A stretch of 64,000 bases of DNA, taken from positions 32,001 to 96,000 of the forward strand of contig JAWLHY010000017.1 in the NCBI GenBank assembly GCA_041690135.1, read 5' to 3'. The stretch is from Armatimonadota bacterium (GTDB lineage Bacteria > Armatimonadota > SYMT01). Under the pieces are notes generated by a model, which saw nothing but the letters and a program-made list of their open reading frames with translations, was not told the origin of the DNA and made no database searches. How positions within the stretch are numbered: the stretch's first letter is position 1; the number at the start of each line of letters is the position of its first letter. The position numbers and the translations under genes were made by a program. This document shows, piece by piece, positions 1 to 64,000 of this stretch.

Positions 1-2569
1 GGCCCAACCCCGTACCAGTGCCTGCCGGCTTGGTAGTGAAAAAGGGCTCGAACACCCGCTGTTGGGTAGCGTGATCCATCCCGTGGCCGGTGTCGCTGAC
101 CGCCAGGAGCGCGTATCGACCCGGAGTCACGCCGGAGTGTGACTCCATTTGCGTGGGATCAACCTCCACCACTTCCGTCTCGATCACCAGGGTTCCGCCA
201 CGCGGCATAGCATCCCGGGCGTTCACGACCAGGTTCAATAATACCTGCTCGATCTGGCCGGGATCCGCCACCATGGCTACGGGCTCACCCTTGGGTGAAG
301 TCACCAATTGGACGTCCTCGCCGATCAGGCGCCGCAGCATGCCGCCCATGTTGCTGAGCACGGCCCGCAGGTCGAGCCGTCGAGGGGCGACTACCTGCTT
401 CCGACTGAAAGCGAGCAATTGACCGGTGAGACTCGCGGCACGCTCGCCTGCCTGTTGGATCTCCCGGAGTTGCAGTTTTGCTGCGCTGTCCAGATCCGGT
501 CGAGAGAGCAGGAGCTGCGAGTATCCGTTCACCACGGCGAGCATGTTGTTGAAGTCGTGCGCGACCCCGCCCGCCAGACGTCCCACGGCTTCCATCTTCT
601 GCGATTGGCGGAGCTGTTCTTCCAGTTCACGACCGGCGGTGATGTCGTGGAAAGTAGAAACTACCCCGTATTGCTCGCCATCCACATTCCGCATCGGATG
701 CGCGCTCACCAGCAGATGGCGCTTTTCGCCGGTGGGCAGTTGGGCCACCACCTCGACATCGCGCAGGGACTGTCCCCGTGTCGCGTAGGTAAGCGGCATA
801 TCTTCCGGCGCCATGGGCGTCGTGCCGTCGGAATGGAAGATCCGGAAACGGTCTGTCCATTCCGAAAACGGCAGGGGCAATGCGCCGACCCCGTATCGCT
901 CGCGAGCCGCCCGGTTGCAGTAGGTGAGCGTACCCGAGAGGTCGAAGGCCAGCACTCCCTCGGTGACGTTTTCCAGCACCGCGTCCAGCAGCCCTTGCTG
1001 CTCGCGGAGCGCCAATTCCAGACGCTTACGTTCGGTGATGTCTTCCCCAATACCAATCAGGCGCAGGGGTTGTCCCTCGGGATCCCGGAGTACATGCCCG
1101 CGGGAGGCGACCCACCGCTCTCCCAGGCCGGGTACCATCATTCGGAACTCGATAGCGAGGCCGGTGTTCTCCTGGATCGCACGATCCGAAGCCTGGATGA
1201 GCAGTTCTCGGTCTTCCGGTACAATCGCTTCCATGGACTCCGCAAGCGTTTGCGTCCAAGAATGCGGCTCACCGTCTTCCCGAATCTGGGAGTAGGCGGT
1301 CCAGGTGACCAGCCCATTGTGGAGGTCTCGGTCCCACACCCCCAGGCGAGCTGCAGTCATGGCAAAACGCAGCGTCTCTTCGCTTTCACGTTTGGCCCGC
1401 TCGGCTTGCAGGCGTTCCTCTACCAGACGCGCATGCTCCGCTTCCGCCTGGCACCGCTTGAGAGCACCGGCGCAGTGCTCTACGATCGTCTGGAGGGTCT
1501 TCAGATCCGCTTCGGTATAGCTGCCAGGTTCATAGCTCTGGATGGAGAGCGCGCCGATTTGGGCCTCTCCATCCCAGATCGGCACACAGAGAATGGACGC
1601 AGAGCGCCGGGACTCGTTCCCAAAGGTCGGTGGGTAGGAAGTGACGATTTCCAATTCCTCTGGAGAGCGGTTGATCAGAAAGGGACCCTCCTGAAGGCTC
1701 CGCCAGATCATGCCACCCGGCGTCATCTTGTGAATCCTGGAAGTAACTTCCACCCGCTCACCTGCAATCCGGTCCATCAGCAGTACCGGCTCGATGCGGG
1801 ACTGATCGGGAATACAGAGGTTGAGCCATGCGGCGTCCCATCCCAGTAGCCGATCGGCTGTCTCCAGAATCGCTTGCGCCGCATCTTTAGGAGTGGTGAC
1901 TCGGTTAAGTTGTTGGATGAGGCCGCGGAGTTCGGAGTCCCGGTGGCGAGCTTGTTCTTCACTTTCGGCCTGTTCCCAACGGGCGGCGATCATGTCGCCG
2001 AGCATCCGCAAGGCCCGCGTGTCTTCCGCCTTCCAGGCACGCGTTCCCCGGACGTCATCGAATCCCATGAAGCCCACCAACCGACCATCGGAGAAGAAGA
2101 TGGGAACAACGAGCAGGGAATGGACGGACTGTGCCTCCAGGCACCGCCGCTCGCCGTTGGCGGCATCGGGCAACTTCGACACATCGGGGATCGTGAGGTT
2201 GGCGCCCGCGTGTAACTGTTCCATCCACCAGGGGAAATGGGCCGCTTCCAGTCCCTGAAGTGTCTCAATCGGGCGTTCCGCGCCCCGGTTGCACCACTCG
2301 TGGGTGTTGTCGAGGATGCGTCCATCCTCCCGAATGCGGAAAAGGTAGGCCCGATCCGCGGCGACCGCTTCACCCAGCAGGCGCAGCACCCCGGTCAGGT
2401 CAGGGGTCGCGGAGTGGACCAGGAGCCGGAAGGCAGCAGCAATTGCCTCCTCCACTGCCAGGCGGTAGCGCAGCCGATCTGTGGAGGCTTCCAGCAGTTG
2501 GTGCAGATACTGGCGCTCAGCCGGCTGATCTTCCGGTTCACAGTTTGGAGTTCGTGTCCTTCGCGTCAC
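1..2569 (-). CDS. GAF/PAS-domain sensor histidine kinase (CckA-like hybrid type), 3' end beyond window start
   Basis: Not in the ORF track because it is open at the edge. My minus-strand translation from GTG 2569 (GGAG upstream) gives a GAF motif (DRAYLF...DNTHEWC...FPWWM), H-box QSQKMEAVGRLAGGVAHDFNNML, N-box QIEQVLLNLVVNARDAM, G1 VSDTGHGM and F/G2 FEPFFTTKPAGTGTGLG; start and G2 box are in the same frame. Confidence 0.93.
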   Translation of the reverse strand, partial: MTRRTRTPNCEPEDQPAERQYLHQLLEASTDRLRYRLAVEEAIAAAFRLLVHSATPDLTGVLRLLGEAVAADRAYLFRIREDGRILDNTHEWCNRGAERPIETLQGLEAAHFPWWMEQLHAGANLTIPDVSKLPDAANGERRCLEAQSVHSLLVVPIFFSDGRLVGFMGFDDVRGTRAWKAEDTRALRMLGDMIAARWEQAESEEQARHRDSELRGLIQQLNRVTTPKDAAQAILETADRLLGWDAAWLNLCIPDQSRIEPVLLMDRIAGERVEVTSRIHKMTPGGMIWRSLQEGPFLINRSPEELEIVTSYPPTFGNESRRSASILCVPIWDGEAQIGALSIQSYEPGSYTEADLKTLQTIVEHCAGALKRCQAEAEHARLVEERLQAERAKRESEETLRFAMTAARLGVWDRDLHNGLVTWTAYSQIREDGEPHSWTQTLAESMEAIVPEDRELLIQASDRAIQENTGLAIEFRMMVPGLGERWVASRGHVLRDPEGQPLRLIGIGEDITERKRLELALREQQGLLDAVLENVTEGVLAFDLSGTLTYCNRAARERYGVGALPLPFSEWTDRFRIFHSDGTTPMAPEDMPLTYATRGQSLRDVEVVAQLPTGEKRHLLVSAHPMRNVDGEQYGVVSTFHDITAGRELEEQLRQSQKMEAVGRLAGGVAHDFNNMLAVVNGYSQLLLSRPDLDSAAKLQLREIQQAGERAASLTGQLLAFSRKQVVAPRRLDLRAVLSNMGGMLRRLIGEDVQLVTSPKGEPVAMVADPGQIEQVLLNLVVNARDAMPRGGTLVIETEVVEVDPTQMESHSGVTPGRYALLAVSDTGHGMDHATQQRVFEPFFTTKPAGTGTGLG

Positions 2570-2857
2570 CCTGTATTCTCCCCCAACACCGCACTCAGGC
2601 GAGGTTGGTTTGTTGTGCCGAATGCATTACTATCGAATCGGGGTGTAATGTTCCGCCGCGGGTAATGCGTTCCGGGTTTCTCATTCGTCGCCCTGGCACC
2701 TTAACTCAACCGCCAATCGCGGACGGGGACGAAAACCCTCAGCGACAGGAACTCGCAGGTCTCGCGTGGAACGGAACAGAAACGCCTTCCGGCAATGCCG
2801 CCGGAACACCAGGGCAAGGATGACCACCGACCGGAAGTTGCAGCGGAGCAGCATCGA

Positions 2858-3676
2858 ATGAAGTTTACGGCGAAGCAGGAGTTCCTGGCAGAGTTGCTCG
2901 GAACGATGGTACTGATCCTGTTCGGGTGCGGCGTGGTCGCCATGGTGACCCTTTTCCCGAGCCAACCCGCGGTTCCGGGAGAGGTGGTCCGGGGCGGCTA
3001 CACCAACGTCACCTTTGCGTGGGGTCTGGCGGTCACGATGGGGATCTATATCTCCGGCACCGTCTCCGGAGCGCATCTCAATCCCGCGGTTACTTTGGCG
3101 CTGGCCGCGACCGGCCGGTTTCCATGGAGTAAGATAGGGCACTACCTGGCCGGACAGTTCCTGGGAGCTTTTGCCGGCGCCGCCCTGGTCTTCGCCGTCT
3201 ATCACGGGCAATGGGTGCAGATCGATCCCGGCCTCGAGCGCACCGCGGGCGTGTTTTCCACGTTCCCGGCAGTCCCCGGCTTCTGGCCCGGCTTTCTCGA
3301 TCAGGTGATTGGGACCGCCCTGCTGATGGGCCTGATCCTGGCGATCGCCGACAAGCTGAACAATCCGCTTGGAGCGCCGTTCGCGCCGGCACTGGTGGGT
3401 CTTCTGGTGGTCGCCATCGGGATGTCATTCGGCGGCATGCACGGCTATGCGATCAACCCGGCCCGCGACCTCGGGCCGCGGCTCTTCAGCGTGGTCGCCG
3501 GTTTCAAGAATAACGGCCTGGTTGGCTCCACCGTTTGGTTAGTGCCGGTCATCGGACCCCTCGTCGGGGCGCTGGTCGGCGCGTGGACCTATGACGCCAC
3601 CATCGGTCGTGCGCTGACCCAGGCTCATGCCACTCAAGGGACCGTGCATGGCATGGATCCCAGCCATCAAGAGTAA
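2858..3676 (+). CDS. glpF: Glycerol uptake facilitator (MIP/aquaglyceroporin)
   Basis: Two NPA motifs ([23 protein letters not shown], with the Asp typical of glyceroporins). ATG at 2858 after GGAG. Adjacent to glpK. Confidence 0.95.
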
Positions 3677-3687
3677 AGGAGCTCTCG

Positions 3688-5175
3688 ATGTACGTTCTCG
3701 CCCTCGACCAGGGAACCACGTCTTCACGCGCCATCCTGTTCGACCGGGATGGCGCAACGGTAGCGGTCGCGCAGAAGGAGTTCCGTCAGATCTTCCCACA
3801 GCCCGGCTGGGTGGAGCATGACGCCGAAGAGATCTGGAGCACGCAGATCGGCGTGGTCCACGAAGTGCTGGCCCGCGCTGGCGCTCGGGCCGCCGACATC
3901 GCGGCCCTGGGGATCACCAACCAGCGGGAAACGACCGTCATCTGGGACCGCGCTACCGGCCGCCCAATCCATCATGCCATCGTCTGGCAGGACCGCCGTA
4001 CCGCGGGCCTCTGCGACCAACTCCGCGCCGATGGCCTGGTGGAGACCTTCCAGCAGAAGACGGGACTGCTGCTCGACGCCTACTTCTCCGGGACGAAGGT
4101 CCGGTGGCTCCTCGATCACGTGCCCGGCGCCCGGGAGCGAGCCCAACGCGGGGAACTGGCGTTCGGGACTATCGACTCGTGGCTCATGTGGAACCTTACG
4201 GGCGGCGCGCTCCATCTCACCGACGCCACCAACGCCTCCCGTACGCTGTTGTACAACATCCACACCGGAGACTGGGATGAGGAGCTGCTCTCGATCCTCG
4301 ACGTGCCGCGCTCGCTGCTTCCGGAAGTTCGCCCCTCCAGTGAGATCTATGGCGAGACCGCGGCAGGCCTCTTCGGAGACCGGATCCGGCTGGCCGGGAT
4401 CGCGGGCGATCAGCAGGCCGCGCTCTTTGGGCAGGCGTGCCTCGGCTCCGGAATGGCGAAGAACACTTACGGCACCGGCTGCTTCATGCTGTTGAACACC
4501 GGCGAGCGGGCGGTTCCTTCGACTAACCAGCTTCTCACCACTGTCGCCTGGAAGCGGGGAGACCGTACCGACTACGCCCTCGAAGGGAGCATTTTTGTGG
4601 CGGGCGCTGTCGTCCAATGGTTGCGGGACGGCCTCGGCCTCATCCGCACCTCCGCGGAAGTCGAAAGCCTGGCTCAGAGCGTGGAAGACAACGGCGGGGT
4701 CTACCTTGTCCCGGCCTTTGTCGGCCTGGGTGCACCGCATTGGGACAGCTACGCCCGCGGCGCCGTGATGGGGCTCACCCGCGGCTCCACTCGCGGCCAC
4801 CTGGCCCGCGCCGCCCTGGAGAGCATCGCCTACCAGACGGCGGATGTTCTGCACGCCATGGAGCAGGACGCGGGCCTCCGGCTCTCCGAACTGCGCGTGG
4901 ATGGCGGCGCCTCCACCAACAACCTGCTGATGCAGTTCCAGGCCGACGTGCTCGGCGTGCCGGTAGTCCGCCCGAAGACCACGGAGACGACCGCTCTCGG
5001 CGCAGCCTATCTGGCAGGACTGGCCGTTGACTTCTGGAAAGGTACGGACGAGATCACTACCCAGTGGGCCGTGGACCGCCGCTTCGAGCCGCAGATGGAC
5101 CCCGGCCGCCGGGAATCGCTGTTGGCCGGTTGGCGCAAGGCCGTCGAACGCTCCAGGAATTGGGAAGAATCCTGA
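3688..5175 (+). CDS. glpK: Glycerol kinase
   Basis: [46 protein letters not shown] motifs; AAGGAG RBS. Confidence 0.97.
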
Positions 5176-5231
5176 ATGGATAGGGGTAAGGATAAAGAGG
5201 GTTACCTCAAGGACCCCTTGATGTCTCCTTT

Positions 5232-6206
5232 TTGAGGGCTCCCGCTTGGGACTTCGCATCCTGTAGAAGGCACGCGTTGACCAATGAACCGGAAATTCGC
5301 ATCGAGCTGATGGAGGCCGCTACGCTTCGGCGCGTGTGGTGGGTTTCCGGCGCCATCGAGGGAATGCTCGAATGGACGCTCGACCACGCGGGTTGGGGGC
5401 GCGTCTTCGGCACCGAGCAAGCCAGGTTCAATGGCGAAACGGCCTGGAAGGATCTCGCATTCGGTCACGGCCTTGTTTCCTGGTTGGACTTTACGCTGGA
5501 GACGCCAGACGGTCCGTTGCCGGTGCGGATCGAGCGGTATTTACGGAGCCGTCAAGTGGTGGCCTTGCGCGTTTCCGTGGAGGGCATACCGGTCTATGTG
5601 GAAGGGGACCGGGCCTTCCTCTCACCGGACCCTCCGGGTCTCCCCATCCCGGCCGGCCCCCCGACCGTGTCAGCGGCCGAGTTGCCGGTGCCCACCGACG
5701 GTGTATTGGACGCACCCTCCAGCCGCGACTTGCGTCCGCCGTCCCCTTCACTTGCCGACAAGCTGCGTCTGGTTGGTGCATTGGGGGCGCTGGTGCTCGC
5801 TGCCGCACCATTCGTGGGGTTCTATATGGATTGCCAACGAGCCTATGGCGACACCGAGTTGGTTCGCATGGCGGCTATGGGAAATGTTGCCGAGGTGCGA
5901 GCTCGCCTGGAGCGGGGATCTCCAGCCAACGCTTGCCACCTCGAAGGAAGCTCCGCATTCTGGTGGGCGGTGAACGGCGGGAGTCTGGAGACGGTATTGC
6001 TTCTTCTCGAGCACGGTGCAGACGTGAACTCTCGCGGCCAGTTCAACACCGTGATCGAAGAGGCACTGGTCAACATCGATCACAAAGATGGGAGGCCGGG
6101 AAAGGCCATCGCAATGGCACTCCTCGACCGCGCGTCCCAAATCCGGGATCCGAAGCAGCTGGCCATCTTGAGGGAAGCCGTCACCGGCGTGTACTTTTGC
6201 CAGTGA
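5232..6206 (+). CDS. Hypothetical single-pass membrane protein with C-terminal ankyrin repeats (start uncertain)
   Basis: Hydrophobic segment LVGALGALVLAAAPFVGFY, then ankyrin-like AAMGNVAEVRARLERG and AVNGGSLETVLLLLEHGADVNSRG. Confidence 0.65.
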   Translation: MRAPAWDFASCRRHALTNEPEIRIELMEAATLRRVWWVSGAIEGMLEWTLDHAGWGRVFGTEQARFNGETAWKDLAFGHGLVSWLDFTLETPDGPLPVRIERYLRSRQVVALRVSVEGIPVYVEGDRAFLSPDPPGLPIPAGPPTVSAAELPVPTDGVLDAPSSRDLRPPSPSLADKLRLVGALGALVLAAAPFVGFYMDCQRAYGDTELVRMAAMGNVAEVRARLERGSPANACHLEGSSAFWWAVNGGSLETVLLLLEHGADVNSRGQFNTVIEEALVNIDHKDGRPGKAIAMALLDRASQIRDPKQLAILREAVTGVYFCQ

Positions 6207-6446
6207 CCGTCTGCACAACGAACCTCTGTACGAAACCAAAAGCGAGTCCGGCACCAGGGAGCAGTTCCCGGCGTGCATCATGGACTGCTGCCCCATCGCT
6301 TGGGCCGAGGCGCTTCATGGTTGGTCGACGGGTGCGTCGCCGCGATTTGGGGAAGGCACTGCGACCATTCCCCTACATCCTTCCCGCTGCCCGATGCCGG
6401 GTGGACGGGCGCGAGCCAAATCGGTCACCTGATTCCGCGGTGCTGG

Positions 6447-6965
6447 CTAACGCGAAATGCTGATTTGCCCGTACATCAGGCCGCATACGAAAAAGGCGGT
6501 GTTGGAGATGACGAACTGAAGTGCTAGGGAAACCAGCGCGGCGAAGAGCCCGGGCACCAGGAGCTTGCCTCGCGGCATGCGGGTCATGCGGAACTCGCGC
6601 CACCGGGCGTGCTGGCTTGCGGCGATGGCGGCGACGAGGACCACGGAGGCGATCTTGCCCGCCAAGAATAGCGCGCGGTGAGCGCCGGCGTCCTGCGGAT
6701 CAATCAGGCCGCTGGCGCTCACCCAGTGGATCCCGAAAGCCAGAACCACCGCGGCGAAGAGCACTCCCAGCAGCGTCCAGCCGGTGCGGCCGCGCAGCCC
6801 GAGGTAGCGATAGTTGAAGGCCAGCAGCCCGCCTCCACCGAGGACGCCGAAGAGCAGAGTGAAGGCGACGAGGGTCCAGGGGTTCCAGGGCCGGTCGAAG
6901 GAAGGGACATCCGCCGGCGCGGAGCGGGCCGGGGTTAACAGTGATTCGTCGGCGGAGAGGCTCAT
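6447..6965 (-). CDS. Hypothetical multi-pass membrane protein
   Basis: Four to five hydrophobic segments; starts 3 bp after the DUF1501 stop. Confidence 0.7.
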   Translation of the reverse strand: MSLSADESLLTPARSAPADVPSFDRPWNPWTLVAFTLLFGVLGGGGLLAFNYRYLGLRGRTGWTLLGVLFAAVVLAFGIHWVSASGLIDPQDAGAHRALFLAGKIASVVLVAAIAASQHARWREFRMTRMPRGKLLVPGLFAALVSLALQFVISNTAFFVCGLMYGQISISR

Positions 6966-6968
6966 GGT

Positions 6969-8465
6969 CTATGCGATGATTTCCTGGATGGGGTGGCCGT
7001 GGTCCATCTCCAGCCGCTTGCGCCCGGGGATTTCCAACCGGCGCGAATCGAGTCCCAGTTGGTGCAGCACGGTGGCATGGATATCCGTAACGTAGTGTCG
7101 GTTCTCCACCGCGTGGAAGCCCAACTCATCGGTCGCCCCGTGTGTGATGCCGCCTTTGACGCCGCCGCCCGCCAGCCAGGCACAGAAGCCCTGAGGGTGA
7201 TGGTCGCGACCGGTGCCTTCGGCTCCTGGTGTGCGGCCGAACTCGGTGCCCCACACCACCAGGGTGTCCTTCAGCATACCCCGGCGTTTGAGGTCCTTCA
7301 AGAGCCCGGCGATGGGAAGGTCCACCTGTTCCGCCAGCCGCGTGTGGTTGGCCTTGATGCCGGAGTGCGCGTCCCACGCGCCGCCGCCTCCGCCGCCGTG
7401 GAATAGCTGGACGAAGCGCACGCCCCGCTCAACCAGCCGCCGCGCCACCAGGCACTGCTCCCCGAAGCTGCGAGTGGTGGGGTTCTCCAGGCCGTAAAGC
7501 TGTTTCGTCTCTTTTGACTCGCGATCCAGGTCCACGGTCTCGGGCACCGCCCGCTGCATCATGAACGCCAACTCGTACGCCTTGATGCGGGCGCGCAGTT
7601 GAGCATCGTCCGGGTAGTCGATCCCCGAAAGGCGGTTGAGACGCCCCAGCAGACTGAACGCCTCCGCCTGCTCGTCCTCGGCCACGCTGTTGGCATGGGG
7701 ACTGATGAAGGGGAGCGGGTTCTTGGGGTCGGTATTCAGCCGGACCCCTGCGTATTCGGGGCCGAGGTAGCCGGAGCCGAAGGTCCACGTCCCCCCGCAG
7801 CAGTCACCGGTCGGCTGACCCAGCACCACGTATTCCGGCAGGTTCTCATTTAGGGTTCCCAGCCCGTAACTCACCCACGACCCCAGGGTGGGCACCCCGC
7901 CCTCACGGGGATGGCGGCCGGTCTGCCAGGTGAGCTGCGCGCCATGGTCATTGTGGATGGTCCAGAGCGAGCGCACCACCGCCAAGTCATCCGCGCATTC
8001 CCCTACGTGGCGGAACCAGTCGCCGACCACCAGGCCGCATTGTCCATAGGGCTTGTAGCCGGTTTGCAACGGCATGAGAGTCTTGCGGTCGCCGTGCCGT
8101 GGGTTCGCGCCGATCAGGATACCATCCACTCGCTTCGGGTCCAGCACGTCCTTATAGGGCGTCTCCTCGATCGACTTGCCCGCGTACTTGTTGAGCTCCG
8201 GCTTGACGTCGAACGACTCCAGGTGGCTCACCCCGCCGCACAGGAAGATCCAGATAACGGACTTTGCCCGTGGAGTGGAGTGGGGCGAGGGACCCTTTGC
8301 GAAGGGTGAAGTGCGAGGTGCGAGGGACGAAGTGTCGGTACCTGCATCCGCGCGCGCGACCCCATCACGGAATAGCATGGAACCGAGCACCAGGCCCGTG
8401 AAGCCCATGCCCGTATCGGCCAGGAAAGAGCGTCGTGTCACGCCCGGACAACGCAATTCCGCCAT
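6969..8465 (-). CDS. DUF1501 family protein with Tat signal peptide
   Basis: TRRSFL Tat motif; AKSVIWIFLCGGVSHLESFD, ARRLVERGVRFVQ, WDAH, TEFGRTP, GRDHHP. ATG 8465 with GGAGAGG RBS. Confidence 0.93.
   Translation of the reverse strand: MAELRCPGVTRRSFLADTGMGFTGLVLGSMLFRDGVARADAGTDTSSLAPRTSPFAKGPSPHSTPRAKSVIWIFLCGGVSHLESFDVKPELNKYAGKSIEETPYKDVLDPKRVDGILIGANPRHGDRKTLMPLQTGYKPYGQCGLVVGDWFRHVGECADDLAVVRSLWTIHNDHGAQLTWQTGRHPREGGVPTLGSWVSYGLGTLNENLPEYVVLGQPTGDCCGGTWTFGSGYLGPEYAGVRLNTDPKNPLPFISPHANSVAEDEQAEAFSLLGRLNRLSGIDYPDDAQLRARIKAYELAFMMQRAVPETVDLDRESKETKQLYGLENPTTRSFGEQCLVARRLVERGVRFVQLFHGGGGGGAWDAHSGIKANHTRLAEQVDLPIAGLLKDLKRRGMLKDTLVVWGTEFGRTPGAEGTGRDHHPQGFCAWLAGGGVKGGITHGATDELGFHAVENRHYVTDIHATVLHQLGLDSRRLEIPGRKRLEMDHGHPIQEIIA
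8293..8335. repeat. 7-bp tandem array plus small hairpin inside DUF1501 gene
   Basis: gaagggt gaagtgc gaggtgc gagggac gaagtgt (8301-8335) overlapping ccctt-tgcg-aaggg (8293-8306). Confidence 0.7.
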
Positions 8466-8496
8466 GTCGTGCACCTCTCCTACGTCGCTGTCCTGT

Positions 8497-11325
8497 CTAG
8501 CGGATAGTGATGAAGTCATTATGGTTCAGAAGCACCAGTACAAGCATCTCCCGGGCTCGCTGCGCCGGGTCGGCGGAAGGCTTGCTGCCGTCCGCTGGCG
8601 CGGTGGCCGCGGTGGTGACGGTTTTTCCCGCTCCGGAGCGGCGCGCGGTGAGGTACTGGAGGCACTCCGAACGCTCGGCGGGGGAGGGGAGCCGAGAGAG
8701 GATCCGCTCGAAAGCCGTATGGATGAACCGTTGTTGATCGGCGCCTATCTGCTTTGTCAGGTCGCGGGCAAGAAGGCGAGATTGCACCAGCGCCAGCTCG
8801 CTGTTGGCCAGTGCCAGCGCCTGTTGGGGGACGATGGTCTCCTTCCGCATGTAGCACTCCAGTGGGTTTGGTCCGTCGAAGGTGCTAAGGAAGACCATCT
8901 CCTTTTCGGGAGCGTGGCGGAAGTAGAGACTTCGTCGCTTGACGGAAAGCCCCTGGTGTTGATCGATCTCCGGACCGCCCATCATCCGATCGAGTTGGCC
9001 CGCCACGTGAAGCACGTTATCCCGGACGATCTCCGCGTCCATTCGGAGGGAGTTCATTCGCCACAGGTACCGGTTATCCGGATCTTTCGCGAGGTTTGCG
9101 GTCTCCGGCGTCGAGGCCATCCGGTAGGTGTTGCTGGTGACGATCAGGCGGTGGAGGCGCTTCATGCTCCAGCCGAGGCCGCCGGTAGGAAAGTGGCCGG
9201 AAGTATTGACAATTGACAATTGCAAATTGGAAATTGCAAATTGTTCTCGCTCCCCAGCCCTCTGCCCCCTGCCCCCTTGAGAGGGGGGGATCGTAGCTGG
9301 CGTGGAGAACAAGGACGCCAAATAGTCCAACAACTCTGGGTGCGTGGGCGGGAGGCTGGCGCGGCCGAGGTCGGCGGGGTTGGGGGCCAGGCCTTTGCCG
9401 AAGTGGCGCAGCCAGATGTGATTGACGGCCGCGCGGGCGGTGAGGGGGTTCTGCGGGTTCACCAGCCACCGGGCAAAGGCGAGGCGGCGGCCTGTGCTCG
9501 TGGCGGGAAAGTTGGAGGTCACCCGGGGCTTGAAGGCCGTGGTGCCGGGGTCCTTCAGTTGTTTTTCGGCTGCCACCAGCGCCTTTTCCGCGACAGCGAG
9601 CGCGTCTTTCGCTTTCTTGAGCGCGTCCGGTTTCGCGGGCGGATTGGCCTTCTCCAGCTTGGCGAGGGCTTCCGTCGCCACCGCTTTGTTCAGGGCTGCT
9701 TCGGCGTGAGCCTGGCGCCGCTGTTGGACGACGGCGTCCTGCGCGGCTTGCTGCCACTCTTCGCTCACCCGCTGCCCCGCATCCTCCAGCGACTCCACCC
9801 GCAATACCGCATCGAGGGCGGCCTGGGCGGCTTCGGCGGCTTCCAGGCGCAGCCGGGCCATGGCGACCTTCTCCGGTGGTCCGCCATCTTCCACTTCCTT
9901 CAGCGCGGCCAGGACCCGTTCCGTGGAAGCGGCGCGGAGATCCCGGATCACGTGCGGCTGCTTCTCGGGTACGTGGGCCCAGAGGGGAAGCTCGACCGGC
10001 TCAACCTGCAGGCGGTCGCCCAGCGCTTCCGGCACTCCCGGCTGCAGGGGCGTGTCCTTCAATGGCTGGCGTTCGTCCCCCCGCACGTACAAGTAGGTGG
10101 GGGCGTCCAGCTTGGCATCGTAGGCGCGTGGCAGGCCGTCCTTCTTCGTGTCCGTCTCTCCGGGGACCCAGTCGGTGCGGACCTGGTGCGGCTCGAAGAT
10201 AGCGCGGAGCTGGTAGTACTCCTTTTGCGAGAGAGGATCGTACATGTGGTCGTGGCACCGAGCGCACCCCACCGTCAAGCCGAGGAACGCTTGCCCCGTG
10301 TGGTCCACCACGTCCTGCATCCACTTTTCCCGGCTCAGCAGCTTGTAATTGCGCACCAGGTAGCCGGTGCCCCGCAGGGCGTCCGCATCGGTCGGGTAGG
10401 CTTCGTCGGCGGCCAGCATCTCCACGACCATCCGGTCGTAGCCCTTGTCCCGGTTCAACGACTCGACGATCCAGTCGCGCCAGCGCCAGATGTGCGGCAG
10501 GCTGTCCCGAACCTGTTCTCCATAGCCGGTCCAGTCGCTGTAACGCCACACGTCCATCCAGTGCCGTCCCCAGCGCTCGCCGTATGCGGGGGAGGCCAGA
10601 AGGCGGTCCACGACCTTCTCATACGCGCTCGGTGAGGAGTCGGCCAGGAAAGCGCGCTGTTCTTCGGGCGTGGGTGAAAGGCCGATCAGGTCCAGGTAGA
10701 CCCGGCGCAGGAGTACGGCCTTGGGGGCTGGCGGACGCGGCTTCAGCCCCCGGCGCTCGTGCTCCGCGGCCACAAAGGCGTCGATTGGGCTGCGCACCCA
10801 GGAAGCGTTCTTGACCTTGGGGACTGCCGGTCGCCGGACGGGCTGGAAGGGCCGCCAGCGATAGGTGCTCGCATAGGCGGCGAACCGCGTCATGGTCTTG
10901 CCGTACCCGGCCAGTTCCTTGGGGCTCGGGCGGTCGGTCGGATCGCCAGGGCGGTGGCCGGTGAGGATCTCGGTCCGGTTCGGGACCCCGTCGCCGTCGC
11001 TGTCTTGTCCACCCACCGCGCGCAGCCGGGTGCTGAAGTCGGTCGCCTTGCCCGCCTGACGCAGTTCCTCCAGCACGGCGGCGAGCCGCTTGCCGAACGG
11101 GTTGTGGGGGAGATCGGCGAGGGACTCGGGAGCCTTGCCGGTGGTCGAGGGAAGATGGCAGGTTCCGCACTGGTTAAGGCGGCCCGCCAGAAAGGTCCCG
11201 TAGTGCTCGCCCAGCGACTTCAGATGCATCGGCTTGGCGTCGGCCCGTTCGGCGGGTGCCAGCGTCAGGAGGGCACCCGCGGCAACCAGGGCAAGATGCA
11301 GGGATGGACGGAACTTTGTGACCAT
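8497..11325 (-). CDS. DUF1549/DUF1553 (PSD1) exported c-type cytochrome-like protein
   Basis: Signal peptide; CGTCH and CARCHDH motifs; LLRRVYLDLIGL, YGERWGRHWMDVWRY, GRRLAFARWL, HPELLDYLA, PQQAL; usual partner of DUF1501. Confidence 0.93.
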   Translation of the reverse strand: MVTKFRPSLHLALVAAGALLTLAPAERADAKPMHLKSLGEHYGTFLAGRLNQCGTCHLPSTTGKAPESLADLPHNPFGKRLAAVLEELRQAGKATDFSTRLRAVGGQDSDGDGVPNRTEILTGHRPGDPTDRPSPKELAGYGKTMTRFAAYASTYRWRPFQPVRRPAVPKVKNASWVRSPIDAFVAAEHERRGLKPRPPAPKAVLLRRVYLDLIGLSPTPEEQRAFLADSSPSAYEKVVDRLLASPAYGERWGRHWMDVWRYSDWTGYGEQVRDSLPHIWRWRDWIVESLNRDKGYDRMVVEMLAADEAYPTDADALRGTGYLVRNYKLLSREKWMQDVVDHTGQAFLGLTVGCARCHDHMYDPLSQKEYYQLRAIFEPHQVRTDWVPGETDTKKDGLPRAYDAKLDAPTYLYVRGDERQPLKDTPLQPGVPEALGDRLQVEPVELPLWAHVPEKQPHVIRDLRAASTERVLAALKEVEDGGPPEKVAMARLRLEAAEAAQAALDAVLRVESLEDAGQRVSEEWQQAAQDAVVQQRRQAHAEAALNKAVATEALAKLEKANPPAKPDALKKAKDALAVAEKALVAAEKQLKDPGTTAFKPRVTSNFPATSTGRRLAFARWLVNPQNPLTARAAVNHIWLRHFGKGLAPNPADLGRASLPPTHPELLDYLASLFSTPATIPPSQGGRGQRAGEREQFAISNLQLSIVNTSGHFPTGGLGWSMKRLHRLIVTSNTYRMASTPETANLAKDPDNRYLWRMNSLRMDAEIVRDNVLHVAGQLDRMMGGPEIDQHQGLSVKRRSLYFRHAPEKEMVFLSTFDGPNPLECYMRKETIVPQQALALANSELALVQSRLLARDLTKQIGADQQRFIHTAFERILSRLPSPAERSECLQYLTARRSGAGKTVTTAATAPADGSKPSADPAQRAREMLVLVLLNHNDFITIR
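9205..9287. repeat. 7-bp tandem arrays plus hairpin inside DUF1553 gene
   Basis: attgaca attgaca attgcaa attggaa attgcaa attg (9205-9243); ctcgctc cccagcc ctctgcc ccctgcc (9246-9273); ccccct-tgag-aggggg (9272-9287). Confidence 0.85.
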
Positions 11326-11461
11326 GAACTCTCCGCGGTAGCTATTGGATCCAGACAGTTGTGAGGTCCGAGGTTCAGGGATGTTGCGCCAAAGGACAGC
11401 GGCAACCGCGGCAGGTGCGCAGAGATCGGTGGGACCGCATCACAGCGGAGCGGACCCACTC

Positions 11462-12922
11462 TCAGTTGCGTCGTACGAGCAGGGAGAGCCAGCCGGGAAG
11501 GTCCTGTTCTTCTGCGGGCGCGGCGGGGAGTGGGAGCGCCTTGGGGTCCATTGTCGCGGGTCCGGACGGCCGGGGCAAGTTCATGCTGTCCGGAGTAGGA
11601 GCGCTTGCCGGAATTGGAACGTTCCACAGCCCGGCGGAAGCCTCTTCCAGAAAGCGGAGGGCCTCCGTCATTTCCCGCCGCAACTCCGGATCGCGTTCGC
11701 GCCGGATAGCCTGCTCGAGGTCGCCGACAAGGGTGCCGACAGCGGGATGAGGAGACGTTTCGGCGATTCTGGACGCTGTGCGCACTGTCGCGAGACGGGT
11801 TTCCGAGTTCCTGCTGCGAAGTGCGCTTGCGAGAACTGGAAGTGCCGCAATGCCTGCTGCCGCGAGTGTGAATGCTGTTTCCTCGCGCAGTTCTCTCCTC
11901 TCCATCGCCCGTGCGATCGCCGCCGCGACTCGCTGGTTGGTAAGGAAAGCTGCGAGAATCCGAACGGCGAGATGGGCGACTTCGGGTTCGTCGTCCAGGG
12001 CTCGGACGAGAGCTGTGAGGGCGGGTTCGGCTTTTCGACCCATCTCCAGTAGGGCTCCGGCCGCATTCCGCCGTACCACCGAATCGGAATCCGAGAGGGC
12101 TTTTGCGAGAGCACGAACGGCGGACGCCGCTTCCGGCCCGATCCTTCCCAGTGCGTGGGCTGCTGCCCTCCGCAGTTCCGTGTCACGGTCCCGAAGCGCG
12201 CGCGCCAGAAGCGGCGCTGCCGGTGCGGCCGCGGGGCCGATTCCTCCCAGAGCGAAGACTGCCTCGCGCTGCATCCGTGGGTCCGGGTCGCGCACCGCTC
12301 GGCGCAGGGCGTCTACTGAGGAACTGGCGGCGGGACCGATCATGCCCAGGGCGCGCGCTGCTTCTCGTCGTACGTTCTCGTCGGGATCCGCGAGTAGGCT
12401 TGCAAGTTGCGGAGCGGCCGGAGCAGCTACGGGGCCGATGCCTGCCAGAGCCTTGGCCGCACTTTCTCGCAGGCGTTCAGCCGGACTGGTGAGCGCCAGG
12501 ATGAGAGCCGGAATGGCTGGCGCCGCTTCCGGTCCGATGCCGCCAAGCGCTTCCGCGGCAGTCGCGGCCATTCGCCATTGAGCGTCATCCAGCACGCCGG
12601 CAAGTGCTCCTACCGCCGGCGCGGCCGCTGGCCCCAGTTGCAACAGCGCTTCGGCGGTTGACCAGCGCACCTGGAGGTCGGGATCGCTGAGACTTCGCGC
12701 CAGCGCGTGGACCGCGGGTGCAGCCGCTGGGCCGAGATGGCGTAGGGCCATGGCGGCGGCACAGCGCACGCTGGCGTGGGGATGCGAGAGTGCGCCGGCG
12801 AGCGCCTGAGCCGCCGGCGCTGCATCGCTTCCCATTCGGCCGAGGGCCTGCGCAGCCTGGGTGCGTTCATCCGGATTTCCGGTTTGTAGACGGTGAACGT
12901 GATCGGCGAGGGTGAGTCTCAA
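11462..12922 (-). CDS. HEAT/PBS-lyase-like repeat protein
   Basis: About ten repeats of consensus VRxxAAxALGxIGPAAAPAVxALxxALxDxD; Pro-rich tail. Confidence 0.9.
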   Translation of the reverse strand: MRLTLADHVHRLQTGNPDERTQAAQALGRMGSDAAPAAQALAGALSHPHASVRCAAAMALRHLGPAAAPAVHALARSLSDPDLQVRWSTAEALLQLGPAAAPAVGALAGVLDDAQWRMAATAAEALGGIGPEAAPAIPALILALTSPAERLRESAAKALAGIGPVAAPAAPQLASLLADPDENVRREAARALGMIGPAASSSVDALRRAVRDPDPRMQREAVFALGGIGPAAAPAAPLLARALRDRDTELRRAAAHALGRIGPEAASAVRALAKALSDSDSVVRRNAAGALLEMGRKAEPALTALVRALDDEPEVAHLAVRILAAFLTNQRVAAAIARAMERRELREETAFTLAAAGIAALPVLASALRSRNSETRLATVRTASRIAETSPHPAVGTLVGDLEQAIRRERDPELRREMTEALRFLEEASAGLWNVPIPASAPTPDSMNLPRPSGPATMDPKALPLPAAPAEEQDLPGWLSLLVRRN

Positions 12923-13013
12923 CTCGCGGTCTCAGTGAATGGAAGTGCCGCGCGCACTTCCCAGGGAACCGGGCTCGTCTCTTGCGCGCGAGAATGCTCT
13001 TCTATACCCACGA

Positions 13014-13566
13014 CTAAGACCGTGCGCCAGCGGATTTCAGCAGTTTTTCCATGGCGCTATCACGGTTCGTGCGCGCAATCGCCAGCGGCGTCTTGCCTTC
13101 GGGACCGCTCACGTTCGGGTTCGCTTTCCGTTGCAGCAGCATCCGCGCGACGGAATGGTCCCCTTGTTCCACGGCGATGAGGAGCGGCGTATATCCCTCT
13201 TCGTCTCGGGCGTCCGCCGGCGCGCCGCTCCGGAGCAAGAGGCGGACCAATTCCGGGTCCCCCTCGGCCGAGTAGGCGGCTCCGTGGAGTGGGGTCCACC
13301 CTCCTTTCGCGCGTGCGTCAACGCCCACCCGGCACCAATGGTTCGAACTCCGGCGCCGGGAGGAGGGCCGCAAGCATCAACGGGGTGAGCCCGTCACGGC
13401 CCGGAGCCTGGAGATCTGCGCCTTTCTCCACCAGCAGCAAGATCAATTCGGGACTCACGTACTCGTTCAGCCCCATCCCGGCTATGGCGAGGTGGAGCGG
13501 GCTCATTCCACTTCGTGGTCGCACCCGCACGTCCGCGCCCTTCTGAACGAGCAGCGTCCGACCCAT
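13014..13566 (-). pseudogene. Frameshifted ankyrin-repeat gene (ORFs 13318-13566 and 13014-13373)
   Basis: SPLHLA/TPLMLAA repeats in one frame continue as TPLHGAA/TPLLIAV/TPLAIA in another; shift near 13330-13345. Confidence 0.75.
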
Positions 13567-13632
13567 GAGTGTTACCCTCCCACTGCTTTCGAGGGCTGTG
13601 GGTCGGAAACGTTGCGCGTTATTGAATGAGTT

Positions 13633-15261
13633 TCAGTCGAGGAAACGGTTGAGCACGTTGGCGGTGATGCGGGAGACGTTCTCGTCCACCCAAATCGTGG
13701 CGGTGTACGTGATTGAGCCGACGGAGAAAGCGGCCCCGCCACTCGCGGTTTCGTGATAGACGATCTCGGCGCCGCCTTCGTCCCGGTTGATCCCCTTGGC
13801 CAGGCGCACCGTTCCCGGGGGGCTGCTGGGGCTCATCTTGTCGGTCTCGTGACCGGAGGCGCCGCCGCTGATCCGCTCCTGGAGGGAGGCTTCCCCGAAG
13901 AGGTCCCCGTTCCGAAGCCCGGTGCCTTCAAAGATCCAGTGGGAGGCATCTTCCACCCGGTAGGGGGCGGCGGTCATGATACCGGTCTCGGTGCAGACCA
14001 CTCCGAGCAGGCAGGCCTCGGATTCCACCCGGCGGGCGAACCGGCTTTCATACTGGATGCTGGGATCTTCCGGGTCCATCGGGCCGAGCGCTCCGCCTTT
14101 ACTGAGGAGTTGGGTGTTGCAGCGCATCTTCAGGTCGTCGCCATCCTCGTACAACTCGACCTCGCAATTGATTCCGTTGCCGCCCAGGTACATCAGCTTG
14201 CCGCCGCGGTTGAAGACCCAGTCCTTCACCTGCTCGTACATTTTCCGGGTCCAGTACTCGGGGTGGACCTGGATGATGAGCACCTGGTAGGCGTCGAGAT
14301 CGATCTCCCCGAAGTGGAGGTGGGCCTCCGAGTAGAGGTCGTAGGCATAGCCTTCCCGCTCCATCCACCCCAGCAGGCGCCACTCCGCGGGGGCGAGGTG
14401 GCACTCCTGACGGCCCCGGATCGGATCGGTGATCCGGGCGTTCGGCGGCACCTGGTTGTTCGGCTCCGGCCGCTCGAAGGAGATAGGTTGATACGCCGCA
14501 TCCCGCTCGCGCCATTCGCCGAAGGAGCCGCCCCGGTAGCGGGCGAGATCCTGGCGACCGTTCACCGTGGGCTGCGGTGGGAGATAGGGACCGTTGATGT
14601 AGTTGCTCCGGCCGCCGAAGTTATTGTAGGCGTTCCAGTTGTTGGTGGAGGCGAGGACGGCGATCTTGGCCGAGGGCCGGGCGGGCGCGACGACCCAGGG
14701 GAAACTGAAGAACTCGCCGGTATCGGTTTCGGCGTGGAAGTAGTACAGGCCGGAACGCTCCGGGGCAATGGCCATCTGTGTGTGATGCGGACTGCCGTAG
14801 CCGACCTTGTTCCAACGCACGCCCGTCTGCGTGTAGTCGCCGTCCGGAGTGATCTGCATCGCTGCGAGGGGACCGTGCTCGTCGAACCAGCCGTAGAGTT
14901 TCACGAATTCCACGTCCTGGCCGTAGCGCCAGAGGCTGAGGCGGTAGGGCTCGACGGAATGGACCCGGAACTCGCCGCGCTCGCCCGTTCGGGCCCACTT
15001 GGGCCAGACGTAGCCCAGCAGCCGGTTGGCGAGGAGGCGGAACTGGTAAGGTTCGCCGCTCCCGACCGTGAGATCCACGCTCTTCGGCCCGTAGCCTTCC
15101 TTGAAGAGGGTAACGCGGTAGTCGCCGGGTTCCAGGTCGGCGTATACCCCGCCCCGAGGAGAGGAATGTACCACGGTCACCATCTCGCCGTCCCGCTGGA
15201 ACTCCAGCGCCACGTCCGCCAGCGCCACATAGCGCTCATCGCTCACAAATCCTACCAGCAT
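13633..15261 (-). CDS. N,N-dimethylformamidase large(beta)-subunit-like protein with N-terminal carboxypeptidase-regulatory-like domain
   Basis: SGLYY, TNNWNAYNNFGGRSNY, ISFERP, WMEREGY, HPEYWT, LMYLGGN, GHETD, FSVGSI motifs. ATG 15261 with AGGAG upstream. Confidence 0.8.
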   Translation of the reverse strand: MLVGFVSDERYVALADVALEFQRDGEMVTVVHSSPRGGVYADLEPGDYRVTLFKEGYGPKSVDLTVGSGEPYQFRLLANRLLGYVWPKWARTGERGEFRVHSVEPYRLSLWRYGQDVEFVKLYGWFDEHGPLAAMQITPDGDYTQTGVRWNKVGYGSPHHTQMAIAPERSGLYYFHAETDTGEFFSFPWVVAPARPSAKIAVLASTNNWNAYNNFGGRSNYINGPYLPPQPTVNGRQDLARYRGGSFGEWRERDAAYQPISFERPEPNNQVPPNARITDPIRGRQECHLAPAEWRLLGWMEREGYAYDLYSEAHLHFGEIDLDAYQVLIIQVHPEYWTRKMYEQVKDWVFNRGGKLMYLGGNGINCEVELYEDGDDLKMRCNTQLLSKGGALGPMDPEDPSIQYESRFARRVESEACLLGVVCTETGIMTAAPYRVEDASHWIFEGTGLRNGDLFGEASLQERISGGASGHETDKMSPSSPPGTVRLAKGINRDEGGAEIVYHETASGGAAFSVGSITYTATIWVDENVSRITANVLNRFLD

Positions 15262-15518
15262 GCCCCTGACTCCTTTCCGGTATCCAGTTCGCCGCGTGGA
15301 TCGCATTTCCTCATCAGACCTCGCGAAAGCCGATAGGAGTATCACGACCAGGCGCCATGGGTTAAAGGCCGCAGCCCGTGACCGGTCCCCCTCGGACTCA
15401 CATCCGTGGCTGACGGACCGAAGTCCCACCCAAGGGGTGCCCGGCGTGGACTCGGAACCGGCCATACGCAGAGGAAAGGTGCGTTTCACCGATCCATTTC
15501 CGTAACACCGACCGTAAC

Positions 15519-15556
15519 ACTGAAGCCCCTGCACCGGTGGGTGCAGGGGCTTCAGT
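15519..15556. terminator. Perfect 17-bp stem hairpin downstream of flotillin gene (terminator or REP-like)
   Basis: actgaagcccctgcacc-ggtg-ggtgcaggggcttcagt; no U-tract, so the terminator role is uncertain. Confidence 0.6.
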
Positions 15557-15594
15557 TCCGGGTTTACGCCCGACCTTCTGGAGACGCTGGGGTG

Positions 15595-17493
15595 TTACGC
15601 GCCGGCGGAGGCGGCGGGCCCGTCGCCGGACGGGTCGCTGTCGACCTGGGGCCGCGTCGCCGGGACGACCGCCGCGGTTACCGTTGCCTCGGTCTTCGGC
15701 GGGGCCGCATGCCCGTTGCCGGAGCGAGCCCGCAGGAACTCTTCGAGAACGTCCGTTGCCTGGGGGCCCAGCGTGGACAGCAGTTCCTGAATCGGGGCCG
15801 GCAGCGACTTCAGCAAGCCATCCAGCTTGTTGCTGAAGCCCATGCCCTGCGTGTACTGGCTGAACATCGTCGACATCGTGGTCGGATCGCCGTAGATGTT
15901 GTAGTTGCCCTTCGACATGAACTGTCCGAGGGCCGCCGCCAGGGCCATCTGCACTTCCTTGTCCGCTTCGATGCGGAGCTTGGCCGTTTCGAATTCGATG
16001 GCGGCACGGTCGAAGGTCTGGCGGTTCTCCAGCGCCTTGCGCTCGACTTCCACGCGGGCCTGCTCGACGTTGACTCGCTCGCGCTCGACGTTGACTTCCA
16101 CCAGGCGCTGCGCCTGCTCGCCCTGCGCGACCATCTCCTTGGCGCGGGCTTCCGCTTCCGCGAGCTTCAGCCGCGCCTGGGCTTCCAGGTCGGCCGACTT
16201 CTGCGAGGCTTCCGCCTTTTTGATCTCGGCGAAAGCGGCGACCTGCGCCTCTGTCTCGCGCTTGATCCGCTCTTGCTCGATGACCTGCTTGGCCCCAATG
16301 AGCTTGGTTTGCGCTTCGCGCTCCGCCTGGGCAGTGGCCTGGACGGTCACGATCTCCTGGTTGGCGCGTTCCCGCTCGGCCTGGGCCGCGAGAGCCTCCC
16401 GCTCCGCCCGCGCTCGCGCGGCCTCGGCTTCGGCCACGGCAATCTGCTTTTGGCGTTCAGCGAGTTCGACGGCCTTCATGCGCTCGATATCGGTCTGCTC
16501 GCGTTCCTGTTGGCGCCGGATGAGCGTTTGCTCTCGTTCGATGTTCGCCGATTCGATCGCGAGGTCTCGGGCGATCTCCGCCTGGCGTACCGCTTGCTCC
16601 TGGGAGACGGAGAACGCCTGTTTCTCCCGGGCACGTTCGGACTGGATATTGGCAACGTCGCGCTCCTGGTTGGCGACCGCCTCGGCGCGCTGCCGCTCCA
16701 ACTCCAAGACCTGCTGGCGCGTGACCACATCCTGCTGCGTGATCTGCTGCTCCGCCATCCGCTCCAGGCGGTTCCGCTCGACGCGGGCCGCGGCAGTGAT
16801 CTCGGTGATCTTCTTCTTGCCCTGGGCGTCGAAGATGTTCTCATCCGAGAGGCCGCGGGGGTCCGTCTGGTCGAGGCGGGAGATCGTCACGGTCTCCAGC
16901 AGCAGGCCATTCTGCTGGAGTTCCTCGGAGACGAGTTCCTGAACGCCGCTGGCGAAATTCTTCCGATCGGAGTGGATCTCCGCCAGGTCCTTCTGGGCCG
17001 CCACGGAGCGCAGGGCCGACACCAGCTTTTCGAATACCAGGGTGCCGACCGCTTTCGCGTCCACGGACTTGTGTCCCAGGGAGCGGGCGGCCTGCAGGAC
17101 GTCTTCTTCCGTGGGGTTCACGCGAATGTAGAATTCCGCCTTGACATCGACCCGCAGGTTGTCCTGGGTAATCAAGGCGTCCTGATCCATTCGCTCCACT
17201 TCGAGCTTCATCGTTTCCAGGGACACCGGCGCCACCTGGTGCATGACGGGCCAGACAAACAGGCCGCCGTTCAGTGCCACCTGGGCATTGCCCCAGCCTG
17301 TCCGAACGAGAGCCTCACTGGCCGAGGCCCGCCGGAATACGCAAAACAATGAGGTGACGAGACCGACTACGGCTACCACACTCCCAATGCCGGATGCGGC
17401 AAGACCGGGCACTCCCATGGTCGCCGCCACACCGGTGAAACCCGCTATGATCATCACCACGCCGACGATGATCAGCGCAAACCCAAACAACAT
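15595..17493 (-). CDS. Flotillin/SPFH-domain membrane protein (YqiK-like)
   Basis: N-terminal TM segments; LITQDNLRVDVKAEFYIRV, GLLLETVTISRLDQT, NIFDAQG; long A/E/Q/R coiled coil. Confidence 0.92.
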   Translation of the reverse strand: MLFGFALIIVGVVMIIAGFTGVAATMGVPGLAASGIGSVVAVVGLVTSLFCVFRRASASEALVRTGWGNAQVALNGGLFVWPVMHQVAPVSLETMKLEVERMDQDALITQDNLRVDVKAEFYIRVNPTEEDVLQAARSLGHKSVDAKAVGTLVFEKLVSALRSVAAQKDLAEIHSDRKNFASGVQELVSEELQQNGLLLETVTISRLDQTDPRGLSDENIFDAQGKKKITEITAAARVERNRLERMAEQQITQQDVVTRQQVLELERQRAEAVANQERDVANIQSERAREKQAFSVSQEQAVRQAEIARDLAIESANIEREQTLIRRQQEREQTDIERMKAVELAERQKQIAVAEAEAARARAEREALAAQAERERANQEIVTVQATAQAEREAQTKLIGAKQVIEQERIKRETEAQVAAFAEIKKAEASQKSADLEAQARLKLAEAEARAKEMVAQGEQAQRLVEVNVERERVNVEQARVEVERKALENRQTFDRAAIEFETAKLRIEADKEVQMALAAALGQFMSKGNYNIYGDPTTMSTMFSQYTQGMGFSNKLDGLLKSLPAPIQELLSTLGPQATDVLEEFLRARSGNGHAAPPKTEATVTAAVVPATRPQVDSDPSGDGPAASAGA

Positions 17494-17561
17494 CTCCGTT
17501 CTCCTCTCCGGATCGCAGGATCCGGGTCTACGAACGCTTACTCGCCCACTAAGGATACGAT

Positions 17562-18269
17562 TTAAATCCGATCAACAAAGGTGCGGGAATCGTCGACCTG
17601 GTACACACTGCGCTCCGAGTCGTAACCCAGCACGATAATCTCCTGCCCGCTCTCCAGCCGTCCGCTCTCCGTCCGGGCCCGTACCCGGTGCAGGGTGCCG
17701 TGCTGATCCCGGATGTGGACCGTGCCCTCCGAGTCGGTGACCGGGTAAACTACCTGTCCGGTGGAGCCCACGAGTTGTCTTCGCTTTAGCGAAGCCGTCT
17801 CCACCGGACGGTAGACCTTGCCGACGAGGGTCGCGACACCCCGGGTGAACACCAGGCTCAAGAAGAGCGTGACGGGGACGGACCCGAGCAATGCTGAAGG
17901 CCCCGTCGCCTGTACCACCTGGTGGAAGGTCAGGCCGATCGTTCCCCAGAAGAGGAACAGCACTTGCAGCACCAGGCTAAGCGGCGCCTTGCCGGCCCCG
18001 ATAAACAGCAGCGGTCCCATCCAGGGGGCTGCGTGTCCACTATGCCCCGCATCCCCCTCCAGGGAGGCTTCTCCGCCGGCATCCGCATCGACCTCCAGGT
18101 CGAGGTCTACATCGACGTCGGTGTTGACTCCCTCCGCGCCCGCATGTCCGGCTTCCACCATCCCGCCGGCCAACCCGAAAACGGAGGTCATGGTGAGCAG
18201 GATCAGGACCACCGCCAGTGGAATCGAGTAAACTGCATTCCACCACGTGAATAGCCAGCTCAGTTGCAT
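17562..18269 (-). CDS. YqiJ/NfeD-like membrane protein
   Basis: TM segment, acidic D-x-D linker, GKAPL, C-terminal OB-fold-like LVGSTGQV...GTVHIRDQHG; typical flotillin partner. Confidence 0.85.
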   Translation of the reverse strand: MQLSWLFTWWNAVYSIPLAVVLILLTMTSVFGLAGGMVEAGHAGAEGVNTDVDVDLDLEVDADAGGEASLEGDAGHSGHAAPWMGPLLFIGAGKAPLSLVLQVLFLFWGTIGLTFHQVVQATGPSALLGSVPVTLFLSLVFTRGVATLVGKVYRPVETASLKRRQLVGSTGQVVYPVTDSEGTVHIRDQHGTLHRVRARTESGRLESGQEIIVLGYDSERSVYQVDDSRTFVDRI

Positions 18270-18523
18270 GGCGCGTCTCCCGAACCGCCTCGCATCGTCA
18301 ACCCGGGCGTTCCTATCACTTAACGGGCCGGCTCGCGGATCGGATGCGGTTAGACCGTTCTCGTCACAGCATTCCCCGCCGCAACCATTCGAGCCTTCTT
18401 TGGACCCTAAATTCCTCCCGCAGAGCGTTGACGGAGGACTAGACCGCCCCGCGGAACAACAGATTCTCCGGTGTGCCCGTCGATCCTGGACGGGTGTCCC
18501 TCTTAGGTTTCAGTAAGAAGACT

Positions 18524-19483
18524 ATGCGATTACTCACTTTTGAGACGGCCGGCGAACAGCGCCTGGGGGCGGAATGGCAGGGTCGGATCGTCGACCTGCA
18601 AAACGTGGCGGCACTCGTCCAGCTCGTGAAGTACGGCGCCACCGCCGCCGCGGATGTGCGAGAGCGCTTCCCGTCCGACATGCTCGCTTACCTGCAGGGC
18701 GGCAGCGTTACTCGCTCCATCGCCCGCGAGGCGATGAGCTTCCTGGGCGATCTCCCGGAAGACGTGATTCAGAACCTGGCAGGCCAGAGCGCTCTCCTCT
18801 ATCGGGAGGACCAGATCCGGCGACGTGCTCCCATCGCCCGGCCTCCTAAAATCGTTTGCGTGGGCCTCAACTATCGCGACCACGCCGCCGAGAGCAACAT
18901 GGCGATCCCCACCGAGCCGGTGCTGTTCCCCAAGTACGGCAACACGGTTGTCGGCCCCGGCGACTCGATCGTCCTGCCGCCGGACAGCACCGAGCCCGAC
19001 TACGAGGCGGAGCTCGTCTTCGTGATCGGCAAGAAGGGCCGCAACATCTCTAAGGCAGACGCGATGAGCCACGTTGCCGGCTACACCTGCGGTCACGACG
19101 TGAGTGCTCGCGACTACCAGCTCAAGCGCGGCAGCGGCCAGTGGATGGTCGGCAAGACGTGGGACACCTTCGCTCCCATGGGACCGGTGCTCGTTACGGC
19201 GGATGAGGACCTCGATCCGCACAACCTGCCCATCCGCTGCGTGCTCAACGGTGAGACACTCCAGAACTCCAATACGAACCAATTCATCTTCACAATTCCG
19301 GAAGTGATTGCGTATCTTTCGCGGATCATGACTCTGGAAGTGGGAGACTGCATCTTCACCGGGACGCCTCCCGGGGTCGGGTTCGCGCGCAAGCCGCCCG
19401 TGTTCCTGAAGGACGGCGACGTGGCGGAGATCCAGATCGACGGGATCGGCGTGCTGCGGAATCCGGTGAAGGCCGCCCCGTAA
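18524..19483 (+). CDS. Fumarylacetoacetate hydrolase family protein
   Basis: KIVCVGLNYRDH, DYEAEL, HDVSARD, GKTWDTF, TGTPPGVG. Confidence 0.95.
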   Translation: MRLLTFETAGEQRLGAEWQGRIVDLQNVAALVQLVKYGATAAADVRERFPSDMLAYLQGGSVTRSIAREAMSFLGDLPEDVIQNLAGQSALLYREDQIRRRAPIARPPKIVCVGLNYRDHAAESNMAIPTEPVLFPKYGNTVVGPGDSIVLPPDSTEPDYEAELVFVIGKKGRNISKADAMSHVAGYTCGHDVSARDYQLKRGSGQWMVGKTWDTFAPMGPVLVTADEDLDPHNLPIRCVLNGETLQNSNTNQFIFTIPEVIAYLSRIMTLEVGDCIFTGTPPGVGFARKPPVFLKDGDVAEIQIDGIGVLRNPVKAAP

Positions 19484-19491
19484 TCGCGGGG

Positions 19492-19532
19492 ATTGCAAAT
19501 TGCAAATTGCGGATTGTAAATTGCAAATTGAC
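19492..19532. repeat. Intergenic 7-bp tandem array (ATTGCAA consensus)
   Basis: attgcaa attgcaa attgcgg attgtaa attgcaa attgac; same consensus as 9205-9243. Confidence 0.9.
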
Positions 19533-19567
19533 GGGGAGTAGAACTGCTTCCCTGGTGGAGAGAGGAA

Positions 19568-19804
19568 ATGCCGGAAACAGCGCAGATGGAGATCGTGAAC
19601 GTTGAGGGGCGCGAGATCAAGCTTCGCTGGAAGTCGCCCCGGTTTGGAGAGTGGCTGGCCTGGTGTTACGTGCCGGCCCAGACCCAGCTTCATAACGAGG
19701 GCGCCGGATTCGAAGCGCGCGCCGCCACGCCGGACGAGGCGAAGGAAGCCTGCCTCGCCAAGGCGCGTAACTACCTCAACCAGCGGAGCCCCGCTTCTGC
19801 CTGA
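19568..19804 (+). CDS. Small hypothetical protein (78 aa)
   Basis: GAGAGGA RBS, protein-like composition, fills the gap between operon genes. Confidence 0.7.
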   Translation: MPETAQMEIVNVEGREIKLRWKSPRFGEWLAWCYVPAQTQLHNEGAGFEARAATPDEAKEACLAKARNYLNQRSPASA

Positions 19805-20561
19805 GCCAGCGCAGATCGATGCCCTGGTGATGGCCGGAGGCCGCATCTCCGGGCTCTTCGCCCGAGCGACGGGTACCACCGTGAAAGGATTGGTGCCCGT
19901 CGCCGGTGAGCCCCTGGTGCGGCGCGTGGTCGGCTCCCTTCAGGCCACGCCCGCTATCCGGAGGGTCTGCGTCGTGGGACCCGAGGAGGTGCGAGAAACG
20001 CTGCCGGAAGGCGTCCTCTGGTGCCGGGGAACCGGGCGCGTGGTGCAGAACCTCCGGTCCGGCATCGAGGAGTTGGGGATCTCAAACCGTCGCCTGCTGC
20101 TGTGCGGTACCGACGTGCCTGCCCTCACTCCCGAGGCGCTCTCCGACTTCATCGCGCGAACGCCGGAAGAAGCGGAGATCTCCATGCCCGTGGTGCGCAA
20201 GGAGCGATTCACCGCCACGTTTCCCGGTAATCTGGGGATCTATGTCCGGCTGGTGGAAGGGTCGTTCACGGGGGGCGGCCAGTACCTGGTCGATCCGCGT
20301 AAGCTCCTGGAAGTACTGCCCCTGTTGCAGCGCCTGTTCGACAGCCGGAAGTCCCAACTGGCGATGGCCGCCGTGATGGGGCGGGCGGTGGTGTGGAAGC
20401 TGATCCGGCACCGTCTTACTGTTACGGAGCTCGAGACTCGCCTTTCCGAGTTGACGCATTGCCGGTGCCGCGCCGTAATGGACTGCGCCCCGGAACTGGC
20501 CTTCGACCTGGATGCTTGGATGGACCTGCGCTACTTCGAGGGATGGCTCCAGCGGCCATGA
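19797..20561 (+). CDS. MobA-like NTP transferase family protein
   Basis: DALVMAGG...KGLVPVAGEPLV, GTDVP, FDLD. Probable CTG start at 19797, in frame with ORF 19602-20561. Confidence 0.8.
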   Translation: MPEPAQIDALVMAGGRISGLFARATGTTVKGLVPVAGEPLVRRVVGSLQATPAIRRVCVVGPEEVRETLPEGVLWCRGTGRVVQNLRSGIEELGISNRRLLLCGTDVPALTPEALSDFIARTPEEAEISMPVVRKERFTATFPGNLGIYVRLVEGSFTGGGQYLVDPRKLLEVLPLLQRLFDSRKSQLAMAAVMGRAVVWKLIRHRLTVTELETRLSELTHCRCRAVMDCAPELAFDLDAWMDLRYFEGWLQRP

Positions 20562-21343
20562 ACCCGCGACCCCCACTGCGCCTGACGCTCGGCGGTAACG
20601 CTACCGTGTGGCTGGAGTCGGCGGGCTTCCAGGCGGTGACAGACCCCTGGCTTAGCGAGCGGATCGGTCCCTGGAAGCGCCTGCGTCCGGCGGGAATTGC
20701 TTCCGCCTCCCTTTCCGCGGCGCAGGTGGTGCTGATTTCGCATGCCCACCCCGACCACCTCGATCTCGCCACGCTGGAAGGCGTGGCGCGCGACACCCCG
20801 ATACTGTCCCCGCACGGCGCGCCGCAGCGCAAATTGGAGCGTGCTGGCTTCCGCCGGGTGATCGGCCTGGCGGACTGGGAAGAGTGGGAAGGGGAGGATG
20901 GGCGGGTGGTCGCGACCCCCTGTGTCCACACCCGATGGTCGCTCGGCTTCGTGCTCTATCTGGCGGGAGGGACCGTTTACTTCGCGGGGGACGCCGCTCC
21001 GCGGACTCCGTTTCGCGAGATTCGCGAGCGCTGCGGTCCCCTCGACGTGGCGCTCATGCCGGTTGGTGGGTCCGTTCTCGCGCCCGCGCCGCTCCAGCGG
21101 CATCTCACTCCGGAACTCGCCGCGCGCGCAACGGCGGAACTCGGGCCAAAGGTGGTGGTGCCCATGCACTGGGGACACGTTCCCTGTGTACCGTCCTTCA
21201 TCGACGGCTTTCGCGGAACGGCCGCCGGTTTCGCGGCAGCGCTACGGGAGCTTGCCCCGAACGTGCGCATGCTGATGCCTGGTGATGGTGCGGTTACCAT
21301 TCTCGATTTCTCCGAACCGCAAGGCAGCCGGCCTGGCGGATGA
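20558..21343 (+). CDS. MBL-fold metallo-hydrolase (UlaG-like)
   Basis: TDPWLS, ISHAHPDHLD, YFAGD, PMHWG; ATGA overlap with the upstream gene. Confidence 0.92.
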   Translation: MNPRPPLRLTLGGNATVWLESAGFQAVTDPWLSERIGPWKRLRPAGIASASLSAAQVVLISHAHPDHLDLATLEGVARDTPILSPHGAPQRKLERAGFRRVIGLADWEEWEGEDGRVVATPCVHTRWSLGFVLYLAGGTVYFAGDAAPRTPFREIRERCGPLDVALMPVGGSVLAPAPLQRHLTPELAARATAELGPKVVVPMHWGHVPCVPSFIDGFRGTAAGFAAALRELAPNVRMLMPGDGAVTILDFSEPQGSRPGG

Positions 21344-21614
21344 GGGTGATCCGCCGGAAGGGGTATCCGTCACTAATCCCTTCGACGGCCCTTCTGCCGT
21401 CAACCCGCTCGACTACGCACTCCCCAGGAAGCCGGACTGTCTGGAGTTCGCCACTCGTGCGGCTCACATCCCTCCCAGCCTCACTACCCGTCGTCCAATC
21501 TGTTGTTCCTGGCAATCTGCGACCGTCATGGCCGCGCCGGAATTCCCAGGAATCTCATCCTTTGGTTGCAGTCGGCACATCGGCCGGAAGGCGGAGAAGT
21601 AGCCGGTCTGGGGG

Positions 21615-22709
21615 GTGGATTATAGCCGAGGTAGCGATACTACACTCCCGGATGATGGCGAATACTTCGAGTGGCAGGGACAAGCGGACCCGCTGCCGGA
21701 AGAAAGAGTCGCCATGCAGGGAATTGCCCATCCACAGTGGACCGGAAGTCGCGGTACGGATCGATGCGGGAAGAATGCCCGGACGACCGAATGGCGCGGC
21801 GTTCATGGCAACGTGGAACCACTCCGTGGCGACTGGGTTGTGGTTCCCGCGGAAGCGGCGTCCTCCGAGGCGCCGAGCCGTTGCTGGCACCGGGCGGAGT
21901 TGGCCGGAGAGTGGTTGTGCGGGGAAGTATTCCGCGGTGCGGACCTGCGCGAGGCAAACCTGCGCGGCGCCGACCTCACGGATGCGGATTTGCGCGGGGC
22001 GGACCTGCGGGGAGCCAACCTGTGCCGCGCCAACCTGGCCTGTGCGGACCTGCGGGGTGCGGACCTGCGGCACGCGCACCTTCGCGATCTGCAGTTGGAC
22101 GGCGCAGTCTACGATCGGCGGACGCGCTGGCCCGAGGGGTTTGATCCGAAGTCCCGGACCGAATTACGCAGGGTGGGGGAGAAGAAAGTCCATCGCTCCG
22201 GTTGGCCGGTGGGGTTCTGGGTTCTGGCCGGGTTGACAACCCTTGTCGACCAGGGCACGAAGGGGTTAGTTCGAGAGCTAGTCCCCGAGGGAAATGTCGC
22301 GGGATCGCTCCTGAACGGCACCGTCTTGCTCCAGCACATCGAGAACCGGGGCCTGACCTTCCACCTGCTGGAAGGTCAGGCATCCCTGCTGATTGCGGTG
22401 GGAGCGATCCTACTGCTCGGGGTCCTGGTGGCCTACGCACATCTGCTCAAAAGAGGAAACCTTGCGGAACCCGCGCATCTCGCGGGCCTGGCGCTTCTTT
22501 TCGGCGGGGGTCTTGGAAATCTCCTTGACCGGGTGCTCCACGGTGCCGTATTGGACTTCATCGGGCTTTACGCCGGCCCGACTTTCAACCTCGCGGATGT
22601 TGCCATTCTTGCCGGCGTAGCCTGCTTCGGTCTCACGCTGAACTCGAACTCGCGACACACACTACCGCGCTTTCAGCCTGCCGGCTGCCTGGACGTTTAC
22701 AGAGGGTAA
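21615..22709 (+). CDS. Pentapeptide-repeat / signal peptidase II (LspA-like) fusion protein (alternative start ATG 21714)
   Basis: About 12 A(D/N)Lxx units, then [26 protein letters not shown] and FNLAD in one uninterrupted frame. Confidence 0.85.
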
Positions 22710-22714
22710 AAGAG

Positions 22715-23407
22715 ATGATCATCAGACACATCGAGAGCAAGGAAGTGCTGCTCCGCAACGAAGAAAACACCCTCGACGGCGCGATGCTCCGGGCCGAGGA
22801 CCTGGCGGGCGCCGATCTGCGTTACGCCTCGCTGAAAGGTACCAATCTGGTGGTGGCCGACCTCCAGCGCTGCAGCCTGAAAGGTGCGGACCTTCGCGGG
22901 GCAGACCTTCGGGGTGCCGACCTCCGCGGCGCCGACCTCACGCGAGCGGATCTTCGGGACGCCGACCTGACGGACGCCAACCTGGAAGAGGCCGTCCTGG
23001 TGGGAGCCAACTTCCACAGTACGGAACTTCAGGAAGCCAACCTGGCGCGCGCCAATCTGCGAGGCGCAAACCTGGTGCTGGCGAACCTGGTCCGGACCGA
23101 TTTGCGGGAGGCCAATCTGACGCGAACCAACCTCTACAATGCGAACGTGTGCAGTGCCAACCTGGAAGGCGCCGTTCTCGATGAATGTGAGCTGGACGGC
23201 ACCCGTTACGACAACTTCACGCGCTGGCCGGCGGGCTTCGACGTGGAACGGAGTCGCGCGGTGTTCTCACTCCAGCGGCGACGGGAGGACCGCACTCGCG
23301 CAGGGGCTTCCGATACCCCCGAGACGCGCGCGCGGAATGGGCGGGGCGAAGGTAACCCGCCGCTCCGGAGCCTGGTAGCCGCCGGTGGGAGGCGGTCCAC
23401 CGACTGA
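22715..23407 (+). CDS. Pentapeptide-repeat protein
   Basis: About 28 A(D/N)Lxx units and C-cap GTRYDNFTRWPAGFD; starts 5 bp after the upstream stop. Confidence 0.93.
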   Translation: MIIRHIESKEVLLRNEENTLDGAMLRAEDLAGADLRYASLKGTNLVVADLQRCSLKGADLRGADLRGADLRGADLTRADLRDADLTDANLEEAVLVGANFHSTELQEANLARANLRGANLVLANLVRTDLREANLTRTNLYNANVCSANLEGAVLDECELDGTRYDNFTRWPAGFDVERSRAVFSLQRRREDRTRAGASDTPETRARNGRGEGNPPLRSLVAAGGRRSTD

Positions 23408-24447
23408 GTTCCGGGGTCGGAGCGAACGATAATCGCCGCCCGCGCCGAAAGCGGGCGGCCCCCGGGCAGTTGTAAGATGCCCTCGACGAGGACTCGACTA
23501 CCGTCGAGGGCGGGTGAGGCGCCGAGCAGACAGGAGAAGACGTTGTCTGCCTGGCGGTGCTGCTCGACACCCAGGCCGGTTGTGATCAGGCGGAAGCGGG
23601 CCTCCGGCCAGTGGGTGACGCTGAACCATTCCTGGTAGTCCAGTTCCACCTGCAGATCGTAATCCTCGCTCATTCCGGCCATGAGTTCGCGCAGTTCGGG
23701 TACCAGGCGGATGGCGGTGATGCGGCGCTCGCGCGGTGGAACGCCTCCGGCCCGACCAGACCCACTTCCCGTATCCCTGCCGGCGCCACTCCCGCCTGCC
23801 GTCGGTAGGTTTCGCGATCCCACCACCTCCTGGGACTCAAGATTGGGATACTCATGGCGCGCACCGATGATAGGCGATCGCTGCATCCCCGCGGCGCCCA
23901 GTCCACGCTCGCTGCCGCCGGTGATGGTGCGGCCTCCGGTGGCGAACGCGAGAGGAGCCGCTGTGCTGTCCGGTCGCGCGCGTCGGAAGGCGCGTTCCAG
24001 CAGGGGTGGAGCCACTTCGTTGGGAATCCGCGGGAGGGCCGGCACATCCCGGCTCAAGGGCTCGGCGGCCGCTTCCGTGGCGGGCGTCGGCAGGACGCGG
24101 ATCGGGAGGGAGCCTTCCGCGGGAAATACCAGCCTCGCGCCCTCCTCACGGAATAGCGGCACGGCCGGTGCGGCCGTCGCCGTCGGCTGGAAGCGGGAGA
24201 ATTCTACCTGGGTCATCTCGAGCGGCACGGATGCCCGCTGTTGGATGCGATCCCGGAGGTGGAACTGCTCGATCGGCCAGGTGCGAACCTCCGGAACCAG
24301 GGCCCGGAACGCGGCGCCCATCAGTCCCCCCGCGACCAGGAGTGCCCCCAGCGTGCGGTACCACTCCGGATGGTATGGCAGAAGACCGTAGAGCCAGATG
24401 ACCGGTCGTTCGGGATCCGGCTGGGGTGGGTTCAGAGGGTCCTGCAT
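23206..24447 (-). CDS. Hypothetical single-pass membrane protein, Pro/Ala/Gly/Ser/Thr-rich; last gene of the glycan locus
   Basis: AGGAG RBS; starts 6 bp after the ligase stop; TM segment LGALLVAGGLMGAAF. The 3' end overlaps the convergent gene. Confidence 0.65.
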   Translation of the reverse strand: MQDPLNPPQPDPERPVIWLYGLLPYHPEWYRTLGALLVAGGLMGAAFRALVPEVRTWPIEQFHLRDRIQQRASVPLEMTQVEFSRFQPTATAAPAVPLFREEGARLVFPAEGSLPIRVLPTPATEAAAEPLSRDVPALPRIPNEVAPPLLERAFRRARPDSTAAPLAFATGGRTITGGSERGLGAAGMQRSPIIGARHEYPNLESQEVVGSRNLPTAGGSGAGRDTGSGSGRAGGVPPRERRITAIRLVPELRELMAGMSEDYDLQVELDYQEWFSVTHWPEARFRLITTGLGVEQHRQADNVFSCLLGASPALDGSRVLVEGILQLPGGRPLSARAAIIVRSDPGTQSVDRLPPAATRLRSGGLPSPRPFRARVSGVSEAPARVRSSRRRWSENTARLRSTSKPAGQRVKLS

Positions 24448-24453
24448 CGCGTA

Positions 24454-25923
24454 TTACTCCTGGTCTTCGCCGGGAATCCGTGCGCGGGAACGCCGCCGCC
24501 GGCGCACGGGATTCCGGCCTTCCGTCTCCACCAGAGTACCCCGTTCGCCGACTCCCGCGGCGAGCATTCCCAGGGCGAGTACCGTCCAGAAAAGTACGGA
24601 ACACTCCGGGTACTCCCAGGCGGGGCTGCCGAGCGCGGAGACCATCTGGCCGGCAACCGCGGCCACGGCGCCCATCACGAGAAACCGGCGAGTGCCGTGT
24701 CGCAGCCGCCGCAACGCCGTCAGGGTGGTGGAGAAGAAGGCGCCGTAGATCGCGAGATAAAGCCCCAGGCCTACGAAGCCCGTTTCGCCCGCGAGTTGCA
24801 CGTAGGCATTATGCGCGCTCTCCCAGAGAGTGGGCCCGCGGTCGGCTACGATCCGCTGCTCCGATACCCCCGTCACATAAAGGGGTTGGTGGAGAGCGAA
24901 AGTTCCGACTCCCCGCCCCGTCACCGGGTATTCCCGGGCCATCCGCAGCGCGGCCTTCCAGGTCTCCAGCCGCCACTCCCAACTGCTGTCGGCCTTCAGC
25001 ACCGAAAACGAAGATAACCGCCGTGATACGGTGTCGCCGTAGCTGGAGAACCCGAGGAAGATGCCCAGGGCCAGGGTCGCCGTCGTGCCGATCAATAAGC
25101 CATCCTGCCATCGGATCTGATAGGACCGGCGCGAGCGGCCGTACCGCATAAACAGTACCAGCAGCACCGTAAGCGCTACCAGCGTTCCCGCCCAGGCGCT
25201 CCGGTTCCGCGTCGCGAGGAGGGCGATGGCACTGAGGGTGGCCGCGCCCAGGCAAAACAGTCGCCGCGCAGCCGAGCTCTCCGCCCGTGCCGCGGCGAGA
25301 GTGACCGGAAAGAGCACGCAGGCAAAGGCCGCAAACAACTGCTCGTCGAGAAAGGCGCCGGAGATCCGTCCGGAGCCCCGGTTCCCCGTCAGGATGAATG
25401 CCTCCATGCAACCAGCCACCGCCAACCACGCCAGGATCAAAGCCAGTTGATGGGCTTGCTTCGACCGGAAGGCGTACACGATCCCCAGGTAGGTCAGTAT
25501 TCCTCCGAGGTAACGCATCACCTCATAATGGCTGTGGTAGGGGAAAGGCGAGAGCACCGCTGAAACGGCGATCCAGGCGACGAAGGCCACGATGGCCTGG
25601 TTCATTCCGCACCGCACAGCCCCGAGCACCCGGCTCCGGGGCCAGGTGGCGCCCGCCAGGGTCCAGCCGGCCAGGGCGATCCCCAAGCACTGCACGAGGA
25701 AACCGCGCGCCCGGAGCCAATGTCCTGTATCCGGAAATGGAACGGTGACCAGCGCCAGCAGCACCAGGACCAGCAACCACCAGAGTAACGCGGGAGCCGG
25801 ACGTGGGGCAGGTACCAGCAGCCATTCCGGTACGGGATGAGGCCGCCGGGATTCCGCAGGGATAGCTGCGACCGTCTCTTGCATGGGGTTCAATGGGGTG
25901 GCGGGCACGGGGATCGGTCGCAA
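24454..25923 (-). CDS. O-antigen ligase / Wzy_C family membrane protein
   Basis: Many TM segments; TRNRSAW, WRLETWKAALRM...PVTGRGVGTF, AHNAYVQLAGETGFVGL. Confidence 0.92.
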   Translation of the reverse strand: MRPIPVPATPLNPMQETVAAIPAESRRPHPVPEWLLVPAPRPAPALLWWLLVLVLLALVTVPFPDTGHWLRARGFLVQCLGIALAGWTLAGATWPRSRVLGAVRCGMNQAIVAFVAWIAVSAVLSPFPYHSHYEVMRYLGGILTYLGIVYAFRSKQAHQLALILAWLAVAGCMEAFILTGNRGSGRISGAFLDEQLFAAFACVLFPVTLAAARAESSAARRLFCLGAATLSAIALLATRNRSAWAGTLVALTVLLVLFMRYGRSRRSYQIRWQDGLLIGTTATLALGIFLGFSSYGDTVSRRLSSFSVLKADSSWEWRLETWKAALRMAREYPVTGRGVGTFALHQPLYVTGVSEQRIVADRGPTLWESAHNAYVQLAGETGFVGLGLYLAIYGAFFSTTLTALRRLRHGTRRFLVMGAVAAVAGQMVSALGSPAWEYPECSVLFWTVLALGMLAAGVGERGTLVETEGRNPVRRRRRSRARIPGEDQE

Positions 25924-25933
25924 AGGACGGGTA

Positions 25934-28162
25934 CTATTCGCTGGCTTCGAAGCGTCTTTCCAGCGCGCCCGCTAACGGGTCCACGTCTTCATGTTCCGCA
26001 CGGCGACCTTTTCCGCCTCCGGTAAGGGAGCCACCGCGGCCGAAGCGGCCGAAGGGTCCGCCGCCGTCCGTGTCGTCCTCGTGATAGCTGGAGTAGTAAC
26101 CGTAATCGTAGTAGTAGCCGCCACCCTTGGATCGCAGCCGGTTCAGCACCACTCCCAGGATCCGTCCGCGGGCACGCAGGATCATTTCCTCCGCCTGCCG
26201 GACGGCCCCCTTGCGGGACTGGCCCACGTGCATCACCAGCAGCACCCCGTCGACTCGCGAAGCAATCAGGAGTGGGTCCGTCACTGGGATACATGGCGGG
26301 CTGTCAAAGATGACCACATCCGCCAGTTGCTCCAGCCGGTCCATCACTTCTTCGAACGCGCGTGAGCCGAGCAGTTCCGGTGGATTGGGGGGAATCGGAC
26401 CTGCGGTGATGACGTGCAGGTTATCCAGATCCGTCTCCTGGAGCGCTTCCTGAAGCGAGAGTTGCCCCACCAGGACCTGCGACAATCCCCGGTTGTTGGG
26501 AAGGTCGAGCACGTCATGGACCTTGGGCCGGCGGAGATCGGCGTCCACCAGGATCACGCGCTTGCCGTCCATCGCCATCACGCTGGCCAGGTTCACGGAA
26601 ATGACGGACTTGCCTTCCCCCTTGGCCGCACTGGTGACCAGAATGCGCCGGATCGGGGCGTCGATCGCCGCAAAACCAATGCTGGAGCGGAGACGCCGGA
26701 ACGCCTCGACCAGGTGCGAGTTGCCCGCGGCGGCGGTGACCAGTCGAGAATTGCGATGGTCCATCAAGGGAATCGCGGAGAGGCAGGGGAGTGCCGTAAT
26801 GCGAGGAACATCCGCCGGGGTATGGACCCGGTCGTCCAGGAGTTCCCAGGCAATCGTCAGCATCGCTGCGCCGACCAATGCCAGGGCCAAAGCCATGACG
26901 AAGTTGGTCGTCTTGCGCGGCTGGATCGGACCCCCGGGCGGCTGCGCTGGCTGAATGATCTTGAAGCTGTCGACCAGGGCGATCTCCCGCATGCGGAGAT
27001 CCCTTTGCCACTCGTCGAAGCGGTCGAACCGCTGCTGGGCTTCATTCAGTTGCTGCGCCAGCTCGTTCTTCCGTACTTCCAGGTAGCTGCGGTTGAGCGT
27101 CGGTCGCGGACGGGAGGCCGCCTGGCTCTCGGCAGTGTGAAACTCCGTGCGGTAGCCCTGGAGGAGGGAGTACTGCTCGCGCAGCCGCTGCTGAATATAG
27201 TCCCGATAGGTATTGGCGACCTTGGTTTCGCGCTCCAGTTCCTCGGGCTCGCCTGCAATTCTGGCCTTAAGCAGCCGGATGCGCTCCTCCAGGTTGAGGA
27301 TCTTCTGGTTCTTGGGTCCGTAAAGCAGTCGATCATCGTCGAGTTGGATTTCGAGGGCAGCCAGCCGGTTCTCCAACTCATCGCGGCGCCCGTTTCGCAC
27401 CAACTGCTTGTGGGGGAGCTCTAATGGCGCCTGCGCCAGTTCCTCCTTGAGGCGTCGGATCTCCGTCTCCGTGGCACGGATGTTTGCCTTCGCGGCGCGA
27501 ACGCGAGCCTCCAGGTCGGTGTGCTCGCGCATGAGAGCCGCTTGTTCGATGGCTTCCAGGCCGGTCTCAAACTTCTGGCTGAACTGGATCAGCCGGTTCT
27601 GGGCGGCATCGCGCGCGCGCCTGGCGGTTTCGCGCTGTTTCCGGATGAACTCCAGGGCTTCCTTGATGCCCTTCTTTGCTTCCGCGTCGGTGGTCTCTTT
27701 GTGCGTCAAGACTACCGCATTCGCAACTTTTGCTACGTCCTCGGGATGGCCCCCCATGGCCGTGACGGAGATGATGTTGGTCCCATCCACGACGCGGACC
27801 GCCACCTGGGGTGCGGCTATGCCGGGGCGATCCTGGTATCCCGCCTTCTCAAACGCCTGCGCCAGGAAGTCGGGCGTTTGCATCGTCTGCAACTGCGTCT
27901 CCGGACTGTCCGGCTGATGGGCTAGCAGAATGTTGGCGATCGGGTTATTCGAGTCGTAGATATTGAGGGAGATGGCGGGAGTGGGGACCTTAAAGCGAGC
28001 TTCCGACTGATAGACCGGTGGCTGAATAGCCGTCGCGGCTACCCCCGCCGCTAGTAGAGGGATGAAGAGCGCGAGATACAACAGCTTGCGCCGACGCAGA
28101 ATCTCGAGATACTGCCGGATATTAAACTCTGGCTGGCTTAGCTGAAGCTGGTCTTGCGACAT
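25934..28162 (-). CDS. wzc: Polysaccharide co-polymerase / tyrosine autokinase (Wzc-like)
   Basis: Two TM segments around a coiled coil; EAFRRLRS, Walker A SAAKGEGKS, VDADLRRP, Walker B VVIFDSPP, Tyr cluster GGGYYYDYGYYSSY. Confidence 0.93.
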   Translation of the reverse strand: MSQDQLQLSQPEFNIRQYLEILRRRKLLYLALFIPLLAAGVAATAIQPPVYQSEARFKVPTPAISLNIYDSNNPIANILLAHQPDSPETQLQTMQTPDFLAQAFEKAGYQDRPGIAAPQVAVRVVDGTNIISVTAMGGHPEDVAKVANAVVLTHKETTDAEAKKGIKEALEFIRKQRETARRARDAAQNRLIQFSQKFETGLEAIEQAALMREHTDLEARVRAAKANIRATETEIRRLKEELAQAPLELPHKQLVRNGRRDELENRLAALEIQLDDDRLLYGPKNQKILNLEERIRLLKARIAGEPEELERETKVANTYRDYIQQRLREQYSLLQGYRTEFHTAESQAASRPRPTLNRSYLEVRKNELAQQLNEAQQRFDRFDEWQRDLRMREIALVDSFKIIQPAQPPGGPIQPRKTTNFVMALALALVGAAMLTIAWELLDDRVHTPADVPRITALPCLSAIPLMDHRNSRLVTAAAGNSHLVEAFRRLRSSIGFAAIDAPIRRILVTSAAKGEGKSVISVNLASVMAMDGKRVILVDADLRRPKVHDVLDLPNNRGLSQVLVGQLSLQEALQETDLDNLHVITAGPIPPNPPELLGSRAFEEVMDRLEQLADVVIFDSPPCIPVTDPLLIASRVDGVLLVMHVGQSRKGAVRQAEEMILRARGRILGVVLNRLRSKGGGYYYDYGYYSSYHEDDTDGGGPFGRFGRGGSLTGGGKGRRAEHEDVDPLAGALERRFEASE

Positions 28163-28485
28163 GAAGATCGGCTCGGGTCCAGTCGGAAAGGCTCGGCGCT
28201 GGTCCTCCGGCAGGATGCAAGAATGCTCCGTGGGAGGGAAAACGCGGCCCGCATTCAACCTTCGCGGGTAGTTCGCATCAATGCTTATGACGAATCTAAA
28301 CGGATTTTCGCGAGCAGGCAATAGCCTGCTCCTAATTTGAGTTGTACGATTAAACGCTTAAGATCGGTAAATAAATCGTCGGGGACCTTTGTCCCGCCGC
28401 CCTTCTTCTTGAGGGGGTACCTTTGTCCGCACCCGCCCAACACCGTTCTCCGGAACGCCGCTCTTTGTTCCGGTCAAAGCACTCC

Positions 28486-29244
28486 TTACCAGAAGCGAAA
28501 CCGCATTCGCGGTCGTGCTTCCGGGCGGATTAGCGGCAATTCCTCGTCTCCGAGCACTCGCGCGGGGTGTTCTTCCACCAGGGCCTGGGCAGCCTTTTCC
28601 CCGAGCCATCCGGCGCAGCGCCGGATGGCGGGGCTCAACCGGGGAACACGTATATCCGGACCGTGGGCATCGGTGGCCAGAAGGGACACCCATCCGGACC
28701 GCACCAGCCACTCTGCCTGCCGGCGCGCTTCGGGACCGAACTCTCCCAGCAATGAGCCCGCGTTTACCTGTAACCGGCAGCCCCGCTGGACGAGTTCTCC
28801 CAAGTCCATACGGCGTGCGTGCCACGCACGCACGCGCTCGGGATGTGCCAGGATGAGCCGGTAGCCGTGACTCTGTAGCTGAAAGAGCGCCCGGTCCACG
28901 TAGGCTCCCATCTCCAACTGCGCCGTCTCCAGCAGGAGATACGAAGTTCCTGCCACAGTTAACGCCCGGCCGGTTCGCAAGGCTTCCAGAAGCTGTGGAA
29001 CGAGCACTACCTCGTTGCCCAACCGCACCTCCAGCGCCAATCCCGCGGCCGCAATCCGCTCTCGCAATTCGCGGAGACGGTCTTGCATACATTCCAGTTC
29101 CCCCGGCGCGCCTGTCCAGTGCGGAGTGGCGACACACTGTCGAATTCCGTCCGCCGCCGCCATGCGGCACATCGCCATTGTTGCATCCCAATCCGCCGCC
29201 CCATCGTCGATGGCCGGAAGCAGGTGACAGTGCAGGTCGATCAC
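28486..29244 (-). CDS. CpsB/CapC-type PHP-family tyrosine-protein phosphatase
   Basis: IDLHCHLLP..DDG, ATPH, AHPER, QVNAGSL, ATDAH. Confidence 0.93.
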   Translation of the reverse strand: MIDLHCHLLPAIDDGAADWDATMAMCRMAAADGIRQCVATPHWTGAPGELECMQDRLRELRERIAAAGLALEVRLGNEVVLVPQLLEALRTGRALTVAGTSYLLLETAQLEMGAYVDRALFQLQSHGYRLILAHPERVRAWHARRMDLGELVQRGCRLQVNAGSLLGEFGPEARRQAEWLVRSGWVSLLATDAHGPDIRVPRLSPAIRRCAGWLGEKAAQALVEEHPARVLGDEELPLIRPEARPRMRFRFW

Positions 29245-29274
29245 GCGGGTGCAGTCATGGGCGGAAGGGAGCTT

Positions 29275-31083
29275 TCAGGGTAGGGTAGGCGCGTGACTCG
29301 CCGAGCGAGTGGGACTTCCGTGCCGGCTCTCCGAAGTGAATGGAAGCGCGTCAAAACTATCGTACACATCGATCTCGTGGCGGGCACAGAAGTCGAGGAT
29401 GTGGCGCCCGGCATCGGTGGTACTCCCCACACCCAGCATACACACCAGGTTTTCTTCGTCTCCCAGCAGTTCCGGAAGGCGGTCGAGGGAACCCAGCACC
29501 CGTATTCCGTTCAGAGAGCGGCCTTCCCAGCCGGTGCGTTCATCCAGTAGTCCCAGCACCTTTCCACGTTGGGGCGCCAGGGGGTCTTGAAGGGCCTGGG
29601 CGCGGGCGAACGCCTCCGGTCCCACTCCGAGGAAAACGACCTTCAAACCGGAGCGGGCCGGCACGAGACTGAACAGGTGACGGAATAACCCGAACCAGGT
29701 ACGCGCGCCTACCACCAGCAGCGTGAACAAGAGCCAGTCGAGGAAGAGCGCCGCGCGGGAAACGCCGCGGAGACCCGTCGTCATACTCAAAACTGTGACG
29801 GCCAGCGCAGTGCCGGCGGTGCTCCCGAGAATGCCGGCAAAGGCGTCCGTCAGGCCCGCGTAGCGCCAATCACCGCGGTAGGCCTTGCAGAAGGCGAGGC
29901 CCAGGAGTTTGGCGACCCACAGCAGCGGGAGCGCCCGCAGGACGGCCTCCTTGATCTCCAGCGGCACAGCGCCTTCGAAACGGAGCAGGTGCGCCCCGCC
30001 GAATGCCAACGGCACCAACAGCGCGTCGAGGAGCACCTGGAGAAAATTTGACTTGTACAGGTAGCTCCAGACGAGGGGACGCGCCTCCTTCGGCACCCGG
30101 GTCTCGTCCTCATAAACTTTGAGAACGCCCAGGTACACCCCCAGACCCAACAGCACGACAAACAGCAGGCCGGCCAGCATCAGGGTCGCGGTGATCGGCA
30201 GATGCCCGGCGCTAAGCGCTACGGCGCCGGAAACCCCCGTCAGCGCGTAAAGCAGCAGCACCGTGGCCCTTTCCGACAGGCCCAGGGCAAAGAGGCGGTG
30301 CGACGAATGGTCCCTACCTCCCTGGGAGATTCTCCGGCCGTGAAAGAGCCTCGCCACTGTCACCAGCGTCGTGTCGAAGATGGGGATCGCCAGTACGAGT
30401 ACGGGAAGCACCAGGGAAAGCAATACGTTAGGTGCGCTTCTCGGCAAGCCCTGAATCGAGAGCGTTGCGAGGGAGAACCCCAGGAACATGCTCCCGCAGT
30501 CTCCCATGAACACCTTTGCGGGCTTGAAGTTGAACACCAGAAAGGCGACGCAGGCTCCCACTACCCCCAGCGCGGCGCCTGCGGTGGCTGTGTCCCCGTT
30601 TCCGGCGGAGTGGAGCGCCAGTGTCAGCGAACCAATAGCGGTGACCCCGGCCGCCAACCCATCCATATTGTCGAGCAGGTTGAGCGCGTTGGTGATTCCC
30701 ACGATCCAGAACAGGGTGACCACGCCCGCGACCGCATAGGGGAGCCCGCCGAACACGACGCCGTTCTGGACCGCCCACGCAGCCGCGGCGATCTGGCCGA
30801 TCAACTTCAGGTGAGGGCGGAGCAGCAAACGGTCGTCCACCCATCCGAGGAGGAAGATCGCCACAGACGGGCCGAGCAGAGGGGTGACCGCACTGCTACC
30901 ATCACCCGCGAACCAGGCAGCCAGCACGCCGCCAAAGATCGCGATTCCACCCATCAGGGCCGTGGGAGTCGAGTGCCACCGGTCGTCGCGGGGACGCGCA
31001 ACCCAGCCCAACTTCCGCGCCGTGGCGATCACGAGCGGAGTGAGGCCGAGTGTAACTCCAAAGCTGAAAAGGAGTGCGATCAT
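29275..31083 (-). CDS. WecA/MraY-family initiating sugar-1-phosphate transferase fused to a membrane + Rossmann-like domain
   Basis: GWVDD, NALNLLDNMDGL, FMGDCGS, DHSSHRL; C-terminal YRGDWRY and VVFLGVG...GLLDE...INGIRVLG-like segment resembling CapD/WcaJ N-termini. Confidence 0.88.
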   Translation of the reverse strand: MIALLFSFGVTLGLTPLVIATARKLGWVARPRDDRWHSTPTALMGGIAIFGGVLAAWFAGDGSSAVTPLLGPSVAIFLLGWVDDRLLLRPHLKLIGQIAAAAWAVQNGVVFGGLPYAVAGVVTLFWIVGITNALNLLDNMDGLAAGVTAIGSLTLALHSAGNGDTATAGAALGVVGACVAFLVFNFKPAKVFMGDCGSMFLGFSLATLSIQGLPRSAPNVLLSLVLPVLVLAIPIFDTTLVTVARLFHGRRISQGGRDHSSHRLFALGLSERATVLLLYALTGVSGAVALSAGHLPITATLMLAGLLFVVLLGLGVYLGVLKVYEDETRVPKEARPLVWSYLYKSNFLQVLLDALLVPLAFGGAHLLRFEGAVPLEIKEAVLRALPLLWVAKLLGLAFCKAYRGDWRYAGLTDAFAGILGSTAGTALAVTVLSMTTGLRGVSRAALFLDWLLFTLLVVGARTWFGLFRHLFSLVPARSGLKVVFLGVGPEAFARAQALQDPLAPQRGKVLGLLDERTGWEGRSLNGIRVLGSLDRLPELLGDEENLVCMLGVGSTTDAGRHILDFCARHEIDVYDSFDALPFTSESRHGSPTRSASHAPTLP

Positions 31084-31177
31084 TGGTATTTGGGGCGGAT
31101 CATCCCCAGTGGCGCCGTGGGAGGGTTGGCTGCACCCTTGTTGGGAATATCGACCGGCGTGGGCCGCGATACAAGAA

Positions 31178-34102
31178 TCATCCTATCAAGCGCCCGGAGG
31201 CCGGGCAAGTTTCTCCAGTGATCGTGAGCCCAACCGGGGACAGGCCGGTCTGAAATACCTTTCCTTCCGGTTGCCAGAGGGGGAGCAGGTCGCAAAGCCG
31301 CCGTGCATCGTCGCCGGAGCGCGCGAGCAGGAGCAGAAAGCCCCCGCCGCCGGCCCCGGCCAGCTTCCAGCCCAGGCAGTAGGGCGCCGCCTTTCGCAGG
31401 ATACCCTCGATTTCCCCGTGAGTTGCCGTCGGCTCGAGCAGACATTTCAATTCCCAGGATTCCCGGAGTCCGGCGCCCAGTCGTACAAAATCTCCCGCGC
31501 GGAGTGCCCCCGTCACTTCGTGGGCCAGGTCCTTCATCCGCCGCAACGCGGGACGAACATCCGGCTCCCGGGCCAGGTAGCGACTCACGACGCGTTGCAG
31601 CACGTTCCGGGCCAATCGCGGCACTCCCGTGTAAAAGAGGACCAGGCGTTCTTCCAGCTCCCGCTCTACCGACTGGGTACAGTCGACATGAGTCACCCGC
31701 GGCACCTGTGCGAGCCCGGGATCCGTCACCGTCAATTTGATCTTCGGCAGCATGCCGCCGATCTGGTCCTGCCAGCCGCCCCCGGTTGTCATCCGCTGCT
31801 CCAGGGCCAATACGGCCTGGAAGAGACTTTCCCAGGAAGTGACCTGTCCGGAGAGATGCCGGAGCGAGGCGAGGACCACCGCGCCCAGGATGCTGCTGGT
31901 GCCTAATCCGCTTCCCTTGGGGACACCGGACGTCGTTTCGAGCCGGAGCCCACCGCCGGCCGCGAGGAGCCGGCGCGCCAGGTCGGCCCCATCCGTGCCG
32001 CCGATTCCGCATTCCAGGAGAGCGGCTTTGTGGATTGCAAACGGGTCTCCGGGGCGGCGACAGTCGCGAAGTTCCTCCGGAGCGACGATGCGGCACTCCA
32101 GTCCCAGATCGTGGGAGACGAGGTGAAGCACCGGTTCGGCCAACACCTGGGAGGTTGCGCGCACGGGTAACCGGCCGTTGAGGTGGAGAGCCATGTTCAA
32201 TACGGCTCCCCCCAACTCGCAGGCCTGGGGAGGGGTATCCGTCCATCCCCCCGCCAGGTCCACGCGAACCGGCGCCGTTACCGTCACTTGGTAGGAAGGC
32301 GGGGCCTGCCAGGAGATCTCAACTGGGGGCTCGGAGCGAGAGGTGATTCCCCGCCGGATCGCGGCGAAGGCACGTTGGTGGAACGGACCGACCGGTTCCT
32401 TCTCCTCCGCGAGCATGGCGCAGAGCCGGAAGATGCGCGCCGAGAGGAGCGGGTCCTTGTCGCGTGCCGCCCGGAGACGGAGTTCGTTTCGTAGGATTGC
32501 CCGGTGCTCCGGTGCTATCTCTGCCGCCAGCACCGCCGCGGAGAGCTCCGGGTCCTGGCGTAAGCTTGATGCGAGGGCTTCCGCTTGCAGGTGCCGGCGC
32601 AGTCGAGCTTCGTACTTCCACCAGTGGCTTGCATCGAAGCGCTCGTGAACCTCTGCGAGCGAAAGCAGCGGAGTCTCGTCCCAGCGTTTCCCTACCGCTT
32701 GCCGGCCCTGAAGCCAATCGAGGGCAAACGGCAGCAGGTGTGGAGTGACGGTGGGGAAGAGCCGCGCGTTCCAGAGCGTGCGGTCGTCCATCGGGAGATC
32801 CTCCGCCCAGAGCTCGGCCGTCGAAAGACCCCGACGCTGCGCCCACGAGACGAGCTCCTCTCCCATCAGCAGCGCGTCCGGTCCTCGCTTCGGGTCATCC
32901 CCGACCCCGAGGACCACCAGGGCACGACGGAAGGCGCCTTCACCAAGTAGTGGAGACTGGTAGGCAAGGCGATGATCATCCACCACGGCCTGCCCGCAGC
33001 GGGTGTGGAACCCCAACACGTACGACCCGTTTCCCACCACCAAGGGCGACTCGACATGGCAGAAATGAACCACGGAACCAGCCCCCGCCATAAGGGCGCC
33101 GTCTTCCACGGCGGACTGAAGGAGGAGCGGCGCGGGAGGACCGTCCAGGTGTAGGATGCGCAGGAGCTCGGCGGTGGTGCCGAAGTGCAGGAACTCCCCA
33201 TCCTCCGGACAGAGGACCTGGAGTGAGTGCCGTTTCAGCGCCTCCAGGCAGGGGTTTTCACGACGGGTTGTGTCGTCGTGTCCCGGTACAAGGGCCGGGA
33301 GGAGGTCGCCGTACAGGTCCAGGCCGCGCCAGCGTTCCGGACCGGCAAGAACGCGGTCCTGGAACGTGGCACCGTCCGCCTGGAGTGCCGTGGCCAGGAG
33401 GTCGGCCACGACCGGGGCGGAAACGTGGGCCACCCCGGTATCGAGCGGCGCACGGCTGCGGAAACCGAGGTCGCGAAGTTGCGCGACATGCGGCTTCTGC
33501 AGAGCCCTGGTCGCCTTGCCGGAAGCCAGGTCCCAGAGGTAGACGCCGTGGCGCGACGCCTGCTCCAGCGGGGCCGGCCAGGCCCAGCCGACCGCATCAC
33601 TCACCGGAAAGGGGGCGGATGACGAACCCCGGAAAAGGACATCGCCACAAGCCACGACCACCCCGGAGCGGGCGCCGGCACACAGTGCGGCCAGGCTGCG
33701 GACGACGGCGGCAAGCAAATACTCGTCACCGGATTCCTGACTGATAGGGGCGAAGGCCTTGCCCAGCGAGGCAAACTGGGGCAGGCGCTGCGACAGGCCG
33801 CCGCAATGGACGAGCAGGATACGGAAACGATCGAGTTGTTCCGCCAGGGCTGAAGTGTCGGGTTCGCCTTCCGGTATACGGATCCCGAGTTGATCCAGCG
33901 CTGCTGAGAGCGCATAGATCGTGGAACCGCCGCTGCCGGGCGGCGAGCCGGGAGGATCGGCGACTACCAGGGTCTGCCGGGTCCACTCCCGGAGCGGCGA
34001 CTGCGCGAGCCGTCGCTCGAACAACCATTGCTGCGCCGGATCGCGGGCTGTCAGGATCGTGAGATCGAACGGCGGCGGCGAGAGGGTAGAGGAAGTCATC
34101 AC
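31178..34102 (-). CDS. fkp: Bifunctional L-fucokinase / fucose-1-phosphate guanylyltransferase-like protein
   Basis: N-domain GSGGST, HCGGLSQRLP..GKAF, HGVY, LQKP, FLHFGT; GHMP domain PVRVDLAGGWTDTPP, PKGSGLGTSSIL, TTGGGWQDQIGG, GAGGGGF. Confidence 0.88.
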   Translation of the reverse strand: MMTSSTLSPPPFDLTILTARDPAQQWLFERRLAQSPLREWTRQTLVVADPPGSPPGSGGSTIYALSAALDQLGIRIPEGEPDTSALAEQLDRFRILLVHCGGLSQRLPQFASLGKAFAPISQESGDEYLLAAVVRSLAALCAGARSGVVVACGDVLFRGSSSAPFPVSDAVGWAWPAPLEQASRHGVYLWDLASGKATRALQKPHVAQLRDLGFRSRAPLDTGVAHVSAPVVADLLATALQADGATFQDRVLAGPERWRGLDLYGDLLPALVPGHDDTTRRENPCLEALKRHSLQVLCPEDGEFLHFGTTAELLRILHLDGPPAPLLLQSAVEDGALMAGAGSVVHFCHVESPLVVGNGSYVLGFHTRCGQAVVDDHRLAYQSPLLGEGAFRRALVVLGVGDDPKRGPDALLMGEELVSWAQRRGLSTAELWAEDLPMDDRTLWNARLFPTVTPHLLPFALDWLQGRQAVGKRWDETPLLSLAEVHERFDASHWWKYEARLRRHLQAEALASSLRQDPELSAAVLAAEIAPEHRAILRNELRLRAARDKDPLLSARIFRLCAMLAEEKEPVGPFHQRAFAAIRRGITSRSEPPVEISWQAPPSYQVTVTAPVRVDLAGGWTDTPPQACELGGAVLNMALHLNGRLPVRATSQVLAEPVLHLVSHDLGLECRIVAPEELRDCRRPGDPFAIHKAALLECGIGGTDGADLARRLLAAGGGLRLETTSGVPKGSGLGTSSILGAVVLASLRHLSGQVTSWESLFQAVLALEQRMTTGGGWQDQIGGMLPKIKLTVTDPGLAQVPRVTHVDCTQSVERELEERLVLFYTGVPRLARNVLQRVVSRYLAREPDVRPALRRMKDLAHEVTGALRAGDFVRLGAGLRESWELKCLLEPTATHGEIEGILRKAAPYCLGWKLAGAGGGGFLLLLARSGDDARRLCDLLPLWQPEGKVFQTGLSPVGLTITGETCPASGRLIG

Positions 34103-35292
34103 CCGGCGACTCCGCGGGCGGCGAGTTCGCCGAGATAGAGGCGGCTGAGGTCTTCCACCAGGCGCTCTACGGAAAAGCGGGGATAAACGTGGTCCCGACC
34201 GGCGCGCGCCATTCGGTTGGCAGCTTCCCGGTCTTGCAATTGCTCCACCACCGCCCGCGCCAGTGAGCTCGCATCACCCGGAGATACGATCCGGCCCGTC
34301 TCGCCGTCCACGACGAGATCCCGCACCGACCCCACGTTGGTTGCCACGACCGGACGCCCGGCTGCCAGCGCCTCGATGAGGGTAACCGGTAAACCTTCGT
34401 TGATCGAGCTCAAGACCACTGCATCCAGGTCAGCGTAGATCGCGGGCAGGTCACGGCGAAACCCCAGGAACCGCACCTTGCGGAGCCCCCGGGTGGCGGC
34501 CTGTTGTTCCAGTTCGGCCCGCAGTTCGCCGTCTCCTACGATCAGGAACTCTGTTTCGGGCAGGGCGTGAGCGACCTTCGCGGCAGCCTCCAGGAAGAGC
34601 GCGTGCGCCTTGACCGGCACCAGGCGGGCCACGATGCCGACGAGAGGAGTCTCTGCATCGATAGCCAATTCGGAGCGGAGACGGCCGCGGTAAACCTCTG
34701 CTTTTAGAAATGGCTCCAGCTCCAGTCCCAGGGGGACGCGCACCATCTGTTCGGGACGGCCCACCCCGTAACCCAGGATCTCTTCTTCTTGCGCTTGCCC
34801 GAGGACGATGAGACGATCGGTAAGGCGCGCCAGGCCTCGTTCGATCCCGATGATCATGCGGCTCGTTCGGGGTGAGAAGTACCCGTGGAAGACGTGCCCG
34901 TGGTAGGTGTGGATGACCACAGGCACGCGCGCCAGGTGGGCCGCCAACCGCCCCGCCATGCCCGCTTTGGCCAGGTGGGTGTGGACGATCTGTGGGCGAA
35001 ACCGCCTGATCTCGCGGTACAGGTGCGCCACGGTGGCCAGATCGGATCGCAGGGAGATCTCGCGGCCCAGGCCCGGAACTCGGGCGAAGGGCACCGACCG
35101 CTCCCGCGCCAGGGGTTCCATGCTGCCTTCGTTCGCCCCCACGTTGCCCACCAGGAGGCGACACTCCCAATCGGGGGCACGCAGGCGCTCGGAAAGGTAG
35201 ATCGCCTGATAGGAAGGGCCGCCGACATTGAGCCGGGTGATGATGCGCAGCAGGCGTACCGGATCACCGGTATTCGGAGCCTTACCCATCAA
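34099..35292 (-). CDS. Glycosyltransferase family 4
   Basis: RLNVGG, HTHLAKAG, ARLVPVK, EGLPVTLIEALAAG. Confidence 0.93.
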   Translation of the reverse strand: MMGKAPNTGDPVRLLRIITRLNVGGPSYQAIYLSERLRAPDWECRLLVGNVGANEGSMEPLARERSVPFARVPGLGREISLRSDLATVAHLYREIRRFRPQIVHTHLAKAGMAGRLAAHLARVPVVIHTYHGHVFHGYFSPRTSRMIIGIERGLARLTDRLIVLGQAQEEEILGYGVGRPEQMVRVPLGLELEPFLKAEVYRGRLRSELAIDAETPLVGIVARLVPVKAHALFLEAAAKVAHALPETEFLIVGDGELRAELEQQAATRGLRKVRFLGFRRDLPAIYADLDAVVLSSINEGLPVTLIEALAAGRPVVATNVGSVRDLVVDGETGRIVSPGDASSLARAVVEQLQDREAANRMARAGRDHVYPRFSVERLVEDLSRLYLGELAARGVAG

Positions 35293-36160
35293 GGCGTCCC
35301 GCGTAAAAGTACCGGTTGCCCCAGCTACCCGGCCGGAGGGAAGAGCAGGCCTGAGAAACCTTGCGCAGGGAATACAGGGCCACGGAACGGGGACGTTTCA
35401 GGTCGGCGGGGCGAAGGAATGCCGGAGCGGGCCAGGCCACCTCGCGGAGCAGGAATTCCTGTTCCTGGAGACCAAAGCGGCGGAACAGGGCCCGCTGACC
35501 GGTCGCAGTCGCTAGTGTGACGTGATAGGGGGCCATCTCGACCGGTTTGCGACCGGTGAGGCCGCGCATCAGCTTCAGTCCCAGGGTGAAGAGGCAATTG
35601 TTGGCTTCCAGCGGCCCCTGCGCCAGGAGCACTCCGCCGGGTCGCAACAATCGCGTGATCTCCGGTATCTGGCGGTCCATCACCGTCAGGTGTTCCAGGA
35701 CGTCGCCGAGATGGAGGACGTTGGCAAGTGCCTGTCCGCCCCCGGGGAGGTGGGTTGTATCGGAGACGACCGTGGCTCCCGTCCGCGCTGCCACCTGCGT
35801 GGCGACCTCCGCGCTGAGCTCCACCCCCACCGCCTTCCAGCCAGCCTCCCGCGCGGCGGTCAGCAGCTCCCCCTGTCCGCAACCGTAGTCGAGGAATGTA
35901 CCTCGCGGCAGCGTGCGCAGCCAGTGCAGGACTCGTGTGGGCTGCTTGGGGTCCGCGATCGCCGGGTCGTGGGCGAAGTTGGCGGCGTACTCGGGGCCGT
36001 ACATCCGCTCCAGCAGCTCCGGGTTCGGCATGGGACTGCAATAAAGTGACGCGCAGTTCCGGCACTCGCGATATTCGAACTCCTGTCCGGCGTAGTGCAC
36101 CGCGCCCATCCAGGAAGCCTGGCTCACCTCACAGGCGCAGAGAGGGCAGCGGGTCAGCAC
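35282..36160 (-). CDS. Class I SAM methyltransferase with N-terminal CxxC/CxxC
   Basis: CPLC, CRNC, LDYGCGQG, DVLEH; GTG start overlapping the asnB stop. Confidence 0.88.
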   Translation of the reverse strand: MLTRCPLCACEVSQASWMGAVHYAGQEFEYRECRNCASLYCSPMPNPELLERMYGPEYAANFAHDPAIADPKQPTRVLHWLRTLPRGTFLDYGCGQGELLTAAREAGWKAVGVELSAEVATQVAARTGATVVSDTTHLPGGGQALANVLHLGDVLEHLTVMDRQIPEITRLLRPGGVLLAQGPLEANNCLFTLGLKLMRGLTGRKPVEMAPYHVTLATATGQRALFRRFGLQEQEFLLREVAWPAPAFLRPADLKRPRSVALYSLRKVSQACSSLRPGSWGNRYFYAGRLDG

Positions 36161-38112
36161 GCCGCGACCTCGGGAGTCGGAGCCGTAGGGGGACAAGACT
36201 CCACGACTTCCGTGTGCCACAACTCCAGCATGAGGAGGCTCCACAACTTGAAGGTGTGATCGGCCTGGGAAGCCACGTGCTCATCTACCAGGCGCCGGAC
36301 GACGTCGGGCCGGAAGTACCCGCGATCCAGGGCCTGTTGGGAGAACAGAGAGTCTTCCAGAAACTCCCGGAGCGGTCCCCGGAACCAATCTCCTACGGGC
36401 ACACCGAACCCCATCTTTCCGCGCCGGGCATTCTCCCCAGGGAGCAGGTCCGAGAACGCCCGCTTCAGGAGATATTTGCTGGTGCGCCCCCGCAGCTTGT
36501 ACTCCACCGGTAGCCGGGCCGCAAACTCCATGACCTCGTGGTCCAGGAACGGAGAGCGGGCTTCCAGGCTCGTGGCCATCGTGGCGATATCCACCTTCAC
36601 CAGCAGGTCGTAGGGCAAGTAGCTCTGCACGTCCGCCGACATCGTCGCATCGACCACCTCCCTCGCGCCGGCAATCTCGAACAGTTGCCGCATCCAGCGC
36701 TGCGGCTCACCTTCGGGATCCTCCGAGCTTTTCGGGGGAAGCTGCGACAGAAGCTCGGGGCCATAGAGCGCGGCCTTCTCTTCCGGGTGGAAGTAGCTGA
36801 CCCAGCGGCCGTAGCGATCGGCCAGGGGACGGTGGGCGACCGCCAGGAACCGGTGCAGGCGCCGGAGGTGGTTCTTGGGATCGATCGAGTCGGGCACTAG
36901 GCGCGTGAGACCGCCTGCCAGGGCGCGGAAGCCGGGGGTGCGGCGAAGGCGCTCCGCCATTTGCGCCGCCAGGTACCGCTCGTAACCGGCGAAGCTCTCA
37001 TCGCCGCCGTCTCCGTTGAGCGCGACCGTGACGTTCCGGCGCGTCATCTGCGCGACGTAGAAGGTGGGGATGGCGGACGAGTCGGCATAGGGCTCTCCGT
37101 AGTGGCGCACGAGCATTGGTAGGACGGACAGCGCGTCCGGCCGGACCACGTGCTCCTGGTGCTCCGTCCCCCAGCGTTCGGCGACCCGGCGAGCGTGCTC
37201 CAGCTCATTGTACGCGGCTTCGGCAAAACCGATGGAAAAGGTCCGGACTGGCCGGCCCGAGACCTGGGCCATCAGGCCGACGACGATGCTGGAGTCGATC
37301 CCTCCCGAGAGGAAAGCCCCCAGAGGCACGTCGCTGATCATGCGCAAACGCACCGCTTCCGTGAGCTTCTCGCGCAAGCCCTCGCAGGCTTCCGCTTCCG
37401 AGATCCGGAGCTTGGGCTGGTAATCCAGCGACCAGTACTGCTCGGTCCGGACGCGGAGCCCTTCGGGGATGACGTCCAGCGTCAACCAGTGGCCGGGGAG
37501 TAGCTTCGCGATTCCGGTAAACCCGGTTGCGGGACCGGGGATATAGCCCCAGGAGAGGTAAGCGTCCATTGACGCCCGGTCGATCTCCCGCGGGATCTCC
37601 GGGTCCGCCAGAAGCCCCTGCAACTCCGAGGCAAAGGCGAAGCGGTCGCCACCGTGAGCCTGCCGCCAGTAGAACAGCGGCTTTTTGCCGACGCGGTCGC
37701 GGGCCAGGAAGAGCCGCTTCCGGTTCTGGTCCCAGATGCCGAAGGCGAACATCCCGCGAAACCGCCGCACGCATTCGGTTCCCCACTGTTCGTAAGCGTG
37801 GACCAGGACCTCCGTATCCGTGCGCGTGTGGAACCGGTGACCCAGGCCCTCCAGCTCGGCGCGCAGGGAGGCGAAGTTATACACCTCGCCGTTGAAGGTG
37901 ATCCAGACGGTGCCGTCTTCGTTGGACAGCGGCTGCCGGCCCGCTTCCGACAGGTCGATGATGGAGAGACGGCGATGGCCGAGAGCGCACCAGTCGTCCG
38001 ACCAGATCCCGGATGCGTCGGGACCGCGGTGCCGCTGGGCATCCAGCATCCGGCGAACGGCGAGGTCCCGGTTTTCCCTTTCCGAGCTGATTTTTCCACC
38101 GATGCCACACAT
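36154..38112 (-). CDS. asnB: Asparagine synthase (glutamine-hydrolysing)-like glycan amidotransferase
   Basis: MCGI start (Ntn Cys), HRGPD, RLSIID, FNGEVYN, LSGGIDSS, GDGGDE, SLEARSPFLD. Confidence 0.95.
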   Translation of the reverse strand: MCGIGGKISSERENRDLAVRRMLDAQRHRGPDASGIWSDDWCALGHRRLSIIDLSEAGRQPLSNEDGTVWITFNGEVYNFASLRAELEGLGHRFHTRTDTEVLVHAYEQWGTECVRRFRGMFAFGIWDQNRKRLFLARDRVGKKPLFYWRQAHGGDRFAFASELQGLLADPEIPREIDRASMDAYLSWGYIPGPATGFTGIAKLLPGHWLTLDVIPEGLRVRTEQYWSLDYQPKLRISEAEACEGLREKLTEAVRLRMISDVPLGAFLSGGIDSSIVVGLMAQVSGRPVRTFSIGFAEAAYNELEHARRVAERWGTEHQEHVVRPDALSVLPMLVRHYGEPYADSSAIPTFYVAQMTRRNVTVALNGDGGDESFAGYERYLAAQMAERLRRTPGFRALAGGLTRLVPDSIDPKNHLRRLHRFLAVAHRPLADRYGRWVSYFHPEEKAALYGPELLSQLPPKSSEDPEGEPQRWMRQLFEIAGAREVVDATMSADVQSYLPYDLLVKVDIATMATSLEARSPFLDHEVMEFAARLPVEYKLRGRTSKYLLKRAFSDLLPGENARRGKMGFGVPVGDWFRGPLREFLEDSLFSQQALDRGYFRPDVVRRLVDEHVASQADHTFKLWSLLMLELWHTEVVESCPPTAPTPEVAAC

Positions 38113-38141
38113 AGAGAGTGCTACGCTGCTTTCGCCGGCAT

Positions 38142-38360
38142 TCAGTCCGGCCGGGGATACAAAAAGGGGCGCTCGAAAGGCCGAAAGAAGACGCAGGCCA
38201 GAGGGATGCAGAGAGGCGCCAGAATCCCTACGGAAAGCGCGACCCTGGCGTCCGCCGCCACCCCGAGAAACTTTCCCACCGGCCCGACCAGGTGGAGCCA
38301 CAGAAGGCGGCAGAGCCAGTCCTGGGGATCGACGGTGCGGTGCACGTATGCGAGGCGCAT
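38142..38360 (-). pseudogene. Small hydrophobic ORF, probable C-terminal remnant of an acyltransferase-3 gene
   Basis: 72 aa filling an operon gap, ending CVFFRPFERPFL, which resembles the ERP-containing C-terminus of OafA-type acyltransferases. Confidence 0.4.
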
Positions 38361-38370
38361 GGCGAACGCT

Positions 38371-39285
38371 TCACTCCGCCATAGTACCGCCGTTCCCGCT
38401 TCCGGTTACGGTTGATGGTGGCGCCGGATACTCCTCGTCCGGAAGGTCCGGACGAGTCTTGCCAAAGATGAGCGCATAGTCTCGCTCCTCCAGGGGGCGG
38501 CGGACCTTCGCGGGAACTCCCGCAATCAGGCTGTAGGGTTCCTGGAACGGCCGGGTAATAACGGAAGCCAACCCCACGACGCAGCAGTCCGGGATGGTTG
38601 CCCCCGGTGCGAACCGCAGCTCCGACCCCAGGTAGCAGTAATTCCCAATGCGTACCGGTTGCCCCGTGCGGATGTTGTGGGTCCAGATCGAACTGTTGCG
38701 GCCGCCCAGGATGGAACAGCGACCGATCTCCACCCGGTCGGTGAAGTCGATGCGGTGCTCCGCGGTGATGACCGAGCCGTACCCCAGGATAAAGGTCGAG
38801 TCGGGATCGTTCGTGCAGTCGTGGTCGCGGATCGCGTTGATGAAGCAAAGCCGCCGTACGTGGGAGTAGTCGCCCAGCTCGATTCGCTGTCCACCGCTGA
38901 AGAGGTTGAGCGAGCCAAGATGGACGTGCTGCCCGAGGGTGACCTGGCCGCACCCCAGGAACACGACGCCGTGAGAAATACGGCTCTCCGCACCGACGGT
39001 CAGGCTCTCGCAGTCCAGGTAGGCGAGACCGACCTGCGCCCGGGGGCTGATCCGGTAGCCGAAGCAGGCTCGATACACCCAGCGTTTCAGTGGCGGCGGA
39101 AGCACCGCCGTCGCCACGAGGCCGAGTTGTCGCAGCCGCGTCCGGATCCGGCGAAGCCGGCCGCGTCTCTCGCGGGGCGTCGCTGCGGAAGTCACCCGTG
39201 GAAGCGTGCCGGCCCCACCCGTCACGGTAGGAGCCTCAGGCATTTCGGAGCGTTTGATGACAGTCGGACCGCGTTCTTCACCCAT
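38371..39285 (-). CDS. Hexapeptide-repeat (left-handed beta-helix) acyltransferase-like protein
   Basis: Repeated xxIGxx/LGxx units; [21 protein letters not shown]. Confidence 0.85.
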
Positions 39286-40477
39286 CTCCCGGGCTCCCCG
39301 CCTGGTTTCCCGACGCGTTCCACCCCAGGGGCCCTCCGCTGGTGAGCGGCCGGCCGGCAGGGACCGGCGCTACCCGCACGGGCTCTCCCGTCGCGACCCC
39401 CTCGAGGACGGAGGTGAGACGCGGCGCGTGTGCCTGAAGTGAGTAGCGGTCGCGTACGGACGCCTGTCCGGCCTGGGAGCAGCGCCGGCGGAGTGCGGCG
39501 TCATCAAGAAGTGCTTCCAGGCTTTCCACCCACTCTCGTGGGTTTGCGGCCAGGAGCCCATTCTCGCCGTGAGAGATCACCTCGGTCGTCATTCCCACGG
39601 GGGAAGCGACGCAAGGCACGCCGGCCGCCTGATACTGGATGGCCTTGAACGCGCATTTCCCCCGGCTCCAGTCATCCTCCACGATCGGATAGACCCCCAG
39701 GTCGAGGCTGCGGAAGTCGCGGACCTCCGTCTCCAATCGCCACGTTCGATTGTCCACCGTCACTCCGGGTATCTCTACCGGCGATCCCGCGCCGATTACG
39801 CGGAAGAGGAACTCGCGCCGCCGCGCCAATTCCTGGAGCGGCTCCGAAAGCAGGCGGAGATATTGCGCCGTGGAATGGCTACCGATCCAACCGATGACCG
39901 GTCGGCCCGCCGGGTCGGGCTCCGGCCGGGTCTGCGCAAACAAATCGGTATCCACCACCGTGGGCAACACGGTCACGCGGGGGTGGTAACGCCGCGCATA
40001 CTCGGCCAGGTAGTCGTTCCCCGCCAGCACGTGCGCGCTCTCGGCGACGATGCGTGCGGTCTTCCCGGGGCACTTCAGCCAGGACGCCAGCCTTCCGTAA
40101 GTCGGACTACTGTAGGCGACGAACACGGCGTCGTCAAAGTCGAAAACCAGCGGCCGGCGGAGCACCTTCGCGAGAAACTGCTCTATCAGGGGCGGGCCGA
40201 ACAACATCGCCTCGCGGGTTACGCACACGACGTCGAACCGGCGCGAGCGGTGCAGATCGCGGCAGCGGCGCAGGGCGGCTAGCGCCAGCGCCCAGGCCTT
40301 CCAGCCGGTTCGTCCGGGGGTGTAGAGCGACCCGAACACGGACTCGGTCAGGAAGGGCCGAAGTTCTACGTCGAAACCGTGCTCGCGGAGGTATGGGAAG
40401 TACTGGAGCACCCGGTAGCGCGTGCTTGCCGCACTGGCCGGTTGGCAGGAGAGGAACAGTACCCGAGGGCGAGTCAC
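39278..40477 (-). CDS. Glycosyltransferase family 4
   Basis: [36 protein letters not shown]; GTGA overlap start. Confidence 0.92.
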
Positions 40478-41802
40478 TGGACCACTCCCACTTGTGACTG
40501 CCGGGTCGCCTCTAACTGCCGTTTCATCTGAAGCCTGGCCAGGGCGGCCCGCTCGAGCCCGACGGCCGCGAAGATGAAGAGCCACGGCAGCAACTGGGCG
40601 CGCTGGCGGAACACCAGGCCCACGTTCCCGAACATCAGCGAATAGAGCAACCCGAACCCGAGGATGAACAGCAGCAGCACGAGCACGTCCTGCGTCCGGT
40701 GCCGCAGGCAGTATCGCAGTCCGGGGATGAGGCCCGCCGCCACCAGCCACCACCAGTACAACAACTCCGGAAGCGACAGCAACATTCGCAGGCTGGCTCC
40801 TCCCAACTGCCAGGGGAACGGCGCGAGCAGCAGGTGCACGGCGCCGACGCTCGTTCCCAGGGCAAAGCCGGTGGGCGTCCGCACGTCGTAGCCCGTCTCG
40901 ACCCCACTGCGCGCACCCCACTTGGCCCCACCCGTGGAGACATCACGCCGGAAGTTCTGCACGCGATCGAGACTGAACGTCTCCAACTCCTGCTCGCGCC
41001 GGGCAAAGGAACTGCTCGTGACGAAGAGCACTCCCAGGAGAACGGCGAACAGCAGTCCCGGTCGCGCGCGCTGGGGACGCAGAATCTCGGGAGCCACAAG
41101 CGCCGTAGCTACGGCCAGTCCCACGATCCACGCGGCATAGAAGCGGAAGGGAATGAGCAGGACCACCGTCACCACGCAGAGCACGAGGTGAGGAATGGAT
41201 AGCCCGTGTTTCCGGAGGCGCACGCAGCCGTAGAGCGCCAGGGTCTCCAGGAAGATGATGACCGGCTCCTTCACCGTCAACGCCGACCAGATCAGCATGG
41301 AGGGGAAGAGCGTGGTCCACCAACCGACCCAGTACGCTACCCAAGATGAGAACAGCGAACGGGCGATTCGGTAAGCGAAGACCACGGTAAGGGCGCCGAA
41401 GAACCCGTTGAGCGCCGCCGCAACCAGGCGGAACGGCAGATTGGTGATGAAGAAGCAGGCGCCCAGGAGGTAGCTGTACCCCTTGTGGTGACCGTCGAAC
41501 GCTCCGGCCAGGGCGAACGGGAGTTGGAAAAGCGAGAGCCCCTGGCGCTCCCAGGTGGACTTCATGCCCACGCCGGTCCACCACCCGCTCGCATCCTCGT
41601 CCCCAAAGACGTTGATGCCGCCGAACTGATAGATCCCGACCGAAAGCACGTACCGCAGCAGGTAAGCGGCCACGAAGAGGCGCACCTGGAACTGCACGTC
41701 GGCCCGTTCGCCGCGCGTGTTCGACGTGATGACGAACCCCAGCCCCATGAGGAGGCAGAAGACCAGAGTTCCTTCGAAGAGTCCGGGGTTTTCGTAGACC
41801 AT
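40474..41802 (-). CDS. Polytopic membrane protein, putative polymerase / GT-C-type glycosyltransferase
   Basis: Ten or more TM segments; [28 protein letters not shown]. Confidence 0.7.
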
Positions 41803-43037
41803 CAGCTCAACCCGACCAGTCGCTCGTAGAGGCGGCGGTACCTCCGGCCGCCCACCTGGGCCAGATCGAAGTGCCGGACCGCGGCCTCCCGGCAGCGGTT
41901 GGCGCTATCGGGCTCGCTGCGGAGGCGGTCCGCCGTTTCCAAAGCGCGAGCGTACCCTTCCGGACCTAATGGATCCACTATCACCCCCACCCGCTCCCCG
42001 GTGACCAGGGCGTCCACGTCACCAATTCCCCCGTTACACACTACGGGTAATCCGGACGCGAGGTATTCGGCTAGTTTCGTTGGCGAGGATGCCAGCTTCG
42101 AATAGCACGGCTTGATGAAGGACAGGGCCAGGTCCGCTCCGCGCAGGTAGCGGGGAATCTCGCCGGGCGCAACCCGTCGGATGAGGCAATCGGTTTCCGG
42201 GACGCCCGCGGCGCGCAGGGGCTCACGGATCAGTTCCGGAGAACTTTGGGTCAGGATCAGCGAAAAGGTTGTGGGGTCCTGGCGGTGCGCCTCGCCCAGG
42301 AAGTCGGCCATCTCTGCTGTGAGGTACCACCCGCCCAACGCCCCGACGTACGCGATCACGCGCCGCCCTTCCCAGTGGAACTCCCTCCGGACCTCTGCAC
42401 GGGATGCGGTTTCCATTTCTGCGAACCGCTGCAGGTCCACGCAGCACGGAATAACGGCGAGCGGCCGCCCCTGGTCGTCCGTGTCGGTGCAACCGGGGAA
42501 AAGGATCTCCCGGGCTCGCTCCGTGAGAACGACCATGGCGTCCGCCGCCTGAAGGAGCTTCCCTTCGGCGGTTTTGGTCAGCCGGTAGTGGACTCCCCCT
42601 TGCTTCCAGATACCGGCGTCCACGTACTCTTCCGGCATGAACCCGCGGATGTCGAAGATCAGCTTGCCCCCCGCCAGGCGCTTCGCCAGGGCGCCCATCG
42701 CTGCCGCCATGTGCCCCCGTGCATGGTAAATGCCGATCCCTTCGCGGCGGGCAAGCCGCGCCGCGAAGCGCGCCCCGACCAGAATATCGAACACCGTGGC
42801 CGGCAAGGAGGGACGCTTATGGTAGGGAAGGTAACACCAGCGAATCCCTTCCGCTGCCAGCCGATCCGACCAGAATTGTATTTCTCGGGCCTCCCACGCG
42901 CGGGCCAGGTCCGGCTCGAAGGTGAGGAGACTCACCCCTACGCCCCCGTCCCGCAGTTGTCGTAGGTACGGTAGCACCTGGGTCTGGACCAATGGCTCCC
43001 GCAGTCCGAAGTAGCAGAGATAGAGCGTCCGAGTCAC
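41802..43037 (-). CDS. Glycosyltransferase family 4
   Basis: QVLPYL, HAR, FDIRG, IPCCVD, SSPTKLAEYLASGLP. Confidence 0.9.
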   Translation of the reverse strand: MTRTLYLCYFGLREPLVQTQVLPYLRQLRDGGVGVSLLTFEPDLARAWEAREIQFWSDRLAAEGIRWCYLPYHKRPSLPATVFDILVGARFAARLARREGIGIYHARGHMAAAMGALAKRLAGGKLIFDIRGFMPEEYVDAGIWKQGGVHYRLTKTAEGKLLQAADAMVVLTERAREILFPGCTDTDDQGRPLAVIPCCVDLQRFAEMETASRAEVRREFHWEGRRVIAYVGALGGWYLTAEMADFLGEAHRQDPTTFSLILTQSSPELIREPLRAAGVPETDCLIRRVAPGEIPRYLRGADLALSFIKPCYSKLASSPTKLAEYLASGLPVVCNGGIGDVDALVTGERVGVIVDPLGPEGYARALETADRLRSEPDSANRCREAAVRHFDLAQVGGRRYRRLYERLVGLS

Positions 43038-43855
43038 GCTCGGGCTCCTCGCGACGGCGGGCGGAGCCAGGCTGCCAACTGCGAGACGCGGGCGGCGAAC
43101 GCAGGCACGTCGTCGAAGTCACCCACCAGTGTCCTGCGCAATGCGAAGAGGGAGGTGAAGTCGTCGTTGGCTCCCGGGTCGGTGGTCAGCGCGCAGGAGT
43201 ATCCCAGTGATTCGGCGACCCGGCAGAGGTCCGGGGTGTAACTTCCATACGGAAAGGCAAACGGCATCTCACGGGCTCCCAACTCACTCCCGATGCGCTC
43301 CTGGGACGCCCGCAACTCCCGCTCCGCCTCCGCTGGGTCGATCTGTGCCAGCTTCGGATGGCTGCAGGTGTGGGAGCCGAAGTCGAACGTGGTCCCGCCG
43401 GCGAGGCGCCGGGCCTCTGCCCATGAAAGTGCCTGCTGATCGTCGAGCGGCGACCACGACAGGGTGGGTTCGTCCTCTTGCCGCTGGCGGTCGGCGATCA
43501 GAAAAACAGTGGCCGGAAAGTCGTGCTTCCGCAGGCGGGGTGCTGCGACCGTCAGAAAGTTGCGGTACCCGTCATCAAAGGTCAACACCACGGAGTAGGC
43601 GGGGAGAGGTCTTCGTTCCTGTCGCGCTCGCAAGAACTCCCGTAGGGACAGCACGTGGTAGTGTCGGGCGAGATAGGCAAGCTGGGCCTCAAAACGCGCG
43701 GCGCGCACGTGCAGCCCGGCTGGGTCCTCCGGGCTGGCTTCTTGCCGGCAAGTGACGCCGTGGTAACAGAGGATCACCGTGCGCCTGCGGTTGAGCCAGG
43801 CGGCCAAGCGCGTGAGGCCGCAGCAGTGCAAAAGGGCGAACAGGTACCGCTTCAT
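43034..43855 (-). CDS. Polysaccharide deacetylase (CE4)
   Basis: ILCYH, LTFDDGY, GSHTCSH, FAFPYG; ATG 43855. Confidence 0.93.
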   Translation of the reverse strand: MKRYLFALLHCCGLTRLAAWLNRRRTVILCYHGVTCRQEASPEDPAGLHVRAARFEAQLAYLARHYHVLSLREFLRARQERRPLPAYSVVLTFDDGYRNFLTVAAPRLRKHDFPATVFLIADRQRQEDEPTLSWSPLDDQQALSWAEARRLAGGTTFDFGSHTCSHPKLAQIDPAEAERELRASQERIGSELGAREMPFAFPYGSYTPDLCRVAESLGYSCALTTDPGANDDFTSLFALRRTLVGDFDDVPAFAARVSQLAAWLRPPSRGARA

Positions 43856-44652
43856 CGGCTCCCCGCGCTGCCTAGCGGCTTGCGATAGCGGCCGATGTAG
43901 CCATGAGCGAGGAACGATGGCAGTGCGGCGCGGGTGGCATGGCAGCGCTCGAACGGAGCGTTCAGGCGCATGCAGATGCCTGGCGCCAAACGGGGTAGGG
44001 GATAGGGTAGCGGTGTGAAATGATACTGCGCGCCGGCCTCCCACTCCAGACCCGCGCGGCGGGCAGCCGCGTCCAGTTCATCCGGCTGGAGGCAGAGGCG
44101 CGGCAATCGATCCGCGCTGCCCAGACCCAGGAGGCGCGCCGCGCCCCGGAGCGGCGCCGTTAGCGAGATCATCACGCGGTCTACATGCATCCGCTTGGGC
44201 ACTGTCACCAGTGCCACGCCTCCCGGTTTCAGAATGCGCCGGATTTCCCGCAGGGCCTTGTCGGGAGTTTCCAGGTATTCAAGCACCGCCATGCAGATCA
44301 CGGTGTCGTAGGTATCGTCCGGCAACGCCAGCGCCTCGATGTCGCCCTGTCGAAAGCTGACCTCCGGAACGCCCTGGAACCGTACGGACGCTTCTCGCAC
44401 CATTTCCGGAGAGTAATCGATACCCAGGAAGGCGCCGCCCCTTTCCCGGATGGCTTCCACCATTACGCCGGGCCCGCATCCCAGGTCGACCACCTGTCCC
44501 GGCCGTTCCGGAAGCAACTCCAGGATACGGGCGCGGCGGACGTGGAAGTGATAGGTGAAGCCATCCGCCACCGCATAGAGCCGGGACCAATCCCCGGAGG
44601 CGGAAAGGCGGTCGAAATGCTCCAGGACAGCTTGTTTATCCGCTGACGACAC
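43852..44652 (-). CDS. Class I SAM methyltransferase
   Basis: VDLGCGPG, GIDYSPEM, RILKPGG. Confidence 0.9.
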   Translation of the reverse strand: MSSADKQAVLEHFDRLSASGDWSRLYAVADGFTYHFHVRRARILELLPERPGQVVDLGCGPGVMVEAIRERGGAFLGIDYSPEMVREASVRFQGVPEVSFRQGDIEALALPDDTYDTVICMAVLEYLETPDKALREIRRILKPGGVALVTVPKRMHVDRVMISLTAPLRGAARLLGLGSADRLPRLCLQPDELDAAARRAGLEWEAGAQYHFTPLPYPLPRLAPGICMRLNAPFERCHATRAALPSFLAHGYIGRYRKPLGSAGSR

Positions 44653-45670
44653 CGGTCTCCGTTCCTCTCACCGTTTCGGGTCGCGACCCGAGGTAGGCCT
44701 GGAGCCACCCCACAAGCGACGCTGTTTCCACAATAGCCCATACGGCCGCCGTACCCAACACCCGGTGCGGGGCCAGCAGCCAGCCGATGCTGCGCGAATC
44801 CCGGCGGATCCACATGCCGCGGACCACCCTCGCTAACCAGAGTAGCGGGGGCGCCGCGGCCCATGCGGGTGAGGCCGCCAGCGCCAGAACCAGGAAGCCG
44901 CCGCAGAGGAGATAGAACCGGGCGAGGCCGTAATGCCACTGGCGCTGGCGGCCCGCCCATGCGTTATGCCGGGAGAACGTCGAAAATCGGCGGAACAGGG
45001 CCGCGGGGGAGGGCGGGAGCTTCCACCAGATGGTGGCTTCCGATGCCCACGCGGCCGGGATCTCCGCCGCCGCGACTCGCTCCATGAAGATCAGGTCTTC
45101 AGCAGCGCGCAGATCCGGAAAGCTTCCCACGCGGCTCCAGGTGTCTTTATGGACCAGGCTAGAGGCAATGAACGGTCCGCGCATGACGCCTCCCGGCCGC
45201 GGGGAGCGGGGATGGACGAAGACGAGGGCTTCGCACTCTTCAAAGAACGACCGCACCTCCGGCTCGAAGTTCCCGTATACGATCCCGGCTTCGGGTTGGG
45301 ACCGGGCCGCATCCCAAAGCCTGGAGAGCCACTGCGGCTCGAGGCGGATCCCGGCGTCCGTGAGGGCAATCCAGTCGCACCGCGCGGCCGCGATCCCCAC
45401 GTTCCGCCCGCGGCCCGGCGTGGCGGGTCCCGCCTCGATAATCCGGTATCTCGGATCCTCGGCTGTGAGTTCCCGTGCCAGTTCAACGGTGCCGTCCGTC
45501 GACGCGCCATCCACCAGGATGATTTCGGACGGCTGCAGTTCCTGGGCCTGGATCGTTTCAATCAGGGCCCGCAGTGTACCCTCTTCATCGCGCATGGGAA
45601 CCACCAGGGCGATCTCGGGCCGAGCGGCCTCCGAGTTGGGTGCGGAAATCAGTTCTGCAGGATGATCCAT
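44636..45670 (-). CDS. Glycosyltransferase family 2 with C-terminal TM segments
   Basis: VDGASTDGT, GRNVG, TDAG, AED. Confidence 0.9.
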   Translation of the reverse strand: MDHPAELISAPNSEAARPEIALVVPMRDEEGTLRALIETIQAQELQPSEIILVDGASTDGTVELARELTAEDPRYRIIEAGPATPGRGRNVGIAAARCDWIALTDAGIRLEPQWLSRLWDAARSQPEAGIVYGNFEPEVRSFFEECEALVFVHPRSPRPGGVMRGPFIASSLVHKDTWSRVGSFPDLRAAEDLIFMERVAAAEIPAAWASEATIWWKLPPSPAALFRRFSTFSRHNAWAGRQRQWHYGLARFYLLCGGFLVLALAASPAWAAAPPLLWLARVVRGMWIRRDSRSIGWLLAPHRVLGTAAVWAIVETASLVGWLQAYLGSRPETVRGTETGVVSG

Positions 45671-45745
45671 CTTACATCACCGGGTGACGGCGCCGCTCAC
45701 GTGAGCCGAAGCAGGCGTTTCGAGGTCCGGGAAGCGCGAGGCGAC

Positions 45746-46876
45746 TTATACCGAACCGCCGAGCGACTCATAGAGGCGCTGGTACGCCGCGGCGGTGGTA
45801 TTGGCTCCCAGGTGCTCCAGAAGGTAGCGGCGGCCCTCGCGGCCGAGGTGCCGCGCCCGCTCCGGCTCCTCCGCCAACTCGATGAGTGCCGAGGCCAGCG
45901 CGGTGCTGTCTCCCTTCGGAACGAGGAGGCCCCGCTCGTTTTCGCCCAGCACGTCCGGCGCGGCGCCCACGGGGGTCATCACCAACGGTCGTTCGAGCGC
46001 CAGTCCCTCCATCAACACCTGGCAGAACGACTCGCACAGCGAAGGAATGGCGACCGCGTCCGCCATCGCGACCCAGTCCAGAGCGTTGTCGCGCCAGCCG
46101 GCAAAGTATACGGAATTCTCGATCCCCAGTTTCGCGGCCTGCAGCCGGAGGCTCGCCTCGCGCGGCCCGCTCCCGACCAGCACCACCCGCAGGTTCGGCC
46201 GGCGCGCGCGAACGGCGGGTACCGCCTCCAGGAGGTGCTCTAGGCCCTTCTCCGGGTTCAACCGGCAGCACGCGAGCACCACGTAGTTCCCTTCCAGTCC
46301 GTGCTCCCGGCGAATCCGGGCGGGTGCGTCCGGGGTAGAGGGCCGGTAGCGTTCGAAATCGAGGCCGAAGGGGATCACCTCCACCTTCCCGGCCGGCACC
46401 CGCTGGCGTTCCGTCAGCAGTCGGGCGATATCCTTCGCCGGAACGGCGATCCGGTCCGCCGTCCGGTTAGAAAACCCTTCGCCCTGGAGGATCACCTTCT
46501 GCTTCCATCCACGGGTCAGGTAGTAGATGTGGTCTGAGTAATGACGGCCCACCACGTAAGCCGGAACGCGTGCCAGCCTCACCGCGAGGGCGGCTATCAG
46601 GTTCTCGTGGTAGTGGTGCGCCTGGAGGACGTGGGGACGGAACTCTCGAATCTCCCGCAGCAGTTCTCGCAGCATCCGTCCCCAGTTTCGGGGGCCACAC
46701 GACTGGTTCAGGCACCGGGTGGCATACGCTTCCACGGGGCGATAGGGCGCGACCTGGCGTGGCGGGACACCGGTCAACGCGCGGACGTCGAACCGCTTCC
46801 GGTCCAACCGCGTGAGCACCACATCGATGATATCCCAGCGGTTGATGATCCCGGCGAAGTGAAGAATGCGGAGCAA
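45746..46876 (-). CDS. Glycosyltransferase family 4
   Basis: RLNPEKG, GSGP, ESFCQVLMEGLA. Confidence 0.9.
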   Translation of the reverse strand: MLRILHFAGIINRWDIIDVVLTRLDRKRFDVRALTGVPPRQVAPYRPVEAYATRCLNQSCGPRNWGRMLRELLREIREFRPHVLQAHHYHENLIAALAVRLARVPAYVVGRHYSDHIYYLTRGWKQKVILQGEGFSNRTADRIAVPAKDIARLLTERQRVPAGKVEVIPFGLDFERYRPSTPDAPARIRREHGLEGNYVVLACCRLNPEKGLEHLLEAVPAVRARRPNLRVVLVGSGPREASLRLQAAKLGIENSVYFAGWRDNALDWVAMADAVAIPSLCESFCQVLMEGLALERPLVMTPVGAAPDVLGENERGLLVPKGDSTALASALIELAEEPERARHLGREGRRYLLEHLGANTTAAAYQRLYESLGGSV

Positions 46877-46961
46877 GGGAGTAAAGCGAGCGACGAGACG
46901 TGTTTCGGACGTTCAATGCCTGGTCCGGCAGGCGCGACGGGGTTCACGGGCTGTTGCGAGA

Positions 46962-47104
46962 CGCATTGCGTATTGCGTAATGCGTGAAGAAAGTAGGGCG
47001 GCTCGATTAGTGGGCAGGATGGGGGCACTCGGACTGATTGCTGCCTTCCGCCTACTGTCCTCTACCGGCTGTCGCCCCCATTCATCCTTCATCCTTCACC
47101 CTTC
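46962..47104. repeat. Three different 7-bp tandem arrays in an operon spacer
   Basis: cgcattg cgtattg cgtaatg cgtgaag (46962-46989); degenerate ctgcctt ccgccta ctgtcct (from 47041); ttcatcc ttcatcc ttcaccc ttc (47081-47104). Confidence 0.75.
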
Positions 47105-48068
47105 CGGAGGCAGTTTCCAGCCCTTCCTGGTAGCCACGATAGATGGCCGCACCGAGCAAGAGGCGGTAGAGGCGCCACAGGACAGGGGGCCACGGGCACA
47201 CCCTTTCGAGGAGGGCGCACTTGGCGAAAAGCGCCGCCGAAAGCGGCCTCCAGTTCAAAAGCCGTTTGAGTTGCTTGCGCGCCCAGAGAGACGGCGGGTC
47301 GGTGTCCCACTGGGGCGGGGAGTTCTCTCTACGGATGTCCGGGCGGGGGTAGGCCTCCCCCCACTTGGCGGCGAAGAGCGGTTCCGAGCGGGTGTAGGAA
47401 CGCTGGCGCTCGCAGTAGTCGCGGATCGTAAAACCGGCCCAGTCGTTGTGAACACCCAGTAGCGCGGGGACATACAGGATCCGGATGCCCTGCTGCCAGG
47501 CGCGCATGGCCAGGTCGAGGTCCTCGACACTCGCAATGCCGTAAGACTCATCGAACCCACCGAAGCGTTCGAAGTCCGTCCGGGGCATCGAAACATTCTG
47601 CGCCGTGAGACCGCGCGCTTCGCGGGGCGGGGCATCCGGCGGATCGTAGTTGAACAGCGTGCGCCGGAACCGTCCGAAGGGGGTCTTCTCCTGTTCCGGC
47701 AGGTTGACCAACTGACCGACGATCCAGCACCCCGCATTTCTCCGCAACGCTTCGAAATGTCCCTGTACGAACCCGGGCTGCACGAGAATGTCGTTGTCCA
47801 GGAACAGGATGAACTCGCCACGGGCGGCTGCAGCGGCGGCGTTGCGCGCCCGCCCGGCGCCCGCAACCGGCTCGTGAACCAGGCGCAGGGGCACCGGCAG
47901 TTGGGCTTCGGCCACTACCTGGTCTGTGTCGTCGCTACAGCAGTTGTTGACCACGACCACTTCCCAGGCGAAGCTGCACTCCTGCGCTGCGAGGCCCGCC
48001 AGAGTCAGCGCCAGGGCATCCGAGCGGTTGTGGGTCGGAATGAGCACGCTCAGGGCCGGTTCGGGCAT
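47082..48068 (-). CDS. Glycosyltransferase family 2
   Basis: SVLIPTHNR, ARN, FLDND, GGFDE, EDLDL. Confidence 0.92.
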   Translation of the reverse strand: MPEPALSVLIPTHNRSDALALTLAGLAAQECSFAWEVVVVNNCCSDDTDQVVAEAQLPVPLRLVHEPVAGAGRARNAAAAAARGEFILFLDNDILVQPGFVQGHFEALRRNAGCWIVGQLVNLPEQEKTPFGRFRRTLFNYDPPDAPPREARGLTAQNVSMPRTDFERFGGFDESYGIASVEDLDLAMRAWQQGIRILYVPALLGVHNDWAGFTIRDYCERQRSYTRSEPLFAAKWGEAYPRPDIRRENSPPQWDTDPPSLWARKQLKRLLNWRPLSAALFAKCALLERVCPWPPVLWRLYRLLLGAAIYRGYQEGLETASGRVKDEG

Positions 48069-48069
48069 G

Positions 48070-49218
48070 TTAGCGGGCCGCCTTTCGAGCCCGGACTACC
48101 CGATCGTAGACCGCCGTCACCTGCTCCCGGAACACCTCGGGCGAACAGGTCGCCCGTGCGTAGTCGATCATCCGTGGTCCGTCCCAACTCTCCATACGAC
48201 AACCCAGGTTACGGATGGCATCCGCCAGGTTCTCGGGGGATCGAGGCGGCACCAGGACTCCGGCCCAATTGGGAATCAACTCCGGCAGCGCTCCGACCGC
48301 GCACCCCAGGACGGGACGCCCGCACGCCAGTGCCTCCAGATAGGCCATCCCGTAAGTCTCATAGTCGCTGGGGATGACCAACGCGTGGGCCGCCCGCAGC
48401 CGGTCGGCCACCTCGGACGGTGGGAGCCAGCCCCGGAATGCGATCTGCTCCTGCACCTCCAACTTCCGCGCCAGCGCTTCGAAGTCCGCCCGCGCGGGAC
48501 CGTCACCCAGCACCTCCAGCCGGAAGGGGAGGGCTTCCTGCTTCCGGAGCCGGGCGAGCGCCTCCAGGAGTACATCGAGCCCCTTGGCCCGGTTGTCGAT
48601 ACGGCCGGAGTAGACCAACCGAAACGGTGGTGCCGGGGGAGCGGCCTGATACGGACGGATGAACACCGGGTCGAGTACGTTTCCAATCACCGGGACCGGC
48701 GGGCGGAGCCGCAGTGCGTCGATCTCGCTCGCCAGGGAGCGACTGACGGCAATCCACTCATCGGCGTTGCGGATGGCGTAGCGAAGGGCCCAGGAAGCCC
48801 GCCGGTCGCTTGCGAGGCGCTCCGCGATCGTGCCCCAGTGCTCCGTAACCACCACGGGAATTCGCAGCAGCTTCCCCGCGACTACGGCCGCCCATCCCGC
48901 CCGGGTTCCCATGTGCGCGTGGAGCAGTTCCGGTCGAAACTGTTTCCGCTCCCGCAGAACTCCGCGGAGGGCGGCCCCCAGAAAGGGGAGCCACCAGCTC
49001 TTCCGCACCTGGCGGAAGGGGATCCGGGTGACGGGAATACCGTGCCGCTCCGTGAGGATCGGCGCGAGTTTTGGCACCGTCACCTCTAGCGGCATCACCA
49101 CGCGGCAGGTGTGGCAAGTGGCGAGGGCGCGCGTCTGCTGCTCCGCCCAGATGCCCTTGAGCGATTGCTCGTCCGGATACTCCTGAACGAGGACCAGGAC
49201 CGCGCGCCCATCCTTCAC
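48070..49218 (-). CDS. Glycosyltransferase family 4
   Basis: HAH, TEH, AKGLD, ETYGMAYLEALACG; GTG start overlapping the upstream stop. Confidence 0.9.
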   Translation of the reverse strand: MKDGRAVLVLVQEYPDEQSLKGIWAEQQTRALATCHTCRVVMPLEVTVPKLAPILTERHGIPVTRIPFRQVRKSWWLPFLGAALRGVLRERKQFRPELLHAHMGTRAGWAAVVAGKLLRIPVVVTEHWGTIAERLASDRRASWALRYAIRNADEWIAVSRSLASEIDALRLRPPVPVIGNVLDPVFIRPYQAAPPAPPFRLVYSGRIDNRAKGLDVLLEALARLRKQEALPFRLEVLGDGPARADFEALARKLEVQEQIAFRGWLPPSEVADRLRAAHALVIPSDYETYGMAYLEALACGRPVLGCAVGALPELIPNWAGVLVPPRSPENLADAIRNLGCRMESWDGPRMIDYARATCSPEVFREQVTAVYDRVVRARKAAR

Positions 49219-50327
49219 TGCGCCGACTCGGCGGGTTTGCCTCCCCGCCAATTCCGGATCCACTGTTGCCGCCACCGGTCCAATGGGCGTTCGACCAGCA
49301 GGACAATTCCGGCGGAAACGATCAGCGACGCGGCCAGGTTGACGAGCAGTCCGCTCTTACCGAAAGCCGTGAGTACATAGGCTACGAGGAAGTGCACCAG
49401 GTAAAGCGGATAAGAAAGGTCTCCCAGCCCCCGGTCCCACGTACTCTTGGCGAAAGCCGTGAACAGGTAAGGAACGCCAAATATGAGGGCTATCGTCAGC
49501 AGTGCCGGTTTCTCCGGACCTCCGGGGAGCGCTTCAAAGAAAAGAATGGCCGCACCCAGGGCCAATAGCGCCAGCATGGGGCGGAACGGATCAGTCGGCG
49601 TCCACCATCGCGGCGCGGAGGGATGCGTGAAGAGGCGGTAGCCCAAGACTCCGGCGATAAAGAAGCCAACCTCAAAGGGGAACAGGCGGTAGACCCAGGG
49701 GTCGAAGGGGGCTCCCAGGCTCAATGCGGCGTAGCGCCCGGTGAAGCTGCACGCGAGGAGCATCGCCAGATCCCGGAGAGATCGGCGCATCAGCCAGGGC
49801 GCCACCGCGTAGAACGACAACTCCATCGCGACGCTCCAGGCTTGGGGGACCAGCAGCAGCGCGTGGCCGGAGGTCAGGCCTTCCGCGCCCGGTACCCCTA
49901 ACAGCATGGCTCGCAGACCCGCGTCGATGGTAGCGAGCATCAAGAAGTCCTGACCGATGATGCTCAGGTTGGTTAATCCTGCTAGCAAACGCGCCGGAAG
50001 GAGCAACCCCTCTGTGCCGACCACCAGGGAAGCAAACGCTCCTACCGACGCTTGATATCGCCAGTAGGCGACTGCCTGGACCAGTAAGGTCGCACTTGCC
50101 ACCAGCAGATAAGTGGGATAGAGACGAAGCGCCCGGCTGCCCAGGAAGAGGCAGTAGGAGTTCGGGTGATGCCGATATTTCCCATCGAGCACCATCGCCA
50201 TGTAGAAGCCGGAGATCACGAAGAACGCTTCTACCGCCGCCTCCGGGCGCAGCAGGCTAAGGGGACCTCCCGGGTTTAAATGGCCCAGCAGGACCGCACT
50301 CGCCAGCAACAACCGGATCAAGCCCAT
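49215..50327 (-). CDS. Acyltransferase family 3 (OafA-like, membrane)
   Basis: FFVISGF, RALRLYP, AWSVAMELSFY, GDLSYPLYLVH, VERP. Confidence 0.92.
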   Translation of the reverse strand: MGLIRLLLASAVLLGHLNPGGPLSLLRPEAAVEAFFVISGFYMAMVLDGKYRHHPNSYCLFLGSRALRLYPTYLLVASATLLVQAVAYWRYQASVGAFASLVVGTEGLLLPARLLAGLTNLSIIGQDFLMLATIDAGLRAMLLGVPGAEGLTSGHALLLVPQAWSVAMELSFYAVAPWLMRRSLRDLAMLLACSFTGRYAALSLGAPFDPWVYRLFPFEVGFFIAGVLGYRLFTHPSAPRWWTPTDPFRPMLALLALGAAILFFEALPGGPEKPALLTIALIFGVPYLFTAFAKSTWDRGLGDLSYPLYLVHFLVAYVLTAFGKSGLLVNLAASLIVSAGIVLLVERPLDRWRQQWIRNWRGGKPAESAQ

Positions 50328-50334
50328 GTGAGGT

Positions 50335-50886
50335 TCACTTTTCCTCGCCCGGATCGGTCAAACTCTTTCGAAAACTCGCGGGGACCCCGGCCCAGAGTTG
50401 CGCGGGAGGGACCGTTCCGCGGACTACTGATCCGGCGCCCACCACCGCTTTCGAGCCGACGGAACTGCCCGGCAGCAGGACACAACGCGCTCCGATCCAG
50501 GCGCCCGCTCCCACGCACACCGGCAGTTCCTCCGAGCCTTGCGGGCGGTGGTTCACGTTCTCGAAACAGCAGAACGGTCCGATGAGCGCGCCTTCTCCGA
50601 TGGTGATGGGCTTTCGCCCCTCCATACGACATCCCTGGTTGATGAAGGCATACCGCCCGATCTTGAGGCCGCTTGCATCGTGAACAAAGAGCGGCGAGTG
50701 GACCGTGCAGGGAAACTCGACCTCCGCCCCGGCCAATCGGAGCAGCACGGGCCGGACGAAGATGGCCACGGTGGTGAAATCGGGTAGCAGGTTGGCGAGG
50801 CCGATGAAGAAGCGCGTCCGCCAGAGCCGGAGGTCTTCGGCCAGGCAGCGAAAGAACAGGCGAGAAAGGGAACCGGTCCTAGCCAC
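50335..50886 (-). CDS. Maltose/galactoside O-acetyltransferase-like hexapeptide protein
   Basis: IGRYAFIN, ITIGEG, AWIGA..LPG, AGVPA. Confidence 0.88.
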   Translation of the reverse strand: MARTGSLSRLFFRCLAEDLRLWRTRFFIGLANLLPDFTTVAIFVRPVLLRLAGAEVEFPCTVHSPLFVHDASGLKIGRYAFINQGCRMEGRKPITIGEGALIGPFCCFENVNHRPQGSEELPVCVGAGAWIGARCVLLPGSSVGSKAVVGAGSVVRGTVPPAQLWAGVPASFRKSLTDPGEEK

Positions 50887-52144
50887 GGGCCGGCCCCAGT
50901 TGCTGGTCGCCGCCGGCGCCCCGCCGCAAGTGCCGTCTGGCGCCGAACCACTCGCTGGCTCGGGACCACCCCAGGGCAGCCAGTATCACCAGCAATGCCT
51001 CGACCGGCGCGCGAAAGCGGGACTCCCCGAATGCGAAGAGCGCGGTGTAACTCCAGAACCCCATGAATATCCAGAACGCGGCACGGAGAGCAGGGTCGGT
51101 CCATCCGGCCCTAACGCCCGCGGCCGCCAGCAAGAGGATCACGAGCGGAATCAACACCTGAAACAAGACCTTGGCGATGACTACCGGCGGCGTGTTCCGT
51201 GCCAACGGCTCCGACCACTCGCGGTAGAGCGAGGGAATCAGGTAACCCAGATCGTATCCGAGAAACCCCTTCGCGGAGCGGGGGATCACCAGCAGCGCCT
51301 CCTGAGGCTTCCGAAGCGCTGTCTCTACCGCAATCTGCAAACAGGCGCGATCCCCGGCAACCTGCCCAAAGTCCTGCAGGATGCGGTCGCCGGCCTGGTA
51401 GGGTGCGGCGGGAGGTGGATCCATGAGGTGGGAGTACCGGATGTAAAGATTGAAGCCGGAAAAGGCCGAGAGACCCGGGTAATTGGCGTTGACAGCATTA
51501 CGCGCGACCCACGGCGCCAACACGAGGATACATGCCGCAATCATCTGTGCCGTTTCGCGGCGCTCTCGCCGCAGCCCCCTGGTGATCACAGCTGCCGGTA
51601 GCGCCACGAGGCAGATGGGTCTCACGAGCGTGGCCAGACCGATCAACACGCCCGCGAGGAGTGGACGCCGGGTCCCCACGGCCCGAACCACACCCAGAAG
51701 CAAAACCGAGGCGAGAGTCTCCGTCAGGATGTAGCTGCTCCACAACGCGAGGAAAGGGTGGAGTCCGATCAGCCAGAAGGCCGACCCGGCGACCGCTCGC
51801 GAATGGGGACGCAGGAGCGCGTGGGCGAGGTAGGCCATGGCGATCACCATGGCATGTTGGAGCAGTACGGCCGCTTGCGGAGAAGTCCCCGTTAACCAGA
51901 GAAAGAAGGGATATCCCGGGGTGCGCTGGACATGATCCCCCCACAGGTAGGCGGGGAAAGTCCGCGCCAACTCCCGGTAAACCTCGCTATCAGGTGACCC
52001 GGATATACCGGCTAGCGACACAAACGCGAGGTGGACGATGCCGAGAAAAATGCCCTGGGCCACACCGGGAGCACCGGGTAATCGTCGCTCGGGAGGTAGG
52101 GGGACGTCCACTACCGCCATCGTCTGCGCGTCAGTCGCTGCCAT
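50879..52144 (-). CDS. ArnT/PMT-like (GT-C) polytopic membrane glycosyltransferase
   Basis: PDSEVY, RTPGYP, ILTETL, LVRP, PWVARN, SRFRAP; ATG 52144. Confidence 0.75.
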   Translation of the reverse strand: MAATDAQTMAVVDVPLPPERRLPGAPGVAQGIFLGIVHLAFVSLAGISGSPDSEVYRELARTFPAYLWGDHVQRTPGYPFFLWLTGTSPQAAVLLQHAMVIAMAYLAHALLRPHSRAVAGSAFWLIGLHPFLALWSSYILTETLASVLLLGVVRAVGTRRPLLAGVLIGLATLVRPICLVALPAAVITRGLRRERRETAQMIAACILVLAPWVARNAVNANYPGLSAFSGFNLYIRYSHLMDPPPAAPYQAGDRILQDFGQVAGDRACLQIAVETALRKPQEALLVIPRSAKGFLGYDLGYLIPSLYREWSEPLARNTPPVVIAKVLFQVLIPLVILLLAAAGVRAGWTDPALRAAFWIFMGFWSYTALFAFGESRFRAPVEALLVILAALGWSRASEWFGARRHLRRGAGGDQQLGPARG

Positions 52145-52149
52145 GTCCT

Positions 52150-53133
52150 TCAACACTCCGGGGACAAGGCGGAAGGGAAGAGCGCGATCAACCCGCTGGG
52201 CACCAGCAGGGGGTACAGATTGACCAACTCGCGGGGTTCGTCGTAGTAGCCGCCACCGAGGGAGTAGACCAGTAGGAATATTGGGACGCTGAGGAGCAGC
52301 CGTCGGAAGAACACGGGTTGCTGCTTCCATGCCAGGAAGGGGAGCACCCAGAACGCTCCGAACAGGTAGAGCCAGAACAGGTAATTGTTGTAGGGGTTCG
52401 GATTGGACACAAACTCCAGAAGTCCCGGTAGGTTGTGCGAGACAGAGCCCATGTGGGGCGATTGGAGCGTGCCCGTGGTCCACAGGCGCAGCAGTACCAG
52501 CGGGATCAGCCAGCAGAGGCCCGCGAGGAGGACCGGGATCAGCCAATCGCGGTGACGGGTGTCGAAAGTCGTGAACAGCAGGAAGAAGGGGAGTACGGCA
52601 GCCGACTCGCGATTCAGAGTGCCCAGAACGACCACCGGGTAGAGTAGCAGATACCGTCGCTGGTGAATGGCCCAGAGCCCCAGAGTGAACAGGAGAAGCT
52701 CCGGAAAGTCGGTGGGAAGCTCCAGAAGGTTGTTGAACGTCAGCGGCACGGTCGCGGCCACGAAGAGGGTGCCGCAAAAGGCAAGCTCCTCACTGAACCA
52801 CAGCCGGAGGTAGCGGTGAAACAGCGCGTAGGCGGCGAAGATGGTGACTAATCGCAGTAGCGCGAAGGCCTTTTCTCCGGGGAACCCCAGTTTCCGAGGC
52901 AGTTGCATCAGGGCTGGGAACAAGACCCGCGAGGCGTTGACCTTTTCGAGCGAATAGCCCTCGTGGGCAGAGGCCTCCCGGTCCGGCAACCGTTCCCAGA
53001 TCTGCTGCTGAAAGGCAGCGGCCGGTTCCCCCCGCAGGGGTCGCGGATAGAAGCTCAGCCAGCCGGTTATCACAGCGAGGAAAAGGTAGACCGCCAGGAA
53101 CCGGAGCGGAATCAGGGTTGCCCTGGGGGTCAT
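52150..53133 (-). CDS. Hypothetical polytopic membrane protein (possible GT-C-like)
   Basis: Eight or more TM segments; PTDFPE, LNRES, EPRE. Confidence 0.65.
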   Translation of the reverse strand: MTPRATLIPLRFLAVYLFLAVITGWLSFYPRPLRGEPAAAFQQQIWERLPDREASAHEGYSLEKVNASRVLFPALMQLPRKLGFPGEKAFALLRLVTIFAAYALFHRYLRLWFSEELAFCGTLFVAATVPLTFNNLLELPTDFPELLLFTLGLWAIHQRRYLLLYPVVVLGTLNRESAAVLPFFLLFTTFDTRHRDWLIPVLLAGLCWLIPLVLLRLWTTGTLQSPHMGSVSHNLPGLLEFVSNPNPYNNYLFWLYLFGAFWVLPFLAWKQQPVFFRRLLLSVPIFLLVYSLGGGYYDEPRELVNLYPLLVPSGLIALFPSALSPEC

Positions 53134-54311
53134 CGGGCTTTCCGCGCGGTGCTGGGCACCCCCGGAGTGGAGAATGCGGCCTCCGCTTCAGGTTTCCGTG
53201 GCACCGGCAGGTTCAGTGCTTCCAAAAGCATTGCCGCACGGTGGGCGTAAGTGTGGCGGCTGCGCACCGCGTGATAGCCACGCTCCCGGTACCCGGCAAG
53301 CCTTTCCGGATGGTCTAGCGCCGTCCGCACCATGTCGTGGTATTCGTCCAGGCTCTCGGGGACTAGCAGCTCTTCGGTGGCAAACAACTGGCGGTAACCG
53401 GGCGTGACATCGGTGATCGAGAGCCCCCCGCACCCGAGGATCTTATAGACCCGCTCATTCAGGTCGATGTGCATCACCGGCACGTGCGGCTCGTTGATGG
53501 ACGGGGAAAGCAGCGCGTCCCGGTAGAGGTAGGGCTCGTCCTCCACGGGTAGCTGCCCTCCGAACCCGGCATAAGGCCAGGGAGAGTACCCGTAGACCGT
53601 CAGTTCGCTCTCGTAGGGGCGGAGGTAAAGATCGAAGCTGCGGGCCTTGTTGGGCCAGTAGCCGCCAACGAAGGCGACCCGGATCCCCGGAAAACGCGCC
53701 GCACCTTCCCCCCGGTCGTAGAGCGTGGTATCGCATGCCAGCGGGAAGGGGATCACGTGCCGTCCGGGACCGGTCCAACCCGAAAAGTACTCCAGCCCGG
53801 CCTCCACGCACTGCCCAACCAGGCAGGGAGGCTCGGAGCGCAGCACCTGTTCTCGTGCTTCGGACATCCCGAGCGGCTCCAGTCCCGACTCCTGCCAGAA
53901 GAGCTCCTCACGGGCGAACCAGGGATTGACCCAGGCGATGTGCGGGTGCCGCCGAAGCTCGGCGAGTGCGGTCTCGTCCAGGAACGCGAAGTCGGATTCG
54001 CTCAGAAAGACAATCGGCTCCGGAAGACGGCGCAGGCGCGGAAGGTCGAACACACTCAACAATACGAAGTTGAGGCCAACCTGCTCGAAGCCGCGCGCCA
54101 GCCCCAACCGGCAGGTGACCCCGGCATTCGGCACTGATTCCCGGAAATGGGGACTGCACAGAATGACCGCCGTGCGGGCTTCCGGGTCCCAACTCCGGCT
54201 GCGCCGCGTGAGGATGACCGGCTCCCGCGCTCGCCGTTCCAGGGTCCGCCGCCGCCAGTCCCGCAGGGGCGCGGGGACGAGGCTTCGCAGGTGCTGGCGG
54301 AATGCCGTCAT
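53130..54311 (-). CDS. CgeB-like glycosyltransferase
   Basis: PLACD, AFVGG, NERVYKILGCGG, HTYAHRA; ATGA overlap start at 54311. Confidence 0.82.
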   Translation of the reverse strand: MTAFRQHLRSLVPAPLRDWRRRTLERRAREPVILTRRSRSWDPEARTAVILCSPHFRESVPNAGVTCRLGLARGFEQVGLNFVLLSVFDLPRLRRLPEPIVFLSESDFAFLDETALAELRRHPHIAWVNPWFAREELFWQESGLEPLGMSEAREQVLRSEPPCLVGQCVEAGLEYFSGWTGPGRHVIPFPLACDTTLYDRGEGAARFPGIRVAFVGGYWPNKARSFDLYLRPYESELTVYGYSPWPYAGFGGQLPVEDEPYLYRDALLSPSINEPHVPVMHIDLNERVYKILGCGGLSITDVTPGYRQLFATEELLVPESLDEYHDMVRTALDHPERLAGYRERGYHAVRSRHTYAHRAAMLLEALNLPVPRKPEAEAAFSTPGVPSTARKAR

Positions 54312-55300
54312 AACCCTGCGCCCACGCCCATGGAGGCAGTCGTAGTGCGAGAAGCCTTCCGGTTCCGGCGCCATCGGCTGGGAACCTGGAGCAGTTGCTC
54401 GCGGTGGGGTAGGCTCAGGAGATTGCGGGCCTCTCGGAACGCCTGGCGCCCATTTCCGCGCCGCAAGGCCTGGTACAGGCGGTACAGGACGCGGCTACCG
54501 ATTTCCACCTCGGCGTCCAGTAACTGCTGCCGGGCGCTGGAGTCCTCGGCCGGTACCCACTGCCACACGCGCCGCAAGTACTCGAGTTCCTCCACGCTCG
54601 CCCACCGATCCCGGATGTGGTTCGAAGAGTAACTTGCGGGATGGATCCGGTACTCCGCCGTGCAGCGATCGGTGTAGAACACCCGCTCCCGATAGGCGAG
54701 CTTCGTCCACAGGAGATAGTCTTCATAAGCGAAGCTCAGCCCAAGATCAAAACCGCCGACGGCGCGCACACTTTCCAGGCGGCACACGACCGCGGTGATC
54801 GGGATGAAGTTGCCCGCCAGCAAGCGGCTAAACGCGTCGGGTACGCGACCTGGGCCTGGACCGGTTCCCCATTCACTCGGGGCTTGCCGACCGGTACCGC
54901 TGGGGGTGTAAAAGCGGCGCATGCGTCCATAGACCAGGGCGATATCCCGGTTCTCTTCCAAAACTGTGGCCGACGCGGAGAAGTGACCGGGTAACAGGCG
55001 GTCGTCCGCATCCAGAAACCCGACCCACTTCCCCTGGGCCTCTTCCAGGCCCCGATTGCGCGCGGCGGACACTCCATGGTTCCGGCGGTCCGGGTGGAAG
55101 AGGAGCCGCACCTGGCTAGGGAACCGGTCGACGAGCGACTGCGCCACCGCCGCGCTACCGTCGGTGGACCCGTCGTCCACGATCAGGACTTCCAGGTCCG
55201 GGTACCCGTTGCCCAGGGCGCTCTCTACCGCCTCGGACAGGTACGCCGCGCCGTTGTAGACGGGCACGATCACGCTAAGGGCGGGTCCTGCGGCGCTCAT
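54308..55300 (-). CDS. Glycosyltransferase family 2
   Basis: SVIVPVYN, VDDGSTD, ARNRG, FLDADD, EDY. Confidence 0.93.
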   Translation of the reverse strand: MSAAGPALSVIVPVYNGAAYLSEAVESALGNGYPDLEVLIVDDGSTDGSAAVAQSLVDRFPSQVRLLFHPDRRNHGVSAARNRGLEEAQGKWVGFLDADDRLLPGHFSASATVLEENRDIALVYGRMRRFYTPSGTGRQAPSEWGTGPGPGRVPDAFSRLLAGNFIPITAVVCRLESVRAVGGFDLGLSFAYEDYLLWTKLAYRERVFYTDRCTAEYRIHPASYSSNHIRDRWASVEELEYLRRVWQWVPAEDSSARQQLLDAEVEIGSRVLYRLYQALRRGNGRQAFREARNLLSLPHREQLLQVPSRWRRNRKASRTTTASMGVGAGL

Positions 55301-56301
55301 GTGACGGAAAGGCCGAGGTCGCGGAACAGGTTCTGCCACCGGTGCTCCCAGAGGTGCTCTCGGCGGGTGCGTTCATAGTACGCACGGGCGATCCGTGAGC
55401 GCCCCTCTTCGTTTGCCAGGTAGTGGCGCACCTTGTCGCAGCACTCCTCCATCGTTTCGAAGTCTTCGTACTCCTTGCCGCGAGTGTAGAACTCGTCCAG
55501 GTCCGGATTGCGAGTGCAGAGCATCAGCGAACCGCTCAGGCCCAGGTCGAAGACCCGGCTCTTGACCTGCACGTAGCCCGGCCGGCTGGCTTCCAGCGGC
55601 GTGAAGGAGATCCGCGTCCGGTTCCAGATCGCGTTGATGTCGGCGAATGACAACGGCTGCTCGCAGAGCGGCAGACGCAGGGCCGCCGCCACTCGTCTGC
55701 GGAGTTGCCACCGCAAGGCGCCGTCGTCGCCTTCTTTACCGCCGAAGCCCGTGCCGTAGGCCACCACGCGGCCGGCGCGACGCAGGGCGCGAATTTGCAT
55801 GGGCCGAAGCCCATAACTCAAGCCGACGAAGCTGACCGGAAGGTCCTTCGCGGTTTTAATCCCGTCGTAGGTGCCCACGCAGGCCCATTGAGAAAGGACG
55901 AGGTTGGGGTGAGCGGCGCGATTCGCCTCGTAGACTGAACGGTAAGTAGTGACCATCCGGTCGAAGTGGGGGCAAAGGCGGCTCGTGTGGTCTTCCCACC
56001 GCCAGTCGTCGTCGCTGTTCCAGGCGACGAGCAGCGTGTGCTTCCGCGCCTTCTCCAGGGTCTCCGGGTACAGCGCGGGGGTATCCGTGAGAACCAACGT
56101 CAGGTCGTACTTCCGCGCGCGCAGGACCTCCAGGAACCGATCGTTGAGCCAATCCCAGTCGACCCGGTGCCAGGCGGAGAAGTTGAACAGGCGGGTGGCG
56201 TGGCCCATCCTGCGGGGTGTGTCCACGAACCACTCCACGTGGGGATCGAGGCTGTCCGGGCTCCCATAGCGAAACGCCGGCATGGCGATCAGGATTTCCA
56301 T
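55297..56301 (-). CDS. CgeB-like glycosyltransferase
   Basis: WNSDD, VSFVG, KSRVFD, EHLWEHR; ATG 56301. Confidence 0.85.
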   Translation of the reverse strand: MEILIAMPAFRYGSPDSLDPHVEWFVDTPRRMGHATRLFNFSAWHRVDWDWLNDRFLEVLRARKYDLTLVLTDTPALYPETLEKARKHTLLVAWNSDDDWRWEDHTSRLCPHFDRMVTTYRSVYEANRAAHPNLVLSQWACVGTYDGIKTAKDLPVSFVGLSYGLRPMQIRALRRAGRVVAYGTGFGGKEGDDGALRWQLRRRVAAALRLPLCEQPLSFADINAIWNRTRISFTPLEASRPGYVQVKSRVFDLGLSGSLMLCTRNPDLDEFYTRGKEYEDFETMEECCDKVRHYLANEEGRSRIARAYYERTRREHLWEHRWQNLFRDLGLSVT

Positions 56302-56312
56302 GACGGCTTCCC

Positions 56313-57356
56313 CTACTCCCTCTCCCGCCGGGCCAAGGCAACCAGTTCTTCCCCGCCGCAAAGCGGTGATAGGCAGCGGAAGGGGAGTGCAAGGGCTCGC
56401 AGTCCCGGAGACTGGGCTACCCTGGAGCCCACTTCCGTAAGTCGGACCTTCCGGTCCACGGCTTGCGCCATCGTGAGGGTCCACCAACTCGCCGGGTCTT
56501 CATAGCGCACCCGGATTGCTCCAAATCCTGCGCGCTCCAGCAGAGTCGTGAGGGATGCCCGCGTAAACAGGTGCAGGTGAAACGGCACCCAGTGACTGAC
56601 ACTGCGGCTGCGGAGGAGGCGCAACGAGAGGCTCCGGCCGTTCGGAACGTAAATCGCGAGCTCTCCGCCGACCCGAAGATAGTCCTTTGCGGTTTGCAAC
56701 ACCTTCAATGGATCCAGCATATGTTCGAGGACGTTATCCAGGCGCACCAGGTCGAAGCGGCCCAAATTGGGCGCGAGTTCGTCCAGACTCGAAACCCGCA
56801 ACGTGGCTTCCGGAAGCCGGATTCGGGCGGAGTCAATAGCCGCGGGAGAAATGTCGATGCCGTTGATTTCCCAACCGCCTCCCGCAAAACCCGCCAGCGT
56901 GGTTCCGTCTCCGCATCCCATATCCAGAAGGCGCGGCGAAGGCCCGCCCGGTGGCGGCAGGTAACAATGCGCATCTCGATAGGAGCGGGTGCGTTCGCCG
57001 AGGAGGCGGTACTCCAGAAATCCGACCGCCCGCGAGAAAGAGGTCGGCGGGGTACATTCTGCGGAGCGCTCCTCGTCGGGTCTTGCCACCGTTGCTGCCC
57101 GGTAGTAGCTCGCAAGTTCCTCTGACGAGGGCATGGGAAAGAGGAAGATATGTCCACACGAGCGGCACTTTCGGTACTCTCCCACAACATTAATGCCGTC
57201 GCGCCGGTTACGGTCGGAGCTGATGCGGTGGGAATGGTCTCCATCGCATACGGTGCAGCGGGGCCTAATCGTTGCGGAGTCGGTCAAGGGAGTTTCAACG
57301 GATGGTGCCGCGTACCCGCCCGGCTGAGGTGTCTTGTCTCGACATCCGGAAGACAT
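56313..57356 (-). CDS. Class I SAM methyltransferase with N-terminal CxxC/CxxC
   Basis: CTVC, CRSCG, LDMGCGDG, NVLEH, VPN, PFHL. Confidence 0.88.
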   Translation of the reverse strand: MSSGCRDKTPQPGGYAAPSVETPLTDSATIRPRCTVCDGDHSHRISSDRNRRDGINVVGEYRKCRSCGHIFLFPMPSSEELASYYRAATVARPDEERSAECTPPTSFSRAVGFLEYRLLGERTRSYRDAHCYLPPPGGPSPRLLDMGCGDGTTLAGFAGGGWEINGIDISPAAIDSARIRLPEATLRVSSLDELAPNLGRFDLVRLDNVLEHMLDPLKVLQTAKDYLRVGGELAIYVPNGRSLSLRLLRSRSVSHWVPFHLHLFTRASLTTLLERAGFGAIRVRYEDPASWWTLTMAQAVDRKVRLTEVGSRVAQSPGLRALALPFRCLSPLCGGEELVALARRERE

Positions 57357-58652
57357 TCATTTGCCGGTAAGTGCTCCGGAGGTCGTGGTGTTTACGGTCT
57401 TCCACTGGAGATCCGGTCGTACTACTCCGGGCCAGTTGCGTAGCCACCGCTGGTGGGTTCGATCCACCCAAGGGGTAGTGTCGATATCAAAGCTAACGGT
57501 GGACTGCACCCAGTCTATCGCCAGTTCGTTGGTGGCCGGGCGCTCGGAGTTGTAAAGCCAGGCCCCAACCGTAACTCGCCCCTCGGGAAAAATGAACGGA
57601 GGGACTTCGCAAATGGAGGTGTGCAGACCCGGAGGCAGGACACCCAGGTCCCACTGCGCACTGGAGAACAGGATCACATCTTCGGAATTGACGAAGTGCA
57701 AACCCGGAATCACGGGTGAAGACTTTCCTTCAACGCAAAAAGTGAGTGCCACTCGAAGAGCTTCATCGGCCCGAACAATCAGTTCCTCACGCCCGAGTAA
57801 CTCTACGGCCATCACCCTTACGGGCGGTTCTGGCGCGCATCCGGACGGGGAGTGGGAGCGAGTCCAGCGGACCACGCCGCCTTCCTGTCCGCAGCGGCTG
57901 TATTGGTCTACAATCGCGCCGGCAGGTCCGTGTGCCACCACCTGCCCCCGGTCCAGGAAGACACACGAGCGGCAGAGTGCCCGCACCGCTGCGAGGTTGT
58001 GGCTGACGAAAAGGACGGTGCGGCCTTCCCCCGTGACTTCCCCCATTTTGCCCAGGCATTTCTTCTGGAAGGCGGCATCTCCCACCGCCAGCACTTCATC
58101 GACCACCAGGACCTCCGGCTCCAGGTGAGCGGCCACGGCGAAAGCCAGTCGCAGGTACATCCCGCTGGAGTAGCGCTTGACCGGGGTATCGACGAATGCC
58201 TCTACTTCGGCGAATTGCACGATCTCGTCGAACTTTCGCCGGATTTCGTGCCGGGTCATGCCAAGGATCGCGCCGTTCAGGTAGATGTTCTCCCTTCCCG
58301 AAAGCTCCGCGTGGAACCCGGTGCCGACCTCGAGGAGGCTGGCCACACGTCCCCGGATCACAACGCGACCCTGGGTGGGCTCGGTGATCCGGGACAGGAT
58401 CTTCAACAGGGTGCTTTTACCGGCGCCGTTCCTGCCGATGATCCCCACCGCCTGTCCGCGTTCTACCGTCAGGTCGATGTCCTTCAGCGCCCAGAGACGC
58501 GGCTTTGGGGTTGCCACCTCGCCGCGGAGCCGCCGGAAAGGGCGCTTGACCCCTTCGACCAGCGCCTCTCGCAGGGAACCGTACCGGTATTCCGCTGCCC
58601 CAAGCTCGTACTGCTTGCTCAGCCCCTGGATTTCAATCGCCGCGGGCGGCAT
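57357..58652 (-). CDS. wzt: Polysaccharide ABC exporter ATPase with C-terminal extension (Wzt)
   Basis: GRNGAGKST, YSSGMYLRLAF, VVDEVLAVGD, VSHN; C-terminal Wzt_C-like domain. Confidence 0.95.
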   Translation of the reverse strand: MPPAAIEIQGLSKQYELGAAEYRYGSLREALVEGVKRPFRRLRGEVATPKPRLWALKDIDLTVERGQAVGIIGRNGAGKSTLLKILSRITEPTQGRVVIRGRVASLLEVGTGFHAELSGRENIYLNGAILGMTRHEIRRKFDEIVQFAEVEAFVDTPVKRYSSGMYLRLAFAVAAHLEPEVLVVDEVLAVGDAAFQKKCLGKMGEVTGEGRTVLFVSHNLAAVRALCRSCVFLDRGQVVAHGPAGAIVDQYSRCGQEGGVVRWTRSHSPSGCAPEPPVRVMAVELLGREELIVRADEALRVALTFCVEGKSSPVIPGLHFVNSEDVILFSSAQWDLGVLPPGLHTSICEVPPFIFPEGRVTVGAWLYNSERPATNELAIDWVQSTVSFDIDTTPWVDRTHQRWLRNWPGVVRPDLQWKTVNTTTSGALTGK

Positions 58653-58696
58653 CCACGCTCTCCCTATTGGGGTGAAGGGGTAGGGACGGTCTCATG

Positions 58697-59578
58697 TCAA
58701 ATCACGTCCGCGAAGCGGCGTTCGACGGAGCGGAAATAGGCCGCTCCTCCCAGGAATAGCAGCAGGGAAACCCCCAGCGCCAGGCCGACGTACGGCCACT
58801 CGACCGGTTGAGCGAGAAATGCGGCGCGGAACCCTTCGATCAGTCCATACATCGGGTTCAGCGACAGAACCCAGCGCCACGCTTCCGGCACGATGGAAAC
58901 CGGGAAGATGACCGGCGTGACGAAGAACCAGACCTGGACCAGGAACGGCACCACGTACCGGAAGTCGCGGTAGGTGACGGTAAGAGCCGAAAGCAGCGAG
59001 CCGACGCCGGTCGCGGCGAGGATCATGCCCAGGAGAAGTGCGGGGGTCGTCAGGATGAGCCAGGTCGGAGGAATGCCGTGGACCGCCATGAGCAGCAGGA
59101 GCACGCCGAGGGCCACTGCCAGGTCTACCAGCCCGGCGCAGACAGCGGAAAGCGGGATGATCAGCCGCGGAAAGTAGACCTTGGTGATGAGGTTCGCACT
59201 TCCCACCAGCGAGCCGCTGCTGTTGTTGATTGCCGAGGCGAAGAAGTTCCACGGGAGAAGCCCGGCGAACACGTAGATGTGGTAGGGGAGCCGCGTCTTC
59301 TGCTCGAAACCTGCCAGCTTCCCAAAAAACAGGGTGAAAACCACCATGTACATCACCGGCTGGAGCACCGCCCAGGCGGCCCCTAGCGCGGTCTGCTTGT
59401 ACCGGATCTTCACGTCCCGCCAGGTGAGGAAGTAGAGGAGCTCCCGATATCTCCAAACTTCCCGCCAATCGATCCGTACCCATCCCTGAGAGGGCTCGAT
59501 GACCTGGGTGAGGCTCGGAAGCAGACCCTCCGGGCTCTCTGGGGCGATTTCGATCACCCCGGGCTCAGAAGAGGCCAA
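58697..59578 (-). CDS. wzm: Polysaccharide ABC exporter permease (Wzm); start uncertain
   Basis: WRYRELLYFLTWRDVKIRYKQTALG, KVYFPR, YRD, LNP, FADVI. Confidence 0.95.
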   Translation of the reverse strand: MASSEPGVIEIAPESPEGLLPSLTQVIEPSQGWVRIDWREVWRYRELLYFLTWRDVKIRYKQTALGAAWAVLQPVMYMVVFTLFFGKLAGFEQKTRLPYHIYVFAGLLPWNFFASAINNSSGSLVGSANLITKVYFPRLIIPLSAVCAGLVDLAVALGVLLLLMAVHGIPPTWLILTTPALLLGMILAATGVGSLLSALTVTYRDFRYVVPFLVQVWFFVTPVIFPVSIVPEAWRWVLSLNPMYGLIEGFRAAFLAQPVEWPYVGLALGVSLLLFLGGAAYFRSVERRFADVI

Positions 59579-61142
59579 AGAGGAATCCAAGGTAAGGCAG
59601 TTCCCGCAGGTAGTAGAGCGGCCCCCGGTCGGGAGCCCGGCGCGGCGGCACATAGATGACGTCGCCGGTTTCCAGGGGGATGTTGTCGGTCCGGCTCTCC
59701 TTGCGCTTGATCTCGTTGAGGTTGACGCGGGCCTTGAGCTGGCCGCCGCGAATGATTTCCACCTTGGTTAAGTCGGCGAGTGCGGGGTTGAATACGCCCG
59801 GCAGGTCCTGCGCTCCTGGGTTCACCTGCTCGCTGTTCTGCAGGAAGAACTCGCGGATCGTCTGTCCCCGGAACTGGCCCGCTGATCCCTCGACGGGTAC
59901 ACGTTCCAGAGGTCGCCATCCCGGCTGTTGCACCCCGCCGATCACGATGACGCTGTCTTCGATCTTGGGGACGTAGATCTCATCGCCCTTTTGGAGCCGC
60001 AGCTTCTGGTGTGGCGGGCGGAGAATCTCTTCTTGCAGGTTGACCCAGGGCCCCGGGTCAGCTGCGACCGCCGTTTTTGGGTCTCCTGCCGTATCACCTG
60101 GAGGTGGGATCCGCTTTTCGGGGACGAGACCGAGTTTGGCGCCGTTCCACTCCACCCGCTTGCCTTCACGGTACACCCGGATCCGGCGGGGATCGGCGAG
60201 CGGGGGGAGACCACCTTCTTTGAAGACGTCCTCCAGCCGCATGTCATCCGTCAGCGCGAGCGTTCCGGGCGTGCGCACCAGGCCGGAAAGACGCACGGTG
60301 GCTTGTTTCTCCACCGGACGAAGGTGAACCTCGATTGCATCCCCTTCGCGGATTTCCAGTGCGGCATTGATTCCTTCCGAAGGGTCTGCGGCGCGGGTAG
60401 ATGCGAGACCGGGGGTCATCGCGGAGCCTCTTTTGTTCGAGGGCGCCGCTGGTGGCTGCTTCTCCGCTTGGGCTTCGTTCAACTCTACATCCTCGATCGA
60501 TACCGGAATGTAGCCGCCCGGCTGGATCAGGTGTTTGCGCGGGTCCGTGGGGAAGAGCTCGGCCGGGGTCGGTTTCATAGCCGGGAGTGCAGTCGCACGA
60601 AGAACGCGCTCTCCCTCCGGCCGCGGATAGACCCGGATGCCGCGCGGGTCGGCCTCCCGCAGCAGGCCGCCCGCCAGGACCAGCGCGCGCCGGATGTTCA
60701 GGCCGTCTTCAAACTCGATCTGGCCGGGAGAGGCCACCGCGCCCGCTACCGTGATGAAACGGCGCGGCTTGGGCGCCGGCGGCGGTTCGGGCGCCAGTCG
60801 GAGCAGCGTTACGGTGACCTTGTAGTTCACCAGTTCCCCGTCCAGCAGGCGGGTTACTTCCGCTTCCAACTCGGAAACCTTCTTGCCCTCCGCCCGGACG
60901 GTGCCGATGTTCCGGAGAAAGGCGGTTCCGTCCGGCAGTACGATGGCCTCGACATCGTATTCTTTTTGCGGGCTGATCGATACCGAGATCTGGTCTCCGG
61001 GCCGGAGACGGTAGTCGCGTGTAACGGCCTTCGCCGCCGCGGGCGTTTTTTCACCCTCCGGTTGCGCAAACAGTTCGCGGGGGTTACCCACGGCGGTGAC
61101 CAGGGCGGCTATCAGAATCAAGGTGACTCCGGAATGCTTCAT
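59565..61142 (-). CDS. Polysaccharide export protein with SLBB domains (Wza-like)
   Basis: Signal peptide; YRLRPGD, VLPDG, three GxVxxPG...GD SLBB units; AAGGAG RBS before ATG 61142. Confidence 0.88.
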   Translation of the reverse strand: MKHSGVTLILIAALVTAVGNPRELFAQPEGEKTPAAAKAVTRDYRLRPGDQISVSISPQKEYDVEAIVLPDGTAFLRNIGTVRAEGKKVSELEAEVTRLLDGELVNYKVTVTLLRLAPEPPPAPKPRRFITVAGAVASPGQIEFEDGLNIRRALVLAGGLLREADPRGIRVYPRPEGERVLRATALPAMKPTPAELFPTDPRKHLIQPGGYIPVSIEDVELNEAQAEKQPPAAPSNKRGSAMTPGLASTRAADPSEGINAALEIREGDAIEVHLRPVEKQATVRLSGLVRTPGTLALTDDMRLEDVFKEGGLPPLADPRRIRVYREGKRVEWNGAKLGLVPEKRIPPPGDTAGDPKTAVAADPGPWVNLQEEILRPPHQKLRLQKGDEIYVPKIEDSVIVIGGVQQPGWRPLERVPVEGSAGQFRGQTIREFFLQNSEQVNPGAQDLPGVFNPALADLTKVEIIRGGQLKARVNLNEIKRKESRTDNIPLETGDVIYVPPRRAPDRGPLYYLRELPYLGFLFGLF

Positions 61143-61155
61143 CAAGACCTTCTCC

Positions 61156-63075
61156 TTAACCCGGGCGCCGGAGCCCTTCCGCGGGTGCGGATCTTCGTTC
61201 CGCATTCTTGTAATTCTCTCGCGCGGGTAGGGACGGGAGGGATTCCCGGAGGATGACGCCGAGCGGCGCACCCCCCGCGCGACTCACGTGCTCACCCCAT
61301 TTTCGCAACTGATCAACCCGCATCCCACGCGTTTGAACGCCCAGCAGCACGCCATCGACCTTTTCGGCCAGGCGCAGCGTATCCGTTCGTTCCGGGTGGA
61401 GACTTCCCCGCACGATGACCACGTCGAAGCGCTCCTTCAACCGGTCTAGGAGATCGCCGGCGGCGGCTGACCCCAGGAGATCCGCCGGATTCGGGGGAAT
61501 CGGTCCGGCCGGGAGGAGCCACAGCCCGATCACGTCGGTGGGGGAGAGCACTTCATCTTCTCCGCGCAGACCTGCCAGAACTTGCGACAGTCCCACGCGA
61601 TGGGCGAGGTGCTCACCCCGGAGATCCGAGCGACCGCCACTTCGGAGATCTGCGTCCACCAGAACGACGCGCTTTCCGGCGCTTGCCAGTGCGCCGCCGA
61701 TCGTTTCCGTAACGGAGCTGGTGAAAACAGGGCCTGCTTCCAAAACCAGCAAGGTACGTGCTCGCTGGGGGATGCCGGCATACTCGAGGTTCTCCAGCAC
61801 CGGGTGTAGCTTCGATGGCGTGGCAGTGTCCCAAATTGCACGGCCCGACGGGCGAGCGGGCAGAACTCCTAGCAGTGATAGTCCGGCTCTCTCAACGTCT
61901 TTGGCGGTGTTCACGAAGCTTCCCAATCGCTCGCGCACGACCACCATCGCCGTCCCGCAGCAAAGGGCGCCGGCCAGTACGACCGCCACCTGCATGGCTG
62001 GGTTCGGCCAAAAGGGACGCGAGGGAACCGAGGCCGGTTCTACGGATCGGAAGGCCGGGAGTTGGGAGCCTCCGGCTTGCAGCCCCACCAATCGCTCCGT
62101 AAGGGCGCGAACGGTGGCGAGGACGGTCTCCCGCCGCTGCTGGAGGTGGTTGGCTTCGCGGCGCCGGCGCTGGAGGCCCACCTCTGCGGCGGTTGCCACC
62201 ACAAGGGCCGCCTTCGCCTGTCGTGCCTGCCGTTCGGTCGTACGCAGGTTTGTCTCCAGGGCTTGGAGGTGCTGGGCGAGCTGAATGGATGTAGGCGATG
62301 TCGAGGGTGCTGTCCCGCTCTCTTCGGGACGGTCGGGCTCGGCACCGGCAGGCTCCCGTGTGTGAAGGTGAAGTTCATCCCGGGTCTGCGCGATCTTCCG
62401 TACCGTCGCCTGCCGGACCTCCCAGAGCGCCGCGATTTGCAAGCGGAGCTTTCCGATTTCGGCCGTACCATCGCCAGGAGAACGAAGGCCTCCGGTCTCT
62501 TGAAGGCGCAGTAGCCGTTTTTCGATCCGGTTCAACTCCGCCTGAGCGGTCGTTCGTTCCTGATTCAGGTATGCCATCTGGTTGCGAAGGATGCGTGAGC
62601 GCCCCTCCTCCACCTCCGCCGCGTACAGGGTGACGATGCGGGTGGCGAGTGCGGCGGCCCGGTCCGGACTCGTTGCTTCCACGATCAGGTCCACCACTTC
62701 GGACCCTGCAGTATGCTCCACCCTTACCACTCCATCCCTAACCGCGTCGGGCGACGGCAACCCCTCCCGGCGGGCCCGCGTGTGGAGACCTTCATCGGCA
62801 AGCAGTTGAGCGTGAGTGGCGGGGTTTTCCACCGGTGCGGCGAAAGCCTGGGCCAGGCGCGCACCCTTATCTTCTTCCGCTGTGAGCTTTCCCGGCGGAG
62901 TAACGACCAGTCGAGCCCGTGCGCGATAGAGCGGGCGGAGGGTCGTCGCGGACCAGGTTCCACAGCCGCAGGCAACGGCAAAGGCGGCCCAGAAGCTCCA
63001 CTTCCGACGGCGGAAGGTACCCCACCAGTCTTCCGGAGCAGGTGTGGTTTCGCCGGGAATCGCGGTGGAGGTCAA
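61156..63075 (-). CDS. Second Wzc-like co-polymerase with degenerate kinase motifs (start uncertain, up to 63198)
   Basis: TM-coiled coil-TM layout; VDADLR, GLSQVL, AGPIPPNPADLLGS retained, but no GK(S/T), Walker B reads DVVIVRG, and no Tyr cluster. Confidence 0.82.
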   Translation of the reverse strand: MTSTAIPGETTPAPEDWWGTFRRRKWSFWAAFAVACGCGTWSATTLRPLYRARARLVVTPPGKLTAEEDKGARLAQAFAAPVENPATHAQLLADEGLHTRARREGLPSPDAVRDGVVRVEHTAGSEVVDLIVEATSPDRAAALATRIVTLYAAEVEEGRSRILRNQMAYLNQERTTAQAELNRIEKRLLRLQETGGLRSPGDGTAEIGKLRLQIAALWEVRQATVRKIAQTRDELHLHTREPAGAEPDRPEESGTAPSTSPTSIQLAQHLQALETNLRTTERQARQAKAALVVATAAEVGLQRRRREANHLQQRRETVLATVRALTERLVGLQAGGSQLPAFRSVEPASVPSRPFWPNPAMQVAVVLAGALCCGTAMVVVRERLGSFVNTAKDVERAGLSLLGVLPARPSGRAIWDTATPSKLHPVLENLEYAGIPQRARTLLVLEAGPVFTSSVTETIGGALASAGKRVVLVDADLRSGGRSDLRGEHLAHRVGLSQVLAGLRGEDEVLSPTDVIGLWLLPAGPIPPNPADLLGSAAAGDLLDRLKERFDVVIVRGSLHPERTDTLRLAEKVDGVLLGVQTRGMRVDQLRKWGEHVSRAGGAPLGVILRESLPSLPARENYKNAERRSAPAEGLRRPG

Positions 63076-63496
63076 CGTGCGCACCTTTTGTGGAGCCGTT
63101 GGAGCATGCGTTCGGATTTCACTCCAGGTTTGCGGCGCAATGGCGGAGAAGTGGGACCATGTAAAGGGAGGTAAGGCAGCCCGTACATTGCGTAGCACTC
63201 TCGATTACATGAACCGAGAGGCGAGGGTGGTAAGCCGGAGCAAGTCGAAGGCAGTCGGACCGCTTCTCCTGCCGGTTTACAGTTATAATTTCGGAGCCCA
63301 GCAGAGGTCCGAACAAGGCCCTTTCTGCCCAATCGTGCAGATGAGATAAGGACAAGCGGCCGGACCGCACCAATCAATACGGAGAACGCAGCCGTTATGT
63401 CGGCAAGTGCCGCGTCCGGCTCGCTGCTTCACCATTCCCGTTGCGCCCGCAGGTACCTTTGATCACCCAGCTTCCTAGCGAGGGTTTCACACGCCC

Positions 63497-64000
63497 ATGA
63501 GCCAGCGATTACTCATCCTCGCCGACGGGGAACTCGGCGTATTCACCGCAAAAACGACCACCAGCCTGATCCGCTACCGCGCCGCCGACACCGTAGCAGT
63601 TCTGGATCGGCAGCATGCGGGCCGGACCACACGGGAAGTGTTGGACGTACCCGCCGCCGTTCCCATCGTCGCCACGCTGGAAGAAGGACTCTCGTTCCAG
63701 CCGGACACCCTGGTGATTGGCATTTCTCCTTCGGGCGGGCAACTTCCGGAGCGGTGGCGAGCCGTGATCCGGGCGGCGATCCGTGCGGGGCTCGATGTGG
63801 TCTCGGGCCTGCACGTATTTCTGGGCGAGGACCGGGAGTTCGCGGAGTTGGCCCGGGAATGCGACGTTCGGCTGGTGGATCTCCGTCGCCCGCCGGACGG
63901 ACAGCCGATCGCCCATATGCTCGCGCGGGAAACGCGCGCTCGTCGAGTGCTGACGGTCGGTACAGACTGCAACGTAGGTAAGATGGTCGCGGCGCTCGAG
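63497..64000 (+). CDS. DUF1611 family P-loop protein, truncated by window end
   Basis: My translation: MSQRLLILADG...AKT..SLIRY...IGISPSGGQLP...SGLH...RVLTVGTDCNVGKM. Confidence 0.9.
   Translation, partial: MSQRLLILADGELGVFTAKTTTSLIRYRAADTVAVLDRQHAGRTTREVLDVPAAVPIVATLEEGLSFQPDTLVIGISPSGGQLPERWRAVIRAAIRAGLDVVSGLHVFLGEDREFAELARECDVRLVDLRRPPDGQPIAHMLARETRARRVLTVGTDCNVGKMVAALE

Follow-up and report, generated by a model that had tools for sequence, protein, structure and literature searches.

A rare fusion of a pentapeptide-repeat beta-helix with a conserved lipoprotein signal peptidase domain

The lipoprotein signal peptidase LspA is an essential enzyme and a much-studied antibiotic target. The portions of the literature available to us describe it as a four-helix enzyme that stands alone, without partner domains. 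Pentapeptide-repeat proteins are known from other contexts: Qnr and MfpA form long dimers of acidic character, the pentapeptide domain of SV2A is luminal, and the cyanobacterial HglK is a membrane protein with a pentapeptide domain. The structural report on LspA, in the sections available, lists 14 highly conserved residues and assigns the catalytic dyad to Asp118/Asp136 of the S. aureus enzyme, which fall in V-x-D and F-N-x-A-D motifs; the C-terminus lies on the cytoplasmic side and the dyad near the outer surface (PMC6952399). Additional lspA copies have been described in the context of LspA inhibitors. According to the available parts of the respective reports, M. xanthus carries lspA3 and lspA4 inside the myxovirescin cluster (PMC8689077), and the globomycin cluster of Streptomyces contains globF, which keeps all 14 conserved residues (PMC9943842).

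The stretch of DNA that we analyzed (64,000 nucleotides, hereafter the window) carries a gene that combines these two protein families. The open frame at 21615..22709 on the forward strand is initiated by GTG, encodes 364 aa and contains no internal stop. A sequence-only reading of this DNA had proposed that a pentapeptide domain and an LspA domain share one frame, and both domains are indeed recovered above their Pfam cut-offs: PF00805 (Pentapeptide) with 65.7 bits (cut-off 20.2), and PF01252 (Peptidase_A8) with 91.7 bits (gathering cut-off 25) at residues 205-340 of the 364-aa frame. The latter match spans positions 2-138 of the 142 profile positions, and scores 94.4 bits in the genome-wide search. 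The gene probably starts at ATG 21714 (331 aa) rather than at GTG 21615, since the existing gene call P0001 begins there, since two homologues (P0002 and P0003) likewise open with MQG followed by similar residues, and since a purine-rich stretch, GGAAGAAAGAG, lies 6-16 nt 5' of this ATG. The first ~17 residues of the protein resemble those of P0002, and none of the homologues matches the 33 codons that run from GTG 21615. Residue numbers refer to the 331-aa protein unless the 364-aa frame is stated. The features of the gene are the following:

21698..21708, + strand: purine-rich stretch read from the sequence, a possible ribosome-binding site
21714..22709, + strand: fusion gene, 331 aa (P0001), with disordered N-terminus, pentapeptide beta-helix, basic linker and LspA domain
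21714..21875, + strand: residues 1-54, predicted to be disordered (pLDDT <50 in the AlphaFold2 model)
21876..22163, + strand: residues 55-150, pentapeptide beta-helix of ~13 units (~3 coils), from Pfam, AlphaFold2 and Foldseek
22101..22148, + strand: residues 130-145, cap; T137, R138, W139, P140, G142 and P145 are invariant in 5/5 fusion proteins
22164..22202, + strand: residues 151-163, basic linker with net charge +4, in keeping with a cytoplasmic position ahead of helix 1
22203..22646, + strand: residues 164-311, LspA (Peptidase_A8) domain, from Pfam, alignment, AlphaFold2 and Foldseek
22554..22556, + strand: GAC codon of Asp281 in VLDFI, which the alignment pairs with catalytic Asp118 of S. 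aureus LspA as numbered in the available part of the structural report
22596..22598, + strand: GAT codon of Asp295 in FNLAD, which the alignment pairs with catalytic Asp136 of S. aureus LspA, with the same source and scope

The number of repeats had been put at about 12 units plus a cap, and cutting the sequence into fives confirms this closely, giving 13 units from WLCGE to QLDGA and then the cap. A promoter scan found no promoter, and an Rfam search of 21200-23600 returned no match.

A gene of this kind could arise artificially, either through a sequencing or assembly error that joins two adjacent genes or through a chimeric contig. The strongest argument against such an origin is recurrence, as the same two-domain order is found in four other metagenomic proteins, which show 41-59% identity to P0001:

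P0002: 334 aa, 59% identity
P0003: 309 aa, 46% identity
P0004: 348 aa, 44% identity
P0007: 290 aa, 41% identity

These are four of the 120 proteins listed, all of them from short assembled contigs; the remaining 115 non-self proteins among the 120 are pentapeptide-only. The distance from the W-P of the cap to the D-Q of helix 1, counted manually on the alignment, is also similar throughout (38-42 residues in 5/5 fusions). That proteins at 41-59% identity repeat the architecture leaves no room for a frameshift or a chimeric contig as its source, and the profile E-values together with the shared domain order in four other proteins exclude chance. Moreover, composition is continuous across the domain junction and the frame is free of stops. 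In favor of an artifact, the junction at 22140-22220 has no independent cover from the source organism. Among the sequencing runs listed for the locus there was no RNA run. Two soil-metagenome DNA runs that contain a small part of the locus yielded three short near-identical contigs (22457-22607, 22647-22797 and 23015-23198) besides many pentapeptide cross-matches; in these two runs no contig or read bridged the junction, and 22088-22453 was uncovered. Given the four independent metagenomic proteins, we regard an artifact as highly improbable.

Within the limits of the searches made, the pentapeptide-LspA fusion is rare. Searches of a collection of 5.8 billion protein clusters yielded five fusion proteins in all. 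A profile of the LspA core, run against proteins of 260-2000 aa, retained six out of 8000 candidates, which were the same five fusions and the unrelated long LspA P0270. The latter (475 aa, from a JGI metagenome) is another extended LspA, in which Peptidase_A8 occupies residues 14-162 and is followed by ~310 residues without a Pfam family. When a full-length profile of the five fusions was compared with 1.84 billion representatives, the full-length single-stretch matches among the best 150 were P0001, P0003 and P0004, and the other 147 of these 150 were long pentapeptide proteins (518-7692 aa); the matches listed reach down to ~256 bits, so that weaker fusions would fall below them. A search of genome contigs with the five-fusion alignment gave 79 loci, none of which reached the LspA part, the query pattern being a single pentapeptide one. 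Scanning JGI metagenomes with the linker and the LspA part gave four loci with 34-38% identity and LspA frames of 172-187 aa; two of them (L094 and L096) proved on inspection to be ordinary lspA genes. Out of 6416 candidates a region-restricted word search picked four proteins, with P0003, P0004 and P0007 not among them, which indicates a limited sensitivity of word-based searching; the census of fusions rests on the protein and profile searches. A search of the ESM Atlas gave no usable match.

Closer relatives give a similar picture. Across 40 genomes of relatives, the best non-self matches span one domain each and reach at most 76.5 bits, versus 832 for the protein itself. The fusion gene was not found in six genomes of the same family or in one of the same order, and none of 400 other genomes sampled from the phylum had a match at E <= 1e-22 (with up to five candidates scored per genome). 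It follows from these absences that the fusion gene is dispensable for the lineage. The same query also brought out a large expansion of pentapeptide-repeat proteins in this lineage: its own genome contains 53 matches, almost all of them to the repeat part, and two genomes of the same family contain 39 and 56, compared with 1-2 in most 2-4 Mb members of the phylum. The sequence-only reading had stated that no described fusion of the two domains was known. This stands as far as the titles and abstract openings of the literature go, where we found no description of a pentapeptide-LspA fusion; the combination as such is already on record, since five proteins in public collections bear both Pfam labels, all of them unnamed. 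The gene thus represents a known enzyme with an undescribed, conserved and rare domain addition.

The LspA domain retains the features of the canonical enzyme. In a HMMER alignment to chain 6ryo_A, whose numbering equals the native one plus 24, all 14 conserved residues given in the available part of the structural report are present (D179, K183, N211, G213, G265, N269, D272, R273, V279, D281, F291, N292, A294 and D295). The motifs had been described as intact, with the catalytic aspartates placed in VLDFI and FNLAD, and both statements agree with this alignment, in which the two residues fall on the published dyad. Thirteen of these 14 residues are identical across the five fusions; only F291 varies, being Ile in P0003. 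The domains as a whole are only 35-64% identical to each other, and an invariant dyad with invariant pocket residues at this divergence favors an active signal peptidase II; we infer that the fused LspA is catalytically competent. Some features set it apart from canonical LspA (S. aureus 6RYO/6RYP and P. aeruginosa 5DIR). Between the catalytic Asp residues the loop lacks 4-5 residues relative to 6RYO and 5DIR, and 3 relative to the housekeeping LspA of the same genome. The score against the NCBIfam equivalog for lspA, TIGR00077, is 70.4 bits and narrowly misses the cut-off of 73.95, which is consistent with a divergent paralogue.

This narrow miss could also be taken to mean that the main use of the LspA part is to fix the pentapeptide module in the membrane by its four helices, its peptidase activity being irrelevant or lost. 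Such a use would agree with the readiness of pentapeptide domains to pair with many unrelated domains (ion-channel, kinase, TIR, HNH and amylase domains among the matches listed). A mere anchor would not be expected to keep the dyad and 11 further pocket residues invariant while the rest of the domain diverges to the extent seen here, and we therefore find this explanation quite improbable.

The predicted structure agrees with the division into domains. An AlphaFold2 model built from a five-row alignment (mean pLDDT 67.6) shows a beta-helix at residues 57-150 with pLDDT >90 and a strand every five residues, followed by the short linker. The LspA half is modeled with moderate confidence (block means 46-82) and consists of helices at 164-189, 223-246, 253-276 and 293-311, with beta-cradle strands at 197-211 between the first two; the four-transmembrane domain that had been proposed is hence recovered at this level of confidence. 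Foldseek places LspA structures at the top (6RYP, 6RYO and 5DIR, with target-normalized TM-scores of 0.74-0.77 and probability 1.00), and among pentapeptide structures it finds 6OMX (Alr5209, the best), 2J8I and 3N90. The protein thus shares with canonical LspA the Peptidase_A8 match, the 14/14 conserved residues of the available source, and the four helices with the beta-cradle; it differs by an N-terminal extension of 163 residues that includes the pentapeptide beta-helix.

The location of the beta-helix can be predicted from the topology of the enzyme. No hydrophobic segment precedes helix 1, the linker carries a net charge of +4, and LspA has its C-terminus in the cytoplasm according to the available part of the structural report (PMC6952399), so that an enzyme with four helices should have its N-terminus there too. 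On these grounds the beta-helix should lie on the cytoplasmic face of the membrane, as the sequence-only reading had supposed.

In order to see what the beta-helix might do, it is useful to compare it with described pentapeptide proteins. The fused helix (~13 units, net charge -1) has the right-handed quadrilateral beta-helix in common with Qnr and MfpA. Its scores fall far under the cut-offs of these families, however (30.6 versus 360 for the MfpA profile, and 21 versus 460 for SmQnr), and in length and charge the helix does not suit a DNA mimic of the Qnr/MfpA kind. With ~3 coils, a near-neutral charge and such scores, a DNA-mimic role is unlikely. The closest counterpart is Alr5209 (6OMX), which has a similarly short helix and the same kind of cap, and which provides the best match both by profile and by fold. 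Against the Alr5209 family NF052603, the best pentapeptide profile, the fused domain scores 71.7 bits over positions 11-109 of 113, which is below the cut-off of 125. Alr5209 is a stand-alone protein, whereas here the cap leads straight into a membrane enzyme. Covalent linkage of a pentapeptide beta-helix to a polytopic membrane protein has a parallel in SV2A, chains of which appear at Foldseek ranks 33 and 44, but the partner in SV2A and HglK is a transporter or a set of helices and not a peptidase. The beta-helix is conserved like the enzyme part: among the 54 invariant columns of the five fusions, 31 fall in residues 55-150, a figure that is inflated by the repeat consensus. Protein docking would be the most economical reading of the helix.

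The genome contains a second lspA, as the sequence-only reading had anticipated when it called the fused copy an accessory paralogue and proposed a check for a separate housekeeping lspA. The assembly (9.1 Mb, 25 contigs, 97% complete) yields two Peptidase_A8 matches, one of which is a stand-alone lspA on contig 16 that scores higher (135.9 bits) and directly precedes lgt (PF01790, 200.4 bits). The same lspA-lgt pair is found in a relative of the same family. Since the higher-scoring stand-alone gene adjoins lgt, the fused LspA can be regarded as an accessory paralogue; unlike canonical lspA, the fusion gene has no lgt, ileS or rluD-type neighbors. The fused and housekeeping LspA domains are 38% identical. 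In a maximum-likelihood tree of 18 rows, P0001, P0002 and P0003 form a clade (98/99) with a long stem outside the housekeeping group of the family; P0004 and P0007 take no firm position in it, and monophyly of the five fusions is not rejected (p-AU 0.52). The long-stem clade outside the housekeeping group and the 38% identity mark the fused copy as an old divergent paralogue or an import, and not a recent duplicate.

Immediately downstream lies another gene of the pentapeptide family, followed by a possible terminator:

22715..23407, + strand: second gene, stand-alone pentapeptide protein of 230 aa, ~29 units, net charge -10 over residues 1-180, with a TRWPxGFD-type cap as in the fusion
23435..23459, no strand assigned: GC-rich hairpin with a 9-bp stem, possible terminator, 28 nt past the stop of the second gene and between convergent units

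The second gene begins 5 nt past the stop of the fusion gene, and because of this short gap the two are probably co-transcribed. Its product scores 111.2 bits against NF052603 and likewise stays under the cut-off of 125.

We consider it somewhat more probable than its alternatives taken together, with a probability of roughly 55%, that the fusion gene encodes an accessory LspA that is tethered or regulated by its cytoplasmic beta-helix, possibly with the co-transcribed pentapeptide protein. Housekeeping lipoprotein processing would be left to the separate lspA-lgt pair. The fused copy would cleave diacylglyceryl-modified prolipoproteins by the same Asp-Asp chemistry, and the beta-helix would serve to bind protein and thereby tether or regulate the enzyme, perhaps together with the stand-alone pentapeptide protein. 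The miss at TIGR00077, the shorter loop between the catalytic Asp residues, the moderate model confidence of the LspA half and the absence from relatives all weaken this explanation. A more far-reaching version, speculative and in our view decidedly unlikely, would make the protein the first lipoprotein signal peptidase to carry its own cytoplasmic module for control or targeting. The beta-helix, by itself or in a pair with the acidic pentapeptide protein encoded downstream, would then link the cleavage of a particular set of prolipoproteins to a partner or signal in the cytoplasm. If true, LspA activity would in this case be controlled from inside the cell and would not be a constitutive housekeeping step. 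The conserved fusion to a beta-helix on the cytoplasmic side suggests that lipoprotein maturation may be tethered, targeted or regulated in some bacteria, and the fusion offers a natural construct for probing the tethering or regulation of LspA. Its practical weight is limited, as five proteins were found and these belong to uncultured soil bacteria.

A different role for the accessory copy is suggested by the inhibitors of LspA. The protein could be a back-up or resistance-type LspA that sustains lipoprotein processing under globomycin- or myxovirescin-type inhibitors, with the same chemistry as in the tethered enzyme and with the helix being secondary. The inhibitor could come from competitors or from the cell itself, and the producers of both known inhibitors carry extra lspA copies, as far as the available parts of the reports show. 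The divergence of the copy from the housekeeping LspA, the shortened loop between the catalytic Asp residues, which lies near the inhibitor pocket, and the near-identical short contigs in soil metagenomes would all fit such a role. Like lspA3/lspA4 of M. xanthus and globF of Streptomyces, the fusion gene is an extra lspA besides the lgt-linked copy, with conserved residues unchanged; those genes lie within an inhibitor cluster, whereas no such cluster accompanies the fusion gene in the 64-kb window, and the available sections mention no extra domain for them, whereas one is fused here. PKS, NRPS or other antibiotic-synthesis genes were absent from the 36 ORFs of the window that were scanned with Pfam, and the neighbors are an FAA hydrolase, a MobA-like protein, an MBL-fold protein and polysaccharide genes. 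A resistance role would furthermore leave unexplained the conservation of a helix that lies across the membrane from the inhibitor pocket. Weighing these points, we see a back-up or resistance enzyme as unlikely, and prefer the accessory LspA that is tethered or regulated by its beta-helix.

The wider neighborhood is composed of two convergent groups of genes. On the 5' side and on the same strand, the FAA hydrolase, MobA-like nucleotidyltransferase and MBL-fold protein genes are separated from the fusion gene by a 370-nt gap. As listed, the MobA-like ORF (19602..20561, + strand) and the MBL-fold ORF (20393..21343, + strand) overlap by 169 nt; the real start of the latter is probably later, as the MBL domain begins at about residue 64. 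On the 3' side and convergent with the fusion gene, a cluster for polysaccharide synthesis and export extends over 24454-61271 on the minus strand. It encodes a Wzy_C polymerase/ligase, a Wzz/P-loop tyrosine-kinase type protein, a WecA-type GT4 enzyme, a 974-aa fusion of fucose pyrophosphorylase and GHMP kinase (fucokinase), several GT1/GT2/GT4 enzymes, a methyltransferase, an asparagine synthase, a polysaccharide deacetylase, an Acyl_transf_3 protein, an ABC ATPase and a Wza-like Poly_export/SLBB exporter. The exporter was considered as a substrate link and rejected, for it has an N-terminal signal-like segment but no lipobox Cys; hence no substrate link to the polysaccharide cluster is seen.

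Between the hairpin and this cluster, 23460-24450 holds no confident gene. A 413-aa ORF without a Pfam match (23206..24447, - strand) overlaps the 3' end of the second gene and crosses the hairpin at 23435-23459, and a 236-aa ORF on the opposite strand (23681..24391, + strand) has a higher third-position GC than this minus-strand ORF. Two further gene pairs lie at the other end of the window. At 6969-11325 (- strand), a PSCyt2 and PSD1 (DUF1549/DUF1553) protein of 942 aa is adjacent to a DUF1501 protein of 516 aa, a combination known as the 'planctomycete-type cytochrome' pair. At 15595-18269 (- strand), a 632-aa SPFH/Band 7 protein stands beside a 235-aa ORF with a weak, sub-threshold match to YqiJ_N, which corresponds to an NfeD/YqiJ-like pairing typical of stomatin operons.
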